From contig OZ219787.1 in NCBI GenBank assembly GCA_964291285.2, positions 960,001 through 1,024,000 of the forward strand: 64,000 bases of DNA, given 5' to 3'. Below the pieces are notes generated by a model. That model ran no database searches, was not told where the DNA came from, and saw only the letters and a program-made list of their open reading frames with translations. The DNA comes from Alphaproteobacteria bacterium (GTDB taxonomy: Bacteria > Pseudomonadota > Alphaproteobacteria > Bin95). Positions 1 to 64,000 of this stretch are shown here, piece after piece; the stretch's first letter is position 1; the number at the start of each line of letters is the position of its first letter. The translations under genes and the position numbers were made by a program.

Positions 1-1123
1 TGCCGAAATGCTCGAGCTGCTCGAGCATCACCGAGAGCGGCGTGCCCATGCTGGACTGGACATTGACGTCCTCCAGCCCCGGATACTTGGCCTGCAGCGA
101 CTCCAGATAGTCGATGAAGCCCTCAGGCGGCCCGCAATACCAGGAGCCGGCCTCGACAGCGCGCTCCAGCGTCGGGATGTTCATCTCGGCCCAGTCGCCG
201 CGTTCGCTCACCCGCTGCAACTGCTCGGGTTTCATCGGCACCATGCCGAGCGGGGCGAACATCTTGACGTGCTCCTCGAAATAGGGCGACGCCTCGCGGA
301 TCGCCTTCTCCTTCGTCTCGGCGATGTGGAAGTTCAAGCCGATGCAGAGGTTCTCGCCGATCTGCACATCGTGCCCGGCGCGCTCCCAGGCCTCCTTGAA
401 GGCGACGATCGGCCGCTCCGCCATCAGCGCCGAGCCGCCGCCGACAATGCCCTTGATGCCGTGCTTCGCCATGAAGTCGAGCCCGCGCGGCTGGGCGCTC
501 ACGATCGGCTGCCAGCATTCCACCGGCTGGTTGACCGGGCGCGGCACCAGCGTGATCTCGTCCAGCTCGTAGCCGCGGTAGGGCACGCGCGGCGGCAGGG
601 TGTAATATTTGCCCTCGTGCCGGAAGGACTCCTCGCGGAAGGAGCGGAGCACGATCTCCGTCTGCTCCTCGAACATGTCGCGGTTGGCGTCGCCGTCCAT
701 CAGGATGCCGCCCAGCGTCTCGACCTCGCGGGTGTGGTAGCCGCGCCCGACGCCGAAGATCACCCGGCCGCCGGTCAGGATGTCGGCGGTGGCGAAGTCC
801 TCCGCGAGGCGGAGCGGGTGCCACATTGTGGTGACGTTGAAGCCGCAGCCGAAGCGGAGCCGCTTGGTCAGGTGCGCCAGATGCACGAAGAACAGCGGCA
901 GGTTCGGGATGCACTCATAGCCTTCATGCTGGAAATGGTGCTCGGCCAGCCAGAAGGCGTCGTAGCCGAGTTCGTCCATGGCGACCGCCATCTTCTCGGT
1001 CTTTTCGAATACCGAGGCCAGCCGGTCGTTGTCGTAGCGCCGGTCGTTCGCCGGCGTGGCGTCCTGGCCCATGTCGTCCAGGTCGATATGCCCGGCGAAC
1101 AGGCTTCCGAAGCGCTTGATCAC
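1..1123 (-). CDS. LLM-class (luciferase-like) flavin-dependent oxidoreductase, 3' end outside window
   Basis: Hand translation from GTG at 1123 with GGAGGA RBS gives MIKRFGSLFAGH...GYDAFWLAEHHF...WHPLRLAEDFATADILTGGRVIFGVGRGY, which are LLM motifs. It is absent from the ORF track because it runs off the window edge. Confidence 0.9.
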   Translation of the reverse strand, partial: MIKRFGSLFAGHIDLDDMGQDATPANDRRYDNDRLASVFEKTEKMAVAMDELGYDAFWLAEHHFQHEGYECIPNLPLFFVHLAHLTKRLRFGCGFNVTTMWHPLRLAEDFATADILTGGRVIFGVGRGYHTREVETLGGILMDGDANRDMFEEQTEIVLRSFREESFRHEGKYYTLPPRVPYRGYELDEITLVPRPVNQPVECWQPIVSAQPRGLDFMAKHGIKGIVGGGSALMAERPIVAFKEAWERAGHDVQIGENLCIGLNFHIAETKEKAIREASPYFEEHVKMFAPLGMVPMKPEQLQRVSERGDWAEMNIPTLERAVEAGSWYCGPPEGFIDYLESLQAKYPGLEDVNVQSSMGTPLSVMLEQLEHFG

Positions 1124-1216
1124 AGTCTCGTTCCTCCGTCGCGTCCTGCGGATTGGGTGCCCGGCGGGGAGCATACAGATGCAAGGCCCGCCGCAGAAGC
1201 CGGGCCGCTCCGCCCC

Positions 1217-2308
1217 CTACTCCATAACGATGCGCGGCGCCGCGGGGCCGGTGGCGCGGCGGTTTTCGACCTGCTGCCAGAGGCGGGCGGCGATGTCGCG
1301 GAAGGCGCGGCCCGAGGGGGAGGCGTCGTCGTCGGCCGCGGGCTCGCCGGCGTCGCAGCGTTCGCGAAGCTCCAGCACGAGCGGCACCTCGCCGAGGAAG
1401 GGAGCGCCGAGCTTCTCTGCCTCCGCGCGCGCGCCGCCCGCGCCGAAGATGTGCGTGCCTTCGCCGCAATGCGGGCAGATGAACACCGACATGTTCTCGA
1501 CCAGCCCCAGCACCGGCACCTCGACCTTGTCGAACATGGCGATGCCGCGCCTGGCGTCCAGCAGCGCGATGTCCTGCGGCGTCGAGACGATCACCGCGCC
1601 CGTCAGCGGCACGCGCTGGGAGAGCGTCAACTGTGCGTCGCCCGTGCCCGGCGGCATGTCGATCAGCAGGATGTCGAGCGCGCCCCAGGCGACGTCGCCG
1701 ACAAGCTGCTGCACGGCGCTCATCACCATCGGCCCGCGCCAGATCATCGCCGTCTCTTCCGAGATCAGGAAGCCGATCGACATGCAGGCCACGCCCCATC
1801 GCCGCATCGGCAGGAGCGTCTTCCCGCCCGCGAGCGCGGGCTTGCCGGAAATGCCCATCATGCGCGGCAGGGAAGGCCCGTAAATGTCGCTGTCCATGAG
1901 GCCGACCGCGAGGCCCTGCCGGGCGAGCGCCACGGCGAGATTGACGGCGACCGTGGATTTGCCGACCCCGCCCTTGCCGGAGGCGACGGCCACGACGGCC
2001 CCGACGCCGGGCAGTTCGATCCGTCCCTGGCCCCGTCCGGACGCCGCGCCGGAGGGCTGGCGCTCCGGCGGCGGGGCGGGCGCGGCGCGCTCCGCGGTCA
2101 GCACGACGGTGGCGCTGGTGACGCCCGGCAGGCGGGCGAGCGCGGCCTCGACGGCGCGGCGCTCATTGCCGGCTTCCCCGGCCTGGCCGGGGTCCACCTC
2201 CAGCGAGACCTGCACCGCGCCGTCCTTCGCTGCGACGCCGCCCACGCGGGCGATGCGCGCCACGGCCTCCGCTGCGGCACGGATCTCGGCTTCGGTCGGT
2301 CCGGCCAT
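1217..2308 (-). CDS. apbC: Mrp/NBP35 Fe-S cluster carrier ATPase
   Basis: ASGKGGVGKST P-loop, DIYGPS, WRGPM, DMPPGTGD and CPHC motifs. Confidence 0.93.
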   Translation of the reverse strand: MAGPTEAEIRAAAEAVARIARVGGVAAKDGAVQVSLEVDPGQAGEAGNERRAVEAALARLPGVTSATVVLTAERAAPAPPPERQPSGAASGRGQGRIELPGVGAVVAVASGKGGVGKSTVAVNLAVALARQGLAVGLMDSDIYGPSLPRMMGISGKPALAGGKTLLPMRRWGVACMSIGFLISEETAMIWRGPMVMSAVQQLVGDVAWGALDILLIDMPPGTGDAQLTLSQRVPLTGAVIVSTPQDIALLDARRGIAMFDKVEVPVLGLVENMSVFICPHCGEGTHIFGAGGARAEAEKLGAPFLGEVPLVLELRERCDAGEPAADDDASPSGRAFRDIAARLWQQVENRRATGPAAPRIVME

Positions 2309-2436
2309 CGTCGCTCAGTGCCTCCGCACGGGGTTTCAGGATGCGCGGCCCCATTCCAACACCGGGCGCCCTGTTCTATAAGGCGCCATGCGGGAAATCG
2401 GCGGTCGCGCGCAGAACGGCAACGAGAGGTAGGCCC

Positions 2437-3627
2437 ATGCCCTGGCAGAATCAAGGCGGAGGCGGCGGCGGCCCGTGGGGCGGCGGCGGCGGTGGCGGTC
2501 CCTGGGGCGGCGGCGGTGGCGGCGGCCCGTGGGGCGGCGGCGGAGGCGGCAACCAGGGCGGCGGCGGTGGCTGGGGCGGCGGACGCGGCCCCGGCGGCGG
2601 TCCGCAGGCTCCCAATGTCGAGGAGGCGATCCGGCGCCTGCAGGACTGGCTGCGCCGGCGCATGCCGGGCGGCGGGGCCGGCGGCCGCGGCGGGCGCATC
2701 GGCATCCTGCTGGTCGTCGTCGTGCTGCTCGCGATCTGGGTGCTGAGCGGCTTCTACCGCGTGCAGACGGACGAGCAGGGCGTCGTGCTGCGCTTCGGCG
2801 AGCGCGTCGGCACCACCACGCCCGGCCTCAACTACCATCTGCCCTATCCCATCGAGACGGTCGAGACGCCGAAGGTGACGCGGGTCAACCGCGTCGAGGT
2901 CGGCTTCCGCAGCGCCGAGGAAGCGCTGATGCTGACCGGCGACGAGAACATCGTCGATATCAACTTCGTCGTCTTCTGGATCATCAAGGACGCCGGCGAC
3001 TACCTGTTCAACGTGCGCGAGCCGGAACGGTCGGTGAAGGCGGCTGCCGAGAGCGTGATGCGCGAGATCGTCGGGCAGACGCCCATCGCGGCCGCGCTCG
3101 CCGAGGGCCGCGGCCAGATCGAGGACAAGGTCAAGGCCGGCGTGCAGGGCATCCTGGACGACTACCGGACCGGCATCGAGATCACCAATGTGCAGCTCCT
3201 CAAGGTCGATCCGCCGAACCAGGTGGTCGATGCCTTCCGCGACGTGCAGCGCGCCCGCGCGGACCAGGAGCGGCTGCGCAACGAGGCGGAAGCCTACGCC
3301 AACGACATCATCCCCCGCGCGCGCGGCGAGGCGGAGCGGCTGGTGCAGGAGGCGGAGGCCTACAAGCAGGAGGTCGTGGCACGCTCCGAAGGCGACGCCC
3401 AGCGCTTCACCCAGGTCTATACGGCCTTCAGGGCCGCCAAGGACGTGACCACCAAGCGCATCTATCTGGAGACGATGGAGGAAATCTTCGCCAACGCGGA
3501 GAAATACGTCATCGACCAGGGCGGCGGGGCGTCCGGCGTGGTGCCATACCTGCCGTTGCCCGAGGTGCAGAAGCGGATCAAGGCGAATGAGGCCGGAACG
3601 CAATCCGGCGCGGGAGACCTGCAATGA
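2437..3627 (+). CDS. hflK: FtsH modulator HflK
   Basis: MPWQNQ start, Gly-rich N-terminus, TM segment, SPFH domain (MLTGDENIVD, AFRDVQRA); overlaps hflC. Confidence 0.95.
   Translation: MPWQNQGGGGGGPWGGGGGGGPWGGGGGGGPWGGGGGGNQGGGGGWGGGRGPGGGPQAPNVEEAIRRLQDWLRRRMPGGGAGGRGGRIGILLVVVVLLAIWVLSGFYRVQTDEQGVVLRFGERVGTTTPGLNYHLPYPIETVETPKVTRVNRVEVGFRSAEEALMLTGDENIVDINFVVFWIIKDAGDYLFNVREPERSVKAAAESVMREIVGQTPIAAALAEGRGQIEDKVKAGVQGILDDYRTGIEITNVQLLKVDPPNQVVDAFRDVQRARADQERLRNEAEAYANDIIPRARGEAERLVQEAEAYKQEVVARSEGDAQRFTQVYTAFRAAKDVTTKRIYLETMEEIFANAEKYVIDQGGGASGVVPYLPLPEVQKRIKANEAGTQSGAGDLQ
2455..2603 (+). repeat. Gly-rich tandem repeat (G6-7PW x3) in the HflK N-terminus
   Basis: GGC-rich ~27-bp units ending in CCN TGG. 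Confidence 0.8.
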
Positions 3628-4511
3628 TGAGGCATGCGGCGCTTTTCGGCGGCGCGATCCTGCTGATCGTGCTCGCCATCCTCGCGGCCAGCGCGCTGTT
3701 CACCGTCCACCAGACGCAGCAGGCCATCGTCATGCAGTTCGGCAACCCGAAACGCGTGGTCCAGGAGCCGGGGCTGCATGTGAAGGCGCCCTTCTGGCAG
3801 AACGTGGTCTATTTCGACGCCCGCGTGCTGGACTTCGCGCCGCAGGGCGAGGAGATCATCACCTCGGACCAGAAGCGCATCGTGGTGGACAGCTTCGTGC
3901 GCTACCGCATCGACGACCCGCTCAAATTCTTCCAGTCGGTCGGCACCGAAACCCGCGTCCAGAGCCGGCTTGCCGGCGTGGTCGTCTCCAGCCTGCGGCG
4001 CGTCGTCGGCAATAACAGCTTCAGTTCGATCCTCTCCGAGGAACGCGGCGACATCATGGCCAATATCCAGAGCGAGGTGAACGCGGCGGCCACGGAGTTC
4101 GGCATCGAGATCGTCGATTTCCGCGTGCGCCGCACGGACCTGCCGGACGCCAATGCGCAGTCGATCTACCAGCGCATGCGCACCGAGCGCGAACGCGAGG
4201 CCAAGGAGTTCCGCGCCCAGGGCGCCGAGGTGGCGCAGCGCATCCGCGCCCGCGCCGACCGCGAGCGCACGGTGCTGATCGCCGAGTCGCAGAAGAAGTC
4301 GCAGATCCTGCGCGGCGAGGGCGATGCGGACGCGATCCGCATCTATGCCGAGAGCTTCGGGCAGGACCCGGACTTCTTCGCCTTCTACCGCTCGATGGAG
4401 GCCTACCGGAACGCGCTCGGCAAGGAGAACACGACGCTCGTGCTGAGCCCGGACAGCGACTTCTTCGACTTCTTCGGCGACATCTCCGGCAGGGCTTCAA
4501 GAAGCGAGTAA
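3624..4511 (+). CDS. hflC: FtsH modulator HflC
   Basis: SPFH domain, RMRTERER and DPDFFAFYRSMEAY motifs. Confidence 0.95.
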   Translation: MMRHAALFGGAILLIVLAILAASALFTVHQTQQAIVMQFGNPKRVVQEPGLHVKAPFWQNVVYFDARVLDFAPQGEEIITSDQKRIVVDSFVRYRIDDPLKFFQSVGTETRVQSRLAGVVVSSLRRVVGNNSFSSILSEERGDIMANIQSEVNAAATEFGIEIVDFRVRRTDLPDANAQSIYQRMRTEREREAKEFRAQGAEVAQRIRARADRERTVLIAESQKKSQILRGEGDADAIRIYAESFGQDPDFFAFYRSMEAYRNALGKENTTLVLSPDSDFFDFFGDISGRASRSE

Positions 4512-4536
4512 GCGCACCGCCGGCCCCGCCCGCCCG

Positions 4537-4743
4537 ATGGAGGATTTCCCCCTCGGCGACTTCCTCGCCGCGCTCGGCCTCGCCCTGGTGCTGGAAGGCG
4601 CCGTCTGGCTCGCCGCGCCGCAGTCCATGCGCCGCTTCATGCTCCGCCTCGCCGGCTACTCCCCCGCCATCCTCCGCTTCTGCGGCCTGACCGCGGCGAT
4701 GCTGGGGCTGGCGGTGGTCTGGGCGGCGAGAAGGTGGGTGTAA
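4537..4743 (+). CDS. DUF2065 small membrane protein
   Basis: ALGLALVLEG...LRFCGL; usual position after hflC. Confidence 0.85.
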   Translation: MEDFPLGDFLAALGLALVLEGAVWLAAPQSMRRFMLRLAGYSPAILRFCGLTAAMLGLAVVWAARRWV

Positions 4744-4770
4744 GGAAGCGCCCCGAGTTCGGGCAGTGTC

Positions 4771-5433
4771 TCACTTTGACTTTTTCGGCCACGGGCCAGC
4801 GGCGGCGATAGAGGAGGGCAGCCCCGCGTCACGGACGATTGCCGGATCGACGGCATAAACGCGCAAACCGTTCTTCCACCATTTCGAGTAGAGATCGTCG
4901 ATTTGGGAGCGGATACGCCAGCAATACCGCAGCAACACTTCGGCCGCCTCCAGCCGAATGAGATAGCCTCTGCCGCTCATGCGCCTGCGGCACTGGATGA
5001 GCCGCCGGCTGCTGTCCAGCGCGGCGACCATGCGGACCATCCGCTGTGGCCTTTTCGTTTCGGCGAGATAGGCGACATCCCATTCGTCCTGAAGGGACAT
5101 GATCTCCGCGACGGTCTCCCGGAACCCGTCCTCCAGCCGCGCGTCGTCTTCCAAGATGAGCGCACAGGGCGTCCGGGTCTCGACCAGGCGCTCCCACAAG
5201 CCGTAGTGTGACAGGAAGCAACCGACCTCGCCTGGGCGCAGGTTGCGACGCCGCATGATGCGGAACCACATAGTGTCCAGACGATCAGCAAAGCTCGCGA
5301 CATCAAGCGCCGCGCCGTCCACGCCTTCGAAGAATTCGAAGTCGAAGCCGGTCAGTTCCTGCGCCATGAGGGCGCGGCGTTCCGGCTCACGGGTGAGGGA
5401 AATAACGAAGATAGGCGGCGTTGCGCTCGACAT
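4771..5433 (-). CDS. Glycosyltransferase family 25 (LPS biosynthesis type)
   Basis: FVISL...RR, FFEGVDG, GEVGCFLSH, LILEDDA motifs. Confidence 0.9.
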   Translation of the reverse strand: MSSATPPIFVISLTREPERRALMAQELTGFDFEFFEGVDGAALDVASFADRLDTMWFRIMRRRNLRPGEVGCFLSHYGLWERLVETRTPCALILEDDARLEDGFRETVAEIMSLQDEWDVAYLAETKRPQRMVRMVAALDSSRRLIQCRRRMSGRGYLIRLEAAEVLLRYCWRIRSQIDDLYSKWWKNGLRVYAVDPAIVRDAGLPSSIAAAGPWPKKSK

Positions 5434-5447
5434 GACGGACCTCGCAA

Positions 5448-6899
5448 GATCGTGCCCCCGCGGGTGGTGTAAGAGCCTGGCGTCCGTAGCGGTGTCCGGC
5501 GGGTAGGGCCGGAACGCTCAGGCTGCCACGGCGGGCAACTTGACGGTTGTATTGTCGCTCACGGGAGCGATGGATTCCAGCGTCATGTATCTGGCTCTCT
5601 GGACTGCCCATTCATCGTTCTGCTCGAGCAGGATTGCGCCGATCAGCCGGGTGATGGCGTCCTCGTTGGGGAAGATGCCGACGGTGTTTGTGCGCCGCTT
5701 GATCTCGCCGTGGAGGCGTTCGAGCGGGTTTGTCGAGTGCAGCTTGGCGCGGTGCGCGGCCGGGAAGGTCATGTAGGCGAGAACATCGTGCTCGGCCTCG
5801 TCCATGATGGCGGCGAGCTTTGGCGCCTTGGGCCTGAGCTGGTCGGCGACCTGGCGCCACTGGGCGGAGGCGCTGTCTGCATCCTCCTGGGCGAAGGCGG
5901 TAGTGACGAAGGCGGAGACGACGCGCCGGCCCTGCTTGCCGGCATGGGCGAGCAGGTTGCGCATGAAGTGGACGCGGCATCTCTGCCAGGTGGCGCCGAA
6001 GATGCGGGTGGCGGCGGCCTTCAGGCCCTTGTGGTCGTCGGAGATCACCAGCTTGACGCCGCGCAGGCCGCGGCGGGCGAGCGAGCGCAGGAAGTCGGTC
6101 CAGAAGGTCTCGGCCTCGGACGCGCCGATCGCCATGCCGAGCACCTCGCGCCGGCCCTGATCGTTGACCGCCACCGCGATGGTGACCGCGACCGAGACGA
6201 CGCGCCCGGCCTCGCGCATCTTCACATAGGTCGCGTCAAGCCAGAGATACGGCCAGTCGCCCTCCAGCGGCCGGTCGAGGAAGTCGCGGATCTTGTCGTC
6301 GATCTCGCCGCACAGCCGCGACACCTGGCTCTTGGAGATGCCCGACATGCCCATCGCCTGCACCAGGTCGTCCACCGAGCGGGTCGATACGCCCTTGATG
6401 TAGGCCTCCTGGATCACCGCCGTCAGCGCCTTCTCCGCCATCCGCCGCGGTTCAAGGAAGCCCGGGAAGTAGCTCCCCTTGCGCAGCTTCGGGATCTTCA
6501 GTTCGACCGTGCCGGCCCGCGTCTCCCAGACCCGGTCCCGGTAGCCGTTGCGCTGCGTGATCCGGTCCGGCGAGCGCTCGCCGTGCGCGGCGCCCGCAAG
6601 GCCCTCAACCTCAAGCGCCATCAGACGCGCGGCCGTGAACCCGATCATCTCGCGAAGCAGGTCGGCGTCGGAACTCTTCTCCAACAGCGCCCGCAGGGTC
6701 ATCATGTCGGTGGTGGTCATCGTGGTACTCCTCCGGTCAGGTGGACTGTGACAGCCCAACCCTAACCGGCACCGCGATGGCCTCCGCTGTGGGTAAGTGG
6801 CCCGCCGCCGCCTGACTCCAGACGGTCGCGGCGGCGGGCCACTTACCCACAGCTACCACCGGAAGCTTCAGCTCCTACACCACCCCTGGGGACACGACC
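5448..6899 (-). mobile_element. IS256-family insertion sequence, complete
   Basis: Imperfect terminal IRs (GATCGTGCCCCCGCGGGTGGTGTAAGAGC vs reverse complement GGTCGTGTCCCCAGGGGTGGTGTAGGAGC); 9-bp direct repeat ACCTCGCAA at 5439-5447 and 6900-6908. Confidence 0.93.
5518..6720 (-). CDS. IS256-family (Mutator-type) DDE transposase
   Basis: [39 protein letters not shown] motifs. Confidence 0.95.
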
Positions 6900-7319
6900 A
6901 CCTCGCAAGGCCCGACCGGGTGCCGGGCCGTTGCAATCACCGCACGAGGCTTAGTCGTGAGAGACCCCGCCTATTCGCCGGGCTCCGGGTGATCGGCCCG
7001 GTGCCGGGTTTCGGCTGTTGTATTTGACGGGCGACCCGACAGAGCGGGAAGCCTCATTCGGTGATTGCGGAAGTCAGTCTGCGTTCCGAAAACCATTGAT
7101 GCAAGCGCAGCATGGCCGCATTGATGCCGTGGCGCCGATCTTCGGGTGCCCGGTGAGCCGGCTTCCGGGGATGGACAATTGCCGGCAGGACGGCAGAACC
7201 GAAGGTAGAGTTTTGTTCAAAACATTTGAACTAATTCTCCATACATACTTGATAACGGAGAATCTAAGGCTATCTTGGATCAAGAGCAGGCGGTGCCCTT
7301 CGCGTGTCGGCCAGGGCCG

Positions 7320-9737
7320 CTACCAGCGGAGCGTGCCATTCAGCAACACGCCGCGCTCCGGCACCATGTCGTCCGCGTACTCCTTCCGCGTGGCATCGAG
7401 ATTGACTTCAAACCCCGGATCGCGCGGCGCCGCCGGGGTCAGGCGCCAGCCAAGGCGCCAGATTCGCGCCCCGCCGTCCGACAGCCCGAAGCCCAGGTTC
7501 GGCGTGCCGGTGAACCCGCCGCCGAACACGGCCATGCCATAGCCGATCCTGCCCTCCAGGCGGCTTGACGTCTCGAACCCGGCCCCGTCCGTTTCCGACG
7601 CCAGGCCCGTCAGCGTCTCGCGGGCGAACAGCGCGGCCACGCCGCCCGAAGAGGCAGTGCCCAAAGACTTGGTGAGGGACAATGACGGTCCGCGGTCGGT
7701 GGACCGGCGCGGGTCCCAGCCGACGGAGGCGCTCGAACTCCACTCGCGGAAGTCCGACGCACGGTGCGCGACCAGCCCGCGCCCCTTGAGATTGAGTGAG
7801 AGCCCGTTCGCCGGATCGGCAATGGCGAGGCTTCCGCCGAGCTCGGCGCCGAACCCCGTTTCCGCGTCGCCGCCGTCATGGCGCACCCCGATCTCGAAGC
7901 CCGGTTGGAAACGCCAGCCGCCCGGGGCCGCCGTCTTCTGCCATGTCCCTTCAAGGCTGAGCCGGAGCCGCGTTACCCGGGCTCGCGATACCGCAAGGCT
8001 TGCCTCGTCCCCGTCGGCTTCGTCGGAAGAGGTGCGCACGAGACGCGCATCGGACTTGACATGGAGTTCCAGAGCGCCCTCGGCGGGGGCCTTCATCAGC
8101 AACCCGCGCCCGCCGAACGCGCCCATCGCGAGGTCCATATCGGTCTCGACCTCGGCGTCGTTCTCGGGTTTCAGCGTAAACGTTCCCGACCCGTAGCCCG
8201 CAACCCCCCACACCGAAAGCCGTTCGCTCATCGCGTAGCGGCCCCAGGGGTAGAGGCCCGTGAGTGCCGATTCGACCTCGCCATTGCCGTTCGCGCTCCG
8301 GTAGCTGCCCTCGCCGCGGCTGTATGCCGACACGAGGCCCACCGTGCCCCGGCCGCGGGTGAAGTCCCCGCCCAGCATCGCGCTTGCCACCTCGCCGTCC
8401 AGCGTGAGGCTGCCGGCGCGTCCGTCGAAACCCGAGACGGCGCCGCGGCCCCATACCGCGCCGGAGCCGCCTTCCGCATTCGCGCCGGTCATGGCGAACG
8501 ACCAGCCCGCGAGCATGTCGCGGTTCGTCAGTCCGCGCGACACCGGAGCCGGCCGGTCGCCTTCGCGTTCTCCCAGCGCTTCCGCCTCCGGGCCACCGCC
8601 AATCCGGTGTCCGGCAAGGCTGGCTTCCATCCCGGCAGCCTGCGGCGCCGCCATACGGCTCTCGACCGCCTCGACGACCTGGTCCGCCACCGTGCGCCCG
8701 AAGCGGGCAAGCCACGCTTTCGGGACCGCATCCGGGTCGAGGGTTGCGCCGTCTGCGCCGAGATAGATGCCGGAACCGACGACAACCTTCTGCTCCGTGT
8801 TGGCCCCCTTGAAACTCACCGCGTAGCCGAGCTTCGGCGAACCGGTGTCCTCGTCTCCCTCAATGGTCGGGTCGTCATAGTGGTACCGCAGGAATTTCCT
8901 GCCCTCGCGCCGCGCGCCTCCGATCAGCTCCTCGGCGAACCTCACCCCGTTGATGTCCGTCCTCGTCATGTCCGTCGCCTTGCCTTCGCGAAACGGCTCG
9001 GTTGCATGAAAGAAGGTGACGCCGCCGGCGCTCACGACCCACAGGTAGACGGAGCCCGATTTCCAGTCCCCCCCTTCGACCCGGAAGGCGTTTCTGACCC
9101 CGGCGAGGTCCTGGTAGCCCGGGGACAGGATGGCGTCGCGGTACACCCTGGCTGCTTCCTCGACGAAGTCGATCAGGGTCTCGCGGTCCACGACCTGCGA
9201 TGCGGTGACCGCGGGCCTGGGCAGGTCGGCGATGCGGATCGGGACATGGGAGACGTCCTGCGAGTAGCCGCCGACCAGCACAAATATCCGTCCGGTGATC
9301 CCGGAGGTGTATTCGACGGCGTATGCCGTCTTCGGCTCGCCGTCATGGTACCGGACGAAGTCCCCGCCGCGGGCGGCGGCCGCAAGGAGTTCCTCGACGA
9401 CCCTGAAACCGTTGTCGTCCACGACGTCGAGCAGGTTCTTGTTTTCCGCAGAGCGGTCGTTCCCGTGGATGAACGGGTCCCCGTTCCTGAGAAACAGGAT
9501 GAGGAACATCGATCCGGCCTTCCACTCGCCCTCGGTTCTCAGCCTTTCCCTGAGCCTTGCTCCTTCGTTTATGTTCGTGATCGCCGCGATGTCAGCCGCC
9601 GCCCCATCGACGAAGGCCTTGAGGGTCGCGTCGTCCACCACCTGGTCGGCAGTCGTCCGGGCCCCGGCCCCGCCGCTCGCCAACAGAAACAATGCCAGGA
9701 CGGCAAAAGCCGGCGCAGCCTTGATGCTCAGTCGCAT
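7320..9737 (-). CDS. Autotransporter-like outer membrane protein with two N-terminal Cache-like repeats
   Basis: Signal peptide; two homologous ~150-aa units (TLKAFV..EGEWKAGSMFL..D.NG.R..EEL / TLIDFV..GGDWKSGSVYL..D.NG.R..EEL); AWLARFGRTVA linker; beta-barrel (RHDGGDAETGFG) ending in W. Confidence 0.75.
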   Translation of the reverse strand: MRLSIKAAPAFAVLALFLLASGGAGARTTADQVVDDATLKAFVDGAAADIAAITNINEGARLRERLRTEGEWKAGSMFLILFLRNGDPFIHGNDRSAENKNLLDVVDDNGFRVVEELLAAAARGGDFVRYHDGEPKTAYAVEYTSGITGRIFVLVGGYSQDVSHVPIRIADLPRPAVTASQVVDRETLIDFVEEAARVYRDAILSPGYQDLAGVRNAFRVEGGDWKSGSVYLWVVSAGGVTFFHATEPFREGKATDMTRTDINGVRFAEELIGGARREGRKFLRYHYDDPTIEGDEDTGSPKLGYAVSFKGANTEQKVVVGSGIYLGADGATLDPDAVPKAWLARFGRTVADQVVEAVESRMAAPQAAGMEASLAGHRIGGGPEAEALGEREGDRPAPVSRGLTNRDMLAGWSFAMTGANAEGGSGAVWGRGAVSGFDGRAGSLTLDGEVASAMLGGDFTRGRGTVGLVSAYSRGEGSYRSANGNGEVESALTGLYPWGRYAMSERLSVWGVAGYGSGTFTLKPENDAEVETDMDLAMGAFGGRGLLMKAPAEGALELHVKSDARLVRTSSDEADGDEASLAVSRARVTRLRLSLEGTWQKTAAPGGWRFQPGFEIGVRHDGGDAETGFGAELGGSLAIADPANGLSLNLKGRGLVAHRASDFREWSSSASVGWDPRRSTDRGPSLSLTKSLGTASSGGVAALFARETLTGLASETDGAGFETSSRLEGRIGYGMAVFGGGFTGTPNLGFGLSDGGARIWRLGWRLTPAAPRDPGFEVNLDATRKEYADDMVPERGVLLNGTLRW

Positions 9738-9934
9738 CTCATTCTCCTCATGACATAACGGTGGGATCGATATGCCCACAGTGATCAGGCGGACGTTGAG
9801 CGCGGCTTTCAGAAAGCCCGCTACCGCTTGGTTCGGACAGGAAGGCGGGGTCCGGCCTCCGACAATGTCCGGTTGCCTGCCGGACAGGCCGGACGTGCAG
9901 GTGGCAGCGTAAGCCGTTGTCGCCTGTTCCTCGT

Positions 9935-10053
9935 CCCTGCAGGACGAACGACCCGGATATGCTGAGAATGTCCGGATGTGAGTTCAGGACGTCGGACAGC
10001 ATGGTCGAATCGCAGCGTCCGGAGCTGACGACGATTGCCGGAGAGACGTCCAT
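9935..10053 (-). pseudogene. N-terminal fragment of a sulfotransferase
   Basis: MDVSPAIVVSSGRCDSTMLSDVLNSHPDI resembles the 5'-PAPS-binding GRSGST..L..HP motif; similarity is lost after ~40 codons. Confidence 0.6.
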
Positions 10054-10642
10054 GGGCTGTCTCAATTTTACCCTCTAGCGGGCCCTGATCCGACCAACAC
10101 CCCTTCAACTCGGGGAGCCGCCCGCAACCGCGTAAACATTTACCTATATTTAGTATAGCAATTAGTAATACTCATAAAGTCCTTCGTTTTCGAGGGCGAG
10201 GGGGGGGGTATCGCATTGCCGCCGATGGCCGCCCGGAGGACGCCGGAACAGGGGCCGCTCGAGGACGGCCAGCGCATCGTGCTGACGCCGCTTCCCGCGG
10301 GCCAGCGTACGCAGCCGGCGGAACTGCTGGTGCTGGCCGGCAGCGTGCCGACTGCGCCCGAATATGTTGCAGGCCCCACCAGTGCGCCGGCGCTGCCCGC
10401 AGGCCTGCGCGGCAGCGCCGGCGGCAGCAATGCCATCGGTACTGCTGAGCGGGACACTTTGCCGGACTCGGAGGAACGCGACTGCCTGAGGCTGGCCGCT
10501 GGCGGGCATTATACCGGAGGCGCGGGCAACTGAAGCAAGGCCCCGACGGGTCGATAGAGGGCCGGGGCGGGAGGCAGTCCCCTTCCAAAGTCGCAAAGAA
10601 TGAAAAAAATCTAATGAAATTGATTTTTGTTCGTAATTTGAT

Positions 10643-10670
10643 CTTGACATCTGGCGGATTGTGATATGAT
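10643..10670 (+). promoter_or_regulatory. sigma70-like promoter with AT-rich upstream tract (copy A)
   Basis: CTTGAC-N16-TATGAT with TGn extended -10; A/T tract 10595-10640. Confidence 0.6.
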
Positions 10671-10752
10671 GGTCCCCAGGGAAGAGGCATCCGGAGCCGC
10701 TTCCCGGGCGTTGCGCGGCCGGGCGGCGCCATTTCTGAAAACCCGTGAGAAG

Positions 10753-10886
10753 CCGACGGGAGACGTGCGTCCTGCGTCTCGCGCGCGCAATCAGGCGCGC
10801 GAACCGCGCCGGCGCCGACACGCGCCCGGGCAGGCGCGGGCGCCCGCGCAGGATACGCGCGGAAACAGGGACCCGCTCCCCGTCGG
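10753..10886 (+). ncRNA. Putative structured RNA core, family not recognised (copy A)
   Basis: Blocks GACGGG..GTGCGYCCTGC..GCAATCAGGCGCGCGAACCGCGCC..GATAYGCGCG..CAGGG are shared by four copies; CCGACGGG pairs with CCCGTCGG. Confidence 0.5.
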
Positions 10887-11160
10887 AGAAGGAGGAACGA
10901 TGAGGGCAACCGACCCCCGCCCCGGGCTGGCGGCGATGCCGGCCGAAAGGCTCGCGCCGGCCGCCGCGGCCCTTGCCAGTGCCTATGCGGAGGAGATGAG
11001 CGCCGGGCCGCCGCCCATCTGCCAGAGCCTGTGCCCGCACCTGCCGGGGAGCCCGCGAACGACCCCGACGCCTGGGTCCCGCAGCCGGAGGCGCAGGCGC
11101 GGGCGGGTGGTAGGACCGGCTCCGTGTAGGCCGCAATGACCTCGTCCGCAAGCTCCTATC

Positions 11161-11265
11161 GTCACCCCGGCCGGAGCGGAGCGGAGAGCCGGGGTCCATC
11201 CTCCGCCCTCTCCACCGGACCGAAACGGTGGGGGACGGGTCCCGGTTCCGGGGCCGGGGCGACGG
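11161..11265. repeat. REP-like palindromic pair nested in copy A
   Basis: GTCACCCCGGCC...GCCGGGGTCCA followed by an inverted GGCCGGGGCGACG partner. Confidence 0.7.
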
Positions 11266-11520
11266 TGAACGCAAGACGCAGAAGGAGACCGAAGAGTGGA
11301 CAGCTTCATGCCTGAAACGGCTGCAGCATATGAACCCTGCGCATGCAGATCATGACATTCCATGACACATGGCGAGGGAAGCCCGGCGCGCCTCATGACA
11401 AAACATGACATCTCATGATGCCCCGGATGGAGCGGTCCGTTGTGCCGGGCAGCCGGGTCGAAAGGATTTGACCGGCGGGCGCTTCGGGCCTATTGGTGCG
11501 CCGCCGCACCACGCATGACC

Positions 11521-11660
11521 CACGTGCCAAGAAATCACCCGGGCAGGTCAAGCCGGGGGCCGGTAACGAGGTATCGGTGCGACAGGCGGGAAGACGGACG
11601 GTCCGCGGCCGTCTGCCGAACCGCCGCCCGAGACGCGGTTAGGAGCCCCTTGGGAGGGTT
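11521..11660 (+). promoter_or_regulatory. Probable speF-leader-like cis RNA (Rfam RF00518 type)
   Basis: Long 5' leader of an alphaproteobacterial ornithine decarboxylase gene containing CCAAGAAA..CCGGGCAGGTCAAGCCGG..GGTAACGAGGTATCGG; based on position and recalled similarity, not searched. Confidence 0.5.
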
Positions 11661-11665
11661 GTGCG

Positions 11666-12796
11666 ATGACGGCGCGCATTCGCCGATTTCTCGATGAGTC
11701 CCGGCCGCCGACGCCGTGCCTCGTGATCGACTTGGATGTCGTGCGCGAGAACTATCTCGCCTTCACGCGGCTGTTGCCGCAGGCGGCGGTCTATTACGCG
11801 GTCAAGGCCAACCCCGCGCCGGAGATCATCTCGCTGCTCGTGCGCCTCGGCTCGTCCTTCGATTGCGCCAGCATCTACGAGATCCGCGACTGCCTGGCGG
11901 CCGGCGCGCCGGCCCGGCGGCTCTCCTTCGGCAACACCATCAAGAAGGCCGCCGATATCGGGGCCGCGCACAGGCTGGGCGTGGACCTGTTCGCCTTCGA
12001 CAGCCGGGGCGAGCTGGACAAGCTGGCCAAGGCCGCGCCCGGCGCGCGGGTCTATTGCCGGATCGCCATGACCGGGGAAGGCGCGGACTGGCCGCTCGGG
12101 CGGAAGTTCGGCTGCGAGGTCGATATGGCGCGCGACCTCATGCTGGAGGCCGGGCGGCTCGGCCTCGAGCCCTATGGCATCTCCTTCCATATCGGCTCGC
12201 AGCAGCGCGACGTGCGCCAGTGGGACGTCGCCTTCGGCCAGACGGCGATGCTGTTCACCGCGCTCGACGAGGCCGGGGTCAAGCTCGGCATGGTGAATGT
12301 CGGCGGCGGCTTCCCCGCCCGCACCCGCAAGGACGGGCCCGGGGCGCAGGCGCATATGGAGGCGCTGGTCGCGGCGGCGCGCAGCCATTTCGGCAACCGG
12401 ATGCCGAACCTGATCGTCGAGCCGGGCCGCGCGCTGGTGGGCGATGCCGGCCTCGTCCAGAGCGAGGTCGTGCTGATCTCCCGCAAGGGCTACCGGGACG
12501 AGGAGCGCTGGGTCTATCTGGATGTCGGCAAGTTCGGCGGCCTGATCGAGACCATGGACGAGGCGATCCAGTACCGCATCACCACGGAGCGGGACGGCGC
12601 GGAATGCGGCCCGGTCGTGCTGGCGGGGCCGACCTGCGACGAGGCCGATGTGCTCTACCAGCACAGCAACTACCGCCTGCCGCTGACCCTGGAGGTCGGC
12701 GACAGGGTGGCGATCGAGTCGGCAGGCGCCTACACGGCCTCCTACAGTTCGGTCAATTTCAACGGCCTGCCGCCGCTGGCGACCTACTGCATCTGA
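11666..12796 (+). CDS. Ornithine/lysine decarboxylase (fold-type III PLP)
   Basis: YAVKAN PLP lysine, SFHIGSQ, VGGGFP, EPGR, GPTCD, GAYT motifs. Confidence 0.93.
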   Translation: MTARIRRFLDESRPPTPCLVIDLDVVRENYLAFTRLLPQAAVYYAVKANPAPEIISLLVRLGSSFDCASIYEIRDCLAAGAPARRLSFGNTIKKAADIGAAHRLGVDLFAFDSRGELDKLAKAAPGARVYCRIAMTGEGADWPLGRKFGCEVDMARDLMLEAGRLGLEPYGISFHIGSQQRDVRQWDVAFGQTAMLFTALDEAGVKLGMVNVGGGFPARTRKDGPGAQAHMEALVAAARSHFGNRMPNLIVEPGRALVGDAGLVQSEVVLISRKGYRDEERWVYLDVGKFGGLIETMDEAIQYRITTERDGAECGPVVLAGPTCDEADVLYQHSNYRLPLTLEVGDRVAIESAGAYTASYSSVNFNGLPPLATYCI

Positions 12797-12862
12797 GCCG
12801 GCGCATTGACAGCGCGGGCAGGGTCACCAGATAATCCGCAGCAGTTGGAGCATGGCGACAGG

Positions 12863-13195
12863 ATGAGCGCAGGACTCAGCATTTCCGACAGGGCGGCCGA
12901 GCGGGTCTCGGTCCTGCTCGAACAACAGCAGGGCGCGGGGCTGATGCTGCGGGTCTCCGTGTCGGGCGGCGGCTGCTCGGGCTTCCAGTACGGCTTCGCC
13001 TTCGACGATGCGCGCAACGAGGACGACCTCGTGTTCAGCCATGCCGGCGTCGATGTCGTGGTGGACGAGATGTCGCTGGAGCTGCTGGAGGGCGCGGAGA
13101 TCGATTTCGTCGAGGACCTTGCCGGCGCCGCCTTCCGCATCGACAATCCCAACGCGACGGCTTCCTGCGGCTGCGGCTCGTCCTTCGCCGTCTGA
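12863..13195 (+). CDS. erpA: A-type Fe-S insertion protein ErpA/IscA
   Basis: GGGCSGFQY and CGCGSSF motifs; adjacent to xth. Confidence 0.88.
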   Translation: MSAGLSISDRAAERVSVLLEQQQGAGLMLRVSVSGGGCSGFQYGFAFDDARNEDDLVFSHAGVDVVVDEMSLELLEGAEIDFVEDLAGAAFRIDNPNATASCGCGSSFAV

Positions 13196-14014
13196 ATGAA
13201 GATCGCAAGCTGGAACGTCAACTCGATCAAGGCCCGCCTGCCCGCCGTGATCGACTGGCTGGAGACGGCCGCCCCGGACGTGCTGGCGCTGCAGGAGATC
13301 AAATGCACCGCCGACGCCTTTCCGCACCTCGAGATCGAGGCGGCGGGATACCGCGCGGCGGTTCTCGGCCAGAGGACCTATAACGGCGTCGCGCTGATTT
13401 CGAAGACGGCCCCGGAAGCGCTGCGCGAGGGCCTGCCGGGCGACGGCGGGGACGACCAGGCGCGCTATGTCGAGGCGGTGTTCGACGGGGTGCGGGTCGC
13501 CTCCATCTACCTGCCGAACGGCAACCCGGTCGGGAGCGACAAGTTCCCCTACAAGCTCGCCTGGATGGCGCGGCTGAAACGCCATGCGGCGCGCCTGCTG
13601 GCGGACGAGGTGCCGACGGTTCTCGGCGGGGACTTCAATGTCATCCCGGAACCGGAGGACTGCTACGACCCCGACGACTGGGCGGGCGATGCGCTCTACC
13701 GGCCGGAGAGCCGGCGGGCGTTCCGGGAAATCCTTTATCTCGGCTGGGCGGACGCCTTCCGGTCGCTCCATGCGCGGCGGGGCGGCGCCTTCACCTTCTG
13801 GGACTATCAGCGCGGGCGCTGGCAGCGCGGCGAAGGCATCCGCATCGACCATCTGTTGCTGTCGCCGGCGGCGCTGGACCGGCTGGAGGAATGCGATATC
13901 GACACCGTTCCGCGCAGCCGCCCGAAAGCCTCCGACCACACGCCCGTCTGGTGCAGCCTTGGCCCCGCCGCCGAGGCCGGAAATCTGTTCCTCGCGCCCG
14001 GCGAAGACGGATAG
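13196..14014 (+). CDS. xth: Exodeoxyribonuclease III
   Basis: SWNVNS, LQEIK, YNGVA, GDFN, RIDH, SDH motifs. Confidence 0.95.
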   Translation: MKIASWNVNSIKARLPAVIDWLETAAPDVLALQEIKCTADAFPHLEIEAAGYRAAVLGQRTYNGVALISKTAPEALREGLPGDGGDDQARYVEAVFDGVRVASIYLPNGNPVGSDKFPYKLAWMARLKRHAARLLADEVPTVLGGDFNVIPEPEDCYDPDDWAGDALYRPESRRAFREILYLGWADAFRSLHARRGGAFTFWDYQRGRWQRGEGIRIDHLLLSPAALDRLEECDIDTVPRSRPKASDHTPVWCSLGPAAEAGNLFLAPGEDG

Positions 14015-14023
14015 GGACCGCCC

Positions 14024-14727
14024 ATGGACTTCGCAAACAGGACGATCATCGTGACCGGGGGCGCCTCCGGCATCGGGGCGGAAACGGTCGGCATGCTGCG
14101 CGCCGCGGGCGCCGATGTGCTCGTGGTGGACCGGGACGCCTCCTCCGGCCTTGTCGGCGATGTGACCGACCCGGCGCTGGTCGCGCAGCGATGGAACGCT
14201 GCCCGAGGCTCGACGGGCTGGTGACGGCGGCGGGCATCTCGGAGAGCGGCGTGGCGATCGAGGATATCGACCCGGAGGACTGGGACCGGGTCTTCGCCGT
14301 CAACGTCAAGGCGACCTGGATGTGGCTGGCGGCGGCGGCCGGGCCGATGCGCGCCGCGGGCGGCGGCTCGGTCGTGGCCATCGCTTCGCAGCTCGCGTTC
14401 GGCGGCGGGTCGCTGAACGCGGCCTATATCGCGTCCAAGGGCGCCGTCGTCTCGCTGGTTCGCACGGCGGCGGTCGAGCTTGCCGGCGACGGCATCCGCG
14501 TCAATGCGGTCGCGCCCGGCGCCACCGAAACGCCGATGCTGAACCGCAGCCTCTCGCGCCAGCCGGACCCGGATGCGGCCAGGGAACGCTCCCGCACCCG
14601 CCACGCCATGGCCCGCTTCGGCAAGCCGGACGAGATCGCGGACGCGATCTGCTTCCTGCTGTCGGACCGCGCGAGCTTCATCACCGGCACGACGCTGCCG
14701 GTGGACGGCGGCTGGCTCGCGGCCTGA
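14024..14727 (+). pseudogene. SDR oxidoreductase split by a 1-nt frameshift near 14188 (possibly a sequencing error)
   Basis: TGGASGIG is in one frame; YIASK and RVNAVAPG are in another; adding one G restores ...AQAMERCPRLDG. Confidence 0.8.
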
Positions 14728-15345
14728 CTAGGGGCCGGCCAGCCGGGCTTCCGCCGAAGCCAGGTCCTCCGGCGTGTTGATGTTGAAGAAGGGGTCGCCT
14801 TCGGGCGGGACCGGGAATTCGACGTCGGCCATGCGGTGGCGGGCGGTCCACCGGTCCACCTTGCGCAGGCCCTCCTCGGCGAGCGCATGGCGCAAGTCGT
14901 CGGCGAGGCGGACGGTCCAGAGCGCGAAGACGGGATGGCGCTGCCCCCCGGACGTCGCGGTCACGATATCGGCGCTCCCTGCCTCGGCCGCCAGCTCGCG
15001 GACCAGCGTTGCGGGGAAGAAGGGCGCGTCGCAGGGGAAGCTCGCGACCCAGCCATAGCCGGCCTCGCGCGCCCAGAGCATGCCGGCGAGCACGCCCGCA
15101 AGCGGCCCGACGAAGCCGGCAACCGGATCGGGCAGCACGGGCAGGCCGAGTTCCGCGAATTCCTCCGCCGGCGCGTTGGCGTTGACGGCGAGGCACGCTA
15201 CCTGCGGGGCGGCGCGGGCGGCGGCATGGGCGAGCAGCGGCCGGCCGTCGAGGAGCGCCATGCCCTTCAGCCCGCCGCCCATGCGCCGGCCGAGGCCGCC
15301 CGCCAGCAGCAGGCCGGCGCAGTCACGCCGGGGGTCGGACGGCAC
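14728..15345 (-). CDS. mobA: Molybdenum cofactor guanylyltransferase
   Basis: LLAGGLGRRMGG, GPLAG, PCDAPF, FFNINTPEDL motifs. Confidence 0.92.
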   Translation of the reverse strand: MPSDPRRDCAGLLLAGGLGRRMGGGLKGMALLDGRPLLAHAAARAAPQVACLAVNANAPAEEFAELGLPVLPDPVAGFVGPLAGVLAGMLWAREAGYGWVASFPCDAPFFPATLVRELAAEAGSADIVTATSGGQRHPVFALWTVRLADDLRHALAEEGLRKVDRWTARHRMADVEFPVPPEGDPFFNINTPEDLASAEARLAGP

Positions 15346-15350
15346 AGGGC

Positions 15351-16202
15351 TCAGGCGGCGTCGCCGGTGGCGACTTCGGGGTTCGCGTCGAACACGAGGC
15401 GCTCCGCGCCGGAGAGCGCGATGAAGCGCTTGCCCTTGGCGCGCCCGACCAGCGTCAGCCCGGCCTGCCGGGCGAGCGCCACCCCCGAGGCCGTGAAGCC
15501 CGACCGGGAAATCAGGATCGGCACGCCCATCTGCACGGTCTTGATGACCATCTCGCTGGTGAGCCGCCCGGTGGTGAAAAACAGCTTTCCCTCCGGCGAA
15601 ACGCCGTTGAGGCGCATATAGCCGGCGATCATGTCCACCGCATTGTGCCGGCCCACATCCTCCAGATAGAGGATCGGCCGGTCGCCCTCGCAGAGCACGC
15701 AGCCATGGATCGCGCCGGCGGCCAGATAGAGGCTCGGACGGCGCGCGATCTTGGCCGAAAGCGTGTAGATCCAGGAGGTGTAAAGCGGGTCCGGGGGCAG
15801 GTCCGCCGCCTCGAAACTGTCCATCACGTCGGCGAACACCGTGCCGACGGCGCAGCCCGAAGTGCGGACCCGGCGTTCCAGCCGGTGCTCGTAGTCGGTC
15901 ATGCGCGCCGTGCGCACGACGGCGGCGTCGAGCTCGTCGTCTATGTCGATGCCGGTGATCTCGTCGTCCGGGCGCAGCATGTTCTGGTTGGCGAGGAAGC
16001 CGACGGCCAGCCAGTCGGCATGGTCGCCGACCGTCATCGCGGTCACGATCTCCTGGCTGTTCAGGTAGATGGTGAGGGGGCGTTCGACGACGACGCGCGT
16101 GCTGCGCTCCCGGCCCTCGTGGTCGATGCCGGTGACGGCTTCCGTCAGCCTCGGGTCGTCCGGGTCCGGCGCGACCAGGAACTCCTGCATGAACTCGCTC
16201 AT
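15351..16202 (-). CDS. fdhD: Formate dehydrogenase accessory sulfurtransferase
   Basis: ERPLTIYLN, GAIHGC, EDVGRHNAVD, TTGRLTSEMV motifs. Confidence 0.92.
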   Translation of the reverse strand: MSEFMQEFLVAPDPDDPRLTEAVTGIDHEGRERSTRVVVERPLTIYLNSQEIVTAMTVGDHADWLAVGFLANQNMLRPDDEITGIDIDDELDAAVVRTARMTDYEHRLERRVRTSGCAVGTVFADVMDSFEAADLPPDPLYTSWIYTLSAKIARRPSLYLAAGAIHGCVLCEGDRPILYLEDVGRHNAVDMIAGYMRLNGVSPEGKLFFTTGRLTSEMVIKTVQMGVPILISRSGFTASGVALARQAGLTLVGRAKGKRFIALSGAERLVFDANPEVATGDAA

Positions 16203-16224
16203 GTTCTCCACTATGCTCCGGGCC

Positions 16225-17424
16225 ATGGAGAGGCTCAACGACTGTTTCGCGGCGGGCGACCGGCTGCTGACCGTCGGCGAGGCGGCCGAACGGCTGAGCA
16301 CGCGCCTCGGCCCGGCGGTCGGCCGGGAGCGGATTCCGCTGTCGGAGGCGCGGGGCCGGATCCTGGCGGAACCGCTGACGAGCACGCTCGACGTGCCCGG
16401 CTACGACAACGCCGCGGTGGACGGCTACGCCTTCGCTCACGGCCGGGCGCATTACCGCATCGCCGGGCGGGCCGCGGCGGGACGGCCCTTTCCGCATCCG
16501 CTCGGACCCGGCGAGGCGGTCCGCATCCTGACCGGCGCGCCGGTGCCGGAAGGCGCCGACACGGTGGCGATGCAGGAGGACTGCGGCCTCGACGGCGAAA
16601 CCGTGACGGTGCCCGCAGGCCTCAGGGCGGGCGCCAACTACCGCATGGCCGGCGAGAACATCCGCCGGGGCGAGACGGTATTCGAGACAGGGCAGCGCCT
16701 CGGCCCGCTGCAACTGGGCGTCGCCGCATCGCTCGGCGAGACGGCGGTGGAGGTCTTCCGGCCGCTTCGCGTCGCGCTGTTCTCCACCGGGGACGAACTT
16801 GCGCGCCCCGGCGAACCGCTGGCGCCGGGGCAGCTCTACGACTCCAACCGGACGATGCTGCGCGCCTTCCTTGAGGCCGACGGGCTCGCCGTGACCGATC
16901 TGGGCATCCTTCCGGACGATGCGCCCTCGGTGAAGGCGGCGCTGGCCGAGGCGGCGGCCGGGCATGACGCGGTGATGACCTCGGCGGGCATCTCGACCGG
17001 CGACGAGGACCATGTGGCGGCGGCCGTTCCGGCGCTTCATTTCTGGCGCCTCGCGGTGAAGCCCGGCCGGCCGCTGGCGCTCGGCAGCATCGGGAGTGCG
17101 GCCTTTGTGGGCCTGCCCGGCAATCCGGTGGCCGCCGCCGCCTGCCTGCTGATGCTGGTGCGCCCGATGCTGGGCCTGCTGGGCGGCGCCGGCTGGGAAA
17201 CGCCGCCGTCGGTGCTTGTGCCCGCCGGCTTCGCCATGAAGAAGAAGACCGGGCGGCGGGAATGGCTGCGCGTCCGCCTCGGCGAGGACGGTGCGGCCAG
17301 GAAGGCCGGGCCCGACGGCTCGGCGCTGCTCCGCGTCATGGCCGAGGCCGACGGCCTGCTCGACGTGCCCGAGGACGTGGCCGCCATCGCCCCTGGCGAC
17401 CGCTTCCCGATGCTGCGCCTCTGA
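16225..17424 (+). CDS. moeA: Molybdopterin molybdotransferase
   Basis: AAVDGYA, RILTGAP, STGDEL, VKPGRP, GLPGNP motifs. Confidence 0.93.
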   Translation: MERLNDCFAAGDRLLTVGEAAERLSTRLGPAVGRERIPLSEARGRILAEPLTSTLDVPGYDNAAVDGYAFAHGRAHYRIAGRAAAGRPFPHPLGPGEAVRILTGAPVPEGADTVAMQEDCGLDGETVTVPAGLRAGANYRMAGENIRRGETVFETGQRLGPLQLGVAASLGETAVEVFRPLRVALFSTGDELARPGEPLAPGQLYDSNRTMLRAFLEADGLAVTDLGILPDDAPSVKAALAEAAAGHDAVMTSAGISTGDEDHVAAAVPALHFWRLAVKPGRPLALGSIGSAAFVGLPGNPVAAAACLLMLVRPMLGLLGGAGWETPPSVLVPAGFAMKKKTGRREWLRVRLGEDGAARKAGPDGSALLRVMAEADGLLDVPEDVAAIAPGDRFPMLRL

Positions 17425-17436
17425 CGCCGCCCGCCC

Positions 17437-18015
17437 ATGCGCCCGCAGGTCCTGACCGTCGGCCACTCCAACCATGCGCCGGAAACTTTTCTGGCGCTGC
17501 TGGTGCGGCATGGCGTGACGGCGCTCGGCGACGTGCGCTCCGCGCCCTCGAGCCGGTTCAATCCCCATTTCAACCGCAAGGCGCTTTCGGCGTCGCTCTC
17601 CGCCAGCGGCATCGCCTATGCCTGGCTTGGGCGCGAACTCGGCGGACGGCCGGACGATCCCGCCTGCTACGAGGATGGCGAACTCTGTTACGACCGTCTT
17701 GCCCGGACTGCGCTTTACCGGCAGGGAATCGAACGGGTCCTGCGCGGCGCGGCGGAGCACCGGCTGGCGCTGATGTGCGCGGAGAAGGACCCGCTCCACT
17801 GCCACCGCGCGCTGCTGGTCTCCCGCTCGCTCGAGGATGAAGGGCTGGAGGTCGCCCATATCCTCGCGGACGGCAGTCTCGAACCTCATGACAGCGTCAT
17901 GGACCGGCTGCTCGCCGCCCGCCGCCCGGAGGACGACCTGTTCGCAGCAGGGAAGTCGCGCGCCGACTGGATCGCCGAGGCCGCCCGCATGCCGCGCCGC
18001 CGCAAGCGCGCCTGA
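17437..18015 (+). CDS. DUF488 family protein
   Basis: TVGHSN, DVRSAP, ELGGR, LMCAEKDPLHCHR motifs. Confidence 0.88.
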   Translation: MRPQVLTVGHSNHAPETFLALLVRHGVTALGDVRSAPSSRFNPHFNRKALSASLSASGIAYAWLGRELGGRPDDPACYEDGELCYDRLARTALYRQGIERVLRGAAEHRLALMCAEKDPLHCHRALLVSRSLEDEGLEVAHILADGSLEPHDSVMDRLLAARRPEDDLFAAGKSRADWIAEAARMPRRRKRA

Positions 18016-18063
18016 CCCGTACCCCGGAAGACGGCGCGGCTGCCGGGGCACACTCCAGCGCGA

Positions 18064-18509
18064 TGTCATGATGTGTCATGTTTTGTCATGGGCGCCGCCG
18101 GAAATGTCATGTTTTGTCATGGTCCGCCGCGCCTCCGCCCCGGCCCCATCGCTGCCCGTTCGTATCCCGCATGTCGTTCGTCCGTCATGTTTCGTTCCAC
18201 TCCGTTCCGTTCGCCCCGCCGCCGGTTCGCCCATGCGGCGGGACCCTGATTCGCGCATATCGCGCGCGGGGGCGCGCGCGTCGGCGGCGGCGCGGTTCGC
18301 GCGCCTGATTGCGCCTGCGCGCGCGTAGGCCCAAATGCAGGGCGCACCTGTCCCGTCAGCTTCCCAGGGTGTTTTTCGCGCCGGCGCGAACCGGGAGAGC
18401 GGGCGGCCCCGCGCGGATGCCGCCGCCTCTCTCCCGGCCTATTTAGTTACAGAATCAGAGAGTGTCAATCCTAAAAACAGAAATTTTTCATAAATAGTGA
18501 ACAAAATGC
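18064..18509 (-). repeat. Dispersed element copy B
   Basis: TTGACA (reverse complement at 18463-18468); 24-mer 18289-18312; TGTCATG boxes at 18064, 18074, 18084, 18105, 18115. Confidence 0.85.
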
Positions 18510-18529
18510 TCCTGCGGCCACGGAGCCTG

Positions 18530-19405
18530 TCATACGGCCCACAGCGGCGGCGCGCCGGGGCGGTGGAAGTCGATCCAGGCGCCGAGGCCGTCCGACGGCG
18601 GCACCAGCAGGCGGTCCGGCCGCCCATGGACGGTAATGCCCGCGTTCGCAAGAAGGAAGCGCGAGCGATCGAGGTCGGCGCTCTCGATGCCGACGGCGGC
18701 GCCGAAGGGCGGCGGCGGGTGGGGCGCGTCCGGCAACAGGGCGCCGAGCGCATCCGGGCCCGCTAGCGCGAAGCGGCCGCGGTCGAGCGCGATCTCGAAA
18801 ACCGGTCCCGACCTGCGCGCGGGGCGGTTGGCGAAGCGGGCGTAGCGGCCGGCGGCCTCTTCCGGGTCGGCGACGATCTGCAGGAAGCCGGTGAGCGCCC
18901 GCGCGGCGTTGGCGTGGCGGTCCATGCCCGGCAGCCAGATGAGGTCCGGCGTCTCGTGGGTGAGCAGCTGCACCCGGCCTTCCGGCATCGCCTCGGCCGT
19001 TGCCCGGCGCACGGTCGCGCGCACGATGCGGCCGTCCTCCAGCGGGCGGCGCAGGAAGACGGTCGGGCGCATGTCCGTGCCGCCGGCATCGTGCTCTTCG
19101 ACCCGTTCATGCGCGAGCGCAATTAGGTGCAGCCCCTCATAGCGCGCGACGCCGGCGGCGAGTTCCGCACCAAGCGGCGTATCCGCTGCCTGGCCCAGCG
19201 CCTCGATATAGCCCGCCTCGAACGTGATCAGCCGGTTGGCGGTGCCCGACCGCACGAGTTCGCCGTCAGCGCTGTTGTAGTGGATGTTGACCGGCGACAC
19301 GGTGAAGCCGAGCCGCTCGAACCGGGCGGCGGCCCCCTCCAGATCGGCGAGGAAATAGCCGACATGGTCCAGGAAAAGCTCGTTGCCCGTCGGAAGCTGT
19401 TTCAT
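18530..19405 (-). CDS. VOC/glyoxalase-like protein
   Basis: LDHVG, GTANRLI..YIE, HANAA motifs; ATGA overlap with the upstream MFS gene. Confidence 0.8.
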   Translation of the reverse strand: MKQLPTGNELFLDHVGYFLADLEGAAARFERLGFTVSPVNIHYNSADGELVRSGTANRLITFEAGYIEALGQAADTPLGAELAAGVARYEGLHLIALAHERVEEHDAGGTDMRPTVFLRRPLEDGRIVRATVRRATAEAMPEGRVQLLTHETPDLIWLPGMDRHANAARALTGFLQIVADPEEAAGRYARFANRPARRSGPVFEIALDRGRFALAGPDALGALLPDAPHPPPPFGAAVGIESADLDRSRFLLANAGITVHGRPDRLLVPPSDGLGAWIDFHRPGAPPLWAV

Positions 19406-20616
19406 GCCGTTGCCCTCGCGCGGCTGACATTGCGGTTCGTCTCGACGAAGGTGGCGACGGCGAGCAGCATGACGGCCGCGCTGCCGAAGAACACCCAGCG
19501 CGGGTCGCCCATGTCCATCACCCAGCCGAACAGGACCGGCGTCATGAAGCCTCCGATGGACAGCCCGGTGGAGGTGAAGCCGAACACCTTGCCCATCTGC
19601 CCCGGCGGCGAGATGCGGCGCACCAGCAGGTCGCGGGTCGGCATGATCGCGCCGTGCGCGATGCCCGAGACCATCATCAGCGGGAGGATGCCGTAGAGCG
19701 GCAGCGGAACCGCGCCGATGATGTTGACCGCGACGAACACCGTGCCGATGGCGCCGAAGAACACGAGCTGCGGGCGCCCGGTGCGGTCCACCAGCCAGCC
19801 GCCAGCCAGATTGCCGACCGAGGCCGCCACCATATAGGCGATCAGCGCCTTGGCGATGACCGTGTCCTCGAAGCCGCGCAGGTCGTGCAGCGCCGGAATG
19901 CCGAAGGTGCGGATGCCGCCGAGCGACATGGAATGGAACATCTGGAACAGGAACAGCAGCACGACCGGCACCGTCAGCAGCAGCGCGATCCCGTCCGAGG
20001 TCGAGCCGCCCTGTTCGCGCCGCCGCGCCCTGCCGTCGGCGCTTTCCAGATGCCGGGACTGGAGCAGGAGCGCAAAGGAGACGGCGATCCCGATGGCGCC
20101 GGCCGTCAGGAAGACGCCCCGGAGGCCGACGATGTCGGCGAGGTCGGGACCGAGCAGCGCCAGGATCCACCCGGCATTGCCGGCGACGGCGTGGATGGAG
20201 AAGGCGCGCCCCATGCGGTGCTCGGCGACCGATGCCGACAGAATGGCGTAGTCGGCGGGGTGGAAGACGGAGTTGGCGATGCCGCCGATGACCGCGAGCG
20301 GCAGCATGGCCCAGAAGGAGGAGACCAGCCCGAAGCCCATCACGGCTCCGGAAAGCACGGCAACGCCCAGGATGAGCGGCGCCCGCCCGCCGATGCGGTC
20401 GACGATGAATCCGACGCCCGTCTGGCAGACCGCCGCGCCGACCGAGAAGGCGCCCGCCAGGATGCCGATTTCCAGATAGCTGAAGCCGTGCTCGTCGTGC
20501 ATGCGCACCGAAAGCGGCAGCAGCATGAACACGAACATGTGGCTCATCGTGTGCCCGACGGCCACGAGACCGATGACCCGCGCATCGCGGGAGAAGCTGT
20601 CGACGGGCGTCGTCAT
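19402..20616 (-). CDS. MFS transporter (Fsr-like)
   Basis: About 12 TM segments; DRIGGR and NSVFHPADY motifs. Confidence 0.88.
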   Translation of the reverse strand: MTTPVDSFSRDARVIGLVAVGHTMSHMFVFMLLPLSVRMHDEHGFSYLEIGILAGAFSVGAAVCQTGVGFIVDRIGGRAPLILGVAVLSGAVMGFGLVSSFWAMLPLAVIGGIANSVFHPADYAILSASVAEHRMGRAFSIHAVAGNAGWILALLGPDLADIVGLRGVFLTAGAIGIAVSFALLLQSRHLESADGRARRREQGGSTSDGIALLLTVPVVLLFLFQMFHSMSLGGIRTFGIPALHDLRGFEDTVIAKALIAYMVAASVGNLAGGWLVDRTGRPQLVFFGAIGTVFVAVNIIGAVPLPLYGILPLMMVSGIAHGAIMPTRDLLVRRISPPGQMGKVFGFTSTGLSIGGFMTPVLFGWVMDMGDPRWVFFGSAAVMLLAVATFVETNRNVSRARATA

Positions 20617-21368
20617 GCAGGCAGTCGGGCGAGGAATCCGGAGACGGCGGCGTTGAATGCCGCGGGATTGTCGAGATTGGCCGTGTGGCCGGCGTCCGGC
20701 AGGATGACCTTCTTGGCGTCCGGAATCTTCCGGGCCATGTAGTCGATGCCGGCCAGGAAGGGAGTATCGCGCTCGCCGGCCAGCACCAGCGCCGGCACCC
20801 GGATCGACGGCAGCGCTTCCAGCACGCTGCCGTCATGGTGGCGCATCATGTATCGGGCTGCGCGCGCGACGCCGGCGAGGTCGCGGTGGCCGTCCGGCTC
20901 AAGGCTCTCCAGGGCGCGCGGTTCGCGCGCGGCGATCCGCTCGCCCCGCTCCTTCGCCCGCTCGTTCCATGCGTTGCGCGGCTCGTCGCGGCGGAAGCCG
21001 GGGCCGCAGTCGAACAGCATCAGCGCCCGCACCCGCTCCGGGTGGCGGAGGTGGAAGGCGAGCGACAGATAGCCGCCGAGAGAGAGCCCGCCGACGACCG
21101 CCCGTTCGACGCCTTCAGCGTCCAGCAACGCCAGCATGTCGGCGACGCAGGCTTCCGGGTCGTACAGCCCCTCATCCTCGGGCGAGTCGCTCCGGCCGTG
21201 CCCGCGCAGGTCCCAGAGGATGAGCCGGTGGGAGGGCGCCAGCGCCTCGACCTGGCCGGCCCACATGCGCGCCGTCAGCCCGAAGCCGTGGGTGAGCAGA
21301 ACCGCCGGGCCCTCTCCATGCGTCTCGTAGTGGATCGCGGCGCCGGGGCCGCGGGCAAGGCGGCTCAT
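20613..21368 (-). CDS. Alpha/beta hydrolase
   Basis: THGF, DLRGHGRS, GLSLGG nucleophile elbow, AGH motifs. Confidence 0.88.
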   Translation of the reverse strand: MSRLARGPGAAIHYETHGEGPAVLLTHGFGLTARMWAGQVEALAPSHRLILWDLRGHGRSDSPEDEGLYDPEACVADMLALLDAEGVERAVVGGLSLGGYLSLAFHLRHPERVRALMLFDCGPGFRRDEPRNAWNERAKERGERIAAREPRALESLEPDGHRDLAGVARAARYMMRHHDGSVLEALPSIRVPALVLAGERDTPFLAGIDYMARKIPDAKKVILPDAGHTANLDNPAAFNAAVSGFLARLPA

Positions 21369-22705
21369 GCGGCGAGCGCCTCCGGCCAGACGGGATCGTT
21401 GGAGCCGAGCGGCACGGAGGGCCGCGCCCAGTGCGGCGGCGTGCGGGACATCTGCGCGATCGGGGCCAGGTGCGTCAGCCGGCCGTGCGGCGTGTCGCTC
21501 TCCATCGTGATCGCCGCGAGTTCCTCCGGCGCGAGTTCCGCCGGCGCATCCTGCCAGTCCTCGACGAGGCCCATGCCCTTGATCCATTCCGCCATGCCGG
21601 CGAGCGATAGCTGCACATGCCAGGTCCCGCCTTCTTCCGCCCGGCGCAGCAGGGCCGTCACGGCGCCCCAGGCGGCCAGGTAGCCGGCGCAATAGTCGAG
21701 CGGCTGCACCGGAAGGTTGCGCGGCGCTTTTGCGCTGCCCTGCACGGTGGACATGCCGGAGGCGTTCTGCACGATGCTGTCGAAGCCCCGGCGCGAGGCG
21801 AAGGGCCCTTCATGGCCGTAGGCCGAAAGCGAGACATAGACCTTGCCGGGGCCGATATCCCGGGGGCCGAAGCCGCGCGCCGCGAGCGTGCCCGGGCGGT
21901 AGCTCTGCACGAACACATCGGCTTCGGAAGCGAGCGCGCGAAGCTGCGCCCGGCCGCGTTCCTCGCGCAGATCGACGAAGGCGGAGAGCTTGCCGTGGCC
22001 CGTGTCCATGACGAGCGTCGGCGCGAAGGGCAGGTGCGGCCCGGCGATGCGCATGCAGTCCGCGCCGTGCTCGGCGAGCGTGCGCCCGCAGGTCGGCCCG
22101 GCCAGAACGCGCGTCAGGTCCAGCACGCGAATGCCCGCCAGCGGCCGGTCGCCGCCGCGCGGTGCGGTCTTCGGCCCGGCGCCGATGCGCTCGATCGTGA
22201 TCGGCGGCAGCGCCGCCAGCGCCCGGCCCTGCGGGTGGGCGGCCCATTCTTCCGGCGTGCGCGTCATCGCGCCGCAGAGGCCGGCGACGGCTATCGCGTC
22301 CTCGAATTCCTGCCCGCCGCGCGCCGCGACCGCGTCGGCGAAGGCCTGCTTCTCCGCCTTCGCGCCGAGCAACGCCAGCATTCCCTCGCGGTGGTGCGGG
22401 AAGTTGCAGTGCAGGAAGACATGCCGCCCGTCGCCGGTCGGCCAGGTCCCCGAGAACGGGTCCCACAGGGAGGAGGGCGCCGCGCCGTCGATTTTCAGAT
22501 AGGTGGCGGAGCGCATGGCCGCGGCCGCATGGCGGCGGTCCACCGTCACAGACTGGCGCTCGCCTGTGCGCAGCTCCCAGAAGTCGGCGGCCGCCTGCGC
22601 GGAGGCGGCGATAGCGGCGGCGCCCGCCTCGCCGATGCGGTAGGGCGTGGGCAGCACCGGGTCGGTCCCGGTCAGTGGAACATTCCGGATGGCTTGATGT
22701 ATCAT
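21365..22705 (-). CDS. Family III (CaiB/BaiF) CoA transferase, long form
   Basis: IRVLDLTRVLAGP, GHGK, ADVFVQSYRPG, RRGFDS motifs. Confidence 0.85.
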   Translation of the reverse strand: MIHQAIRNVPLTGTDPVLPTPYRIGEAGAAAIAASAQAAADFWELRTGERQSVTVDRRHAAAAMRSATYLKIDGAAPSSLWDPFSGTWPTGDGRHVFLHCNFPHHREGMLALLGAKAEKQAFADAVAARGGQEFEDAIAVAGLCGAMTRTPEEWAAHPQGRALAALPPITIERIGAGPKTAPRGGDRPLAGIRVLDLTRVLAGPTCGRTLAEHGADCMRIAGPHLPFAPTLVMDTGHGKLSAFVDLREERGRAQLRALASEADVFVQSYRPGTLAARGFGPRDIGPGKVYVSLSAYGHEGPFASRRGFDSIVQNASGMSTVQGSAKAPRNLPVQPLDYCAGYLAAWGAVTALLRRAEEGGTWHVQLSLAGMAEWIKGMGLVEDWQDAPAELAPEELAAITMESDTPHGRLTHLAPIAQMSRTPPHWARPSVPLGSNDPVWPEALAA

Positions 22706-22732
22706 CCGGCAAGCATAGCAAGGAGGAAACCG

Positions 22733-23941
22733 ATGGGCGATGCGCCGCTGGCGGGCATTACCGTGCTCGACCTGACCCAATTCGAAGCCGGGCCGTCCTG
22801 CACGGAGGCGCTGGCCTGGCACGGCGCCAATGTCATCAAGGTGGAGGAGCCCCGGCGCGGCGACCAGGGCCGGCTCGGTATCTCCGAGCGCCCGGACATG
22901 GACTCGCTCTATTTCATCCTGCTCAACTGCAACAAGCGCTCGATCACCTGCAACCTCAAGGAGGAAGGCGGCAAGCAGGTCCTCCGCCGCCTGATCGCGA
23001 AGGCGGACGTGCTGATCGAGAACTTCGCGCCGGGCGCCATCGAGCGGCTGGGCTTCGGCTGGGACGAACTGCAGAAGATCAACCCGCGCCTCGTCTTCGC
23101 GCAGGTGAAGGGCTTCGCCACCGACGGCCCCTACGCCAAATATCTCTCCTTCGACATGATCGCGCAGGCGACGGGCGGCGTGATGAGCATCACGGGCATG
23201 CCGGACGGGGTGCCGATCCGCCCCGGCGCCACCATCGGCGACACCGGCACGGGCCTGCATATGTGCGTCTCGATCCTCTCCGCGCTCTTCCAGCGCGAGC
23301 GCACCGGGCGCGGCCAGCACCTCCAGGTCGCGATGCAGGACGCGATGACCAACTATTGCCGCGTCACCTTCTCGCGCCAGCCGATGATGGAGCACCCGGC
23401 GCCCAGGCTCGGAAACTCGGTCGCCTCGGGCGCGCCGGGCGGGCTCTTCCCCTGCAAGGGCGGCGGGCCGAACGACTATTGCTTCATCTTCGTCGCCCGC
23501 GACCTGACGGCGCATTGGGAGCGGGTCTGCAAGGCCATCGGGCGCGAGGACATGCTGGCCGACCCGCGCTTCTGCGACGGGCTGAAGCGCATCGAGCACA
23601 AGGCCGAGATCGAGGAGAACGTGTCGGCCTGGACCCGCGAGCGCACCAAGCAGGAGGTGATGGAGGCCATCGGCGGGGCGGGTGTGCCGGCGGGCGCCGT
23701 GTTCAACATCAAGGACCTGATCTCCAGCGAGGACATGCACCGCCGGGGCATCATGCAGACCGTCGAGCATCCGGCCCGGGGCGCGGTGGTGGTGCCGGCC
23801 TGGCCGGTGCGCTTCGGCGGCGAGGCGATCGACGTGGTGCGGGCGCCGCTGCTCGGCGAGCACAACGAGGCGGTGCTGGGCGAATTGCTGGACATGCCCC
23901 CCTCGGAGGTGGCGGACCTGAAGCAGGCCGGCGCGCTTTGA
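22733..23941 (+). CDS. Family III CoA transferase (formyl-CoA transferase-like)
   Basis: LDLTQFEAGPSCT, NCNKRS, ENFAPG, IGDTGTG motifs; AGGAGG RBS. Confidence 0.88.
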   Translation: MGDAPLAGITVLDLTQFEAGPSCTEALAWHGANVIKVEEPRRGDQGRLGISERPDMDSLYFILLNCNKRSITCNLKEEGGKQVLRRLIAKADVLIENFAPGAIERLGFGWDELQKINPRLVFAQVKGFATDGPYAKYLSFDMIAQATGGVMSITGMPDGVPIRPGATIGDTGTGLHMCVSILSALFQRERTGRGQHLQVAMQDAMTNYCRVTFSRQPMMEHPAPRLGNSVASGAPGGLFPCKGGGPNDYCFIFVARDLTAHWERVCKAIGREDMLADPRFCDGLKRIEHKAEIEENVSAWTRERTKQEVMEAIGGAGVPAGAVFNIKDLISSEDMHRRGIMQTVEHPARGAVVVPAWPVRFGGEAIDVVRAPLLGEHNEAVLGELLDMPPSEVADLKQAGAL

Positions 23942-23951
23942 CGCGGCCGCG

Positions 23952-24539
23952 ATGATCCGGGGCGGCGAGGAGCTGCGCGCTCTTGCCGCCGCGCCGCCGG
24001 AGCTTCGGCCCGGGGTGCGGCGGTTCTATTTCCTGAGGCACGGCGAGACCGCCGGCAATGCCAGCTTCATCGTGCAGAGCCCGGTCATCCCGCTGAACGA
24101 AGCGGGCCGGGCGCAGGCGGCGCGGGCGGCGAAGAAACTTGCCGCAGCCGGGGAGATTACCCGTATCGAAGCCAGCAGCTATCCGCGCGCCTATGAGACG
24201 GCGCAGGCCGTCGCGCGTCTGCTCGCCGTGCCGATGAACGCAACGCCCCGGCTGGGCGAACGGCTGTTCGGGGAGCTTGTCGGCCAGAGCGCGCTGGAGC
24301 TCGACTGGCGAGCCCGTCCCGCCGGCGGCGAGACGCTGGAGGCGTTCGTCGCGCGCACCAAATCCGCCGCGGCCGACACGCTCGACGGCAGCGATGTTCC
24401 CTGCATCGTCGCGCATGGCGGCAATCTGCGCGTCATCATGGCGGCCCTCGGCGCGGACTTCCGCGACGAACTCGCGCCCAATGCGGCACCGATCCGCTTC
24501 GACCGTTCGGACGCGGGCTGGACGGTGACGCTCCTGTAG
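23952..24539 (+). CDS. Histidine phosphatase family protein
   Basis: LRHGET, RAYETA, VAHGG motifs. Confidence 0.85.
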   Translation: MIRGGEELRALAAAPPELRPGVRRFYFLRHGETAGNASFIVQSPVIPLNEAGRAQAARAAKKLAAAGEITRIEASSYPRAYETAQAVARLLAVPMNATPRLGERLFGELVGQSALELDWRARPAGGETLEAFVARTKSAAADTLDGSDVPCIVAHGGNLRVIMAALGADFRDELAPNAAPIRFDRSDAGWTVTLL

Positions 24540-24546
24540 CCCCGCC

Positions 24547-25302
24547 TCAGCCCCGCTTCGCGGCAAGCGTCAGCACGCAGCGATAGACGACTTCGACGAA
24601 GCCGTCCGCGTTCGCGTGCCGGCCCGTGAGCGCCTCGACCTCGCGGTCGAAGACCTCCGCCCCGGCGGCGTCGCGCGCGGCCTGCGCCCGCGAGGACGAG
24701 CGGGACATCGCCATGAAGGCGTCCGGGCGCATCGGCCTCGTCCAGGCTTCGCTTTCCTCCTGCGTACGGGCCGTCCAGCCGAGCGCGTCGAGCTCGCCCC
24801 GGATGTCGAACTCGCGGTAGTCGCGCCGGTAGCCGGGGCTGTAGCGTTCGAGCAGGTCTTCGTAGCCGCTGGCGAAAGCGTCTCGCCGCCAGTCCCGGTT
24901 GTTGTAGAGGATGGCGACGGCCCCGCCCGGCTTCAGCACCCGTTCGCACTCCCGCCAGAAGGCCGGCCGGTCGAACCAGTGGAGCGCCTGCGCAGAGAAG
25001 ACGAGGTCGATTATCCCGTCCTCTGAGGGCAGCGCCTCCGCCCTGCCGTCCAGCCAGCGTATTCCCGGCGCAGCCTCCGCCTCCTGCCGCATGGCCGGGC
25101 TCGGCTCCACCGCCAGAATGGACGCCCGCAGGCCCAGGACGCCGGCCAGCGCGCGCGTGCCGATGCCGGTGCCCGCGCCCGCATCCAGCACCTCGACCGG
25201 CCCCTCCGGCAGCCAGCCGGCGATGAGCGCGACCAGCCGCTCCGGATATTGCGGCCGGGCCTGCCGGTAGTCCCCGGCGATGCGCTCATAGTCGGGTTTC
25301 AC
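24547..25302 (-). CDS. Class I SAM-dependent methyltransferase
   Basis: RPQYP, DAGAGTG, AQALHWFD motifs. Confidence 0.88.
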   Translation of the reverse strand: MKPDYERIAGDYRQARPQYPERLVALIAGWLPEGPVEVLDAGAGTGIGTRALAGVLGLRASILAVEPSPAMRQEAEAAPGIRWLDGRAEALPSEDGIIDLVFSAQALHWFDRPAFWRECERVLKPGGAVAILYNNRDWRRDAFASGYEDLLERYSPGYRRDYREFDIRGELDALGWTARTQEESEAWTRPMRPDAFMAMSRSSSRAQAARDAAGAEVFDREVEALTGRHANADGFVEVVYRCVLTLAAKRG

Positions 25303-25331
25303 GCCTGCCGCCTGCTGTTAGGATGGCGGGT

Positions 25332-26042
25332 ATGCTACCGGAAGCCTTCCTTGCCCGCACCGCCGCCGATGTCGGCCGGCCCGCGCTTGCCGTGCTGCCG
25401 GTGGGGGCGTTCGAGCAGCATGGGAGCCACCTGCCGCTCGCGACCGACAGCCTGATCGCGGGCGCGCTGGCGGCCGGGCTGGCGGAGAAACTCGGCGCGC
25501 TGCTGCTGCCGGTGCTGCCCGTCTCCTGCTCGCAGGAGCATGCGGGCTTTCCCGGCACCGTCTGGCTGGCGGCGGGCACGCTGGCGGCCGTCGTCGGCGA
25601 CATCCGCGCGAGCCTCGCGCATGCCGGCATCGAACGGCTCGCCATCGTCAATGCGCATGGCGGCAACCTGGTGCTGGCGCATCTCGCGCGCGAAGCCAAT
25701 CTCGACGGCCCGCGCGTCTGGCTCGGCCCCGGCCGGCATATCCAGGAGGCCGCCTTCGCCGCCGCCGGCATCGAGACGAGCGTGCATGACGACATGCATG
25801 CGGGCGAATACGAAACCTCGGTCCTGCTCCACTGCTGGCCCGGCCTCGTGCGCATGGCCGAGGCCGCCGACGAGCTTGCCGAACGCCCGCAACTCGCCGT
25901 CAGGGGCCTCGCCGCCTACAGCCGCTCCGGCACGGTCGGCCGCCCCACCCGCGCCACGGCCGCGAAGGGCGGGGCCGCGCTCGCGGCGATGGTGGAGGCG
26001 ATGGCGGCAGAGGTGAGGGAGCTCTTCGGCCTGGAGGCCTGA
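25332..26042 (+). CDS. Creatininase/amidohydrolase family protein
   Basis: EQHGSHLPLATD, NAHGGN, HAGEYETS motifs; start at 25323 or 25332. Confidence 0.88.
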   Translation: MLPEAFLARTAADVGRPALAVLPVGAFEQHGSHLPLATDSLIAGALAAGLAEKLGALLLPVLPVSCSQEHAGFPGTVWLAAGTLAAVVGDIRASLAHAGIERLAIVNAHGGNLVLAHLAREANLDGPRVWLGPGRHIQEAAFAAAGIETSVHDDMHAGEYETSVLLHCWPGLVRMAEAADELAERPQLAVRGLAAYSRSGTVGRPTRATAAKGGAALAAMVEAMAAEVRELFGLEA

Positions 26043-26048
26043 TCCGCG

Positions 26049-27725
26049 CTACGCGGCGGCGGCGCGGCAGAAGCAGGAGCTTTCTATCGGGATGTCGGCG
26101 CGCGCCTTCGCGAAGTCGAGCCTCTGGCGCAGCAGCCGCAGTTCGTTGGCGTCCCCGGCCTGCGCCACGCATTCGACGAGCCCCTGCAGCGCCCAGACAT
26201 TGTCGGGATGCTGGCAGCAGCGCGGCAGGTCCCCGCCATAGCCGAGGTCTTCGCGGAACACGGCCTCGGCCTCGCGGAACAGGCCCTGCTCGGCCAGCAG
26301 CGCGCCCAGCGCATGGCGCGGCGGATGCATCCAGGCCCAGGGCTCGGTGTAGTTGAGCGAGTCGTCCCGCGAAACCGCGAGCCGCAGGCTTTCGAAGGCG
26401 CGGTCGTGGTTGCCCTTCCGGTATTCCAGTTCGCCCACCAGCATGGCCTCGCCGACGCGGAGCATGTCGCGGACCGTGTTGCTGAGGAAGATGGCGTCCT
26501 CGGAAATCGCCGCTGCGGCCTCGTCGAACGCCGCCCTGGCCGCCTCCGCCGCATCGATATTGCCGAGCGCGGCGTGCGCCACGCCCTGCCCGTAGGCGTG
26601 CATGGCGGCGCCGATCGGGCGCAGCGAGGCATCCTCCGGCCCGCTCGACGCGGCAAGCTCGCGCCAGCGGCCGAAGCGCACCGCGACATGGGTGCACATG
26701 GCGGAATGGCCGTCCAGGATCGACGCCATGAAGGGCGCGCTCCGGGCGATCAATTCGGACTTTGCCACCTTGCGGATGCGTTCGGCGGCATGGGCGGCCC
26801 TGCCGTGCTGGCCGAGGAACATGGCCGCATACATGAACAGGTGGAGGTCGTGGCACCGCGCGGTGGTGTAGAAGTTCCCGTCCCCGGCATAGGCGAGATA
26901 CCTGTCGTCGGCGCGGACCGCGCGCTCGCTCTGCGAGACGGACTGGGCATAGTCGCCGCAGAGCACGTAGATGTGCGCCGGCATGTGCTCCATGTGGCCC
27001 GCATCGGGGGCGTAGCCGCGCAGCATGTCGGCGGCGTTCAGGGAGCGCTCGGGAAAGGGCGACATTTCCAGCGTGTGGATATACATGTGCGGAATGCCCG
27101 GATGGACGGGGCCGCCCCGCCCGATCCGGTCCATCCAGCGCTCCAGCACCGGCATCGCCTCCATCGTGCGCGCATCCGGGTCGGGCTCCCCGGTCTGCAG
27201 GTTCCAGAGCCGGCGCGGCGTGCAGGTGATCGCGGCCTCGACATAGAGCGCGGCGATATCGGGATCGTCCGGATATGCCCGGCAGGCCTCGCGCATGGCG
27301 TCGGCATAGTCCCGGTGCCAGGCGTCCAGCACCGCGCGGTCCCTCTCATGGCCGTTCCGGTAACGCTTCGCGAGCGCCTGTATGAGCACCCGTTCGGCCG
27401 GCGCCGCATCGCCCGCGAGCGCCAGCGCGGCCTCCACCGCCTCATGGCAGACCGGCAATATCTCGGCGATCTCGGCGTCGGAGTAGCGGATCCACGCCCG
27501 GTTGTAGAAGGGGCCCGACGCATGGGCGATGCCCCACCGGGCCATGGCGCAGGCAGGGTCCGCCTCCGCCGCCCGCCGGTAGCAGGCGGCGGCCTCGTCG
27601 TGGTTGAAGGCGAAGTTCCAGTTCAGCCCGCGGTCGAACCAGCGCTGCGCGGCCGCCGATGCGGTCGAGACCCTGCGCGTCCAGGGGCCGAGATCGAAAT
27701 CGTAGCGCACGCCGGTTTCAGCCAT
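26049..27725 (-). CDS. Conserved TPR-like protein
   Basis: AQRWFDRGL..FNHDEAA, HMYIH, HMPAHIY, HPDNVWAL; alpha-helical repeats. Confidence 0.75.
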   Translation of the reverse strand: MAETGVRYDFDLGPWTRRVSTASAAAQRWFDRGLNWNFAFNHDEAAACYRRAAEADPACAMARWGIAHASGPFYNRAWIRYSDAEIAEILPVCHEAVEAALALAGDAAPAERVLIQALAKRYRNGHERDRAVLDAWHRDYADAMREACRAYPDDPDIAALYVEAAITCTPRRLWNLQTGEPDPDARTMEAMPVLERWMDRIGRGGPVHPGIPHMYIHTLEMSPFPERSLNAADMLRGYAPDAGHMEHMPAHIYVLCGDYAQSVSQSERAVRADDRYLAYAGDGNFYTTARCHDLHLFMYAAMFLGQHGRAAHAAERIRKVAKSELIARSAPFMASILDGHSAMCTHVAVRFGRWRELAASSGPEDASLRPIGAAMHAYGQGVAHAALGNIDAAEAARAAFDEAAAAISEDAIFLSNTVRDMLRVGEAMLVGELEYRKGNHDRAFESLRLAVSRDDSLNYTEPWAWMHPPRHALGALLAEQGLFREAEAVFREDLGYGGDLPRCCQHPDNVWALQGLVECVAQAGDANELRLLRQRLDFAKARADIPIESSCFCRAAAA

Positions 27726-28537
27726 CACGCCGGCACGGCATAGCCCGCGTCCCGGGCCGCCCGGTCCCATTCCAGGGTCGGCGCGAAGGTCTCCCGCGCG
27801 ACCGTCTCGAATCCCTCGATCAGCAGCGCGTCGCGGAAGCGCCCGAACCAGGGCCGCGTATGCGCCGCCGCAAAGGCGTCCCGCAGGCGCTTGACCGTTT
27901 CCGCTGGCAGGGCCGGCGCGGCGACGAAGGCCGGCATCGGCGCGGTCGCGGTCGACTCCAGTATGCGGACCCCCTCCGTAATCGCGGGCTGGTATTTCCG
28001 CATCAGCATGTGCCAGTAGGCGTCCAGCGGCCCGATGTCGATGCTGCCGTCCAGCACGCTGTCGAGGATGCGCCGCGCCGTCACGAGATGGCCGACCGAC
28101 TGCCGGTAAAGCCGCGCCCGGCCCTCGCCCCGCCAGGGCAGGAGATGATGGCGCAGCGCGTTGAAGCCCGAATGCGAATGCTCGACGGTCCAGCCGACCG
28201 CGCCGCCGAACGTGTCCGCGAGCGCGGCGTAGGGCGCGTCCTTCCGCACGATCAGGTCGGACCGGTAAACCGCCCGTCCCCCGGCCCAGGGCGCGGCGGG
28301 CACGGGCGAAGCCAGCGGCACGACCTCGGCGATGCCGAGCGCGATGGGATAACCGCACATCTGCACGCAGCCGAGATCGGTGCGGCGCCACAACTCTTCC
28401 AGCGGTTGCGGCGCCGCGTAGGCCAGGTAGTCGAACGACGCGCCGGCGTCCTCCGCCACATGCGCGACCAGGTCCCTCCACTCCGCCTCGGCTTCCGGGC
28501 TGACGGCATACATGCGGGCGTTGGAGATGAACGTCAT
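27725..28537 (-). CDS. PhnD/SsuA-like substrate-binding-fold protein without a signal peptide
   Basis: QMCGYP, YRSDLIV, SHSGFNAL, DIGPLD motifs. Confidence 0.75.
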   Translation of the reverse strand: MTFISNARMYAVSPEAEAEWRDLVAHVAEDAGASFDYLAYAAPQPLEELWRRTDLGCVQMCGYPIALGIAEVVPLASPVPAAPWAGGRAVYRSDLIVRKDAPYAALADTFGGAVGWTVEHSHSGFNALRHHLLPWRGEGRARLYRQSVGHLVTARRILDSVLDGSIDIGPLDAYWHMLMRKYQPAITEGVRILESTATAPMPAFVAAPALPAETVKRLRDAFAAAHTRPWFGRFRDALLIEGFETVARETFAPTLEWDRAARDAGYAVPA

Positions 28538-28659
28538 GGCCGCCCAGCCTGCCACGCGCCGGGCGCAACCTCCAGATGCGATGCGCGGGCCTTGCAGCCC
28601 CGGCCGGCGCCGTATGCCCCATCCCGTTCCGGCCCGCTATCCGGCACACCCGCGCACCG

Positions 28660-29320
28660 TGTCATGAGATGTCATGTTTTGTCATGTTCCGGGGGCGGAA
28701 TGTCATGTTTTGTCATGTTCCGATCCACCCCTCCTCGTCACCCCGGCCCCCGAGCCGGGGTCCAGCCTCGGTTCTCGCGGCGGCCCCGGATCGGGGGCCG
28801 GGGCAGGCCTCGGCGGTTCGGTCCACCCTCTGCCGGCCGCGGCGGTATCGGGAGTCATGGATGGACCCCGGCTCGGGGGCCGGGGTGACTGTTGAGGGCC
28901 GGGATGGGAGGCCATCCTGTCCGCCCGGCCGCCGCCTGGCCGCCGACCCTCTCCCGACCTCTCCCTCGTGCGGGAGAGGCGGTTTCGCGTCTCCGTCCGT
29001 ATGCTGCATGCCGTTCCGCTCCGTTCTCCCCGCCGCCGGCCCGCCCGGCGCGGCGGGACCCTGTTTCGCGCGTATCGCGCCCGCCTGCCCGCGCGCGTCG
29101 CCGCCGGCGCGGTTCGCGCGCCTGATTGCCCGCGCGCGAGGCGGGCGCAGGGCGCACGTCTCCCGTCCGTTTCCCGGAGGTTTTTAAATTCGCGCCGGCG
29201 CGAACCGGGAGAGGAAGCGGCTCGGCGCGGACACCGCTCCCTTCCTGCCGCCATATATCGGCGCTGCCGTTCCCGGTGTCAACCCGTATTCAGAATTATT
29301 TCTTTTTTCCTAAACAAATC
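28660..29320 (-). repeat. Dispersed element copy C
   Basis: TTGACA (reverse complement at 29277-29282); 24-mer 29106-29129; TGTCATG boxes at 28660, 28670, 28680, 28701, 28711. Confidence 0.85.
28737..28889. repeat. REP/BIME-like inverted pair nested in copy C
   Basis: Perfect 28-bp IR GTCACCCCGGCCCCCGAGCCGGGGTCCA at 28737-28764 and 28862-28889. Confidence 0.85.
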
Positions 29321-29515
29321 GCGTCTTTCGACCGGGAGCGGACGCCGCCGGCAGGCTAGGGCCGGGGGATGGCGCGGACGCCGTGCCGTTCTTCGCGCGA
29401 AACTGCAAACGGGCGGCTCCGGGCCGCCGGACCTGTTCCGAGGCCCGCCTTGAACCCCAGTGCAAACCCCCTACCCTGTCCGGTGCGATTCGACATCCCG
29501 AGAGGGTATCCATCC

Positions 29516-29746
29516 ATGCGGGTCTCGAAATGGGGCGACAGCCTGGCGGTGCGGCTGCCCAAAGCGGTGGTGGACGAACTCGGCCTGAAGGTGGGCGACC
29601 GCCTGGAGGTCGTGTCCGCCACGCGCGAACGCCTTGCCGTTGCGAGAGACGAAAGCAGACAGCGGGCCTTGGAACGGATGCGCGCCCGCGCCCTGCCTAT
29701 CCCTGCCGACTATGTCTTCGACCGGAATGAAGCAAATACCCGGTGA
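29516..29746 (+). CDS. AbrB/MazE-family antitoxin (orphan)
   Basis: MRVSKWGDSLAVRLPK..LGLKVGD and FDRNEAN tail. Confidence 0.85.
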   Translation: MRVSKWGDSLAVRLPKAVVDELGLKVGDRLEVVSATRERLAVARDESRQRALERMRARALPIPADYVFDRNEANTR

Positions 29747-29801
29747 TAACGTTCTTCGATAAAGTATAATATCCAGTTCCTAAAAAAATTCATAAAGAAT
29801 C

Positions 29802-30311
29802 TCAATTTATGGCTCCGAACAAAAGCTCTGCAACTTCAGAAATTGATTCCACTTTTCTGAATTTTCTCTTTGGTATTATTCGAATCAATGGCCGCTCTCT
29901 CTTCACTCCCGAGGAATCACCTTTGGTATGACGGGCTATCTTCAATTCACTTAAATCCGGCCAGGGCCGTCCTGCCGGATTCCCAAACCACCAAAAAGGC
30001 CCAAGGTTGAAATCATCCTTATGAAATTGGATCCATATAACACATCCACTTGGCTTTTCCTGTAGTCGAATGTTAACTTTTTGCTGAATTGTCTTTGCAT
30101 CTCGTGCCGATGTCTTGAGCTGAACATGGCGAATTACCTTATCAGCCTCTATTACAAGATCGTAGCCGCCATCATCCACACTGGGTTTCATTACTTCGAT
30201 ACGGTGTGGCCATGCAGCTCGCAGCAATTCACCAATAAACAAATGCTCAATTAGATTTTCTCGATAGGACGACTGATGACTGTGAATATCAATCTCCCGA
30301 TTATATGCCAT
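29802..30311 (-). CDS. Putative PD-(D/E)XK-type nuclease
   Basis: E...VDDGGYDLVIE...HVQLK fits a D...QxK variant; markedly AT-richer than flanks. Confidence 0.6.
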   Translation of the reverse strand: MAYNREIDIHSHQSSYRENLIEHLFIGELLRAAWPHRIEVMKPSVDDGGYDLVIEADKVIRHVQLKTSARDAKTIQQKVNIRLQEKPSGCVIWIQFHKDDFNLGPFWWFGNPAGRPWPDLSELKIARHTKGDSSGVKRERPLIRIIPKRKFRKVESISEVAELLFGAIN

Positions 30312-30333
30312 ATCGTTCAGCTGCCCTCGACCG

Positions 30334-31128
30334 TTAGTTTTCGTACGGCAGACGATGTAGAAAGCTTCTAGCCGTTGCCAGCACTAAATGTAATCGGAGT
30401 GTGCTGTGGCTCTCATCGGACAGTCCGTCATGAGACCCTTCTGTGTGGAGCATCTTAAACAAGCCGTTTACGTAGTTCTTCCCGTCGTCCGACCATTCTT
30501 TCCGTTCCTTGGACAGAAACCCGATTCTGCCAAGCAACGCCCGCCGATTTTCCGATGTCATGCTCTGCGTTTTGTCCGGTCTCAACAGGCAAGCAATTTC
30601 ATTCAGCAGGCTTTCCATAAATACCCGAAGCTGTGCGTTTGCAGCAGCCCAATCGCCTCGGACATGTGCGTTGAGAGCCTGATCCAGATGGCCGCAAGGC
30701 GTTGTGAAGCCATTCTCCTTCAGTAGCCGGTGTACCTCATCATCCGTCTTGGCCCCCAATTCGATTGGCAGGGCCGGCCTCAAATCTGGCTTGCCGTCCT
30801 CGTCCCATGTCAAAGAGAAGCCATCGCGCATAAGTGAGCGCGTGAACCTTTTACGCAGTTCACCCCCACCGTCCAGCGGTGCTATCGCCATTGCTTCGCG
30901 TACGGTTGCTTCGCCAAGCGTCATTCGCCCCTCTGGAGTATCCAGGGGAGTGTCCGGCCGGCTGACCACGATCCGAGCCAGTTCGGCGCACTTCTTTCCA
31001 ACGCTCATTGCGGTGTTCATCGGAATCTCTTGTTCAAGTTCCAGACGTACCATCATCTGATTGAACGTCGCTTGGGAATGTATCTCCAGTAGTTCGGCCG
31101 CGGCGACCAATGTGACCCTGCTAAACAC
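30334..31128 (-). CDS. Hypothetical protein with a helical C-terminal domain reminiscent of Abi-C/HEPN
   Basis: GTG start with GGAGGG RBS; HLDQAL..RGDWAAANAQLR.FMES...LHTEGSH; lower GC. Confidence 0.55.
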   Translation of the reverse strand: MFSRVTLVAAAELLEIHSQATFNQMMVRLELEQEIPMNTAMSVGKKCAELARIVVSRPDTPLDTPEGRMTLGEATVREAMAIAPLDGGGELRKRFTRSLMRDGFSLTWDEDGKPDLRPALPIELGAKTDDEVHRLLKENGFTTPCGHLDQALNAHVRGDWAAANAQLRVFMESLLNEIACLLRPDKTQSMTSENRRALLGRIGFLSKERKEWSDDGKNYVNGLFKMLHTEGSHDGLSDESHSTLRLHLVLATARSFLHRLPYEN

Positions 31129-31143
31129 GACTCCCTCCGCCCC

Positions 31144-32223
31144 TCAATTCACCCCCGCCACGCGCCTGAATTCCGCGGCCTCGATCCCCACAGACGCCGC
31201 CGCTGCCTCCAGTTCCCGCCAGGTTTCGTCGTCCACGGGGATGCCGCCCTGGCTGCGTTCGGCGTGGGTGGCGCGTTCGGGGTCGCCGGGGACGAGGACG
31301 GGGAGGGCGGGGTCGGCGGGGGGCGAGGCTTTTACGTGCGCGATGGTGGCGTCCATTTCGGCATTGTAGAAGCCGGGGTCCACCAGCCGGGCCGGGTCGA
31401 AGATGATCGAGAGCATGTTGTTCAGGATCGTGTCCTGCTCGTGGTCCGTCTCCGGCCGGCAGGTTTGCCCCCCGGAGAGCACGCCCGCCATCATCTCGCT
31501 CATCAGCGCCATGCCGTAGCCCTTGTGCCCGCCGATGGGCAGGATCGCGCCCATCGGCCGCTCGAACATCACATTCGGGTCGGTGGTCGGCCGGCCCCGG
31601 TTGTCGATCAGGATGCCCGGCGCCATCCGCTCGCCCTTGTTCTTCGCGACGCGGACCTTGCCGTGGGCGACGGTGCTGGTCGCCATGTCGAGCTGCGTCA
31701 CGGGGTTCGCCCCGGTCGCCGGCATGGTGATGCAATAGGGGTTGGTGGCGAAGCGCGCGTCCGAGCCGCGCCAGGGCGCCACGAGGCCCGGATGGCCGAC
31801 GACATTGACATAATGGATCGAGACGAGGCCGGCGGCCGCGCATTGCTCGCCCCAGGCGCCGATGCGGCAGAGATGGAACGACCGGCGCACGGCCATGACG
31901 CAGACGCCGTGCTGCTTCGCGCGCTCGATGGCGAGTTCCATCGCCTGCCTGCCGACCGACTGGCCGTAGCCCGCCTTGCCGTCCACCACCAGCATGGCGC
32001 CCGTGTCCACGAGGAGGTCGATCTTCATGTTGGGCCGGAGCTCGCCCTCCTGCACCGCCCTGATGTAGCGCGGCAGCATGCCGACGCCGTGGCTGTCATG
32101 GCCGGTGAGGTTGGCATAGACGAGGTTGTCGGCGACATCGGCCGGCTCGTCCCCGGCGCTTCCGGCTGCGGCGCAGACGGCGCGCACGACGGCGCGCAGG
32201 TTCTCATGGCGGATCGTGGGCAT
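31144..32223 (-). CDS. Ldh_2-family (malate/L-lactate/ureidoglycolate) dehydrogenase, HcxB/YbiC-like
   Basis: GHDSHG, TNP, LDMATS, GGHKGYG, VPGDPE motifs. Confidence 0.88.
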   Translation of the reverse strand: MPTIRHENLRAVVRAVCAAAGSAGDEPADVADNLVYANLTGHDSHGVGMLPRYIRAVQEGELRPNMKIDLLVDTGAMLVVDGKAGYGQSVGRQAMELAIERAKQHGVCVMAVRRSFHLCRIGAWGEQCAAAGLVSIHYVNVVGHPGLVAPWRGSDARFATNPYCITMPATGANPVTQLDMATSTVAHGKVRVAKNKGERMAPGILIDNRGRPTTDPNVMFERPMGAILPIGGHKGYGMALMSEMMAGVLSGGQTCRPETDHEQDTILNNMLSIIFDPARLVDPGFYNAEMDATIAHVKASPPADPALPVLVPGDPERATHAERSQGGIPVDDETWRELEAAAASVGIEAAEFRRVAGVN

Positions 32224-32239
32224 GGAGGTCGGTCCGTTT

Positions 32240-33334
32240 CTATTCGGCGGCGGCGAGGCGTTCCGGGAAGAGCGACCCGAGGCCGTCGGGGGCGGCGAGG
32301 CCGCGCTCGGTGATGAAGCCGGTCACGAGCCGCGCCGGGGTGACGTCGAAGGCGTAGTTGGCGGCGGGCGAACCCGGCGGGGTCACGGCGACGGCCGCGA
32401 CATCGCCCGCTTCCGTTTGCCCCCAGACCTGCTGCACCTCACAGGCGTCGCGCTCCTCTATCGGGATCGAGGCGAGGCCGTCCGACACCGTCCAGTCGAT
32501 GGTCGGGCCGGGCAGTGCGACATGAAACGGCACGCCGTTGTCATGGGCGGCCAGCGCCTTGGTATAGGTGCCGATCTTGTTGCAGACATCGCCGGTCGCG
32601 GTCGTGCGGTCGGTGCCGACGATGCAGAGGTCCACCAGCCCGCGCTGCATGGCATGGCCGGCGGCATTGTCCACGATCACCGTGTGCGGCACGCCGTGCC
32701 TGCCGAGCTCCCAGGCCGTGAGGTGCGCGCCCTGGTTGCGCGGCCGGGTCTCGTCCACCCAGACATGCACCTCGATGCCGGCGTCGTGGGCGCGGTAGAT
32801 GGGGGCGAGCGCCGTGCCCCAATCGACGGTGGCGAGCCAGCCGGCATTGCAGTGGGTCAGGACGTTGATCCGGCCGTCCTTCTTTCCGGCCGCTGCGCGG
32901 ATGAGGCCGAGCCCGTGTTCGCCGATGGCATAGTTGATCGCCACATCCTCGTCGCAGATTTCGCCTGCGCGTCCGAAGGCTGCTTCGGCGCGCTCCGCCG
33001 CTGGCAAGTGACGCACCCGCCGGACCACGTCGTCCAGCGCCCAGGCGAGGTTCGCCCCGGTCGGGCGGGTGGCGAGCAGGGTGCGCCGGGCGTCCTCGAG
33101 AGCGGCGTCGGAGGCGTCCCGGAAGAGCGCGAGCGCGAGGCCGTATGCCGCCGTCGCGCCGATCAGCGGCGCGCCGCGCACCAGCATGGCGCGAATGGCA
33201 TGGGCGGCGTCCTCAAGCGACTCCAGCCGGACGGTCTCGAAGCGGTGCGGCAGGCGGGTCTGGTCGATGATGCGCACGGCGCGGCCGTCCGCTTCCGGCC
33301 AGATGCTGCGATAGGCGGTGCCGTCGACCTTCAT
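32240..33334 (-). CDS. mtnA: Methylthioribose-1-phosphate isomerase
   Basis: [30 protein letters not shown] motifs. Confidence 0.95.
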
Positions 33335-34215
33335 GCGCCGCCGTTTAGCACTCTCCCCGCGACGGCGTCCAGCTTGGCTAGGAGCGCCGGATCGCGCTGT
33401 TCCGGCGCCGTAATCAGCGCATGGTCCAGCGCCGTGTGGCAGCCGGCGAAACAGGCCTCGCGGCGCTTCGCCAGCGCGGGCGCGGCGTGGCGGACGAGGC
33501 CCCGGCCGCGCTCGGCATTGTCGAGCAGCACGCGGATCACCGCCTCGACGGAGACATCCTCATGCTCGTCGTGCCAGCAGTCGTAGTCGGTGACCATGGC
33601 GACGGTGGCGTAGCAGAGCTCGGCCTCGCGCGCGAGCTTGGCCTCCGGCATGGCGGTCATGCCGATGACGGCGCAGCCCCAGCTGCGGTAGAGGGCGCTT
33701 TCGGCGCGGGTGGAGAATTGCGGCCCTTCCATCGCCAGGTAAGTGCCGCCGCGGTGCAGGGAGATGCCGGCGCCGGCGGCGGCTTCCTCCAGAATGCCGC
33801 CCAAACGCGGACAAACCGGGTCGGCCATGGAGACATGCGCCGCGCAGCCCTCGCCGAAGAAGCTCTTGGCGCGCGCGAAGGTGCGGTCGATGAACTGGTC
33901 CACCAGCACGAAGTCGCCGGGCGCGTGTTCCTCCTTCAGCGAGCCGACCGCCGAGAGCGACACGATCTCCGTTGCGCCCGACCGCTTCAGCGCGTCGATA
34001 TTGGCGCGGTTGTCGAGGTCGGTCGGGCTTATGCGGTGGCCCCGCCCGTGGCGCGGCAGAAAGCGCAACTCGGCCTCGCCCAGCCGAGCGTGGAGAATCT
34101 CGTCGGAAGGCCGACCCCAGGGACTCCCGACCGCAATCCAGCGCCTGTCGTCCAGCCCGTCGATATCGTAGAGGCCGCTGCCCCCGACGATCCCGATCAC
34201 GGGCGGCACGGTCAA
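33331..34215 (-). CDS. mtnP: S-methyl-5'-thioadenosine phosphorylase
   Basis: [30 protein letters not shown] motifs; TTG start overlaps the petC stop. Confidence 0.92.
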
Positions 34216-34982
34216 TGCAGGTCTCTCCAGACCTTCCGCTTCAGCGCGTAGAGCAGGCCGGTCAGCACCAGCAGGAAGATGATGACCTTGACGCCCAGCC
34301 GGTGGCGGTCCTCGAGCTGCGGCTCGGCGGCGAACATCAGGAAATGCGAGACATCGACGGCCATCTGCTCGACCGTCGCCGGCGTCCCGTCGGCATATTC
34401 CACCAGGTCGTCGCTGAGCGGCGGCGCCATGGCGATCCGGTGGCCGGAAAAATACATGTTGTAGTTCTGGTTGTCGGCCATCTCCATGCCTTCCGGCGGG
34501 TCGGCATAGCCGGTCAGCACGGCGGCGATATAGTCCGGTCCCGCGGCCTGGTTCTTGGCGATCAGGCTGAGGTCGGGCGGCAGCGCGCCGCCGTTGGCGG
34601 CCTTGGCGGCATTGTCGTTCGGGAAGGGCGACACGAAGCGGTCCGAGAGCTTGCCCGGCCTCTCGAACATCTCGCCTTCCCCGTCCGGCCCGTCCTCGAT
34701 GAAGGCATTTGCCGCCTCGGCCTTCGCCGCGGCCTCGGACATGCCGATCTGCGTGAGGTTGCGGTAGAACATCAGCCGCATGCCGTGGCAGGCGGAGCAG
34801 ACCTCGCGATAGACCTGGTAGCCGCGCTGGAGGGCGGCGCGGTCGAACGTGCCGAAAACGCCGTGGAAGCTCCACTCCCGCTCCGGCGGCTGCGGGCCTC
34901 CCCCGGCCGCCGAAGCGGCGCCGGGCAGGACGGCGAGTCCGAGGGCGGCGGCGAGCGCGGCGCCGAGCAAACGGTTGCGCAT
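34212..34982 (-). CDS. petC: Cytochrome c1
   Basis: Signal peptide, CSACH heme motif, PPDLSL, IAMAPPL, C-terminal TM. Confidence 0.95.
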   Translation of the reverse strand: MRNRLLGAALAAALGLAVLPGAASAAGGGPQPPEREWSFHGVFGTFDRAALQRGYQVYREVCSACHGMRLMFYRNLTQIGMSEAAAKAEAANAFIEDGPDGEGEMFERPGKLSDRFVSPFPNDNAAKAANGGALPPDLSLIAKNQAAGPDYIAAVLTGYADPPEGMEMADNQNYNMYFSGHRIAMAPPLSDDLVEYADGTPATVEQMAVDVSHFLMFAAEPQLEDRHRLGVKVIIFLLVLTGLLYALKRKVWRDLH

Positions 34983-36235
34983 CACGCTCTCTCCATCGCG
35001 CCGGCGCCGGTCGGGGGCGATGAACCTCCACCGAGCACCGGTTCCCCGATACTGAGCGGCAGCGGCCGCGGCCGCTCGAACACCGACAGCAGCGGCAGGA
35101 TCACGAAGAAATGCGCGAAATAGTAGATCGTCGCGAGGCGTCCGATATGGATGTACCAGCCTTCCGCCGGCTGCGACCCGATATAGCCGAGCACCAGGCA
35201 GTCGAGCACCAGCAGCCAGAAGACCTGCTTGTAGATCGGGCGGAAACGGGCGCTGCGCACCGGCGAGCGGTCCAGCCAGGGCAGGATGAACAGCACCGCG
35301 ATGGCCGCGAACATGGCGACGACGCCCAGCAGCTTGTCGGGAATGGCGCGCAGGATCGCGTAGAAGGGCAGGAAATACCATTCCGGCACGATATGCGCCG
35401 GCGTCACCAGCGGGTTCGCCGGCACGTAGTTGTCCGGATGGCCCAGATAGTCGGGCGCGAAGAACACGAACAGGCAGAAGACCGTCAGGAACGCGCCCAG
35501 CCCGAACATGTCCTTGACCGTGTAGTAGGGATGGAAGGGGATGCTGTCCTGCCTGCCGCGGGCCTCGATGCCGAGCGGGTTGTTGGAGCCGTGCGTGTGC
35601 AGCGCCACCACATGCAGCACCACCACGCCGACGATGACGAAGGGCAGCAGGTAGTGCAGCGAGTAGAAGCGGTTGAGCGTCGGGTTGTCCACCGCGAAGC
35701 CGCCCCAGAGCCAGCTCACGATATGCTCGCCGACCAGCGGGATCGCCGAGAACAGGTTGGTGATGACCGTGGCGCCCCAGAAGCTCATCTGACCCCAGGG
35801 CAGGACGTAACCCATGAAAGCCGTCGCCATCATCAGCAGCAGGATGACGACGCCGAGAATCCAGAGAATCTCGCGCGGCGACTTGTAGGAGCCGTAATAG
35901 AGCCCGCGGAAGATGTGGATATAGACGAGGATGAAGAAGAACGAGGCGCCGTTCATGTGGATGAACTGGATCAGCCATCCGAACGGCACGTCCCGGCGGA
36001 TTCGCTCCACGCTGTCGAACGCATGGTCCACATGCGGGGTGTAGTGCATCGCCAGCATGATGCCGGTGAGGATCATCACGATCAGCATGAAGCCGGCGAG
36101 CGAGCCGAAATTCCACCAGTAGTTCAGGTTCTTCGGTGTCGGATACTCATGCATCTCGTGGTGCATGAAGGTGAAGACCGGCAGCCGGTAGTCGATCCAG
36201 CGGACGATGGGGTTGTCGAACTTGGGCGCAGCCAT
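34982..36235 (-). CDS. petB: Cytochrome b
   Basis: [25 protein letters not shown] motifs. Confidence 0.97.
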
Positions 36236-36240
36236 CGCAC

Positions 36241-36786
36241 TCAACCGATCAGGATGCGGGTGTCGTCGAGGAAGCGGTAGGGCGGCACCGGCAGGTTCTC
36301 CGGCGCCGGCCCCTTGCGGATGCGCCCGGAGGTGTCGTAGTGCGACCCGTGGCAGGGGCAGAACCAGCCGCCGTATTCGCCCTTCTCGTCGGTATCCTTC
36401 TGGCCGAGCGGAATGCAGCCGAGATGGGTGCACACGCCCACCAGGATCAGCCATTCGGCCTTCTGCACCCTGTCTGTATCGGCCATCGGATCGGGCAGGC
36501 TGTCGAGCGGCGTATCCTCGGCGTCCCTGATTTCGGCCTCGGTGCGCCGGCGCACGAATACGGGCTTCTTCTGCCAGACGACGGTGATCGACTGGCCGGG
36601 CTCGATGGCTTCCAGATCGACTTCGGTGGTCGAGAGCGCGAGCACGTCGGCCGCGGGATTCATGTTGTCGATCAACGCCCAGCCGGCCGCGGCCGCGCCC
36701 ACCGCGCCCATGCCGCCAGCCGCATATTCCAGAAAATCGCGGCGCGTGACGCCGTCGCCGCCCGCCCCGTCCGCCGTTGCCGCCAT
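36241..36786 (-). CDS. petA: Rieske Fe-S subunit
   Basis: TRRDFL Tat motif, CTHLGC, CPCHGS. Confidence 0.97.
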
Positions 36787-36975
36787 GTACGGAAACTCCT
36801 CCGCGCCTCCGGACACCGGGCGCTTGCCGCATAGCCCGTTCGAGTATGTCTTGCGGCCCCCGCGCCGCTATGCGACCCGATGCCGCGTAAATGGCCTCGC
36901 CCGCGCATAATCGTTCATTTGCAGGCGGATATGCCGCACATTGCGGGCCGGATCCGCCGCAGGGGAGGCCCGGTC

Positions 36976-37806
36976 GTGACGGACGCATCCGAACCGCGCC
37001 GGACGAGGGCGCGGCTCTGGTTCGAGGAACTGCGCGACGCCTTCTGCGCCGCCTTCGAGGCGCTGGAGCCGGGCGGCGCGCGCTTCGAACGCCGGGCCTG
37101 GGAGCGGCCGGGCGGCGGCGGCGGCGTCATGTCCGTGATGAAGGGCGAGGTATTCGAGAAGGTCGGCGTCAATGTCTCGACCGTGCACGGCGCCTTCCCG
37201 GACGAGTTCCGGGCGCAGATACCGGGCGCGGCGGAAGACCCGCGCTTCTGGGCCTCCGGCATCTCGCTGGTCGCGCATATGGCCTCGCCCTTCGTGCCGG
37301 CCATGCACATGAACACCCGCCATATCGAGACGACCCGGGCCTGGTTCGGCGGCGGGGCGGACCTCACGCCCATGTTCCCCGAGCGCGCGGCAGAGGAAGG
37401 GCACGCTTTCCACGCCGCGCTCGAAGATGCCTGCAACCGCCACGACGCGGATTATTACCCGCGCTTCAGGGCCTGGTGCGACGAGTATTTTCATCTGCCC
37501 CACCGGAACGAGCCGCGCGGACTCGGCGGCATCTTCTTCGACAATCTGGCGAGCGGCGACTGGGAAGCGGATTTCGCCTTCGTGCAGGATGTCGGGCGCG
37601 CCGTGCTGGAGGTCTATCCCCGGATCGTCGGCATGCGGGTGAGCGAGCCCTGGACCGAGGCCGACCGTATGCACCAGCTCCGCCGGCGCGGGCGCTATGT
37701 GGAGTTCAACCTGCTCCATGACCGGGGCACCCGCTTCGGCCTGATGACCGGCGGCAATATCGACGCCATCCTGATGTCTCTGCCGCCGCTCGCCGCCTGG
37801 GATTGA
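36976..37806 (+). CDS. hemF: Oxygen-dependent coproporphyrinogen III oxidase
   Basis: [36 protein letters not shown] motifs. Confidence 0.95.
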
Positions 37807-37916
37807 GCCGGATACAGACGGTGACGCTGGCGGGAAATCCGGGTTAAGGTTTCACCAGTCGAACTCCGCGCGCTCCCGTCCCATGCGCCCGCGGCTGACG
37901 ATAAAGGGAGACCACC

Positions 37917-38936
37917 ATGCTGAAACGTATCGCGACCTTGCTCACCGCCTGCCTCGCGGGGGCCCTGGCAGCGGCGCCTTCGGGGGCCGAGACGGTCCTC
38001 AAGATTTCCAGCTGGGCCCCGCCGACCCACCCCATGAACTCGGTCGTGTGGCCGACATGGGGGAAATGGGTCAGCGAGGCGACGGAAGGCCGGGTGACAA
38101 CCAAGATCGAATACAAGCTGGCGTCGCCGCTCAACCAGTTCGCGCTGGTGCGCGACGGCATTGCGGACGCCGCCTGGATCTTCCACGGCTACAACACGCG
38201 CTATGTGGCCTCGCAGGTCGTCGAGATGCCGGACCTCGGCACCAGCGCCGAGGCCGCCAGCGTCGCCTACTGGAAGGTGCACGAGAAATACCTCCACAAG
38301 GCCAATGAACACCGCGGCACCGTGCTGATCGGGCTGATGTCGCACGGCCCGGCGGTCATTCAGACGAAGAAGCCCCTGACGGCGCTTGCGGACCTCGAGG
38401 GCATGAAGATCCGGGTCCCCGGCGGCGTCGGCAGCCTGGCCGGCAAGGCTCTCGGCGTCACGGCGGTGAAGCTGCCCGCGCCCAAGGTCTACGAGGCTTT
38501 GTCGTCCGGCGTCGCAGACGGCATCTTCATGCCGATAGAGACCCAGAAATCTTTCCGCCTGAAAGAGGTCGTCCCGCATGTGACGATAATGCCGGGCGGG
38601 CTCTATTACGGCAGTTTTGCGCTCCTCATGAGCCCCGCCGCGCTGGAAGGGATGTCCGAGGCCGACCGGAAGGCGGTGATGAGCGTTTCGGGCCTCAGGC
38701 TGTCGCAGTTCGCCGGCACCCAGTGGGATGCCGCCGACGAGGCCGGCCTGGCGGCGGCGAAGGAGGCGGGCACCACGATCCAGGAAGCGAGCCCGGCCAT
38801 GAAGGAGGACTATCTCGCCCTCATGAAGCCGGTGGAAGAAGCCTGGATCGAGCGTGCGGGCAAGGACGGCTACGACGCCCGGGCCGCGCTCGCGGACCTC
38901 CGCCGGATCGCCCGCGAATATGACAAGGCGCGGTGA
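37917..38936 (+). CDS. dctP: TRAP transporter substrate-binding protein
   Basis: Signal peptide; DLEGMKIR and YEALSSGVADG motifs. Confidence 0.9.
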   Translation: MLKRIATLLTACLAGALAAAPSGAETVLKISSWAPPTHPMNSVVWPTWGKWVSEATEGRVTTKIEYKLASPLNQFALVRDGIADAAWIFHGYNTRYVASQVVEMPDLGTSAEAASVAYWKVHEKYLHKANEHRGTVLIGLMSHGPAVIQTKKPLTALADLEGMKIRVPGGVGSLAGKALGVTAVKLPAPKVYEALSSGVADGIFMPIETQKSFRLKEVVPHVTIMPGGLYYGSFALLMSPAALEGMSEADRKAVMSVSGLRLSQFAGTQWDAADEAGLAAAKEAGTTIQEASPAMKEDYLALMKPVEEAWIERAGKDGYDARAALADLRRIAREYDKAR

Positions 38937-39493
38937 GCGACCCGGACCGGCCTGACGGAACGCCTCCTTCGGGACGGCGCGGCCGCAATCGGCTGATCGC
39001 CGTCCCGGAAGGGGCGTCCGCGCTCGTGCTGTTCGCGTTGATGGCGATGACCTGCATCGACGTCATCGGGCGCGAACTCTTCGGGACCCCTCTCGACGGA
39101 GCGACCGAGCTGACGCAGCTCATGCTGGGCGTCATCGTGTTCGCCATCCTTCCCTCGGTGTGCCTCCGCGAGGAGCATGTCTCCGTCGATCTCATCGATC
39201 TCTGGTTCCCCGGGCGGCTGGTCCCGCTGCGCCAGGCGGTGCTGAACGCGGTCATGGCGGTCGCGCTCGGCTTCGTGGCCTGGCGGGTCTGGATCATTGC
39301 CGGCCTGACTGCCGATTACGGCGACGCGACCGAGTTCCTCGAAATCAGGCTGGCGCCGATCAACTACTTCATCGCCGTGCTCAGCGGCTGCGGCGCGGCG
39401 GCGTTTGTCGTCAACACTGTCCGCCACGCGCGGGCGGCGCTTTCGACATCCGCCGCCGCGAACGATGCGCCGGACGGCGGCGGAACCGCCTGA
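38933..39493 (+). CDS. dctQ: TRAP small permease
   Basis: 4 TM segments; DVIGR and HVSVD motifs. Confidence 0.88.
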   Translation: MSDPDRPDGTPPSGRRGRNRLIAVPEGASALVLFALMAMTCIDVIGRELFGTPLDGATELTQLMLGVIVFAILPSVCLREEHVSVDLIDLWFPGRLVPLRQAVLNAVMAVALGFVAWRVWIIAGLTADYGDATEFLEIRLAPINYFIAVLSGCGAAAFVVNTVRHARAALSTSAAANDAPDGGGTA

Positions 39494-39514
39494 CCGGATA
39501 GCGGTTCGGGGACC

Positions 39515-40831
39515 ATGGACGTCGTTTTCATCGGCTTTGCAGCACTTCTCGTTCTGGTGTTCCTCAGAATGCCGATCGCGTTCGCGATGGGCCTGGTGGG
39601 CTTTGCCGGCTTCGGCTATCTGACGGGATGGAAGCCGTCGCTCTCGATGGTCGGCACGCTGGTTTCAGAAACGGCGCTTTCCTACGGCCTGTCGGTGGTG
39701 CCGCTGTTCATCCTGATGGGCAATCTCGTATCGCGGGCGGGGCTCTCCGGCGAGCTCTACGCCGCCTCCCACGCCTTTCTCGGCGACAGGCGCGGAGGAT
39801 TGTCGATGGCGACGATCGTCGCCTGCGGCGGCTTCTCGGCGATCTGCGGCTCGAGCCTCGCGACGGCGGCGACGATGTCCAAGGTGGCCATGCCGCCGAT
39901 GCGCCGCTACGGATATTCGGACAGCCTCGCTTCAGCCTCGATCGCCGCCGGGGGCACGCTCGGCATCCTGATCCCGCCCAGCGTGATTCTCGTGATCTAC
40001 GGGCTGATGACGGAGACCAGCATCCGCGAACTGTTCGCCGCCGGCTTCATTCCCGGCCTCGTCGGGGTGCTGTTCTATCTCGGGGCCGTGCAGTGGGTGG
40101 TCTGGCGGCGCCCCGAGGAGGGACCGAGAGCCGAGCGCACCCCGTGGCGGGGACGCCTGGCGGCGCTCGGCGGCGTCTGGGGCACGCTGCTGCTGTTCGT
40201 GCTGGTGATGGGCGGGATTTACGGCGGGCTGTTCACCCCGACGGAGGCCGCCGGCATCGGGGCCGGCGGCGCCTTCATCATCGCGCTCGCCCGGGGCGCG
40301 CTCACCTGGCGCTCGCTGCTCGAAGTGCTGACCGACAGCGCGCGCACCACGGCGATGCTGTTCACCGTGCTGATCGGCGCTCTGATCTTCTCGAACTTCG
40401 TCAACCGGGCCGGGCTGCCGGCCGGTCTGCTCTCGCTGGTTACGGGTTACGATCTGCCGCCGCTGGTGGTGATCGCGATCATCCTGGCGATTTATCTCGT
40501 GCTCGGCTGCGTCTTCGAGAGCCTGTCGATGCTGCTGCTGACGATCCCGATCTTTTTCCCGGTGGTACAGGGGCTCGGCTATGCGGGGCTGGACGCGGAG
40601 GCAATTCTGGTCTGGTTCGGCATCATTGCCGTCGTGGTCACCGAAATCAGCCTGATAACGCCGCCGGTCGGCCTCAATGTCTTCGTGCTCTCGGGCGTCC
40701 TCAAGGACGTCAAGACGAGCACGGTATTCAAGGGTGTGACGCCGTTCTGGTGCGCCGACATCGGGCGCCTTGCGCTCCTGGTCGCATTCCCCGCGCTTTC
40801 GCTCGCCCTGCCGCGGCTGTTCTACGGCTGA
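39515..40831 (+). CDS. dctM: TRAP large permease
   Basis: PLFILMG, GSSLATAA, LIPPS, TPTEA, ITPPVG motifs. Confidence 0.92.
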   Translation: MDVVFIGFAALLVLVFLRMPIAFAMGLVGFAGFGYLTGWKPSLSMVGTLVSETALSYGLSVVPLFILMGNLVSRAGLSGELYAASHAFLGDRRGGLSMATIVACGGFSAICGSSLATAATMSKVAMPPMRRYGYSDSLASASIAAGGTLGILIPPSVILVIYGLMTETSIRELFAAGFIPGLVGVLFYLGAVQWVVWRRPEEGPRAERTPWRGRLAALGGVWGTLLLFVLVMGGIYGGLFTPTEAAGIGAGGAFIIALARGALTWRSLLEVLTDSARTTAMLFTVLIGALIFSNFVNRAGLPAGLLSLVTGYDLPPLVVIAIILAIYLVLGCVFESLSMLLLTIPIFFPVVQGLGYAGLDAEAILVWFGIIAVVVTEISLITPPVGLNVFVLSGVLKDVKTSTVFKGVTPFWCADIGRLALLVAFPALSLALPRLFYG

Positions 40832-40847
40832 GCGGGGTCCGGCCCGG

Positions 40848-41723
40848 TCAGGCGGCGGCGCGCTCCGCCTCGGGCCGCCAGGCCGGCAGGGGCGCGCCCT
40901 CCACGGTGACGCGGTGCATGAGGCGGCGGTGGCCGGCATAGTCGTTGAGCGCGCAGTGCCAGGTCGCGCGGTTGTCCCAGAAGACCACCGTGCCCGGCTC
41001 GAAGCGCACCCGGCAGGTGAATTCCGGGCGGCTCCCGTGCTCGTAGAGCATCTGCAGCAGCGGGCGGCTCTCCTCGACCGTCCAGCCGTCGAAGCCGATG
41101 GTGAAGCCGCGGTTCACATAGAGGGAGGGCCGGCCGCTCACCGGATGGCGGATGACGACCGGATGGACGGCGTCCTGCGTTGCAGCCTCATTGTTGCCGA
41201 GCCGCCCGGCGAGATCGCTGCCGTCCGTCACATAGTAGGCGCGCGTCCCGAAGACATGGCGGCTCGAATGCACGGCCTTCATGCCCAAAAGCATCACCTT
41301 CAGCCCGTCCGAGAGGGCGTCGTATGCGGCATACATGCTGGAGAACAGCGTGTCGCCGCCGAAGGGCGGTAATTCGCGCGCGACCAGGATCGATCCGAGC
41401 GCCGGCTCGATGTCGTAGGTGTGGTCGGTGTGCCACTCGCCGCCGATATTCGCCTTCTGCTCGGGCTCCTTGCGCACCTCGGCGATACCCGGCCAGCCGT
41501 CCACCGCCTTGAAGAAGCGGTTGATGTTGACGCCGCCGAACGCCTCGCCCATCGCAAGGTGGCCCTCAGGCGAGACCGTCTGTCCGCGAAACACCAGCAC
41601 GCCGTATTCGCCGAGCCCGGCCTGCAGCGCTTCCACGCGCTCCGGGGTCAGCTCCCGCTCCAGGTCGATGCCCGAGACCTCCGCGCCGCACGCGCCCGAA
41701 ATCGGGGTGAAATCCATTGTCAC
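40848..41723 (-). CDS. TauD/TfdA 2-oxoglutarate-dependent dioxygenase
   Basis: WHTD, GGDTLF, HPVV..HP, WDNRATWH motifs. Confidence 0.92.
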   Translation of the reverse strand: MTMDFTPISGACGAEVSGIDLERELTPERVEALQAGLGEYGVLVFRGQTVSPEGHLAMGEAFGGVNINRFFKAVDGWPGIAEVRKEPEQKANIGGEWHTDHTYDIEPALGSILVARELPPFGGDTLFSSMYAAYDALSDGLKVMLLGMKAVHSSRHVFGTRAYYVTDGSDLAGRLGNNEAATQDAVHPVVIRHPVSGRPSLYVNRGFTIGFDGWTVEESRPLLQMLYEHGSRPEFTCRVRFEPGTVVFWDNRATWHCALNDYAGHRRLMHRVTVEGAPLPAWRPEAERAAA

Positions 41724-41780
41724 GCCTCCCCTGTTCTGCGAGCAATATAGCGCGCCGGGAGAAAACGGGGGAGAGCCGGA

Positions 41781-43232
41781 ATGACCGAGACCGCCTTCAA
41801 GTCCGCAACCGAGCTTGCTGCCATGATCCGCAAGCGGGAGATCGGGGCGGAGGAATTACTCGACCTCTACTTCGCGCGCGTCGACGAACACAACCCGACC
41901 CTGAATGCGGTCATCTGGGAGGATCGCGAGGGCGCGCGCGAGACAGCGCGCGCCGCCGACCGCGAAACCGTCCGGGGCGGAGACCTGCCGCCGCTCCACG
42001 GCGTGCCGATGACGATCAAGGAGAGCTACGACCTGGCCGGCTCCCCGACGACCTGGGGCGATCCCGAGTTCCGCGACAATATCGCGGAGACGGACAGCGT
42101 GTCGGTGCAGCGGTTGAAGGCCGCCGGCGTCAACCTGTTCGGCAAGACCAACGTGCCGCTCATGCTGGCCGACTGGCAGAGCTATAACGACATTTACGGC
42201 GTCACCAACAATCCCTGGGACCTCGGGCGGACGCCGGGCGGCTCCTCCGGCGGGTCCGGCGCGGCGTTGGCGGCCGGCATGACCGGCATCGAGGCCGGGA
42301 GCGACATCGGCGCCTCGATCCGCAACCCCGCGCATTATTGCGGCGTGTTCGGCCACAAGCCGAGTTGGGGCCTCTGCCCGCCCCGGGGACATGCGCTGCC
42401 CGGCGTGCTGGCGCAGTCCGACATTTCCGCGGTCGGGCCGCTGGCGCGCTCTGCGGACGACCTGGAGGTGGCGCTCGACGCCATGGCGGGACCGGACGAG
42501 ATGGAGGCGGCGGGCTACCGGCTCGACCTGCCGGAGCCGCGTACTGCCGGCTTCGAGGGCCTGCGCGTCGCCGTCATGCTGGAGGCCGAGCCGTCCGAGA
42601 TCGATTCGGTCTATGGCGACCTGCTGCAGGACCTCGTGGACCGCATCGCCGCCACCGGCGCGGTCGTGAGCGACACAGCGCGGCCCGAGATCGACATGAA
42701 CGCGCTCCACGAGAATTATGTCCTGCTGCTGCGGGCCGCGACCAGCGCCCGCCAGCCGGAACCCGTGCTGCGCGAGCATGAGGACGCCGTGAAGCGGCTC
42801 GGCGCGGACGACCCGAGCTATTACGCCCGCATGGCGCGCGGCAACACCATGCGGCATCGGGAGTGGCTGGCGTTCCGCGAGCAGCGCGAGCGTTTCCGCT
42901 GGGCCTGGCACCGCTTCTTCCGGGACTGGGACGTGCTGCTCTGCCCTGTCGCGGCCTCGACTGCCTTTCCGCACGACCATGAGGGCGAGCGCTACCAGCG
43001 CACGGTCCGGGTCAACAACCGCGAGGTGGCGACGACCGACCAGCTTTTCTGGGCAGGCTTCAACGGCGTCTGTTACCTGCCCGGCGCCGTGGCCCCGGCC
43101 GGCATCGCAAGCGACGGCCTGCCCGGCGGCGTCCAGATCGTCGGCCCCTATCTCGGCGACCGGGCCTGCATCCACACCGCCCGCCTGATCGAACGCCATT
43201 TCGGCGGCTTCCAGCCCCCGCCGGGCTATTGA
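41781..43232 (+). CDS. Amidase signature family enzyme
   Basis: GGSSGGS and GSDIGASIRNPA motifs. Confidence 0.93.
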   Translation: MTETAFKSATELAAMIRKREIGAEELLDLYFARVDEHNPTLNAVIWEDREGARETARAADRETVRGGDLPPLHGVPMTIKESYDLAGSPTTWGDPEFRDNIAETDSVSVQRLKAAGVNLFGKTNVPLMLADWQSYNDIYGVTNNPWDLGRTPGGSSGGSGAALAAGMTGIEAGSDIGASIRNPAHYCGVFGHKPSWGLCPPRGHALPGVLAQSDISAVGPLARSADDLEVALDAMAGPDEMEAAGYRLDLPEPRTAGFEGLRVAVMLEAEPSEIDSVYGDLLQDLVDRIAATGAVVSDTARPEIDMNALHENYVLLLRAATSARQPEPVLREHEDAVKRLGADDPSYYARMARGNTMRHREWLAFREQRERFRWAWHRFFRDWDVLLCPVAASTAFPHDHEGERYQRTVRVNNREVATTDQLFWAGFNGVCYLPGAVAPAGIASDGLPGGVQIVGPYLGDRACIHTARLIERHFGGFQPPPGY

Positions 43233-44443
43233 GCGGGGGCAGAGCGCGTGGCGAGACTCGTCCCGACGGTTTCGGATTTTCGTCTTGCCGGGGCACATGA
43301 CGGCGAGAGCGAGACGCTTTTGTTGCTCAAACGCCGGCTTCCGCCGGAAGTTTTCGTCTATCACGGTGTCCACTGGACCCGCTCTCACGGTAACCACACG
43401 GCTTTCGGCGAAGTCGATTTCGTTGTCGTCAGTCCCGCCGGCCGGGTTCTGGTTATCGAACAGAAGAACGGCGCGCTCGTCGAAGAAGGCGATGGCCTCT
43501 ACAAGGATTATGCGGGCCAGCGCAAGGATATCGTCCGGCAATTGAACCGTAATCTCGATGGATTGCGCGACGCCTTCCGCGACCGACATGGCAGGGATCT
43601 AAAACCCAAATCCCTGTTGTATTTTCCAGACCACAGGGTGAGGGTCCTCGACGCCGCCGGCCTCGACGCCAGGCGGATCGTGGACGCCTCGCGGCGCGAC
43701 GGGCTGCCGACGACTGTCTTGGAGCTTCTGGAAGACGATGGCGGCGAAGACGGCATAGATTATGCCGAACGTGTGCATCGTTTCTTCGAGCAACGGTTCG
43801 ATGTCGTGCCGGACGTCAACAGCTATATCGACAGGCAGGAGCAGCGCTTCAACCGACTCAATGCGGAATTGCGCCAGGTCATAGACAATATCTCGATGTC
43901 GCCCCTGCGGCTGCGCGTCCAGGGCGTCGCCGGTTGCGGCAAGACCAGCATTGCGATGCACTACTACAGGCGGGCGGCGGAAGCGGGCCGGAAGCCGTTA
44001 CTGCTTTGCCATAATCGGCCGCTGCGGGAGAAGTTGAACGCCCTCCTGCCGGATTCGGGCATGGTGCAGACGCGCTACGGCCTTACCACCAAATTCCTGG
44101 AGGATCGCGGCCACCCACCGGATTTCGGGCAACGGCCCGGCAATCCCGACTTCTGGAACGATCTGGAAGACCGGCTACTGGAAATCGGGATTCCCGACGA
44201 GTGGAAGTTCGACTGCCTTGTAGTCGATGAAGGCCAGGATTTCGACGAGGATGCACTGGAGAAATTCCGGCTGTTCCTGCGGGACGACCACGACATTCTC
44301 TGGCTGGAGGATGCGGACCAGAATATCCGGGGCGCCGATCCGTTCGTCGCTGCCGGCTTCGTCACCTATCGCGCGCGCCGCAATTGCCGCTCGCCGGAAA
44401 GCATCGCGCGTTTCGTCCGCACCGTTCTGCCGTCATTCGACTT

Positions 44444-45470
44444 CCTGCTTATTCTTGAGAGTCATCTTGTGAGATTGTAGGTTTGGAAGGGTTTCTGTTA
44501 TCGGGAGGTCATGGATATGGCATTCAAGGTTGCATCGCGTGTTCGTGGCTTGAGCGACGATGCGTTCCGAGCGTCGTTCGGCACGGAGGATCAGTGCCGG
44601 GCGGTGCTAGCCCGATTGCGCTGGCCGAACGGTTTCGAGTGCGGCTCCTGCGGGCATCGGGGGCACTGCATTCTTGCCGGGCGCAGGCTTTACCAGTGCA
44701 ACCGCTGCAAGAAGCAGGTTTCGGTGACGTCGGGGACGATCTTCCACTCGACCAAGCTGCCCCTGACGTTGTGGTTTGCGGCGATCCACCTTGTGGTGAC
44801 GGCGAAGAACGGCATTTCGTCGGTGGAACTCGGTCGCCGCCTCGGGGTCAGGCAGCCGACCGCCTGGAGCATGAAGCAGAAGATCATGGCGGTGATGGCC
44901 CGGCGCGAAGCCGACACGCGGCTCGAAGGACGGGTCGAGATGGACGACGCCTGGCTCGGCGGGTCGCGCTCCGGCGGCAAGCGCGGCCGGGGCGCGCCGG
45001 GCAAGACGCCCTTCGTGGCGGCGGTCTCGACCAGCGCCGAAGGGGCTCCGCGCAAGGTCAAGCTCGTCCCGGTCAGGGGCTTCCGCAAGCGCGAGATCGC
45101 GCGCGGCGCCAAACGCTGGCTGGCCCCGGGGACGGAGGTCGTCACCGATGCCCTGCACTGCTGGAACGCCCTCGACGGCATCGCCGCAAGCCACAGCGCC
45201 ATCCGTACCGGCTCAGGCCGCCGGGCAGCCCGCATGGCCCCCTTCAAATGGGTCAACACGACCCTCGGCAACATCAAGAGCGCCATCGCCGGAACCTACC
45301 GAAAGCTCGGTCCCGACCATGCCGAACGCTACCTCGCCAGCTTCGCATGGCGATACAACCGACGATACCAACTCAACTCCATGATCCCACGCTTCCTTCA
45401 CAGCGCCGTCAGAACACAACCCATCCCATATCAACTACTCATTGCAGGATGATCCTTGAGAATAAGCAGG
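44444..45470 (+). mobile_element. IS1595-family insertion sequence, complete (1027 bp)
   Basis: IRs CCTGCTTATTCTTGAGAGTCATC / reverse complement CCTGCTTATTCTCAAGGATCATC; 8-bp DR TTCGACTT at 44436-44443 and 45471-45478. Confidence 0.93.
44517..45452 (+). CDS. IS1595-family transposase
   Basis: RWPNGFECGSC...CNRC Zn ribbon, GTIFHSTKLPL, VEMDD, TD, YL..F.WRYNRR. Confidence 0.92.
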   Translation: MAFKVASRVRGLSDDAFRASFGTEDQCRAVLARLRWPNGFECGSCGHRGHCILAGRRLYQCNRCKKQVSVTSGTIFHSTKLPLTLWFAAIHLVVTAKNGISSVELGRRLGVRQPTAWSMKQKIMAVMARREADTRLEGRVEMDDAWLGGSRSGGKRGRGAPGKTPFVAAVSTSAEGAPRKVKLVPVRGFRKREIARGAKRWLAPGTEVVTDALHCWNALDGIAASHSAIRTGSGRRAARMAPFKWVNTTLGNIKSAIAGTYRKLGPDHAERYLASFAWRYNRRYQLNSMIPRFLHSAVRTQPIPYQLLIAG

Positions 45471-46010
45471 TTCGACTTTGAACCGGGGAACGACCTTCCG
45501 GGACTCGGCGTAAGCGTCCAAGGCTATGACAACCCGGACGACCAGCTTCGACTGGCGGCGGCATCGGTCGCGGAACTCAGAAGGCTGGGTTTCCGGCCGG
45601 AGGATATAGCGGTGGTGACCATGCGCGGGCACGACAGGTCGTCGCTGAGCGATCGCGACTGCCTCGGCAGTGCCGCCGTCCGCCGCTTCACCGGGAATTA
45701 CGACGACAACGGCAACCAGATGATGACGGCGGGGGATATATATTTCGACAGCATAGGCCGCTTCAAGGGCCAGGAAGCTCAGGCAATCATTCTGTGCGAT
45801 GTCGATCCGGACCTCGAGCGGGTGGAGCACCTCTCACGCCTTTATTGCGGCATGACCCGCGCGACCGTGCGCCTCGAACTGCTGGCGAACCGGGCCAACC
45901 CGCTTTACGAGACGCTCCGGTTGGCTGCCGGTTGAACCCGTATGAGGCCGGGCGGCGGAAATCCGGGCGCATTCGGAAACCCGCCTTGCTTTCCGGTGTA
46001 TGATCGACCC

Positions 46011-46196
46011 ATGACACGCACCGTAAAAGACATGGACGACCGCGCTCGCGCCGAAGCGACGGGTCGTCGCCGCTCCGGCGCGAAACGCGACGAGGATGCC
46101 GTGGAACCCTTGAGCCTCGATGAAGCGCGGCGGATGCGCGGGTCGGGCTGGGAGGGTGACCTGGACGAGATGCGCGGCTCGGACGGGAGGTCCTGA
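46011..46196 (+). CDS. VapB-like antitoxin (orphan, possibly degenerate)
   Basis: MTRTV.DMDD N-terminus and GWEGDLDEMR C-terminal motif typical of DUF2191-type VapB. Confidence 0.6.
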   Translation: MTRTVKDMDDRARAEATGRRRSGAKRDEDAVEPLSLDEARRMRGSGWEGDLDEMRGSDGRS

Positions 46197-46197
46197 C

Positions 46198-47073
46198 ATG
46201 AAGCTCGGCGTTGTCTTTCCGCAGACGGAGATCGGGGCCGATCCGGCTGCCTGCCGCGACTTTGCGCAGGCGGCCGAGGAGCTGGGCTATGCGCACCTGC
46301 TTGCCTTCGACCATGTGCTGGGGGCCGACCCGGCCGCGCATACGCTGACCGGCCCCTATACGCACAAGTCGATGTTCCACGAGCCGATGGTGCTGTTCGG
46401 CTGGCTTGCGGCGCTGACCGGGCGGATCGGGTTCGTCACCGGCATCCTCATCCTGCCGCAGCGCCAGACGGCGCTTGTCGCCAAGCAGGCGGCGGAGGTG
46501 GATATCCTGTCCGGCGGACGGCTTCGGCTCGGCATCGGCGTCGGCTGGAACCAGGTCGAATACCAGGCGTTGAACGAGGACTTCACCAATCGCGGCAAGC
46601 GTTCGGAAGAGCAGATCGCGCTGTTGCGCCGGCTCTGGACCGAGGAGTTGGTGACCTTCGAGGGCCGCTGGCACGAGTTCCGGGACGCCGGCATCAACCC
46701 CCTGCCGGTGCAGCGCCCGATCCCGATCTGGATCGGCGGCCATGCCGAGGCGACCATCGAGCGGATCGGGCGCATCGGCGACGGCTGGTTCCCGCTGGTC
46801 ACGCCTTCGGACAAGACGGCGGCGCGTGTCGAGCGGCTCAGGGACTACGCCCGCGCGGCCGGGCGTGACCCGGCGGAGATCGGCATCGAGTCCTGGCTGC
46901 GCTACGCCAAACGGGGTGATGCTGTCGGCCCGGAGTCGTGGCAGGCCGATATCGATTTCTGGCGGAGCGTCGATGCGACCCACCTGACGGTGAACACTAT
47001 GGATGCCGGGCTCCGGGGGGCGGATGCGCATGTCGAGGCCATGCGGCGCGTGAAGGAATCGGTGGACCTGTGA
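46198..47073 (+). CDS. LLM-class oxidoreductase (F420-dependent Rv2161c-like)
   Basis: AEELGY..FDHV, LILPQRQ..VAKQAAEVD.LSGGR, GVGWN..EY motifs. Confidence 0.88.
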   Translation: MKLGVVFPQTEIGADPAACRDFAQAAEELGYAHLLAFDHVLGADPAAHTLTGPYTHKSMFHEPMVLFGWLAALTGRIGFVTGILILPQRQTALVAKQAAEVDILSGGRLRLGIGVGWNQVEYQALNEDFTNRGKRSEEQIALLRRLWTEELVTFEGRWHEFRDAGINPLPVQRPIPIWIGGHAEATIERIGRIGDGWFPLVTPSDKTAARVERLRDYARAAGRDPAEIGIESWLRYAKRGDAVGPESWQADIDFWRSVDATHLTVNTMDAGLRGADAHVEAMRRVKESVDL

Positions 47074-48688
47074 ACGGCGGCGCTGAGGACGCCGGCAGCT
47101 TCGACTGGATCGTCGTCGGCACCGGCTCGGCCGGCTCCGTTCTGGCCGCGCGGCTTTCCGAGCGGGCGGGCGACCGGGTGCTGGTGCTGGAGGCGGGCGG
47201 GATGGACCGCAACCCGTTCATCCACATTCCCGCGGGCTACACCAGGACCCTCAACAGCGACGCCGTGAACTGGCGCTTCGAGATCGACCCGGAGGACTAC
47301 ACGCGCAACCGGACCATGCCGCTGCCGCGCGGCAAGGTCGTGGGCGGCTCCTCATCGATCAACGGGATGCTCTACGTGCGCGGCAACGCCCGCGACTTCG
47401 ACGACTGGGCGCAGATGGGCAACCGCGGCTGGTCCTGGGAGGAGGTGCTGCCCTTCTTCAGGAAATCCGAGCGGCGAGAGGGCGGCGATCCGGCCTTTCG
47501 CGGCACGTCAGGAGAGCTTCGGGTCTCCGACATGCGCGACCGCTTCGATCTTACCGACGACATCATTCGCGGCGGCGAGGAGTTCGGCTATCCCCGCAAC
47601 CCGGACTATAACGGCGCCTCGCAGGACGGCTTCGGTTACTATCAGGTCTGCCAGAAGAGCGGGCTCAGGCACAGCGCCTTCCGGGCCTTCCTGAAGCCTG
47701 CGTTGAGACGCCCAATATCGAGTTGCGCACCCACGCGCTGGCGGAGCGCATGGTGATCGAAGAGGGGCGCGCCGTTGCGGTGGAATACCGGCGGAGCGGC
47801 CGGCTGGAACGGGCGGCGGCGAGGCAGGGCATTGCGTTGTCGGCGGGTGCGGTGCAGTCGCCGCAGTTGCTGGAGTTGTCGGGCATCGGCAATCCCGAGG
47901 TGCTGCAGGCTCAGGGGATCGAGGTGCAAAGGGCGCTGCCGGGCGTCGGCGAGAACTATCGGGACCATTACATGGTGCGGAAGTCCTGGCGCATCGGGCG
48001 TCCGGTCACCATCAACGAGAAGTCGCGCGGGCTGGCCCTGGCCGGCGAGATTCTTCGTTATGCGCTGACGCGGCGAGGACTGCTGACGCTCACGCCCGGC
48101 GTGGTCGCCGGGTTCGTGCGGACGCGGGACGACCTTGCCGTCCCGGACATTCAGTATCACATCGTGCCGGCGAGCTATGACGATCCCCGAACCAAGGCGC
48201 TGGCGCGAACGCCGGGCATGACCATCGGCACATACCAGACGCGGCCGGAAAGCGCCGGGACGATCCATATCCGCTCGGCCCGCGCCGACGAGCAGCCGGC
48301 GATCAAGGGCAACTATCTTTCTGCGGAATTCGACCGACAGGCATTGGTGGGCGGCATGAAGATCGCCCGCGCGCTGATGGAGACCGGAGCCATGCGCCGC
48401 CATGTCGCTTTCGAGGAACTGCCTGGACCGGATGTGGAGAGCGATGAGCAATGGCTGGACTTCGCCCGCGAGGCGGGGTTCGCGATCTATCACCCGGTCG
48501 GCACCTGCAAGATGGGGACGGACCCGATGGCGGTGGTCGATCCGCGCCTTTGCGTGCATGGCGTGGCGGGCCTGCGGGTGGCGGACGCCTCCGTCATGCC
48601 GACGCTCACCAACGGCAACACCCACGCTCCCACCATGATGATCGCCGAAAAGGCGGCCCACATGATGCTGGAGGATGCGGGGGCCTGA
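47070..48688 (+). pseudogene. GMC (choline dehydrogenase-like) oxidoreductase with a 1-nt frameshift near 47711 (likely a homopolymer error)
   Basis: GTGSAG and GGSSSING are in one frame; SPQLLELSGIG, YHPVGTC and NGNT are in the next; one extra C gives RRPNIELRT. Confidence 0.85.
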
Positions 48689-48709
48689 CCGGCGCCGGAA
48701 GAACCGGCC

Positions 48710-49906
48710 TCAGCGCGCCGTGCGCCGTGAGGCGACGACCGCGCCGAAGGAGCAGAGGAAGGCGAGGACGAGGAAGGCCCCGCAGCCGAGGAACAGAAGG
48801 ACGGGCCAGTCGCGGTCCATCGTCCAGCCGAACAGGAGCGGCGCCAGGCCGCCGCCGATGGACAGCCCGACAAATACGAAGCCGATCACCCGGCCGGTGC
48901 TGCCCGGCGGTGTGATCCGCCTGAGGATCAGGTCCCGCGCCGGCAGCACGACACCCATCCCGAACCCGGCCGCGCCCAGCAGCACGGCGAGGCCGAGCAC
49001 GCCGATATCGGCGAAGCCCGCAAGCGCCGTCAGCGCCCCGGCGCCGATCAGCGCCGCGCCGGTCAGGCGTAATTGGAATCCTTCCCGGTCGGGCAGCTCC
49101 CCGCCCGCGAGGATGCCGAAGGCAAGCGCAAGCAGCGCCGTGGTCCACACCACGCCGGCGGATGCCGGGTCGAAGCCGTAGAGCTTGTCGAGTCCGACCG
49201 CGGTGAATGACATGATCCCGCCGCTCGCCATGCCGTAGGCCGCGAAGAAACCGAAGAACAGCAGGATCGGCAGGGAGAGCCACCGCGCGGGCGCGGCGTC
49301 CGCAGCCGCGTCCCTGGCCCGGGGCGGGGAGGCGACGGCGCCGCCGCTCACCGCCATCGCCAGCACGGTCGCGATGCCCGCCGCGCCGACCAGCATGACG
49401 GCGTTCCGCCAGCCCATCGATTGCGCCAGCGTCGCCATTGTGAGCGGCGCCACCGCCGTGCCGAAGAAGCCGAGGAAGGTGTGCATGCTGTAGGCGCGCG
49501 GCAGCCGCCGTTCGCGAATGCGCGCCGCCAGCACCGCATAGTCGGCGGGATGAAACACGCTGTTGCCGATGCCGGCCGCCACGGCCAGCAGCGCCAGCGC
49601 CCAGTAGCTGGAAACGAACCCGATGGCGGCAATGGCGGCGGCGTTGAGTGCAAGCCCCGCCAGCAGGACCGGGCGCGCGCCCCAGCGGTCCACCGCCAGC
49701 CCGACCGGCGCCTGGAGCACGCCGCCGACCACCGCATAGCCGGTGACCAGAGCGCCCAGCAGCGCATAGCTCGCGCCGAACTCGTCGCGGAAGTAACCGA
49801 ACAGGGGCGGCAGGCTGAGCGCGTAGAAATGGCTCAGGAAATGCCCGGCGCCGATCAGCGCCAGCGTCCGGGTCTCCCCGCGAGCCACCTCTGCCGTTTG
49901 CGCCAT
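48710..49906 (-). CDS. MFS transporter (Fsr-like), paralog of 19402..20616
   Basis: GHFLSHF, DRWGAR, GNSVFHPADY motifs. Confidence 0.88.
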   Translation of the reverse strand: MAQTAEVARGETRTLALIGAGHFLSHFYALSLPPLFGYFRDEFGASYALLGALVTGYAVVGGVLQAPVGLAVDRWGARPVLLAGLALNAAAIAAIGFVSSYWALALLAVAAGIGNSVFHPADYAVLAARIRERRLPRAYSMHTFLGFFGTAVAPLTMATLAQSMGWRNAVMLVGAAGIATVLAMAVSGGAVASPPRARDAAADAAPARWLSLPILLFFGFFAAYGMASGGIMSFTAVGLDKLYGFDPASAGVVWTTALLALAFGILAGGELPDREGFQLRLTGAALIGAGALTALAGFADIGVLGLAVLLGAAGFGMGVVLPARDLILRRITPPGSTGRVIGFVFVGLSIGGGLAPLLFGWTMDRDWPVLLFLGCGAFLVLAFLCSFGAVVASRRTAR

Positions 49907-50032
49907 GCTCGAATCCTCTTCAGGCCGGCGCGCAATATGCCTGCCGGGAGCCGAAGACGGAACCGGCCTGCTTGCCGGCCCCGCCCGCCGTCGGCATCAT
50001 CGTCCGGAGTGCGCACCCGGCGAGGAGGAGTG

Positions 50033-50368
50033 ATGGTCCCGGTCACGGACGAACTCCTGGACGAGATGGTCCGGGCGATTGTGGAAGAGGTCGATCCCGA
50101 GCAGGTGATCCTGTTCGGCTCGCGCGCCCGCGGCGATGCGCATGACGGCTCCGACGTGGACCTGATCGTCATCGAGGCCGAGCCGTTCGGGGCAGGGCGG
50201 AGCCGCGTGGAAGAGGCGGCGCGGCTCTACCGGGCGGCGTCCGGCCTCGGCGTGAGCAAGGACATCCTCGTCTTCACGCTCGCCGAACGGGAATACTGGC
50301 GTGATTCCCTGAACCACGTCCTCGCCCGCGCGCTCCGGGAAGGCAGGGTGCTGTATGAGCGACCTTAA
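50033..50368 (+). CDS. Minimal nucleotidyltransferase (MNT) antitoxin
   Basis: LFGSRARG...SDVDL motif; GAGGAG RBS. Confidence 0.9.
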   Translation: MVPVTDELLDEMVRAIVEEVDPEQVILFGSRARGDAHDGSDVDLIVIEAEPFGAGRSRVEEAARLYRAASGLGVSKDILVFTLAEREYWRDSLNHVLARALREGRVLYERP

Positions 50369-50759
50369 ATGCGCTCGACTGATGTTCCGCTCAGCGGAAC
50401 AGGATCTGCGTTCGCTTGAGATTTTGGCGGCGGAGGGACCAGAAGAAGGGTTCGGCTTCCATGTCCAGCAGGCCCTGGAGAAGGCATTCAAGGCGTGGCT
50501 GGCGCTCCTGGACGAGCTTTATCCACTGACCCACGATCTCGAGACGCTGCTGGACCGCCTGGCTGTATGCGGCGCGGATGTCGAACCCTGGCGCGAAACC
50601 GAACGCTACACGCCCTACGCCGTCCAGTTCCGCTACACCGGCGTCGATCCCGAAACCGAAGCCATAGACCGCGACGAGGCCGCCGCATCCGTCCGGACGC
50701 TGCTGGCGAGAGTTGCGCAGGAGTTGGCGGAAGCGGAGGGCGGAACGGAACGGGGCTGA
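50355..50759 (+). CDS. HEPN domain protein
   Basis: FHVQQALEKAFKA, THDL, FRY motifs; overlaps MNT. Confidence 0.88.
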   Translation: MSDLKCARLMFRSAEQDLRSLEILAAEGPEEGFGFHVQQALEKAFKAWLALLDELYPLTHDLETLLDRLAVCGADVEPWRETERYTPYAVQFRYTGVDPETEAIDRDEAAASVRTLLARVAQELAEAEGGTERG

Positions 50760-50897
50760 ATGGCACCCGTCATCCCTCTGCCGCAGCAATTTCATCCGCC
50801 TGACACGGCTTTCGTGCTGCCTCCGCCTTGCGCGGCGGCGCCGGACGCACCTATGGTGAGGGTCGGGCCGATTCGGGTCTGTTGCTCGGAGGGTGTT

Positions 50898-51461
50898 GTG
50901 ACGCCGCCTGTGGAGAGCGTACCGACGCTGGTGCTGAATGCGGATTTCCGCCCGCTCAGCTATTTCCCGCTGTCGCTCTGGTCGTGGCAGGAAAGCGTCA
51001 AGGCCGTGTTCCTGAACCGGGTGCAGGTGCTCGCGGAATACGACCGCGAGGTGCGTTCGCCGAGCTGGGCGATGCGGCTGCCCTCCGTCATCGCGCTCCG
51101 GGACTATGTGGCGCCGGCGCGGCATCCGGCCTTCACGCGCTTCAACGTCTTCCTGCGCGACCGCTTCGGCTGCCAGTATTGCGGCGCCCGGCTGCCGCCG
51201 GAGGACCTGACCTTCGACCATGTGGTGCCGCGCTCGCGCGGCGGGCGCACGGGCTGGACCAATGTCGTGGCCGCCTGCGGGCGCTGCAACCGCGCCAAGG
51301 GCGACCGGCTGCTCCGCGATTCCGGCATGCGGCTCCAGGCCGAGCCCGTGCGCCCGAGCGTCTGGCGCCTCCAGGAGAACGGGCGCAGCTTCCCGCCCAA
51401 TTTCCTGCATGAGAGCTGGTCCGACTTCCTCTACTGGGACAGCGAGCTCGAACAGGGCTGA
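50898..51461 (+). CDS. HNH endonuclease (McrA-like, conserved alphaproteobacterial type)
   Basis: LVLNADFRPL, RD..CQYCG, DHVVPRSRGG..W.NVV.AC..CN motifs. Confidence 0.9.
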   Translation: MTPPVESVPTLVLNADFRPLSYFPLSLWSWQESVKAVFLNRVQVLAEYDREVRSPSWAMRLPSVIALRDYVAPARHPAFTRFNVFLRDRFGCQYCGARLPPEDLTFDHVVPRSRGGRTGWTNVVAACGRCNRAKGDRLLRDSGMRLQAEPVRPSVWRLQENGRSFPPNFLHESWSDFLYWDSELEQG

Positions 51462-51485
51462 GGCGCCGTCCCCTTCAGCGGGAAC

Positions 51486-51565
51486 CGTCGCCCCGGCCCC
51501 CGAGCCGGGGCCTCTCGATACTCCCGCAAGCCGCCCAAGGCCCCGGCTCGGGGGCCGGGGCGACG
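51486..51565. repeat. REP-like inverted pair between convergent genes (same family as 28737-28889)
   Basis: CGTCGCCCCGGCCCCCGAGCCGGGGCCT at 51486-51513 and its reverse complement at 51538-51565. Confidence 0.85.
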
Positions 51566-51626
51566 AGGAGGGGCGTCAACCGGACAGCAATGGAACGGGT
51601 CCGGGCATGACGGAGAGGGGCGCCGC

Positions 51627-52868
51627 TCAGCCGAGGCTTTCCTCGATGCGGATCGCCTCGTTCCACTTCGCCATGCGCTCGGAGCGGGCGAAGGAGCCGA
51701 CCTTGAGGCCGGGCGCGCGCCAGCCGACGGCGAGGTGGACGACGGTCACGTCCTCCGTCTCGCCGGAGCGCGCGGAGACGATGCCGCCGAAACCCGCCTT
51801 GCGCGCCGCGTCCCAGGCCGCCTTCGCTTCCGTAAGCGTGCCGCGCTGGTTGGGCTTGACGAGCAGGGTGTTGGCCGCGCCCCGCCGGGCCGCCTCCTCG
51901 ACCTTGCGGGCGGAGGTCACCAGCAGGTCGTCGCCCACCACCTGCACCCGGTCGCCGTGTTCGGCGGTGAAGGCGGCGAAGCCCTCCCAGTCGTCCTCGG
52001 CCAGCGGGTCCTCGACCGAGACGACCGGATAGCGCGCGAGCCAGCCGCCGACGAGGCGTCCCATGCCTTCGCTGTCCAGCTCGCGCCCCTCCAGCGCGAG
52101 GCGGTAGCGCCCGCCCCGCCCGAACTCGCTCGCCGCCACGTCGAGCGCGATGGCCACCTCCTCGCCCGGCCGGAACCCGGCGCGCTCGATGGCGCGGACC
52201 AGCATGTCGAGCGCGGCCTCGTTGGTGTCGAAATCGGGCCAGAAGCCGCCCTCGTCCGCCACGCCGCGCAGCCGCCCCGCCTCCGCCATCAGCAGGCCGG
52301 CGGCGCGATAGACCTCGGCGATCCGGTTGCAGGCCTCGGCGAAGCTGCCGGCGCCCGGCGCGGTCGCCATGAAGTCCTGGATGTCGACCCGCCGACCGGC
52401 ATGGGCGCCGCCGCCGAAGATCTGGATTTCCGGGGCGGGCAGCGACACCGGCCCCTCGCCCGCGAGCCAGTGCCAGAGCGGCAGGCCCGCGGCCGCCGCG
52501 CCCGCCCAGGCCGCCGCCATCGACACGGCCACGCAGGCATTGGCCCCGAGGCGCGACTTGTCCGCCGTGCCGTCGAGCGCAATGAGCTGATGGTCCGCTG
52601 CCTCCCGGTCCTCGACATCGACGCCCCGGAGCGCGGCTGCGATCTCGCCCTCGACCGAGGCCACCGCCTGCATCACATCGAGCCCGCCGAAGGCCGCGCC
52701 GCCGTCCCGCCGGTCGAGCGCCTCGCCCGATCCGGTCGAGGCTCCCGCGGGCGCGATGGCGCGGCCGGTCGCGCCGCCGGCGAGATGCACCTCGGCCTCC
52801 ACCGTCGGCCGCCCGCGCGAATCCCAGACCCGCCTTCCGCGCACCCTCTCGATCTCGAACGCGCTCAT
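51627..52868 (-). CDS. Enolase-family protein, divergent
   Basis: DSRGRPTVE, GASTG, DEGG, GDDL, RSGETED; active-site variants QDFM and SARS. Confidence 0.85.
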   Translation of the reverse strand: MSAFEIERVRGRRVWDSRGRPTVEAEVHLAGGATGRAIAPAGASTGSGEALDRRDGGAAFGGLDVMQAVASVEGEIAAALRGVDVEDREAADHQLIALDGTADKSRLGANACVAVSMAAAWAGAAAAGLPLWHWLAGEGPVSLPAPEIQIFGGGAHAGRRVDIQDFMATAPGAGSFAEACNRIAEVYRAAGLLMAEAGRLRGVADEGGFWPDFDTNEAALDMLVRAIERAGFRPGEEVAIALDVAASEFGRGGRYRLALEGRELDSEGMGRLVGGWLARYPVVSVEDPLAEDDWEGFAAFTAEHGDRVQVVGDDLLVTSARKVEEAARRGAANTLLVKPNQRGTLTEAKAAWDAARKAGFGGIVSARSGETEDVTVVHLAVGWRAPGLKVGSFARSERMAKWNEAIRIEESLG

Positions 52869-53857
52869 ACGGCCGTCTCCGCCGCCCAGGCCGCGGCGAT
52901 TTCGCCGAGGCTCGCGGGCGGGCGTTGCAGCAGGCGGCGGGCGAAGGCGCGGGGGCGGGCCTTTTGGCTTTCGCGGGTCAGGTATTCGACCGGCGACTTG
53001 CCGTCCAGGCGCGCGAGCAACAGGCCCGGCAGCAGCCGCGCGGCGCGCCGGTCGAGCACCGGGTCCGGCCCGTAGCCGTCCGTGAGCGCGCGGAAGCAGG
53101 CCAGGTAGGCCGCTTCGTGCTGCGGTTTCCACACGCTCTTCAGCAGCATGTGGTTCAGGCAGAAGGCGATGTCGAAGGCGGGGTCGCCGTACCAGGCGCA
53201 TTCGGCGTCCAGGAAGACCGGCCCCCGGGGCCCGGTGAGAATGTTCTTCGGGCTGACATCGCCGTGGACCAGCGTTTCGCGCGTCGCCGCCGTCGCCTCG
53301 GCGAGCCCGGTCAGCTGAGGCGCAAGGTCCGGGTGCCGCTCCGCCGTTGCCAGAAGGTAGGGCTCCAGCCGGATGGCGTGGAAGATCGCGTCCGTGGCGA
53401 AGGCGGCGGCGGTCGCCTTGTCGCCTTGATGCCTGCGGTGGATGACGGCGAGTCGCCGGCCGACCTCGCGCGCGAAGGCGGGATCGGCGCGGCCGGCGGC
53501 GAGCTCCGCTTTCCAGACGGGGTGCGTCTTCGGCTCGAGCCACGCCATGGCAAGCGCGCCCGCTTTTCTGTCCTGCCCCAGCAGGCGCGGCGCGGCCTCC
53601 GGCAGCAGCGCGTTCACGGCCGCCAGCCAGCCCGCTTCCGAGCCGTTGCGCTCGACCGGGGCGCGCCAGTCCGCCTTCACCTTGAGGCGAGGCAGCGCGC
53701 GCTTGACGCAGACGGGACCCGCTGCCGTCTGGACCCGGTAGATGTCCGAGGAGACGCCGCCCTCCAGCGGCTCGAAGCGGGGCCGCTCCTCCGCGCCGGC
53801 AAGCCCCATGCGGCGGAGCGCGGCGGTGAGCGCGGCAGTGTCCCCGGTTTCGTTCAT
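52865..53857 (-). CDS. APH/choline-kinase-fold phosphotransferase (MtnK-like)
   Basis: GGVSS, VKRA, HGDVSPKNIL, LDAEC..GDPAFD motifs; coupled to the enolase gene. Confidence 0.85.
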   Translation of the reverse strand: MNETGDTAALTAALRRMGLAGAEERPRFEPLEGGVSSDIYRVQTAAGPVCVKRALPRLKVKADWRAPVERNGSEAGWLAAVNALLPEAAPRLLGQDRKAGALAMAWLEPKTHPVWKAELAAGRADPAFAREVGRRLAVIHRRHQGDKATAAAFATDAIFHAIRLEPYLLATAERHPDLAPQLTGLAEATAATRETLVHGDVSPKNILTGPRGPVFLDAECAWYGDPAFDIAFCLNHMLLKSVWKPQHEAAYLACFRALTDGYGPDPVLDRRAARLLPGLLLARLDGKSPVEYLTRESQKARPRAFARRLLQRPPASLGEIAAAWAAETAV

Positions 53858-53902
53858 GGGCGGCGTTCCGGCATGACAGGAAGAGCGCCGCCGCACCGGC
53901 CC

Positions 53903-54940
53903 TCAGGCGGCCGCCATCGCATAGACGCCGCCCACCTCGTCCGGCAGCTCGACTTGCGCCCAGCTTTCACCGCCGTCCTCGGTGCCGAAGGTGCGCCCGC
54001 CGCGCGCCCCGCACCAGACGCGGTCCGGGTCGGAGGCGCTCTCCGCGACGATCATCAGCGTCGAGTTGACATCGACGCCTTTGTCGAACCGCTCCCAGGT
54101 CTCGCCGAGGTCTGTGCTGCGCCAGAGCGAGCCGGCATCGCTGGTGGCGGCCTTGCTGAACGCGCCGAAGAGCGTCTTCGGGTCGTGCCGCGAGACCGTG
54201 ACGTCGCGGGCGTAGGTCAGCGGCGAGTAGTCGCCGATGCCCATTTCGCGCCATGTCTCGCCCCGGTCGTCGGAGCGGAAGAGGCCCATGCGGGTGGCGA
54301 GGAACACCGTGCCGGGCAGGGCGGAGCTGATTGCCAGCGAGTGCGTGTCCATCATGCCTTCGCTGTCCATGTCGGAGCCGATGGCGCTCTTCAGGTGCTC
54401 CTGGCCCGCAAGGCGCAGCAGGTCCCCATTGCAGCTTTCCCAGGTATCGCCGCCGTCGAGCGAGCGCAGCACGCCGCCGACTTCCAGCCCCGCATAAATC
54501 TCGTCCGGCGCGCTCGGGTCCGCGGTCATGCGGATGACGCGCGTCGGGAAGCCCATGTCGCAATGCCCTTCAGGCACCGCCGGGTGGAGCCGCTCCCAGC
54601 GCGCGCCGCCATTGGTGCTGCGGTAGATGGAGGTGCCCGTGGTGCCGGCATAGAGCGTGTCCGGGTCGCCCGGCCGCGCCATCACCGACCATGTTGTCCG
54701 GTCCTCCGACGGCAGGTTGAGCGAGCGCCAACTCTCGCCCCCGTCCTCGCTGACATAGGGCCCGGCCTGCGTGCCGGCATATGCCTTCTCGCCGACAAAG
54801 CCGAGCGCGCGGATTTCCGGCTCTTCCGGCAGCCCCCGGCTCACCCGTTGCCATTCCGTGTCGGCCCCGGCCAGCCTGAAGAGCCCCTGGCGATGCTTCA
54901 TGCCGGGCTGTGCGGCCCCGGCGAGAACGATGCGGTCCAT
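53903..54940 (-). CDS. BNR/Asp-box beta-propeller protein
   Basis: Repeated S.DGG.TW motifs. Confidence 0.82.
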   Translation of the reverse strand: MDRIVLAGAAQPGMKHRQGLFRLAGADTEWQRVSRGLPEEPEIRALGFVGEKAYAGTQAGPYVSEDGGESWRSLNLPSEDRTTWSVMARPGDPDTLYAGTTGTSIYRSTNGGARWERLHPAVPEGHCDMGFPTRVIRMTADPSAPDEIYAGLEVGGVLRSLDGGDTWESCNGDLLRLAGQEHLKSAIGSDMDSEGMMDTHSLAISSALPGTVFLATRMGLFRSDDRGETWREMGIGDYSPLTYARDVTVSRHDPKTLFGAFSKAATSDAGSLWRSTDLGETWERFDKGVDVNSTLMIVAESASDPDRVWCGARGGRTFGTEDGGESWAQVELPDEVGGVYAMAAA

Positions 54941-55136
54941 GATGCGTGCCCTCCGCTGTCAGGCCGGGAGTGTAGCACTGCCGCACAAACGGTCGAAGCC
55001 GAACCGGAGCCAGCCGGACCGGCCCTTCGCAGCGCTTTCGGACAGGCAACCGGGGCGTTGAAGGCTGCCCTGCGAGACCGCACGACGCCAGGCGACGCAC
55101 GAAACCGTCCGGCCCATAGAGTCCACTCCACGCAAG

Positions 55137-55589
55137 TGTCATGAGATGTCATGATCTGCATGTGCACAGCACATATGCTGTGATTCTTTCGGGCATGGCG
55201 CCGCCGTTTCGGGCGGTAGCTCCGGTTATGTCGTCCGGTTTGTCCGACTTCGCGTCTTCGGCATAGCCGACTTCTCCTGAGCCTGTTTCGTTCCATTCAT
55301 CTCGCCGCCGGCTACCCCAGGGCGGCAGGACCCTGATTCGCGCATATCGTGCGCGGGCGCCTGTGCCGGCGCGGGTGCGTGTCGGCGCCGGCGCGGTTCG
55401 CGCGCCTGATTGCGCGCACGCGAGGCAAGCGCAGGACGCACCTCACCTGTCGGCTGAATCGGGGTCGTTCCGCACCGGGCCGGCGCGGGCGGAAAGCGGC
55501 TCCGGATGCCTCCTCCCTCGCACTCATCATATCACAATTTCTGAAAATACAAGCCAAGAATGGAGAAATATTGCCTAAATACAAAATGC
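55137..55589 (-). repeat. Dispersed element copy D
   Basis: CTTGTA-N16-TATGAT (reverse complement at 55526-55553); 24-mer 55390-55413; TGTCATG boxes at 55137 and 55147; shares CAGCATATG..CATGCAGATCATGACA with copy A. Confidence 0.85.
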
Positions 55590-55685
55590 GTACTGCCCCT
55601 TTCACTGCCCCGCCCGAGGCCGGGATGACGGATGGGGCCATGCGACGCCCGGCCAGCTGCCGGGGATGTGAGAAGCCGGCAGGAG

Positions 55686-57440
55686 TCAGATCGGGGCGGT
55701 GGCGGCTTCGAGCCAGAGCGGGTCTTCGCAGGCGGCGATGTCGCGCACCCGGGCGTGGTAGCCGTTCAGCCAGTCGCGCTCGGCGGGGGTAAGGAGCACG
55801 GTGTCGATCAGGCGGCGGTCGATGGGCGCGAAGGTCAGCGTCTCGAAGCTCAGCATCTCCGGGACATCCGGGTCCTCGCGCACCAGCAACAGGTTCTCGA
55901 TGCGGATGCCGAAGGCGCCGGGCTCGTAATAGCCGGGTTCGTTGGAAAGGATCATGCCCGGCAACAGGGCTTCGTCGCCGCGCCTGGAGATGCGCTGCGG
56001 GCCCTCATGCACCGAGAGATAGCTGCCGACGCCGTGGCCCGTGCCGTGGTCGAAGTCGAGCCCTCCCTGCCAGAGCGGCGCGCGGGCGAGCGTGTCGAGC
56101 TGGGCGCCGGTGGTGCCCTCGGGAAACCGCGCCGTGGCGAGCGCGATATGCCCCTTCAGCACGCGCGTGAAGCAGGCGCGCTGATGGTCGGTCGGAATCC
56201 CGATGACGACCGTGCGGGTGATGTCCGTGGTGCCGTCGAGGAACTGCGCGCCGGAGTCCACCAGGTAGAGCATATCCGGCGCGAGCGTTCGGTCGGTGGC
56301 CTCGGTCACGCCGTAATGGACGATGGCGCCGTTCGGCCCCGCCCCGGAGATGGTCGGGAAGCTCAGGTCGCGGAAGAGCGGCAGCTTCTCCCTGTAGCCG
56401 CGCAGGCGGGCGGCGGCGGAACGCTCCGTCTGCCGGCCGGACGTGCCTTCGCGGTCGAGCCAGGCGAGGAAGTCCGCCACCGCGCCGGCGTCGCGGCGGT
56501 GCGCAGCCCGCGTTCCTGCGATCTCGCCTTCGTTCTTGCAGGCCTTGGGCAGGATGCAGGGGTCGCGCTCGCGTACGATCTCCGCGCCCGCCGCTTCCAG
56601 CCGCGAGAGGACCCAGGCCGGCGCGCGGGCGGCATCGACCTGCACCGTCTTGCCCGCGAGCGCGTCGAGTGCCGGCCCGAACGCCTCCGGCGGCGCCAGC
56701 GACACCTCATTGCCGAGATGGGTGCCTAAACCCGGCGCCGGCTTCGCCGGATCGACGAACAGCGACACCCTCCCTTCGCGGTCCAGCAGCGCGAAGCAGA
56801 GCGGCAGGGGCGTGTGGGCCACGTCGCCGCCGCGCACATTGAGCAGCCAGGCGATGGAGTCCGGCAGGGTCAGCACGGCGCCGTCGCGGCCGGCCCCGGC
56901 GAGCGCGGCGGCGAGCTCGCGGCGCTTGTCGGCGGAGTCCCGGCCGGCATGGACGATGTCATGCGCGACGATCGGCGCGCTCGGCGGGGCGGGCCGGTCG
57001 GTCCAGACCGCGTCCAGCGGATTCTCCGCGCAGGCGACCAGGCGGCCGCCTGCCCTGCCGGCGGCTTCCTCGAACTTCCGGACCTCCTTTTCCACATGCA
57101 GCCAGGGGTCGTAGCCGAGCGCGCCGCCGGGAGGCAGGTTCGCCGCAATCCATTCGTCCGGCGGATCGTCGCTTATGTGGAGGCACGCGAAGACCTCCGT
57201 ATCCACCTGCTCCGGCATTTGCAGCGTGTAGCGGCCGTCGCTGAACACCGCGCCCTTTTCCAGCAGCAGGATCGCGATTCCGGCCGAACCGGTGAAGCCC
57301 GTAAGCCAGGCCAGCCGCGCTGCGCTCGGCGGCACATATTCGCCTTGGTGCTCGTCGGCGCGCGGCACGAGGAAGCCGTCGAGGCCCCGCCGGCGCAGTT
57401 CGGCGCGGAGCGCGTCCACGGCCGCCCGGCGGCCGTTCAT
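55686..57440 (-). CDS. Aminopeptidase P (M24B)
   Basis: GFTGSAG, DSGAQF.DGTTD, HGTGHG, HEGP, EPGYY, RIEN motifs. Confidence 0.93.
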   Translation of the reverse strand: MNGRRAAVDALRAELRRRGLDGFLVPRADEHQGEYVPPSAARLAWLTGFTGSAGIAILLLEKGAVFSDGRYTLQMPEQVDTEVFACLHISDDPPDEWIAANLPPGGALGYDPWLHVEKEVRKFEEAAGRAGGRLVACAENPLDAVWTDRPAPPSAPIVAHDIVHAGRDSADKRRELAAALAGAGRDGAVLTLPDSIAWLLNVRGGDVAHTPLPLCFALLDREGRVSLFVDPAKPAPGLGTHLGNEVSLAPPEAFGPALDALAGKTVQVDAARAPAWVLSRLEAAGAEIVRERDPCILPKACKNEGEIAGTRAAHRRDAGAVADFLAWLDREGTSGRQTERSAAARLRGYREKLPLFRDLSFPTISGAGPNGAIVHYGVTEATDRTLAPDMLYLVDSGAQFLDGTTDITRTVVIGIPTDHQRACFTRVLKGHIALATARFPEGTTGAQLDTLARAPLWQGGLDFDHGTGHGVGSYLSVHEGPQRISRRGDEALLPGMILSNEPGYYEPGAFGIRIENLLLVREDPDVPEMLSFETLTFAPIDRRLIDTVLLTPAERDWLNGYHARVRDIAACEDPLWLEAATAPI

Positions 57441-58486
57441 GCCGCATGGCTCCCGGTCACGAAGGGCCAGAGCGCGTCCGCCCCCTCCGCCGCGATCAGG
57501 CGGCCGAGACGGACGGACCAGGCGCGCTCATTGCCGAACTCGTCCCGCCAGCACCACAACCTCCTCGTGCGGTGGTGCAGGGAATGTTCGTAGGTGAAGC
57601 CCATCGCGCCGTGGACCTGGTGCGCAATCGCCGCCCCCTTGGACGCTGCCTCGCCGGCGCGCGCCTTCGCCGCCGCAATCGCCGCAGTGCCGGCAGGGCC
57701 GAAATCCCCGGCCGCCACGGCCTCGCCCGCGGCATCCGCCGCCGCTTCGGCCGCAGCCGCCTCGCCGGCGAGCTCCGCCAGCGCGTGCTGCACCGCCTGG
57801 AAGCGCCCGATGGGCCGGCCGAATTGCTCCCGCTCCTGCGCATATTGCACCGACTGGTCGAGCAGCCGGGAGAGCGCGCCCACCATCTGCGCCGCACGGA
57901 CCGCCGCGCCGACAAGCGTCAGGCGGTCCCGGTCGAGCCCGTCGGGCGCCGGGGCCGAGCGCAGCGGGCGCACGCCGTCGAAGGCGATGTCGTCCCGCGC
58001 CTCGCCGGCAAGGCTCGTTCCCGGCACCAGCGCGCAGGCCTCGCGCTTGACGAGAAGGATGCAGCCCGCCGCGACGAGGACGACATGCCCGGCCTGGCGC
58101 GCGAACGGCACCTGCCGCGCCGTGCCGGAGAGAACGCCGGCCTCAAGCTCGACGGTATCGGCCGGGCCGACCGGGGCCACGGTCAGGGGACCGCCCGGCG
58201 CGGCGAGGCCGCCCTGCTCCAGCAGCCAACCCGCCAGCAGCGTTTCCGCGAGCGGCGCCGGGACCGCCCAGGCGCCGGCTGCTTTCAGAATGCCGAAGCC
58301 GTCGCCCGTCTCCGCGCCGCCGCCGCCCAGTTCCTCGCGGACCCAGGCCAGGGTGAGGCCGCTCTCCTCCAGCGCCTCCCAGAGCGCGGCCGGCCAGACG
58401 CCGGTCTCCGCATCGTTGACGGCCTCCGGCGGGCAGAGGTCGGCAAGGATGCGCTCGGTGGTGTCGAGGACGATCCGGTCGCTCAT
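57437..58486 (-). CDS. Acyl-CoA dehydrogenase (partner subunit)
   Basis: REQFGRPIGRFQAVQH and HQVHGAMGFT motifs. Confidence 0.88.
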   Translation of the reverse strand: MSDRIVLDTTERILADLCPPEAVNDAETGVWPAALWEALEESGLTLAWVREELGGGGAETGDGFGILKAAGAWAVPAPLAETLLAGWLLEQGGLAAPGGPLTVAPVGPADTVELEAGVLSGTARQVPFARQAGHVVLVAAGCILLVKREACALVPGTSLAGEARDDIAFDGVRPLRSAPAPDGLDRDRLTLVGAAVRAAQMVGALSRLLDQSVQYAQEREQFGRPIGRFQAVQHALAELAGEAAAAEAAADAAGEAVAAGDFGPAGTAAIAAAKARAGEAASKGAAIAHQVHGAMGFTYEHSLHHRTRRLWCWRDEFGNERAWSVRLGRLIAAEGADALWPFVTGSHAA

Positions 58487-59643
58487 CTGAGACCTAGTTC
58501 TCGGGCGACGATGCCCTTCAGCACCTCGTTGGTGCCGCCGCGAATGGTGGAGGAGGGTGCGTGGAGCACGCCGTCCGCCAGCACCTTGCCGTAGAGGTCG
58601 GGGGACTGGCTCGCTGCCGTTGCCGGCAGCAGGTTCCGGGCCTCGCGCACAAGCTCGCCCTCGAAGCGCGTGCCCATGTCCTTGACGAGCGCGGCGGCGA
58701 CTTCCGGCGCCTCGCCCTCGTCCAGCAGCTTCGAGATGCCGAGCGACATGCGCCGGAGCGCCATGGTCCGCGCCGCCAGCGCGCCCACCGTCTCGGCGTC
58801 CCGGTCGTCCGGCTCGGGCCCGAGTTCGCGCACCAGCTCCGTCAGCACCGGGAAGGTGGACAGGAACCGTTCCGGCCCGGAGCGTTCGATGGCGAGCTCG
58901 CCCGTCACCTGCCGCCAGCCGTCCCCGGCCTCGCCGACCACCGCGTCGTCCGGCACGAAGGCACCGTCGAACACGGTCTCGTTGAAGTGCCGCTCGCCGG
59001 CGATGTTGCGGATGCCGCGTATCTCGATGCCGGGCGATTTGAGGTCGACCAGGAACTGCGTCAGGCCGGCGTGGCGGGCCTTCATGTCGCGGGGCTGGGT
59101 GCGGACCAGCGCGATCATGTAGTGCGAGCGGTGGGCGCCCGAGGACCAGATCTTGCGCCCGTCGATCCGCCAGCCGCCGTCCACCTTCACCGCCGTCGTG
59201 CGGACCGAGGCGAGGTCGGAGCCGGAGTCCGGCTCGCTCATGCCGATGGCGAAATAGCACGTCCCGGCGGCGATGCGCGGCAGGATCGAGCGCCGCTGCT
59301 CCTCCGTGCCGTAGCGCAGCAGCAGCGGCCCGGACTGGCGGTCGGCGACCCAGTGGGCGGCGCAGGGCGCGCCGGCCGAGACCATCTCCTCGGTGACGAT
59401 GTAGCGGTGCAGCGCGGGCTTCCCGCCGCCGCCGTAGCGCTTCGGCCACATCATGCCGAGCCAGCCGCGTTCGCCCATCTTGCGCGACCATTCCGGCGAC
59501 CAGCCGGACCCCCAGCTGTCCGCCATCGGCGTGAAGCCGCCGGACGCCTTTTCCTCGCGGATGAACGCGCGGACCTCCTCCCTGAGCGCGCGCTCCTCCG
59601 GGCCGAACCCGACCCTCGGGAAGCGGAACCGGTCCCCCGTCAT
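58483..59643 (-). CDS. Acyl-CoA dehydrogenase
   Basis: MSEPDSGSDLAS, GRKIWSS, FNE..F, GGTNEV motifs; tandem pair suggests a heteromeric ACAD. Confidence 0.9.
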   Translation of the reverse strand: MTGDRFRFPRVGFGPEERALREEVRAFIREEKASGGFTPMADSWGSGWSPEWSRKMGERGWLGMMWPKRYGGGGKPALHRYIVTEEMVSAGAPCAAHWVADRQSGPLLLRYGTEEQRRSILPRIAAGTCYFAIGMSEPDSGSDLASVRTTAVKVDGGWRIDGRKIWSSGAHRSHYMIALVRTQPRDMKARHAGLTQFLVDLKSPGIEIRGIRNIAGERHFNETVFDGAFVPDDAVVGEAGDGWRQVTGELAIERSGPERFLSTFPVLTELVRELGPEPDDRDAETVGALAARTMALRRMSLGISKLLDEGEAPEVAAALVKDMGTRFEGELVREARNLLPATAASQSPDLYGKVLADGVLHAPSSTIRGGTNEVLKGIVARELGLR

Positions 59644-59748
59644 GCTCTCCCCCTTCGCTGGACTGGTGCGATTATGCCGTCAGGCCCGGCCGTCCTCAAT
59701 CGGCGCCATGGCCGCGCCCTTTTCGTCACCCCGCATGAAGCCGCCCGG

Positions 59749-59777
59749 CTTGACACCGCGCCGTATGTTCCCTATAT
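59749..59777 (+). promoter_or_regulatory. Consensus alphaproteobacterial sigma70 promoter
   Basis: CTTGAC-N17-CTATAT. Confidence 0.7.
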
Positions 59778-59992
59778 ACCCCATTCCACTGAGAAAACAT
59801 GCTGAGAGAGGCCATGACCTGACGGACCGGCGGCGGTTGGCGCCGCGCTTGCGCAACACCCGATCCGAAGGCGCGGGAGCCGGCGGCCGGAGCCCTCGCC
59901 GGCAGACGGGCGAAGTGCGGCCGGGCGGCGCGGGTGTCGCGGCCGGGTTTGGCCGAAACGGGAACCGGAACGAGAGAAAAGGAGGAACGGCG

Positions 59993-60418
59993 ATGGACGG
60001 ACCTGTGGACGGATTGCCGGCGCGGCGGCCGGGCCGGGCGGTGGGCGAGGACCTGCGGGCGGCGGCGGTGGCGGCGGTGGTGCGCGAGGGCATGAGCCAC
60101 CGCGCGGCGGCGCGGCGGTTCGGCCTCGCGCTGAGCAGCGTCGGCAACTGGGTGCGGCGCTTTCGCGAGCGCGGCCATGTGCGGGCGGACCCGAAGGGCG
60201 GACCCGCCTCGCGGATCGAGCCGCACCGCGAGCGCATCCTGCGCATCCTGGCGGCGCGGCCGGGGCTTTCCATGTACGGGCTCCGCGACGCGCTCGCCGC
60301 CGAGGGGCTGGTCTTCCACCCGGCGACGGTGCAGCGCTTCCTCCTGCGCCACCGCCTGGAGCGCACCCGCCGCCTCGCCCGCCAGCGCCGCAAGCGCAAG
60401 CGGTGGACGGAGCGGTAG
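59993..60418 (+). CDS. Stand-alone IS630-type double-HTH DNA-binding protein (no DDE domain)
   Basis: AAGGAGG RBS; DLR..AV..V.EGMS.RAAARRFG..S...W; second HTH (L..LRD.L...G....TV.RFL.RH); basic tail. Confidence 0.75.
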   Translation: MDGPVDGLPARRPGRAVGEDLRAAAVAAVVREGMSHRAAARRFGLALSSVGNWVRRFRERGHVRADPKGGPASRIEPHRERILRILAARPGLSMYGLRDALAAEGLVFHPATVQRFLLRHRLERTRRLARQRRKRKRWTER

Positions 60419-60477
60419 CGGCGCGGGAGGCGGCAGGGGCGTGCCGAGAGGCCCTCCCCGGTCGCCGTCCTTCGAAA

Positions 60478-60578
60478 CCCTCATCCTGAGTAGCCGACCG
60501 GAGGGAGGCGTATCGAAGGACGGCTGCCGACGGAGCGATCCTTCGATACGCCGCGGGCGCGGCTACTCAGGATGAGGG
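60478..60578. repeat. RIME-like palindromic element
   Basis: CCCTCATCCTGAGTAGCCG / CGGCTACTCAGGATGAGGG arms plus an inner GCGTATCGAAGGA / TCCTTCGATACGC pair. Confidence 0.8.
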
Positions 60579-60635
60579 GGCCGGCACAGCCCGATTCACC
60601 GCCCCGGTCCCCAATCCCTGCCGGCCTCACGCATC

Positions 60636-61751
60636 TCAATCGCGCCCACAAAGGAGTGGTTCATCCACGATGCGCAACAGGCCGGCCCGGAGGTCAGAAG
60701 GAGGTCCGGCCAGATTCACGGTGGTGAACCGGAGAACATGGCCCTGGATCTGCGCGGCCTCGTCGACGGGGTGCTCCGTGGTCGGGTGAAGGAGTACGCC
60801 TTCGGCGAGCCGGGCGGACGGAGGAACGTCGACCTGGGAACGAAGGTAGGCGTAAATCTGGTAGAGGTGCCCGCTACGTAAGGTGTCTCGAAATTGGGCG
60901 GGTTTGAGCAGGGACGTGAACTTTGTGTCGATTACGATCTTTCGCCCGGTGTCCTTGTGAAACAGCTCGATGTCCGTCTCCATCCTGGGGAGGATTGCCT
61001 CAAGTCCATGCGTGCTGGCTTGGAGCGGCCAGTGAAGGACGCGCCCAGGTGAGACCGTCCAGCCTTGGTCCGAGAGGGCGACCCTGTAGAAGCCGTAGAC
61101 CGCGCGCTCGAAGAGCTTGCGAAGCCAATGCGGATCGCGGTCCGCCTGCGCCAGCAAGTGCTCGCCGCTGGTCTCGGTGGGCAAGGCGAGGTCGAAGGCC
61201 AGGCGGGCGACCGCGATCATGAAGCGGTCGTTGGCGTCATGGCGTCCGAAACGATCCGCGCTGACCTCAGGAGTCGAGGGCACTCGCCCGCCGACACCCA
61301 TTGCGCGGAGGTGCCGAGCGAGAGCCCGGCAGCGGTGCGCGAGGGGAGGTTTCGCAACTTCACGCGCGATAGCCTCCAGTGCGCCTCGGACATAGCGGTT
61401 GCGCGGCGTGTCGATGGTGAGGTCCTCGTAGCGGCACGCGACCTTGCCCAGTTGGATGAGTTGCCGGGACTCGGTGCGGAGGAGGTCGATGGTCCCACGC
61501 ACACGATCCAGGACGGCTGTTCGCGGTTCGTAGGCGCGATGGAGGTTTCGCCTCAACCGTTCTTCCACCGCGCGGGCGAGCAACTCGGCGATGAGGTCCG
61601 GGAGGTTGTCAGGCATCTTCTCGACGTCAAAACGGTCCGTGCCCCGCATCCGGAAGAAATCCGATGCGTAGAGCATAAGCAGCCAGACGTTGCGAAGTGG
61701 AATGCCGTTCGTCCCGGTGGCACGGGAGTTATGTTCGACCTTTGGATTCAC
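60636..61751 (-). CDS. mcrC: McrC restriction nuclease subunit
   Basis: IPLRNVWLLMLYA, LFERAV, ETDI...IDTKF, LYQIYAYL motifs; overlaps mcrB. Confidence 0.9.
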   Translation of the reverse strand: MNPKVEHNSRATGTNGIPLRNVWLLMLYASDFFRMRGTDRFDVEKMPDNLPDLIAELLARAVEERLRRNLHRAYEPRTAVLDRVRGTIDLLRTESRQLIQLGKVACRYEDLTIDTPRNRYVRGALEAIAREVAKPPLAHRCRALARHLRAMGVGGRVPSTPEVSADRFGRHDANDRFMIAVARLAFDLALPTETSGEHLLAQADRDPHWLRKLFERAVYGFYRVALSDQGWTVSPGRVLHWPLQASTHGLEAILPRMETDIELFHKDTGRKIVIDTKFTSLLKPAQFRDTLRSGHLYQIYAYLRSQVDVPPSARLAEGVLLHPTTEHPVDEAAQIQGHVLRFTTVNLAGPPSDLRAGLLRIVDEPLLCGRD

Positions 61752-63604
61752 CAGTCGTCAAGCAGGCGGTCCCGCTCCTGTCTGGCGCGATCGGGATCGT
61801 CGAACCAGTACTCCTCAAGCAGCGGCGCAAGCTCTGTCTCGACGACGTCGCGGAACCAGCCATTGACGTTATCGGGATCGAGTCGGGCGGCGGGTGTCAC
61901 GTAGCTGTGCCCAACGCAGAACTGTTCACCCAGAGACTTCGCAATCGCCTCGTTGAGCACCCCCATGCGGCTTTGGATGTCGTCTGCAGCATCCGTGTCG
62001 ATTCCCAGTTGCTCTGTGACCCACCGGTGCCAGGCTCTGTCAATCCTCGGCTTGAGGGTGGCGAACGCGAAGCGCCGACGCAGAGCCAGGTCGACGAGCG
62101 CGAGGGAGCGATCCGCGATGTTCATGGTGCCGATGACATAGAGGTTCCCAGGGACATGGACGCGCTTGGTTTCGTCTCCGGTCGCGTAGGAAAGTTCCAG
62201 CGCCTCTTCTTCGGACCGCTTATCCGCTTCGAGCAGCGTGATGAGTTCCCCGAAGATCTGGGCGGGATTGCCGCGATTGATCTCTTCTATGACCACTACG
62301 AACGGCGTCTCGTCGGTGGAAGCCGCCTCGACCGCGCGAAGGAAGATGCCCTTCGTTAGTTCGAGCCCGCTTGCGGATGGGCGCCAGCCGAGAACGAAGT
62401 CCTCGTAAGACAGGGTCGGATGGAACTGCACGCTACAGATGCGTCCGCGGTCTCGGCGGCCTATCAACGCGTAGGCAAGACGTTTGGCCAACCAGGTTTT
62501 GCCGGTTCCCGGCGGGCCTTGGAGTACGAGGTTCTTCTTGGTTTCCAGTCTGTTGAGAAGTGTGTCGAGTTCACTACGATCCAGAAAGCAGCCGTCCTCC
62601 AGAATGGAGGCTACAGTGTACGGCGGTTCGGTTTGTAGTTCGGGGAGGGGCGGGAGAATACCGACGGCTCGCTTGAGGTCATTCACGAGGTCGGGATAGC
62701 CCGACACGTCGGTGAGGGTCTTGGTCACCAGCGGCTTGTCCCGGACGTGGACGCCACCAGGGAAGTTGGAGTGCCAATCGACATCGCGCACGTTCTTGTA
62801 CTCTGGACGGGCAGAGTCGAAACGGTAAGCGGAGGTTACTGTGCCGTGGCCAATTACGCCGCTAGTTCCGAGCTTCGCGAAAATGGTGTCGCCCGGTCTC
62901 ATGTCGTGACAGAACTGCCAGCAGGCCAGCGAGTCGTTTCGGCCAAGGTCTATAACCTCTCGACTCTCATACCCGGTGATGTCGCCAATGTGGTCCCAGC
63001 CCAGACAAGCGATGCCTTCGCGTCGGCACTCGTCCCAATACCTAGCCCCTGGACCGAGCGCCATCAGCCAGTAACGAGGTTCGGCATTGGGCTCGACTTC
63101 CAATTGCCGGTCCAAGTCGTCGGCTTCAGTGCGTACATCGACTAGCAGGAAAACGGTCGAGAGGAACTGCTCTACGCCGGCAGGATTCCTGGGAACGGGG
63201 ATGGCCACGCGCGAGTCCACGAACGGCAGGCCCCGTTGCGTAGCGAGTGCGTCGAACCTCTCTCTTCGTTCGGGGTTGCGTCCGTCGCGCTTTGCGGGCC
63301 GATAGGCCCAACGCAACTGGTCGTCGCGGATTTCGTGTGTCTCGAACAGGATGCCGGAACGATTAGCCTCATATGCGATCAGATGAAATCGCGAGGGGTG
63401 GTTGTACGACCACTGGATGAGGAGCAGATATAGTTCGCTCGTGTCAGAGGAAATACGGAATGCGCCAACGCAGTCCTTTCCGTCAGCCCAGTCGTGGAAG
63501 GCGACGAGCGGTGTCTCGAGTTGCTCTTCGAGGCGGAACGAGTCGGAATCACGCAGGCCTGTTCGAACGAGCTGGCTGATCTGTTCGGCGGTGTCGCGAT
63601 CCAA
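61748..63604 (-). CDS. mcrB: McrB AAA+ GTPase with extended N-terminus
   Basis: GPPGTGKT, QFHP..SYEDF, EEINRG, MNIADRS (NxxD), ALRRRF; preceded by a putative PUA/EVE-like domain and an unknown domain. Confidence 0.9.
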   Translation of the reverse strand: MDRDTAEQISQLVRTGLRDSDSFRLEEQLETPLVAFHDWADGKDCVGAFRISSDTSELYLLLIQWSYNHPSRFHLIAYEANRSGILFETHEIRDDQLRWAYRPAKRDGRNPERRERFDALATQRGLPFVDSRVAIPVPRNPAGVEQFLSTVFLLVDVRTEADDLDRQLEVEPNAEPRYWLMALGPGARYWDECRREGIACLGWDHIGDITGYESREVIDLGRNDSLACWQFCHDMRPGDTIFAKLGTSGVIGHGTVTSAYRFDSARPEYKNVRDVDWHSNFPGGVHVRDKPLVTKTLTDVSGYPDLVNDLKRAVGILPPLPELQTEPPYTVASILEDGCFLDRSELDTLLNRLETKKNLVLQGPPGTGKTWLAKRLAYALIGRRDRGRICSVQFHPTLSYEDFVLGWRPSASGLELTKGIFLRAVEAASTDETPFVVVIEEINRGNPAQIFGELITLLEADKRSEEEALELSYATGDETKRVHVPGNLYVIGTMNIADRSLALVDLALRRRFAFATLKPRIDRAWHRWVTEQLGIDTDAADDIQSRMGVLNEAIAKSLGEQFCVGHSYVTPAARLDPDNVNGWFRDVVETELAPLLEEYWFDDPDRARQERDRLLDDW

Positions 63605-63754
63605 GGGACCAATCTCCGAGGTTGTAGAATGCTCGAACGCCTCTGTAGGCGTCTCTGCGTGCGGGCGGCAGTCTATCCCACTCCGTAACGGCCGGCCGCC
63701 GCTCCATTTCTTCGCAGGCTCGTTCGCGAGGGTGACCGGGCTCGGCTCATGCCA

Positions 63755-64000
63755 TCAGGCCAGGACGTCCTCGACCAGCACCATGACGGCGCCGTTGTTG
63801 TGGGCCCGGCCGACGAAGGCCCGGCCGCGGGCGTCGCGGCCGACGGGGACGCCGTTCGCTTCCATGAGGCGGACGGCGCGGCCGGGGTCGGCGAAGGCGA
63901 TGACCTGTCCCGCCATGCAGGGCAGGGGCGGGGCGGCCTCGCCGGGGAACAGGGCCGCGAATTCTCCGGCGGAGAGCGCCGCAAAGCCGGCGGGGGCCGC
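63755..64000 (-). CDS. C-terminal part of a probable VOC/glyoxalase-like protein (5' end outside window)
   Basis: Hand translation ...FAALFPGEAAPPLPCMAGQVIAFAD...NGAV* resembles the C-terminus of 18530..19405. Confidence 0.55.
   Translation of the reverse strand, partial: AAPAGFAALSAGEFAALFPGEAAPPLPCMAGQVIAFADPGRAVRLMEANGVPVGRDARGRAFVGRAHNNGAVMVLVEDVLA

Follow-up and report, generated by a model that had tools for sequence, protein, structure and literature searches.

Decayed members of a putative selfish cassette family with phased CATGACA boxes in an uncultured alphaproteobacterium

Four related loci and their copies in the genome

The 64,000-nucleotide stretch of contig OZ219787.1 that we analysed (the window) holds four intergenic elements, A to D, which share a strictly polar layout with a putative promoter at one end and a phased array of CATGACA boxes at the other. 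A GC-rich leader of approximately 250 nt, holding an invariant 24-mer, and a short open reading frame (ORF) or its remnant lie in between. The features are listed by their positions in the window.

10595..10675, plus strand: AT-rich tract and putative promoter of copy A, a layout found in most of the 92 copies in the genome
10644-10649, plus strand: TTGACA of copy A, followed after a 15-nt spacer by TATGAT at 10665-10670
10676..10899, plus strand: GC-rich leader of copy A, with the first hairpin, the 24-mer, its conserved flanks and a Shine-Dalgarno sequence (AAGGAGGAAC)
10765-10774, plus strand: GTGCGTCCTG in the leader of copy A
10787-10810, plus strand: 24-mer of copy A, exact match
10852-10861, plus strand: GATACGCGCG in the leader of copy A, with CAGGG at 10867-10871
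10900..11139, plus strand: decayed remnant (79 aa) of an M-type cargo gene in copy A, MTATDPRP... family
11140..11350, plus strand: filler of copy A, with REP-like GC hairpins and a conserved pre-box segment (..GCGCATGCAGAT)
11351..11420, plus strand: box array of copy A, with CATGACA at 11351, 11361, 11394 and 11404 (spacings 10, 33 and 10)
11414, plus strand: degenerate box CATGATG of copy A, then approximately 15 nt of a weak end motif
18050..18508, minus strand: copy B, entire element, between two convergent genes
18468 to 18463 and 18446 to 18441, minus strand: TTGACA and CTAAAT, promoter hexamers of copy B
18289-18312, minus strand: 24-mer of copy B, exact match
18064, 18074, 18084, 18105 and 18115, minus strand: the five boxes of copy B (plus-strand coordinates of TGTCATG)
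28645..29320, minus strand: copy C, entire element, with TTGACA at 29282 to 29277 and REP-like hairpins within the cargo
29106-29129, minus strand: 24-mer of copy C, exact match
28660, 28670, 28680, 28701 and 28711, minus strand: the five boxes of copy C
55125..55590, minus strand: copy D, entire element, with TTGTAT at 55552 to 55547, TATGAT at 55531 to 55526, a leader head of the type found on terminase-like copies and a short MPKT... cargo remnant
55390-55413, minus strand: 24-mer of copy D, exact match
55137 and 55147, minus strand: the two boxes of copy D, followed after 6 nt by an IS3-type inverted-repeat remnant (TGGAGTGGAC..)

A sequence-only reading had described four intergenic copies with a shared polar layout, and all of them are in place. 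The 24-mer (GCAATCAGGCGCGCGAACCGCGCC) matches without mismatch in all four and is absent from 100 dinucleotide shuffles. Its flanks (GTGCGYCCTG and GATAYGCGCG..CAGGG), the AT-rich tract and the boxes are visible in every copy, with TTGACA after the AT-rich tract in A to C and TTGTAT instead in D. The proposed split into subfamilies A/D and B/C is modestly borne out, with identities of 68% (A-D) and 72% (B-C) against 60-66% for the remaining pairs. The REP motif noted in the same reading is rare in the genome (29 matches of its 12-mer). The elements are, in addition, insertion hot spots for specific IS elements, with at least 3 IS families at fixed positions.

The high genome-wide copy number expected from the window was confirmed. 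At up to 3 mismatches, the 6.1-Mb genome contains 92 cores, 46 on each strand (68 exact, 15 with one mismatch, 8 with two and 1 with three), while the reversed 24-mer pattern, searched as a control, has no match in the whole genome. The family is confined to one genus of uncultured alphaproteobacteria, in which 13 of the 16 other species carry 10-119 cores each, roughly 900 over these 13; the exact 24-mer also occurs, among the sister species with listed matches, in G016, G002 and G004. Elements measure 0.45-1.5 kb with one ORF each, and together they make up approximately 1% of the genus genomes, or about one element per 58 kb of chromosome. Their positions along the replicons do not differ from random ones (spacing CV 1.02 versus 1.05 +/- 0.09), with neither regular spacing nor strand polarity.

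The upstream region is AT-rich throughout the family: at -225 to -150, AT content across the 92 copies averages 51% compared to 32% for the genome. A promoter is suggested by this tract together with TTGACA and a -10-like hexamer. The promoter claimed earlier is putative: a generic sigma-70 scan with an E. coli-type consensus calls no site in the elements.

Box arrays and the genes that end in them

CATGACA occurs 901 times in the genome, compared to approximately 310 occurrences expected from base composition, and 445 of these boxes fall in 121 same-strand clusters. Such a cluster lies within 1,300 nt downstream of 82 of the 92 cores, and no core has an array upstream or on the opposite strand. 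The co-occurrence of core and boxes thus holds for these 82 copies, but in other genomes the two are found apart. Within arrays, the boxes are 10 bp apart in 206 of 258 cases, 21 bp in 19, 32-33 bp in 16 and 42-44 bp in 6, which is the phasing of the DNA helix; complete elements end in 2-8 boxes placed one helical turn apart. The pre-box segment recurs in many arrays, and the motif 3' of the last box is weakly conserved. An identity of that motif with the loop of the first leader hairpin was considered and dropped after comparison of position frequencies.

The ORFs of the cargo genes in this genome have their stop codons inside the first boxes, the proteins ending in ..HDKT or ..HDIS. Four copies encode an acidic protein of 192-218 aa (M-type) whose ORF stops in this way; it has 175 homologues and no Pfam domain, and the best ESM Atlas matches (scores 0.84-0.85) give no family. 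The longest copies encode a different protein of 329 aa, with an N-terminus that corresponds to the helix-turn-helix (HTH) domain of SF6/SPP1-type small terminases (TerS). The description of the cargo as a short, non-conserved ORF had to be abandoned: the short ORFs are decayed remnants of two conserved gene families, as illustrated by copy A, in which the first 39 residues are 67% identical to the intact 192-aa member P0121.

Searching the genome with the 329-aa protein yields nine full-length genes, one nearly full-length gene and four fragments, and the 12 matches to Pfam Terminase_2 above cut-off all lie inside elements. The Pfam match covers residues 11-71 (E 1.8e-11; profile positions 2-62 of 141), and such matches end at profile position 62-75. 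The AF2 model reaches a pLDDT of 77-92 over the N-terminal 110 residues; long helices (52-106) follow the HTH, and after them comes an acidic tail. The best PDB match is the DNA-binding domain of the SF6 small terminase (4zc3; TM to target 0.85, rmsd 1.6 Å, 41% identity), the other top match being the full-length SPP1-like small terminase 3zqq (125 columns, 25% identity, rmsd 7.7 Å). With the whole model as query, Foldseek gives weak E-values (0.14-0.23), and sequence likeness to TerS is confined to the first 60-70 residues, with no match past approximately residue 125. Six phage TerS genes match this same N-terminal stretch with 33-48% identity. Small terminases assemble into rings of 8-11 subunits through a central domain. 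Prediction of a homo-oligomer of four copies (residues 8-205) gave a median of 0.39 relative to a mark of 0.42, for which the tool returns no verdict. All 24 aligned homologues share an unchanged SARQTG, the putative recognition stretch, just as the TGAC core of the boxes is invariant. The earlier proposal that a trans-acting protein reads the boxes is supported to the extent that the longest copies appear to encode a candidate reader, a small-terminase-type HTH protein that ends inside them.

In small-terminase rings, adjacent HTH motifs lie approximately one B-DNA turn apart, DNA may wrap around the ring and the SPP1 pac site contains direct repeats, as described in PMC4737164. By analogy, the geometry of such a ring would fit the 10-11-bp box spacing. 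The genome, which is 100% complete, has no match to the large-terminase families PF03237, PF03354, PF04466 and PF05876, so that any packaging partner would have to come from outside. There is one weak HK97-capsid match in the genome, and no phage genes lie near the terminase-like elements. Three related terS loci of phages in IMG/VR, at 34% identity, gave no phased repeats in a crude scan.

Distribution across the genus and mobility

Syntenic empty sites, a comparison suggested by the sequence-only reading, were found for two of the window copies, and this presence and absence at orthologous sites shows that the family moves. Copy B is absent from the element-free species G013, and the site of copy C measures 110 bp in G006, G004 and G009 versus approximately 905 bp here. 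Relative to the empty sites, copy C is flanked by an extra 75 + 95 bp that are unique in the genome, and comparison of filled and empty sites gives no clean junction. Copy B has orthologues in G015 and G002 that conserve the promoter, the leader and the last three boxes while the cargo is unalignable, i.e., the cis parts are kept and the cargo drifts; in G015, a 2-nt insertion preserves the GGCGCG/CGCGCC hairpin.

Many copies derive by internal deletion from a few coding masters, and heads and cargos are combined in a mosaic pattern. Directly 3' of box arrays lie second units that lack a promoter, as well as 10 copies of a 200-bp "module 2", as if integrated there. A transposase-bearing autonomous version, which was to be sought among the ORFs of the longest copies, did not emerge: these copies have coding genes, but no transposase or recombinase is present inside any of the 92 copies, and the long inserts that some contain are unrelated IS elements. 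The earlier observation that terminal inverted repeats, target duplications and a transposase are lacking holds here as well, with nothing consistent seen by eye at the ends of 70-odd copies. The genome has four reverse transcriptase genes, none of which adjoins an element (the nearest is approximately 11 kb away). A distant blastn search of a plasmid collection with copy B gave no match.

In the three coreless species of the genus, box doublets number 0-1 and the terminase-like gene is missing. G008, with 45 cores, is the sole core-bearing species that lacks this gene, and it also has the fewest doublets per core (23/45 = 0.5); of the twelve others, eleven lie at 1.45-5.8 and G011 at 217/10. 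This correlation between gene and arrays comes from one genome only. All 14 of the G008 loci that were read have visibly decayed arrays, and promoter and leader persist there without the terminase-like gene or intact boxes. A private substitution common to 38 of the 45 G008 cores points to a burst from a single master. Conversely, distant relatives in other MAG lineages (44-47% alignment identity) keep a terminase-like gene that ends beside 10-bp-spaced CNTGACR boxes, without a GC-rich leader. The leader and the gene/box part are separable modules.

Possible nature of the cassettes

The four window loci are best explained as decayed copies, no longer coding, of a selfish cassette that is specific to the genus and has approximately 100 interspersed members. 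On what the family does, our preferred reading is tentative and stands somewhat short of an even chance: the terminase-like protein would wrap the box array of the cassette, which may thereby mimic a pac site. A complete member, of approximately 1.5 kb, consists of an AT-rich putative promoter, the leader with its 24-mer, one gene and the terminal array; among intact genes, that for the terminase-like protein is the most frequent. This protein would oligomerise and wrap the boxes, both those that end the gene encoding it (in cis) and, in trans, those of every one of the approximately 120 arrays, and the resulting nucleoprotein mark would be read by a DNA-processing machine from outside the element, most plausibly the large terminase of an infecting phage. 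Acting as pac-site mimics, the arrays would cause the element and neighbouring DNA to be packaged and spread. Short copies such as A to D retain the cis parts alone. Leader and promoter form a second module that can persist and amplify by itself.

Several relationships to phage systems bear on this proposal. Phage satellites such as the phage-inducible chromosomal islands divert packaging by means of a TerS that they encode themselves. The family resembles them as a chromosomal, non-phage element that encodes a TerS-type protein together with its own putative recognition site; satellites, however, are 5-15 kb long, single-copy and equipped with integrase, replication and regulatory genes, whereas the elements described here have 0.45-1.5 kb, one gene, no integrase, approximately 100 copies and a structured leader of their own. 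The likeness to the SPP1/SF6 TerS (G1P)/pac system lies in the HTH fold (41% identity to the SF6 domain; Pfam Terminase_2), in a direct-repeat site in or next to the terS gene and in a box spacing equal to the HTH spacing reported in PMC4737164. The family protein differs by its length of 329 aa with a long acidic tail, and the family by an array at the 3' end of the gene, by the absence of an adjacent or resident large terminase and by having 9-10 intact genes for approximately 120 chromosomal arrays.

Besides the lack of a large terminase, the short stretch of sequence likeness to TerS, the weak Foldseek E-values and the promoter scan without a call, further points count against this reading. 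Packaging leaves the arrival of copies at new chromosomal sites unexplained, and the randomly spaced elements give no hint of a layout related to headful packaging. In the G008 burst, moreover, promoter-plus-leader units have multiplied, or at least persisted, although the terminase-like gene is missing. A bolder version, which we regard as doubtful, is that one-gene cassettes with a TerS-like protein and a pac-like array are the smallest phage or GTA parasites seen. They would force an incoming pac-type phage to headful-package at many chromosomal points, making the genome transducible and sabotaging the phage, and the leader with its 24-mer would serve self-copying as a cis-acting signal of a new kind, at the RNA or DNA level. 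If the terminase-like protein does mark approximately 120 sites for packaging, this would amount to a new control of phage-mediated gene transfer, by the genome or by a parasite, in uncultured bacteria.

The foremost alternative, rather unlikely in our view, is a non-autonomous DNA element (MITE- or cassette-like) that is moved by a recombinase or transposase in trans, with the boxes and perhaps the 24-mer as its sites and the terminase-like protein as accessory or cargo. Such an element would leave the pattern described above, namely copies present or absent at orthologous sites, deleted derivatives of few masters, mosaic heads and cargos, units and "module 2" copies directly behind arrays, drifting cargo between conserved cis parts and a burst in G008 without the terminase-like gene. 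Set against this are the 70-odd pairs of ends without inverted repeats or duplications, the weakly conserved motif after the last box, the absence of a transposase or recombinase from the 92 copies with their unrelated IS inserts, and the fact that no candidate enzyme was found. Comparison with known elements gives a similarly divided picture. MITEs, REP/BIME and Correia elements are likewise high-copy, intergenic, mosaic, mostly short and non-coding, and tend to sit behind genes; they differ from the family, which lacks terminal inverted repeats and target duplications and has no transposase in its coding copies (MITEs and IS derivatives are defined by such repeats and duplications and by a related autonomous IS with a transposase), is strictly polar and has masters that encode a DNA-binding protein other than a transposase. 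REP/RAYT systems (REPINs) combine short palindromic units in inverted pairs with a Y1 HUH transposase, and the elements here are long and polar instead of palindromic doublets; IS1397, an IS3-family element, is reportedly specific for REP units. Integron cassettes share variable cargo, repeat-type ends and promoter-less units stacked head-to-tail behind a promoter-bearing one, but they use one attI platform, at which an IntI integrase recognises their attC sites, in contrast to approximately 90 promoter-bearing loci with a tiny cargo repertoire.

A second alternative takes the leader RNA as the product: the copies would be multicopy genes for a small or cis-regulatory RNA under a strong promoter, with the 24-mer as a binding site for a protein or another RNA and the boxes as a protein-bound roadblock or 3'-end signal. 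We consider this distinctly unlikely. The constancy of the 24-mer, here and in three sister species, is what such genes would show, as is the survival of promoter and leader beyond gene and boxes in G008. Of the 15 single-substitution variants of the 24-mer, 7 have U in place of C, so that the GGCGCG/CGCGCC hairpin retains a G-U pair there; the G015 insertion also preserves this hairpin. In the first hairpin, 87% of cells are paired, with 34 G-U cells, and its covariation score of 0.175 (0.147 in shuffles) was reached by 1 of 500 shuffles; a second stem, read from the alignment, is kept despite three quite different sequences. It appears that the first hairpin alone has G-U-rich, mildly covarying pairing. 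Against this, folding-energy z-scores are weak, between -0.1 and -3.75 in 8 copies. On average the antisense strand folds more stably, by 5.4 kcal/mol; the sense strand has the advantage in 27 of 79 copies. Given MAFFT alignments of the whole leader, the core and the 5' part, RNAalifold returned just invariant pairs or no structure: 12 invariant-type pairs without a compensatory change for the core, and no consensus for the 5' part. Rfam gave no match at gathering thresholds in the window, and a permissive scan of the 4 copies produced one chance-level match (anti-hemB, 19.6 bits versus a threshold of 49.5), in agreement with the earlier statement that no known riboswitch or intron was recognised. 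Ninety-two copies with variable protein-coding cargo are, moreover, hard to square with a host RNA gene. On this evidence, the suggestion of a new noncoding RNA gene family is not borne out beyond the mild signal in the first hairpin.

Read depth was also considered as evidence of expression, and dropped. In a metatranscriptome (contigs; 0.06 of sampled words), positions 15000-19500 show a summed depth of 556 in the core bin compared to approximately 10-30 in the flanks, but two runs of unrecorded library type show the same or a larger excess (34020 versus approximately 440 in X2; 6690 versus approximately 150 in X6), indicating that the excess reflects copy number.

That the copies are portable promoters which activate the downstream gene, with boxes that stop and restart translation in all frames, is highly improbable: a consensus-like -35 box behind an AT-rich tract in most copies, no intrinsic terminator on the element strand 3' of the arrays of copies A to C, and three boxes at 10-bp spacing that on direct reading supply ATG and TGA in every frame would suit it, but by crude gene calls the downstream gene has no preferred orientation (convergent in 44 of 92 copies, co-oriented in 48), in 61 of 92 copies the upstream gene points the same way, as would be expected of insertion behind genes and not in front of them, and copy B lies between two convergent gene ends.

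Returning to the cassette with its proposed terminase-wrapped array, its combination of a phage-packaging-type gene with a terminal row of CATGACA boxes fits no described mobile element, and abstracts and listings of the literature on terminases and repeats, sponge symbionts and chromosomal multicopy pac sites contain no description of one. The family offers a 24-nt invariant candidate signal and a testable candidate protein-DNA pair, the HTH protein and the 10-bp-phased boxes. It probably also fragments draft assemblies of these genomes. Some of the distant relatives, and the single low-share metatranscriptome match, come from sponges.

Copy number and box arrays

The sequence-only reading had proposed four copies of one element in the window, and all four are real, with the 24-mer GCAATCAGGCGCGCGAACCGCGCC found exactly at 10787 (+), 18289 (-), 29106 (-) and 55390 (-) and in 0 of 100 shuffles. 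The copies are as follows.

10595-11420, forward strand: copy A
about 18050-18509, reverse strand: copy B
about 28645-29320, reverse strand: copy C
about 55125-55590, reverse strand: copy D

Where that reading had placed them, we could read the flanks, a TTGACA-type hexamer with its AT-rich tract, and the CATGACA boxes. The absence of a known RNA family held as well: at gathering thresholds Rfam matched nothing anywhere in the window, and a permissive scan of four copies returned a single, chance-level match. Copy A lies at a synteny breakpoint, since its left flank (10162-10600) is without counterpart in the sister genomes and synteny resumes directly on its right (around 11390-11490).

The high genome-wide copy number that had been anticipated was borne out. 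The genome (6.13 Mb, five contigs, 68% GC) holds 92 cores at up to 3 mismatches, 46 on each strand: 68 are exact, 15 differ at one position, 8 at two and 1 at three. The reversed pattern gave none. Similarity between copies extends from approximately 225 nt upstream of the 24-mer to just past the boxes. Each of the three large replicons carries about one element per 58 kb, the two small ones are less densely occupied, and spacing along the replicons is random.

CATGACA is threefold over-represented (901 observed versus approximately 310 expected), and 445 boxes fall into 121 same-strand clusters. Such a cluster lies within 1300 nt downstream of 82 of the 92 cores; no core has one on the opposite strand or upstream. 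Arrays contain 2-8 boxes, spaced by 10 bp (206 of 258), 21 bp (19), 32-33 bp (16) or 42-44 bp (6). Because these spacings are multiples of about 10.6 bp, which would place the boxes on one face of B-DNA, they point to a DNA-binding protein rather than an RNA motif. In all arrays with at least three boxes, three boxes at 10-bp spacing supply ATG and TGA in each of three frames (e.g., 18064-18090 and 28660-28686), so that any ORF entering the array stops there.

Cargo genes and a small-terminase-like protein

What had been taken for a short non-conserved ORF turned out, once the ORFs between core and boxes were listed, to represent two gene families, whose stops both fall within the boxes (after ..HDKT and ..HDIS). 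The T type encodes 329 aa, and a search with its protein found nine full-length, one nearly full-length and four N-terminal fragment copies; Pfam assigns residues 11-71 to Terminase_2, and all 12 Terminase_2 matches in the genome are inside elements. Four copies keep the M type (192-218 aa, acidic) intact; the protein collection contains 175 homologues of it, and a Pfam scan detected no domain in it. Many short copies are internal deletions of either gene: the ORF of copy A (10900-11139) aligns at 67% identity with residues 1-39 of an intact M-type protein, and copy D retains a short MPKT... remnant. Outside the window, copy C3_1748411 (G000:C3) has an ORF of approximately 225 aa between core and boxes that resembles, by eye, an isochorismatase-family hydrolase, suggesting that foreign genes can become cargo.

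The T-type protein has 338 homologues (72-84% identity among aligned best matches), of which few carry names, the named ones being "terminase small subunit". When relatives at 44-47% identity are included in the alignment, the N-terminal 200 residues are conserved, with SARQTG unchanged throughout, and the acidic tail varies. The AF2 model has a mean pLDDT of 61, with residues 11-110 at 77-92, and its best PDB matches are 4zc3, the DNA-binding domain of the SF6 small terminase (TM to target 0.85, rmsd 1.6 Å, 41% identity; also 2cmp), and 3zqq, a full-length SPP1-like small terminase. Six phage TerS genes are 33-48% identical to the same N-terminal stretch. PMC4737164 describes small-terminase rings with neighbouring HTH motifs about one B-DNA turn apart, around which DNA may wrap, and direct repeats inside the SPP1 pac site; the box arrays have this geometry.

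GAAC(A/G) repeats about 11 bp apart are present just 5' of the start codon in the 5' UTRs of terminase-like genes (e.g., L158 and L168) and in the GGAACGGAACGG stretch of copies B (about 18190-18215) and C (about 29005-29030). Half of the copies (46 of 92) have the complementary TTGTTC at their left edge, versus 1.7% of random 140-nt windows. This motif may be a weaker operator for the same HTH protein.

Our preferred reading, which we hold tentatively, is a family of selfish cassettes in which the small-terminase-like protein would bind the terminal box array of its own element as a platform, and a DNA-processing machine from outside the element would exploit the complex; the large terminase of a phage is the most plausible candidate (pac mimicry). 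Taken alone, the protein-box pairing is slightly favoured, and the packaging step is unlikely. Four Pfam families found no large terminase in this genome, and a capsid search gave only one, weak match.

Separable modules and spread through the genus

Core and boxes had been expected to occur together, which is true of this genome, but in some other genomes the modules split. Relatives of the T type at 44-47% identity occur in other MAG lineages, among them bins labelled sponge Rhodospirillaceae. They retain the promoter, their short 5' UTR repeats GAACA at an 11-bp interval, and CNTGACR boxes spaced by 10 bp lie where the ORF ends; the GC-rich leader is missing. Among other species of the genus, G008 has 45 cores without a T-type gene and the fewest box doublets per core (0.5), compared to 1.45-5.8 in eleven of the twelve others and 217 doublets to only 10 cores in G011. 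Arrays in G008 are down to 0-3 canonical boxes (14 loci read). This one genome is the best indication that the T-type protein maintains the boxes, and it shows that the promoter-leader unit can persist without that protein. Of its 45 cores, 38 share a private C-to-T change (GGTGCGCG), the mark of a burst from a single master. Its copies are short and their boxes decayed, and the pattern looks like the amplification of a mini form specific to this lineage.

Units also stack. In G002, promoter-less second units lie directly behind the first unit's box array and start at differing leader points, and the present genome has ten copies of a 200-bp "module 2", each starting right after a box array and ending in boxes of its own. 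Heads and cargos are combined as a mosaic among copies.

Of 16 other species in the genus, 13 have the 24-mer (10-119 copies each); searches of 8 genomes from two sister genera and of 16 from other families did not find it. Box doublets parallel this distribution: the 13 species with cores have 23-319 of them, and the 3 core-free species and 20 sister-genus genomes have 0-1. The T-type gene occurs in 12 of the 16 species, being missing from the three element-free species and G008.

Copy B, between two convergent genes, is orthologous in G015 and G002 and missing in G013, which has a 110-bp spacer there. Three species share a conserved promoter and leader at this locus, along with the 24-mer region and the final three boxes, and the cargo is unalignable; the G015 copy has a 2-nt insertion that preserves the GGCGCG/CGCGCC hairpin. 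Copy C is missing at the orthologous site of G006, G004 and G009 (110 bp versus approximately 905 bp here), where the junctions are too diverged for any duplication to be read; its extra flanks relative to these empty sites are unique in the genome. Movement by a hidden recombinase or transposase is somewhat unlikely, yet this and a function of the leader RNA both remain serious rivals to the cassette reading. Of the known families compared, the element fits none: it shares the TerS domain with terminases, but no terminase partner was found; neither the terminal repeats nor the duplications of a MITE were seen, nor the integrase-bearing island of a phage satellite; and it matches none of the Rfam families. 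A literature search at the level of abstracts found no description of such an element.

Leader, neighbouring genes and insertion sequences

A function centred on the leader RNA is unlikely, and the evidence on whether the leader is an RNA is mixed. In the first hairpin, 87% of cells are paired, with 34 G-U cells, and the covariation score (0.175 versus 0.147 in shuffles) was reached by 1 of 500 shuffles; among the 15 variants of the 24-mer with a single substitution, 7 are C-to-U changes that leave G-U pairs in place, and the second stem is, on our reading of the alignment, retained under three different sequences. However, z-scores of eight leaders are only -0.1 to -3.75, the antisense strand is on average more stable, and RNAalifold found 0 compensatory pairs on the core. 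The depth excess of RNA-derived contigs over the element equals its copy number. A generic sigma-70 scan did not call the element promoters; their -10 hexamers, after a spacer of 15-17 nt, resemble the alphaproteobacterial consensus.

Crude gene calls place a co-oriented gene upstream of 61 of 92 copies; downstream, the next gene is convergent for 44 copies and co-oriented for 48. Elements thus tend to lie behind genes and are not systematic drivers of a neighbouring gene.

IS elements interrupt 13 of 92 copies. An IS3-family element (ends TGGAGTGGGCCCC...; 3-bp duplications, e.g., TGC and GCC) or its solo end lies at the edges of approximately 20 arrays, exactly 6 nt past the last CATGACA box or 4 nt ahead of the first, indicating a strong target preference for array edges. 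Four different copies have an IS110-family element (assigned by eye; 343-aa DEDD-type transposase, MERIFVGIDVAKDRL...) at the identical position, immediately 5' of GTGCG; this element thus homes to the conserved leader. A third IS (ends ..CCGAGTTGCGGAAGTCGGGCTA) uses TTAG/CTAA sites in the -10 region or just after GCGCGAAT within the core.

G000:C1:689771-691020: IS3-family element, an example from the genome
window about 55118-55131: IS3-family end, 6 nt after the last box of copy D
window about 18045-18057: IS3-family end, 6 nt after the last box of copy B
C1_641337, C1_860071, C2_876777, C3_1277676: copies with IS110-family insertions, outside the window
C1_257876, C2_676545, C3_685896, C3_831596, C3_941238, C2_344315, C2_1145157: examples of copies with the third IS

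By eye, copy C1_694120 also carries an IS1634-like element and copy C3_1723123 an IS21-like element.
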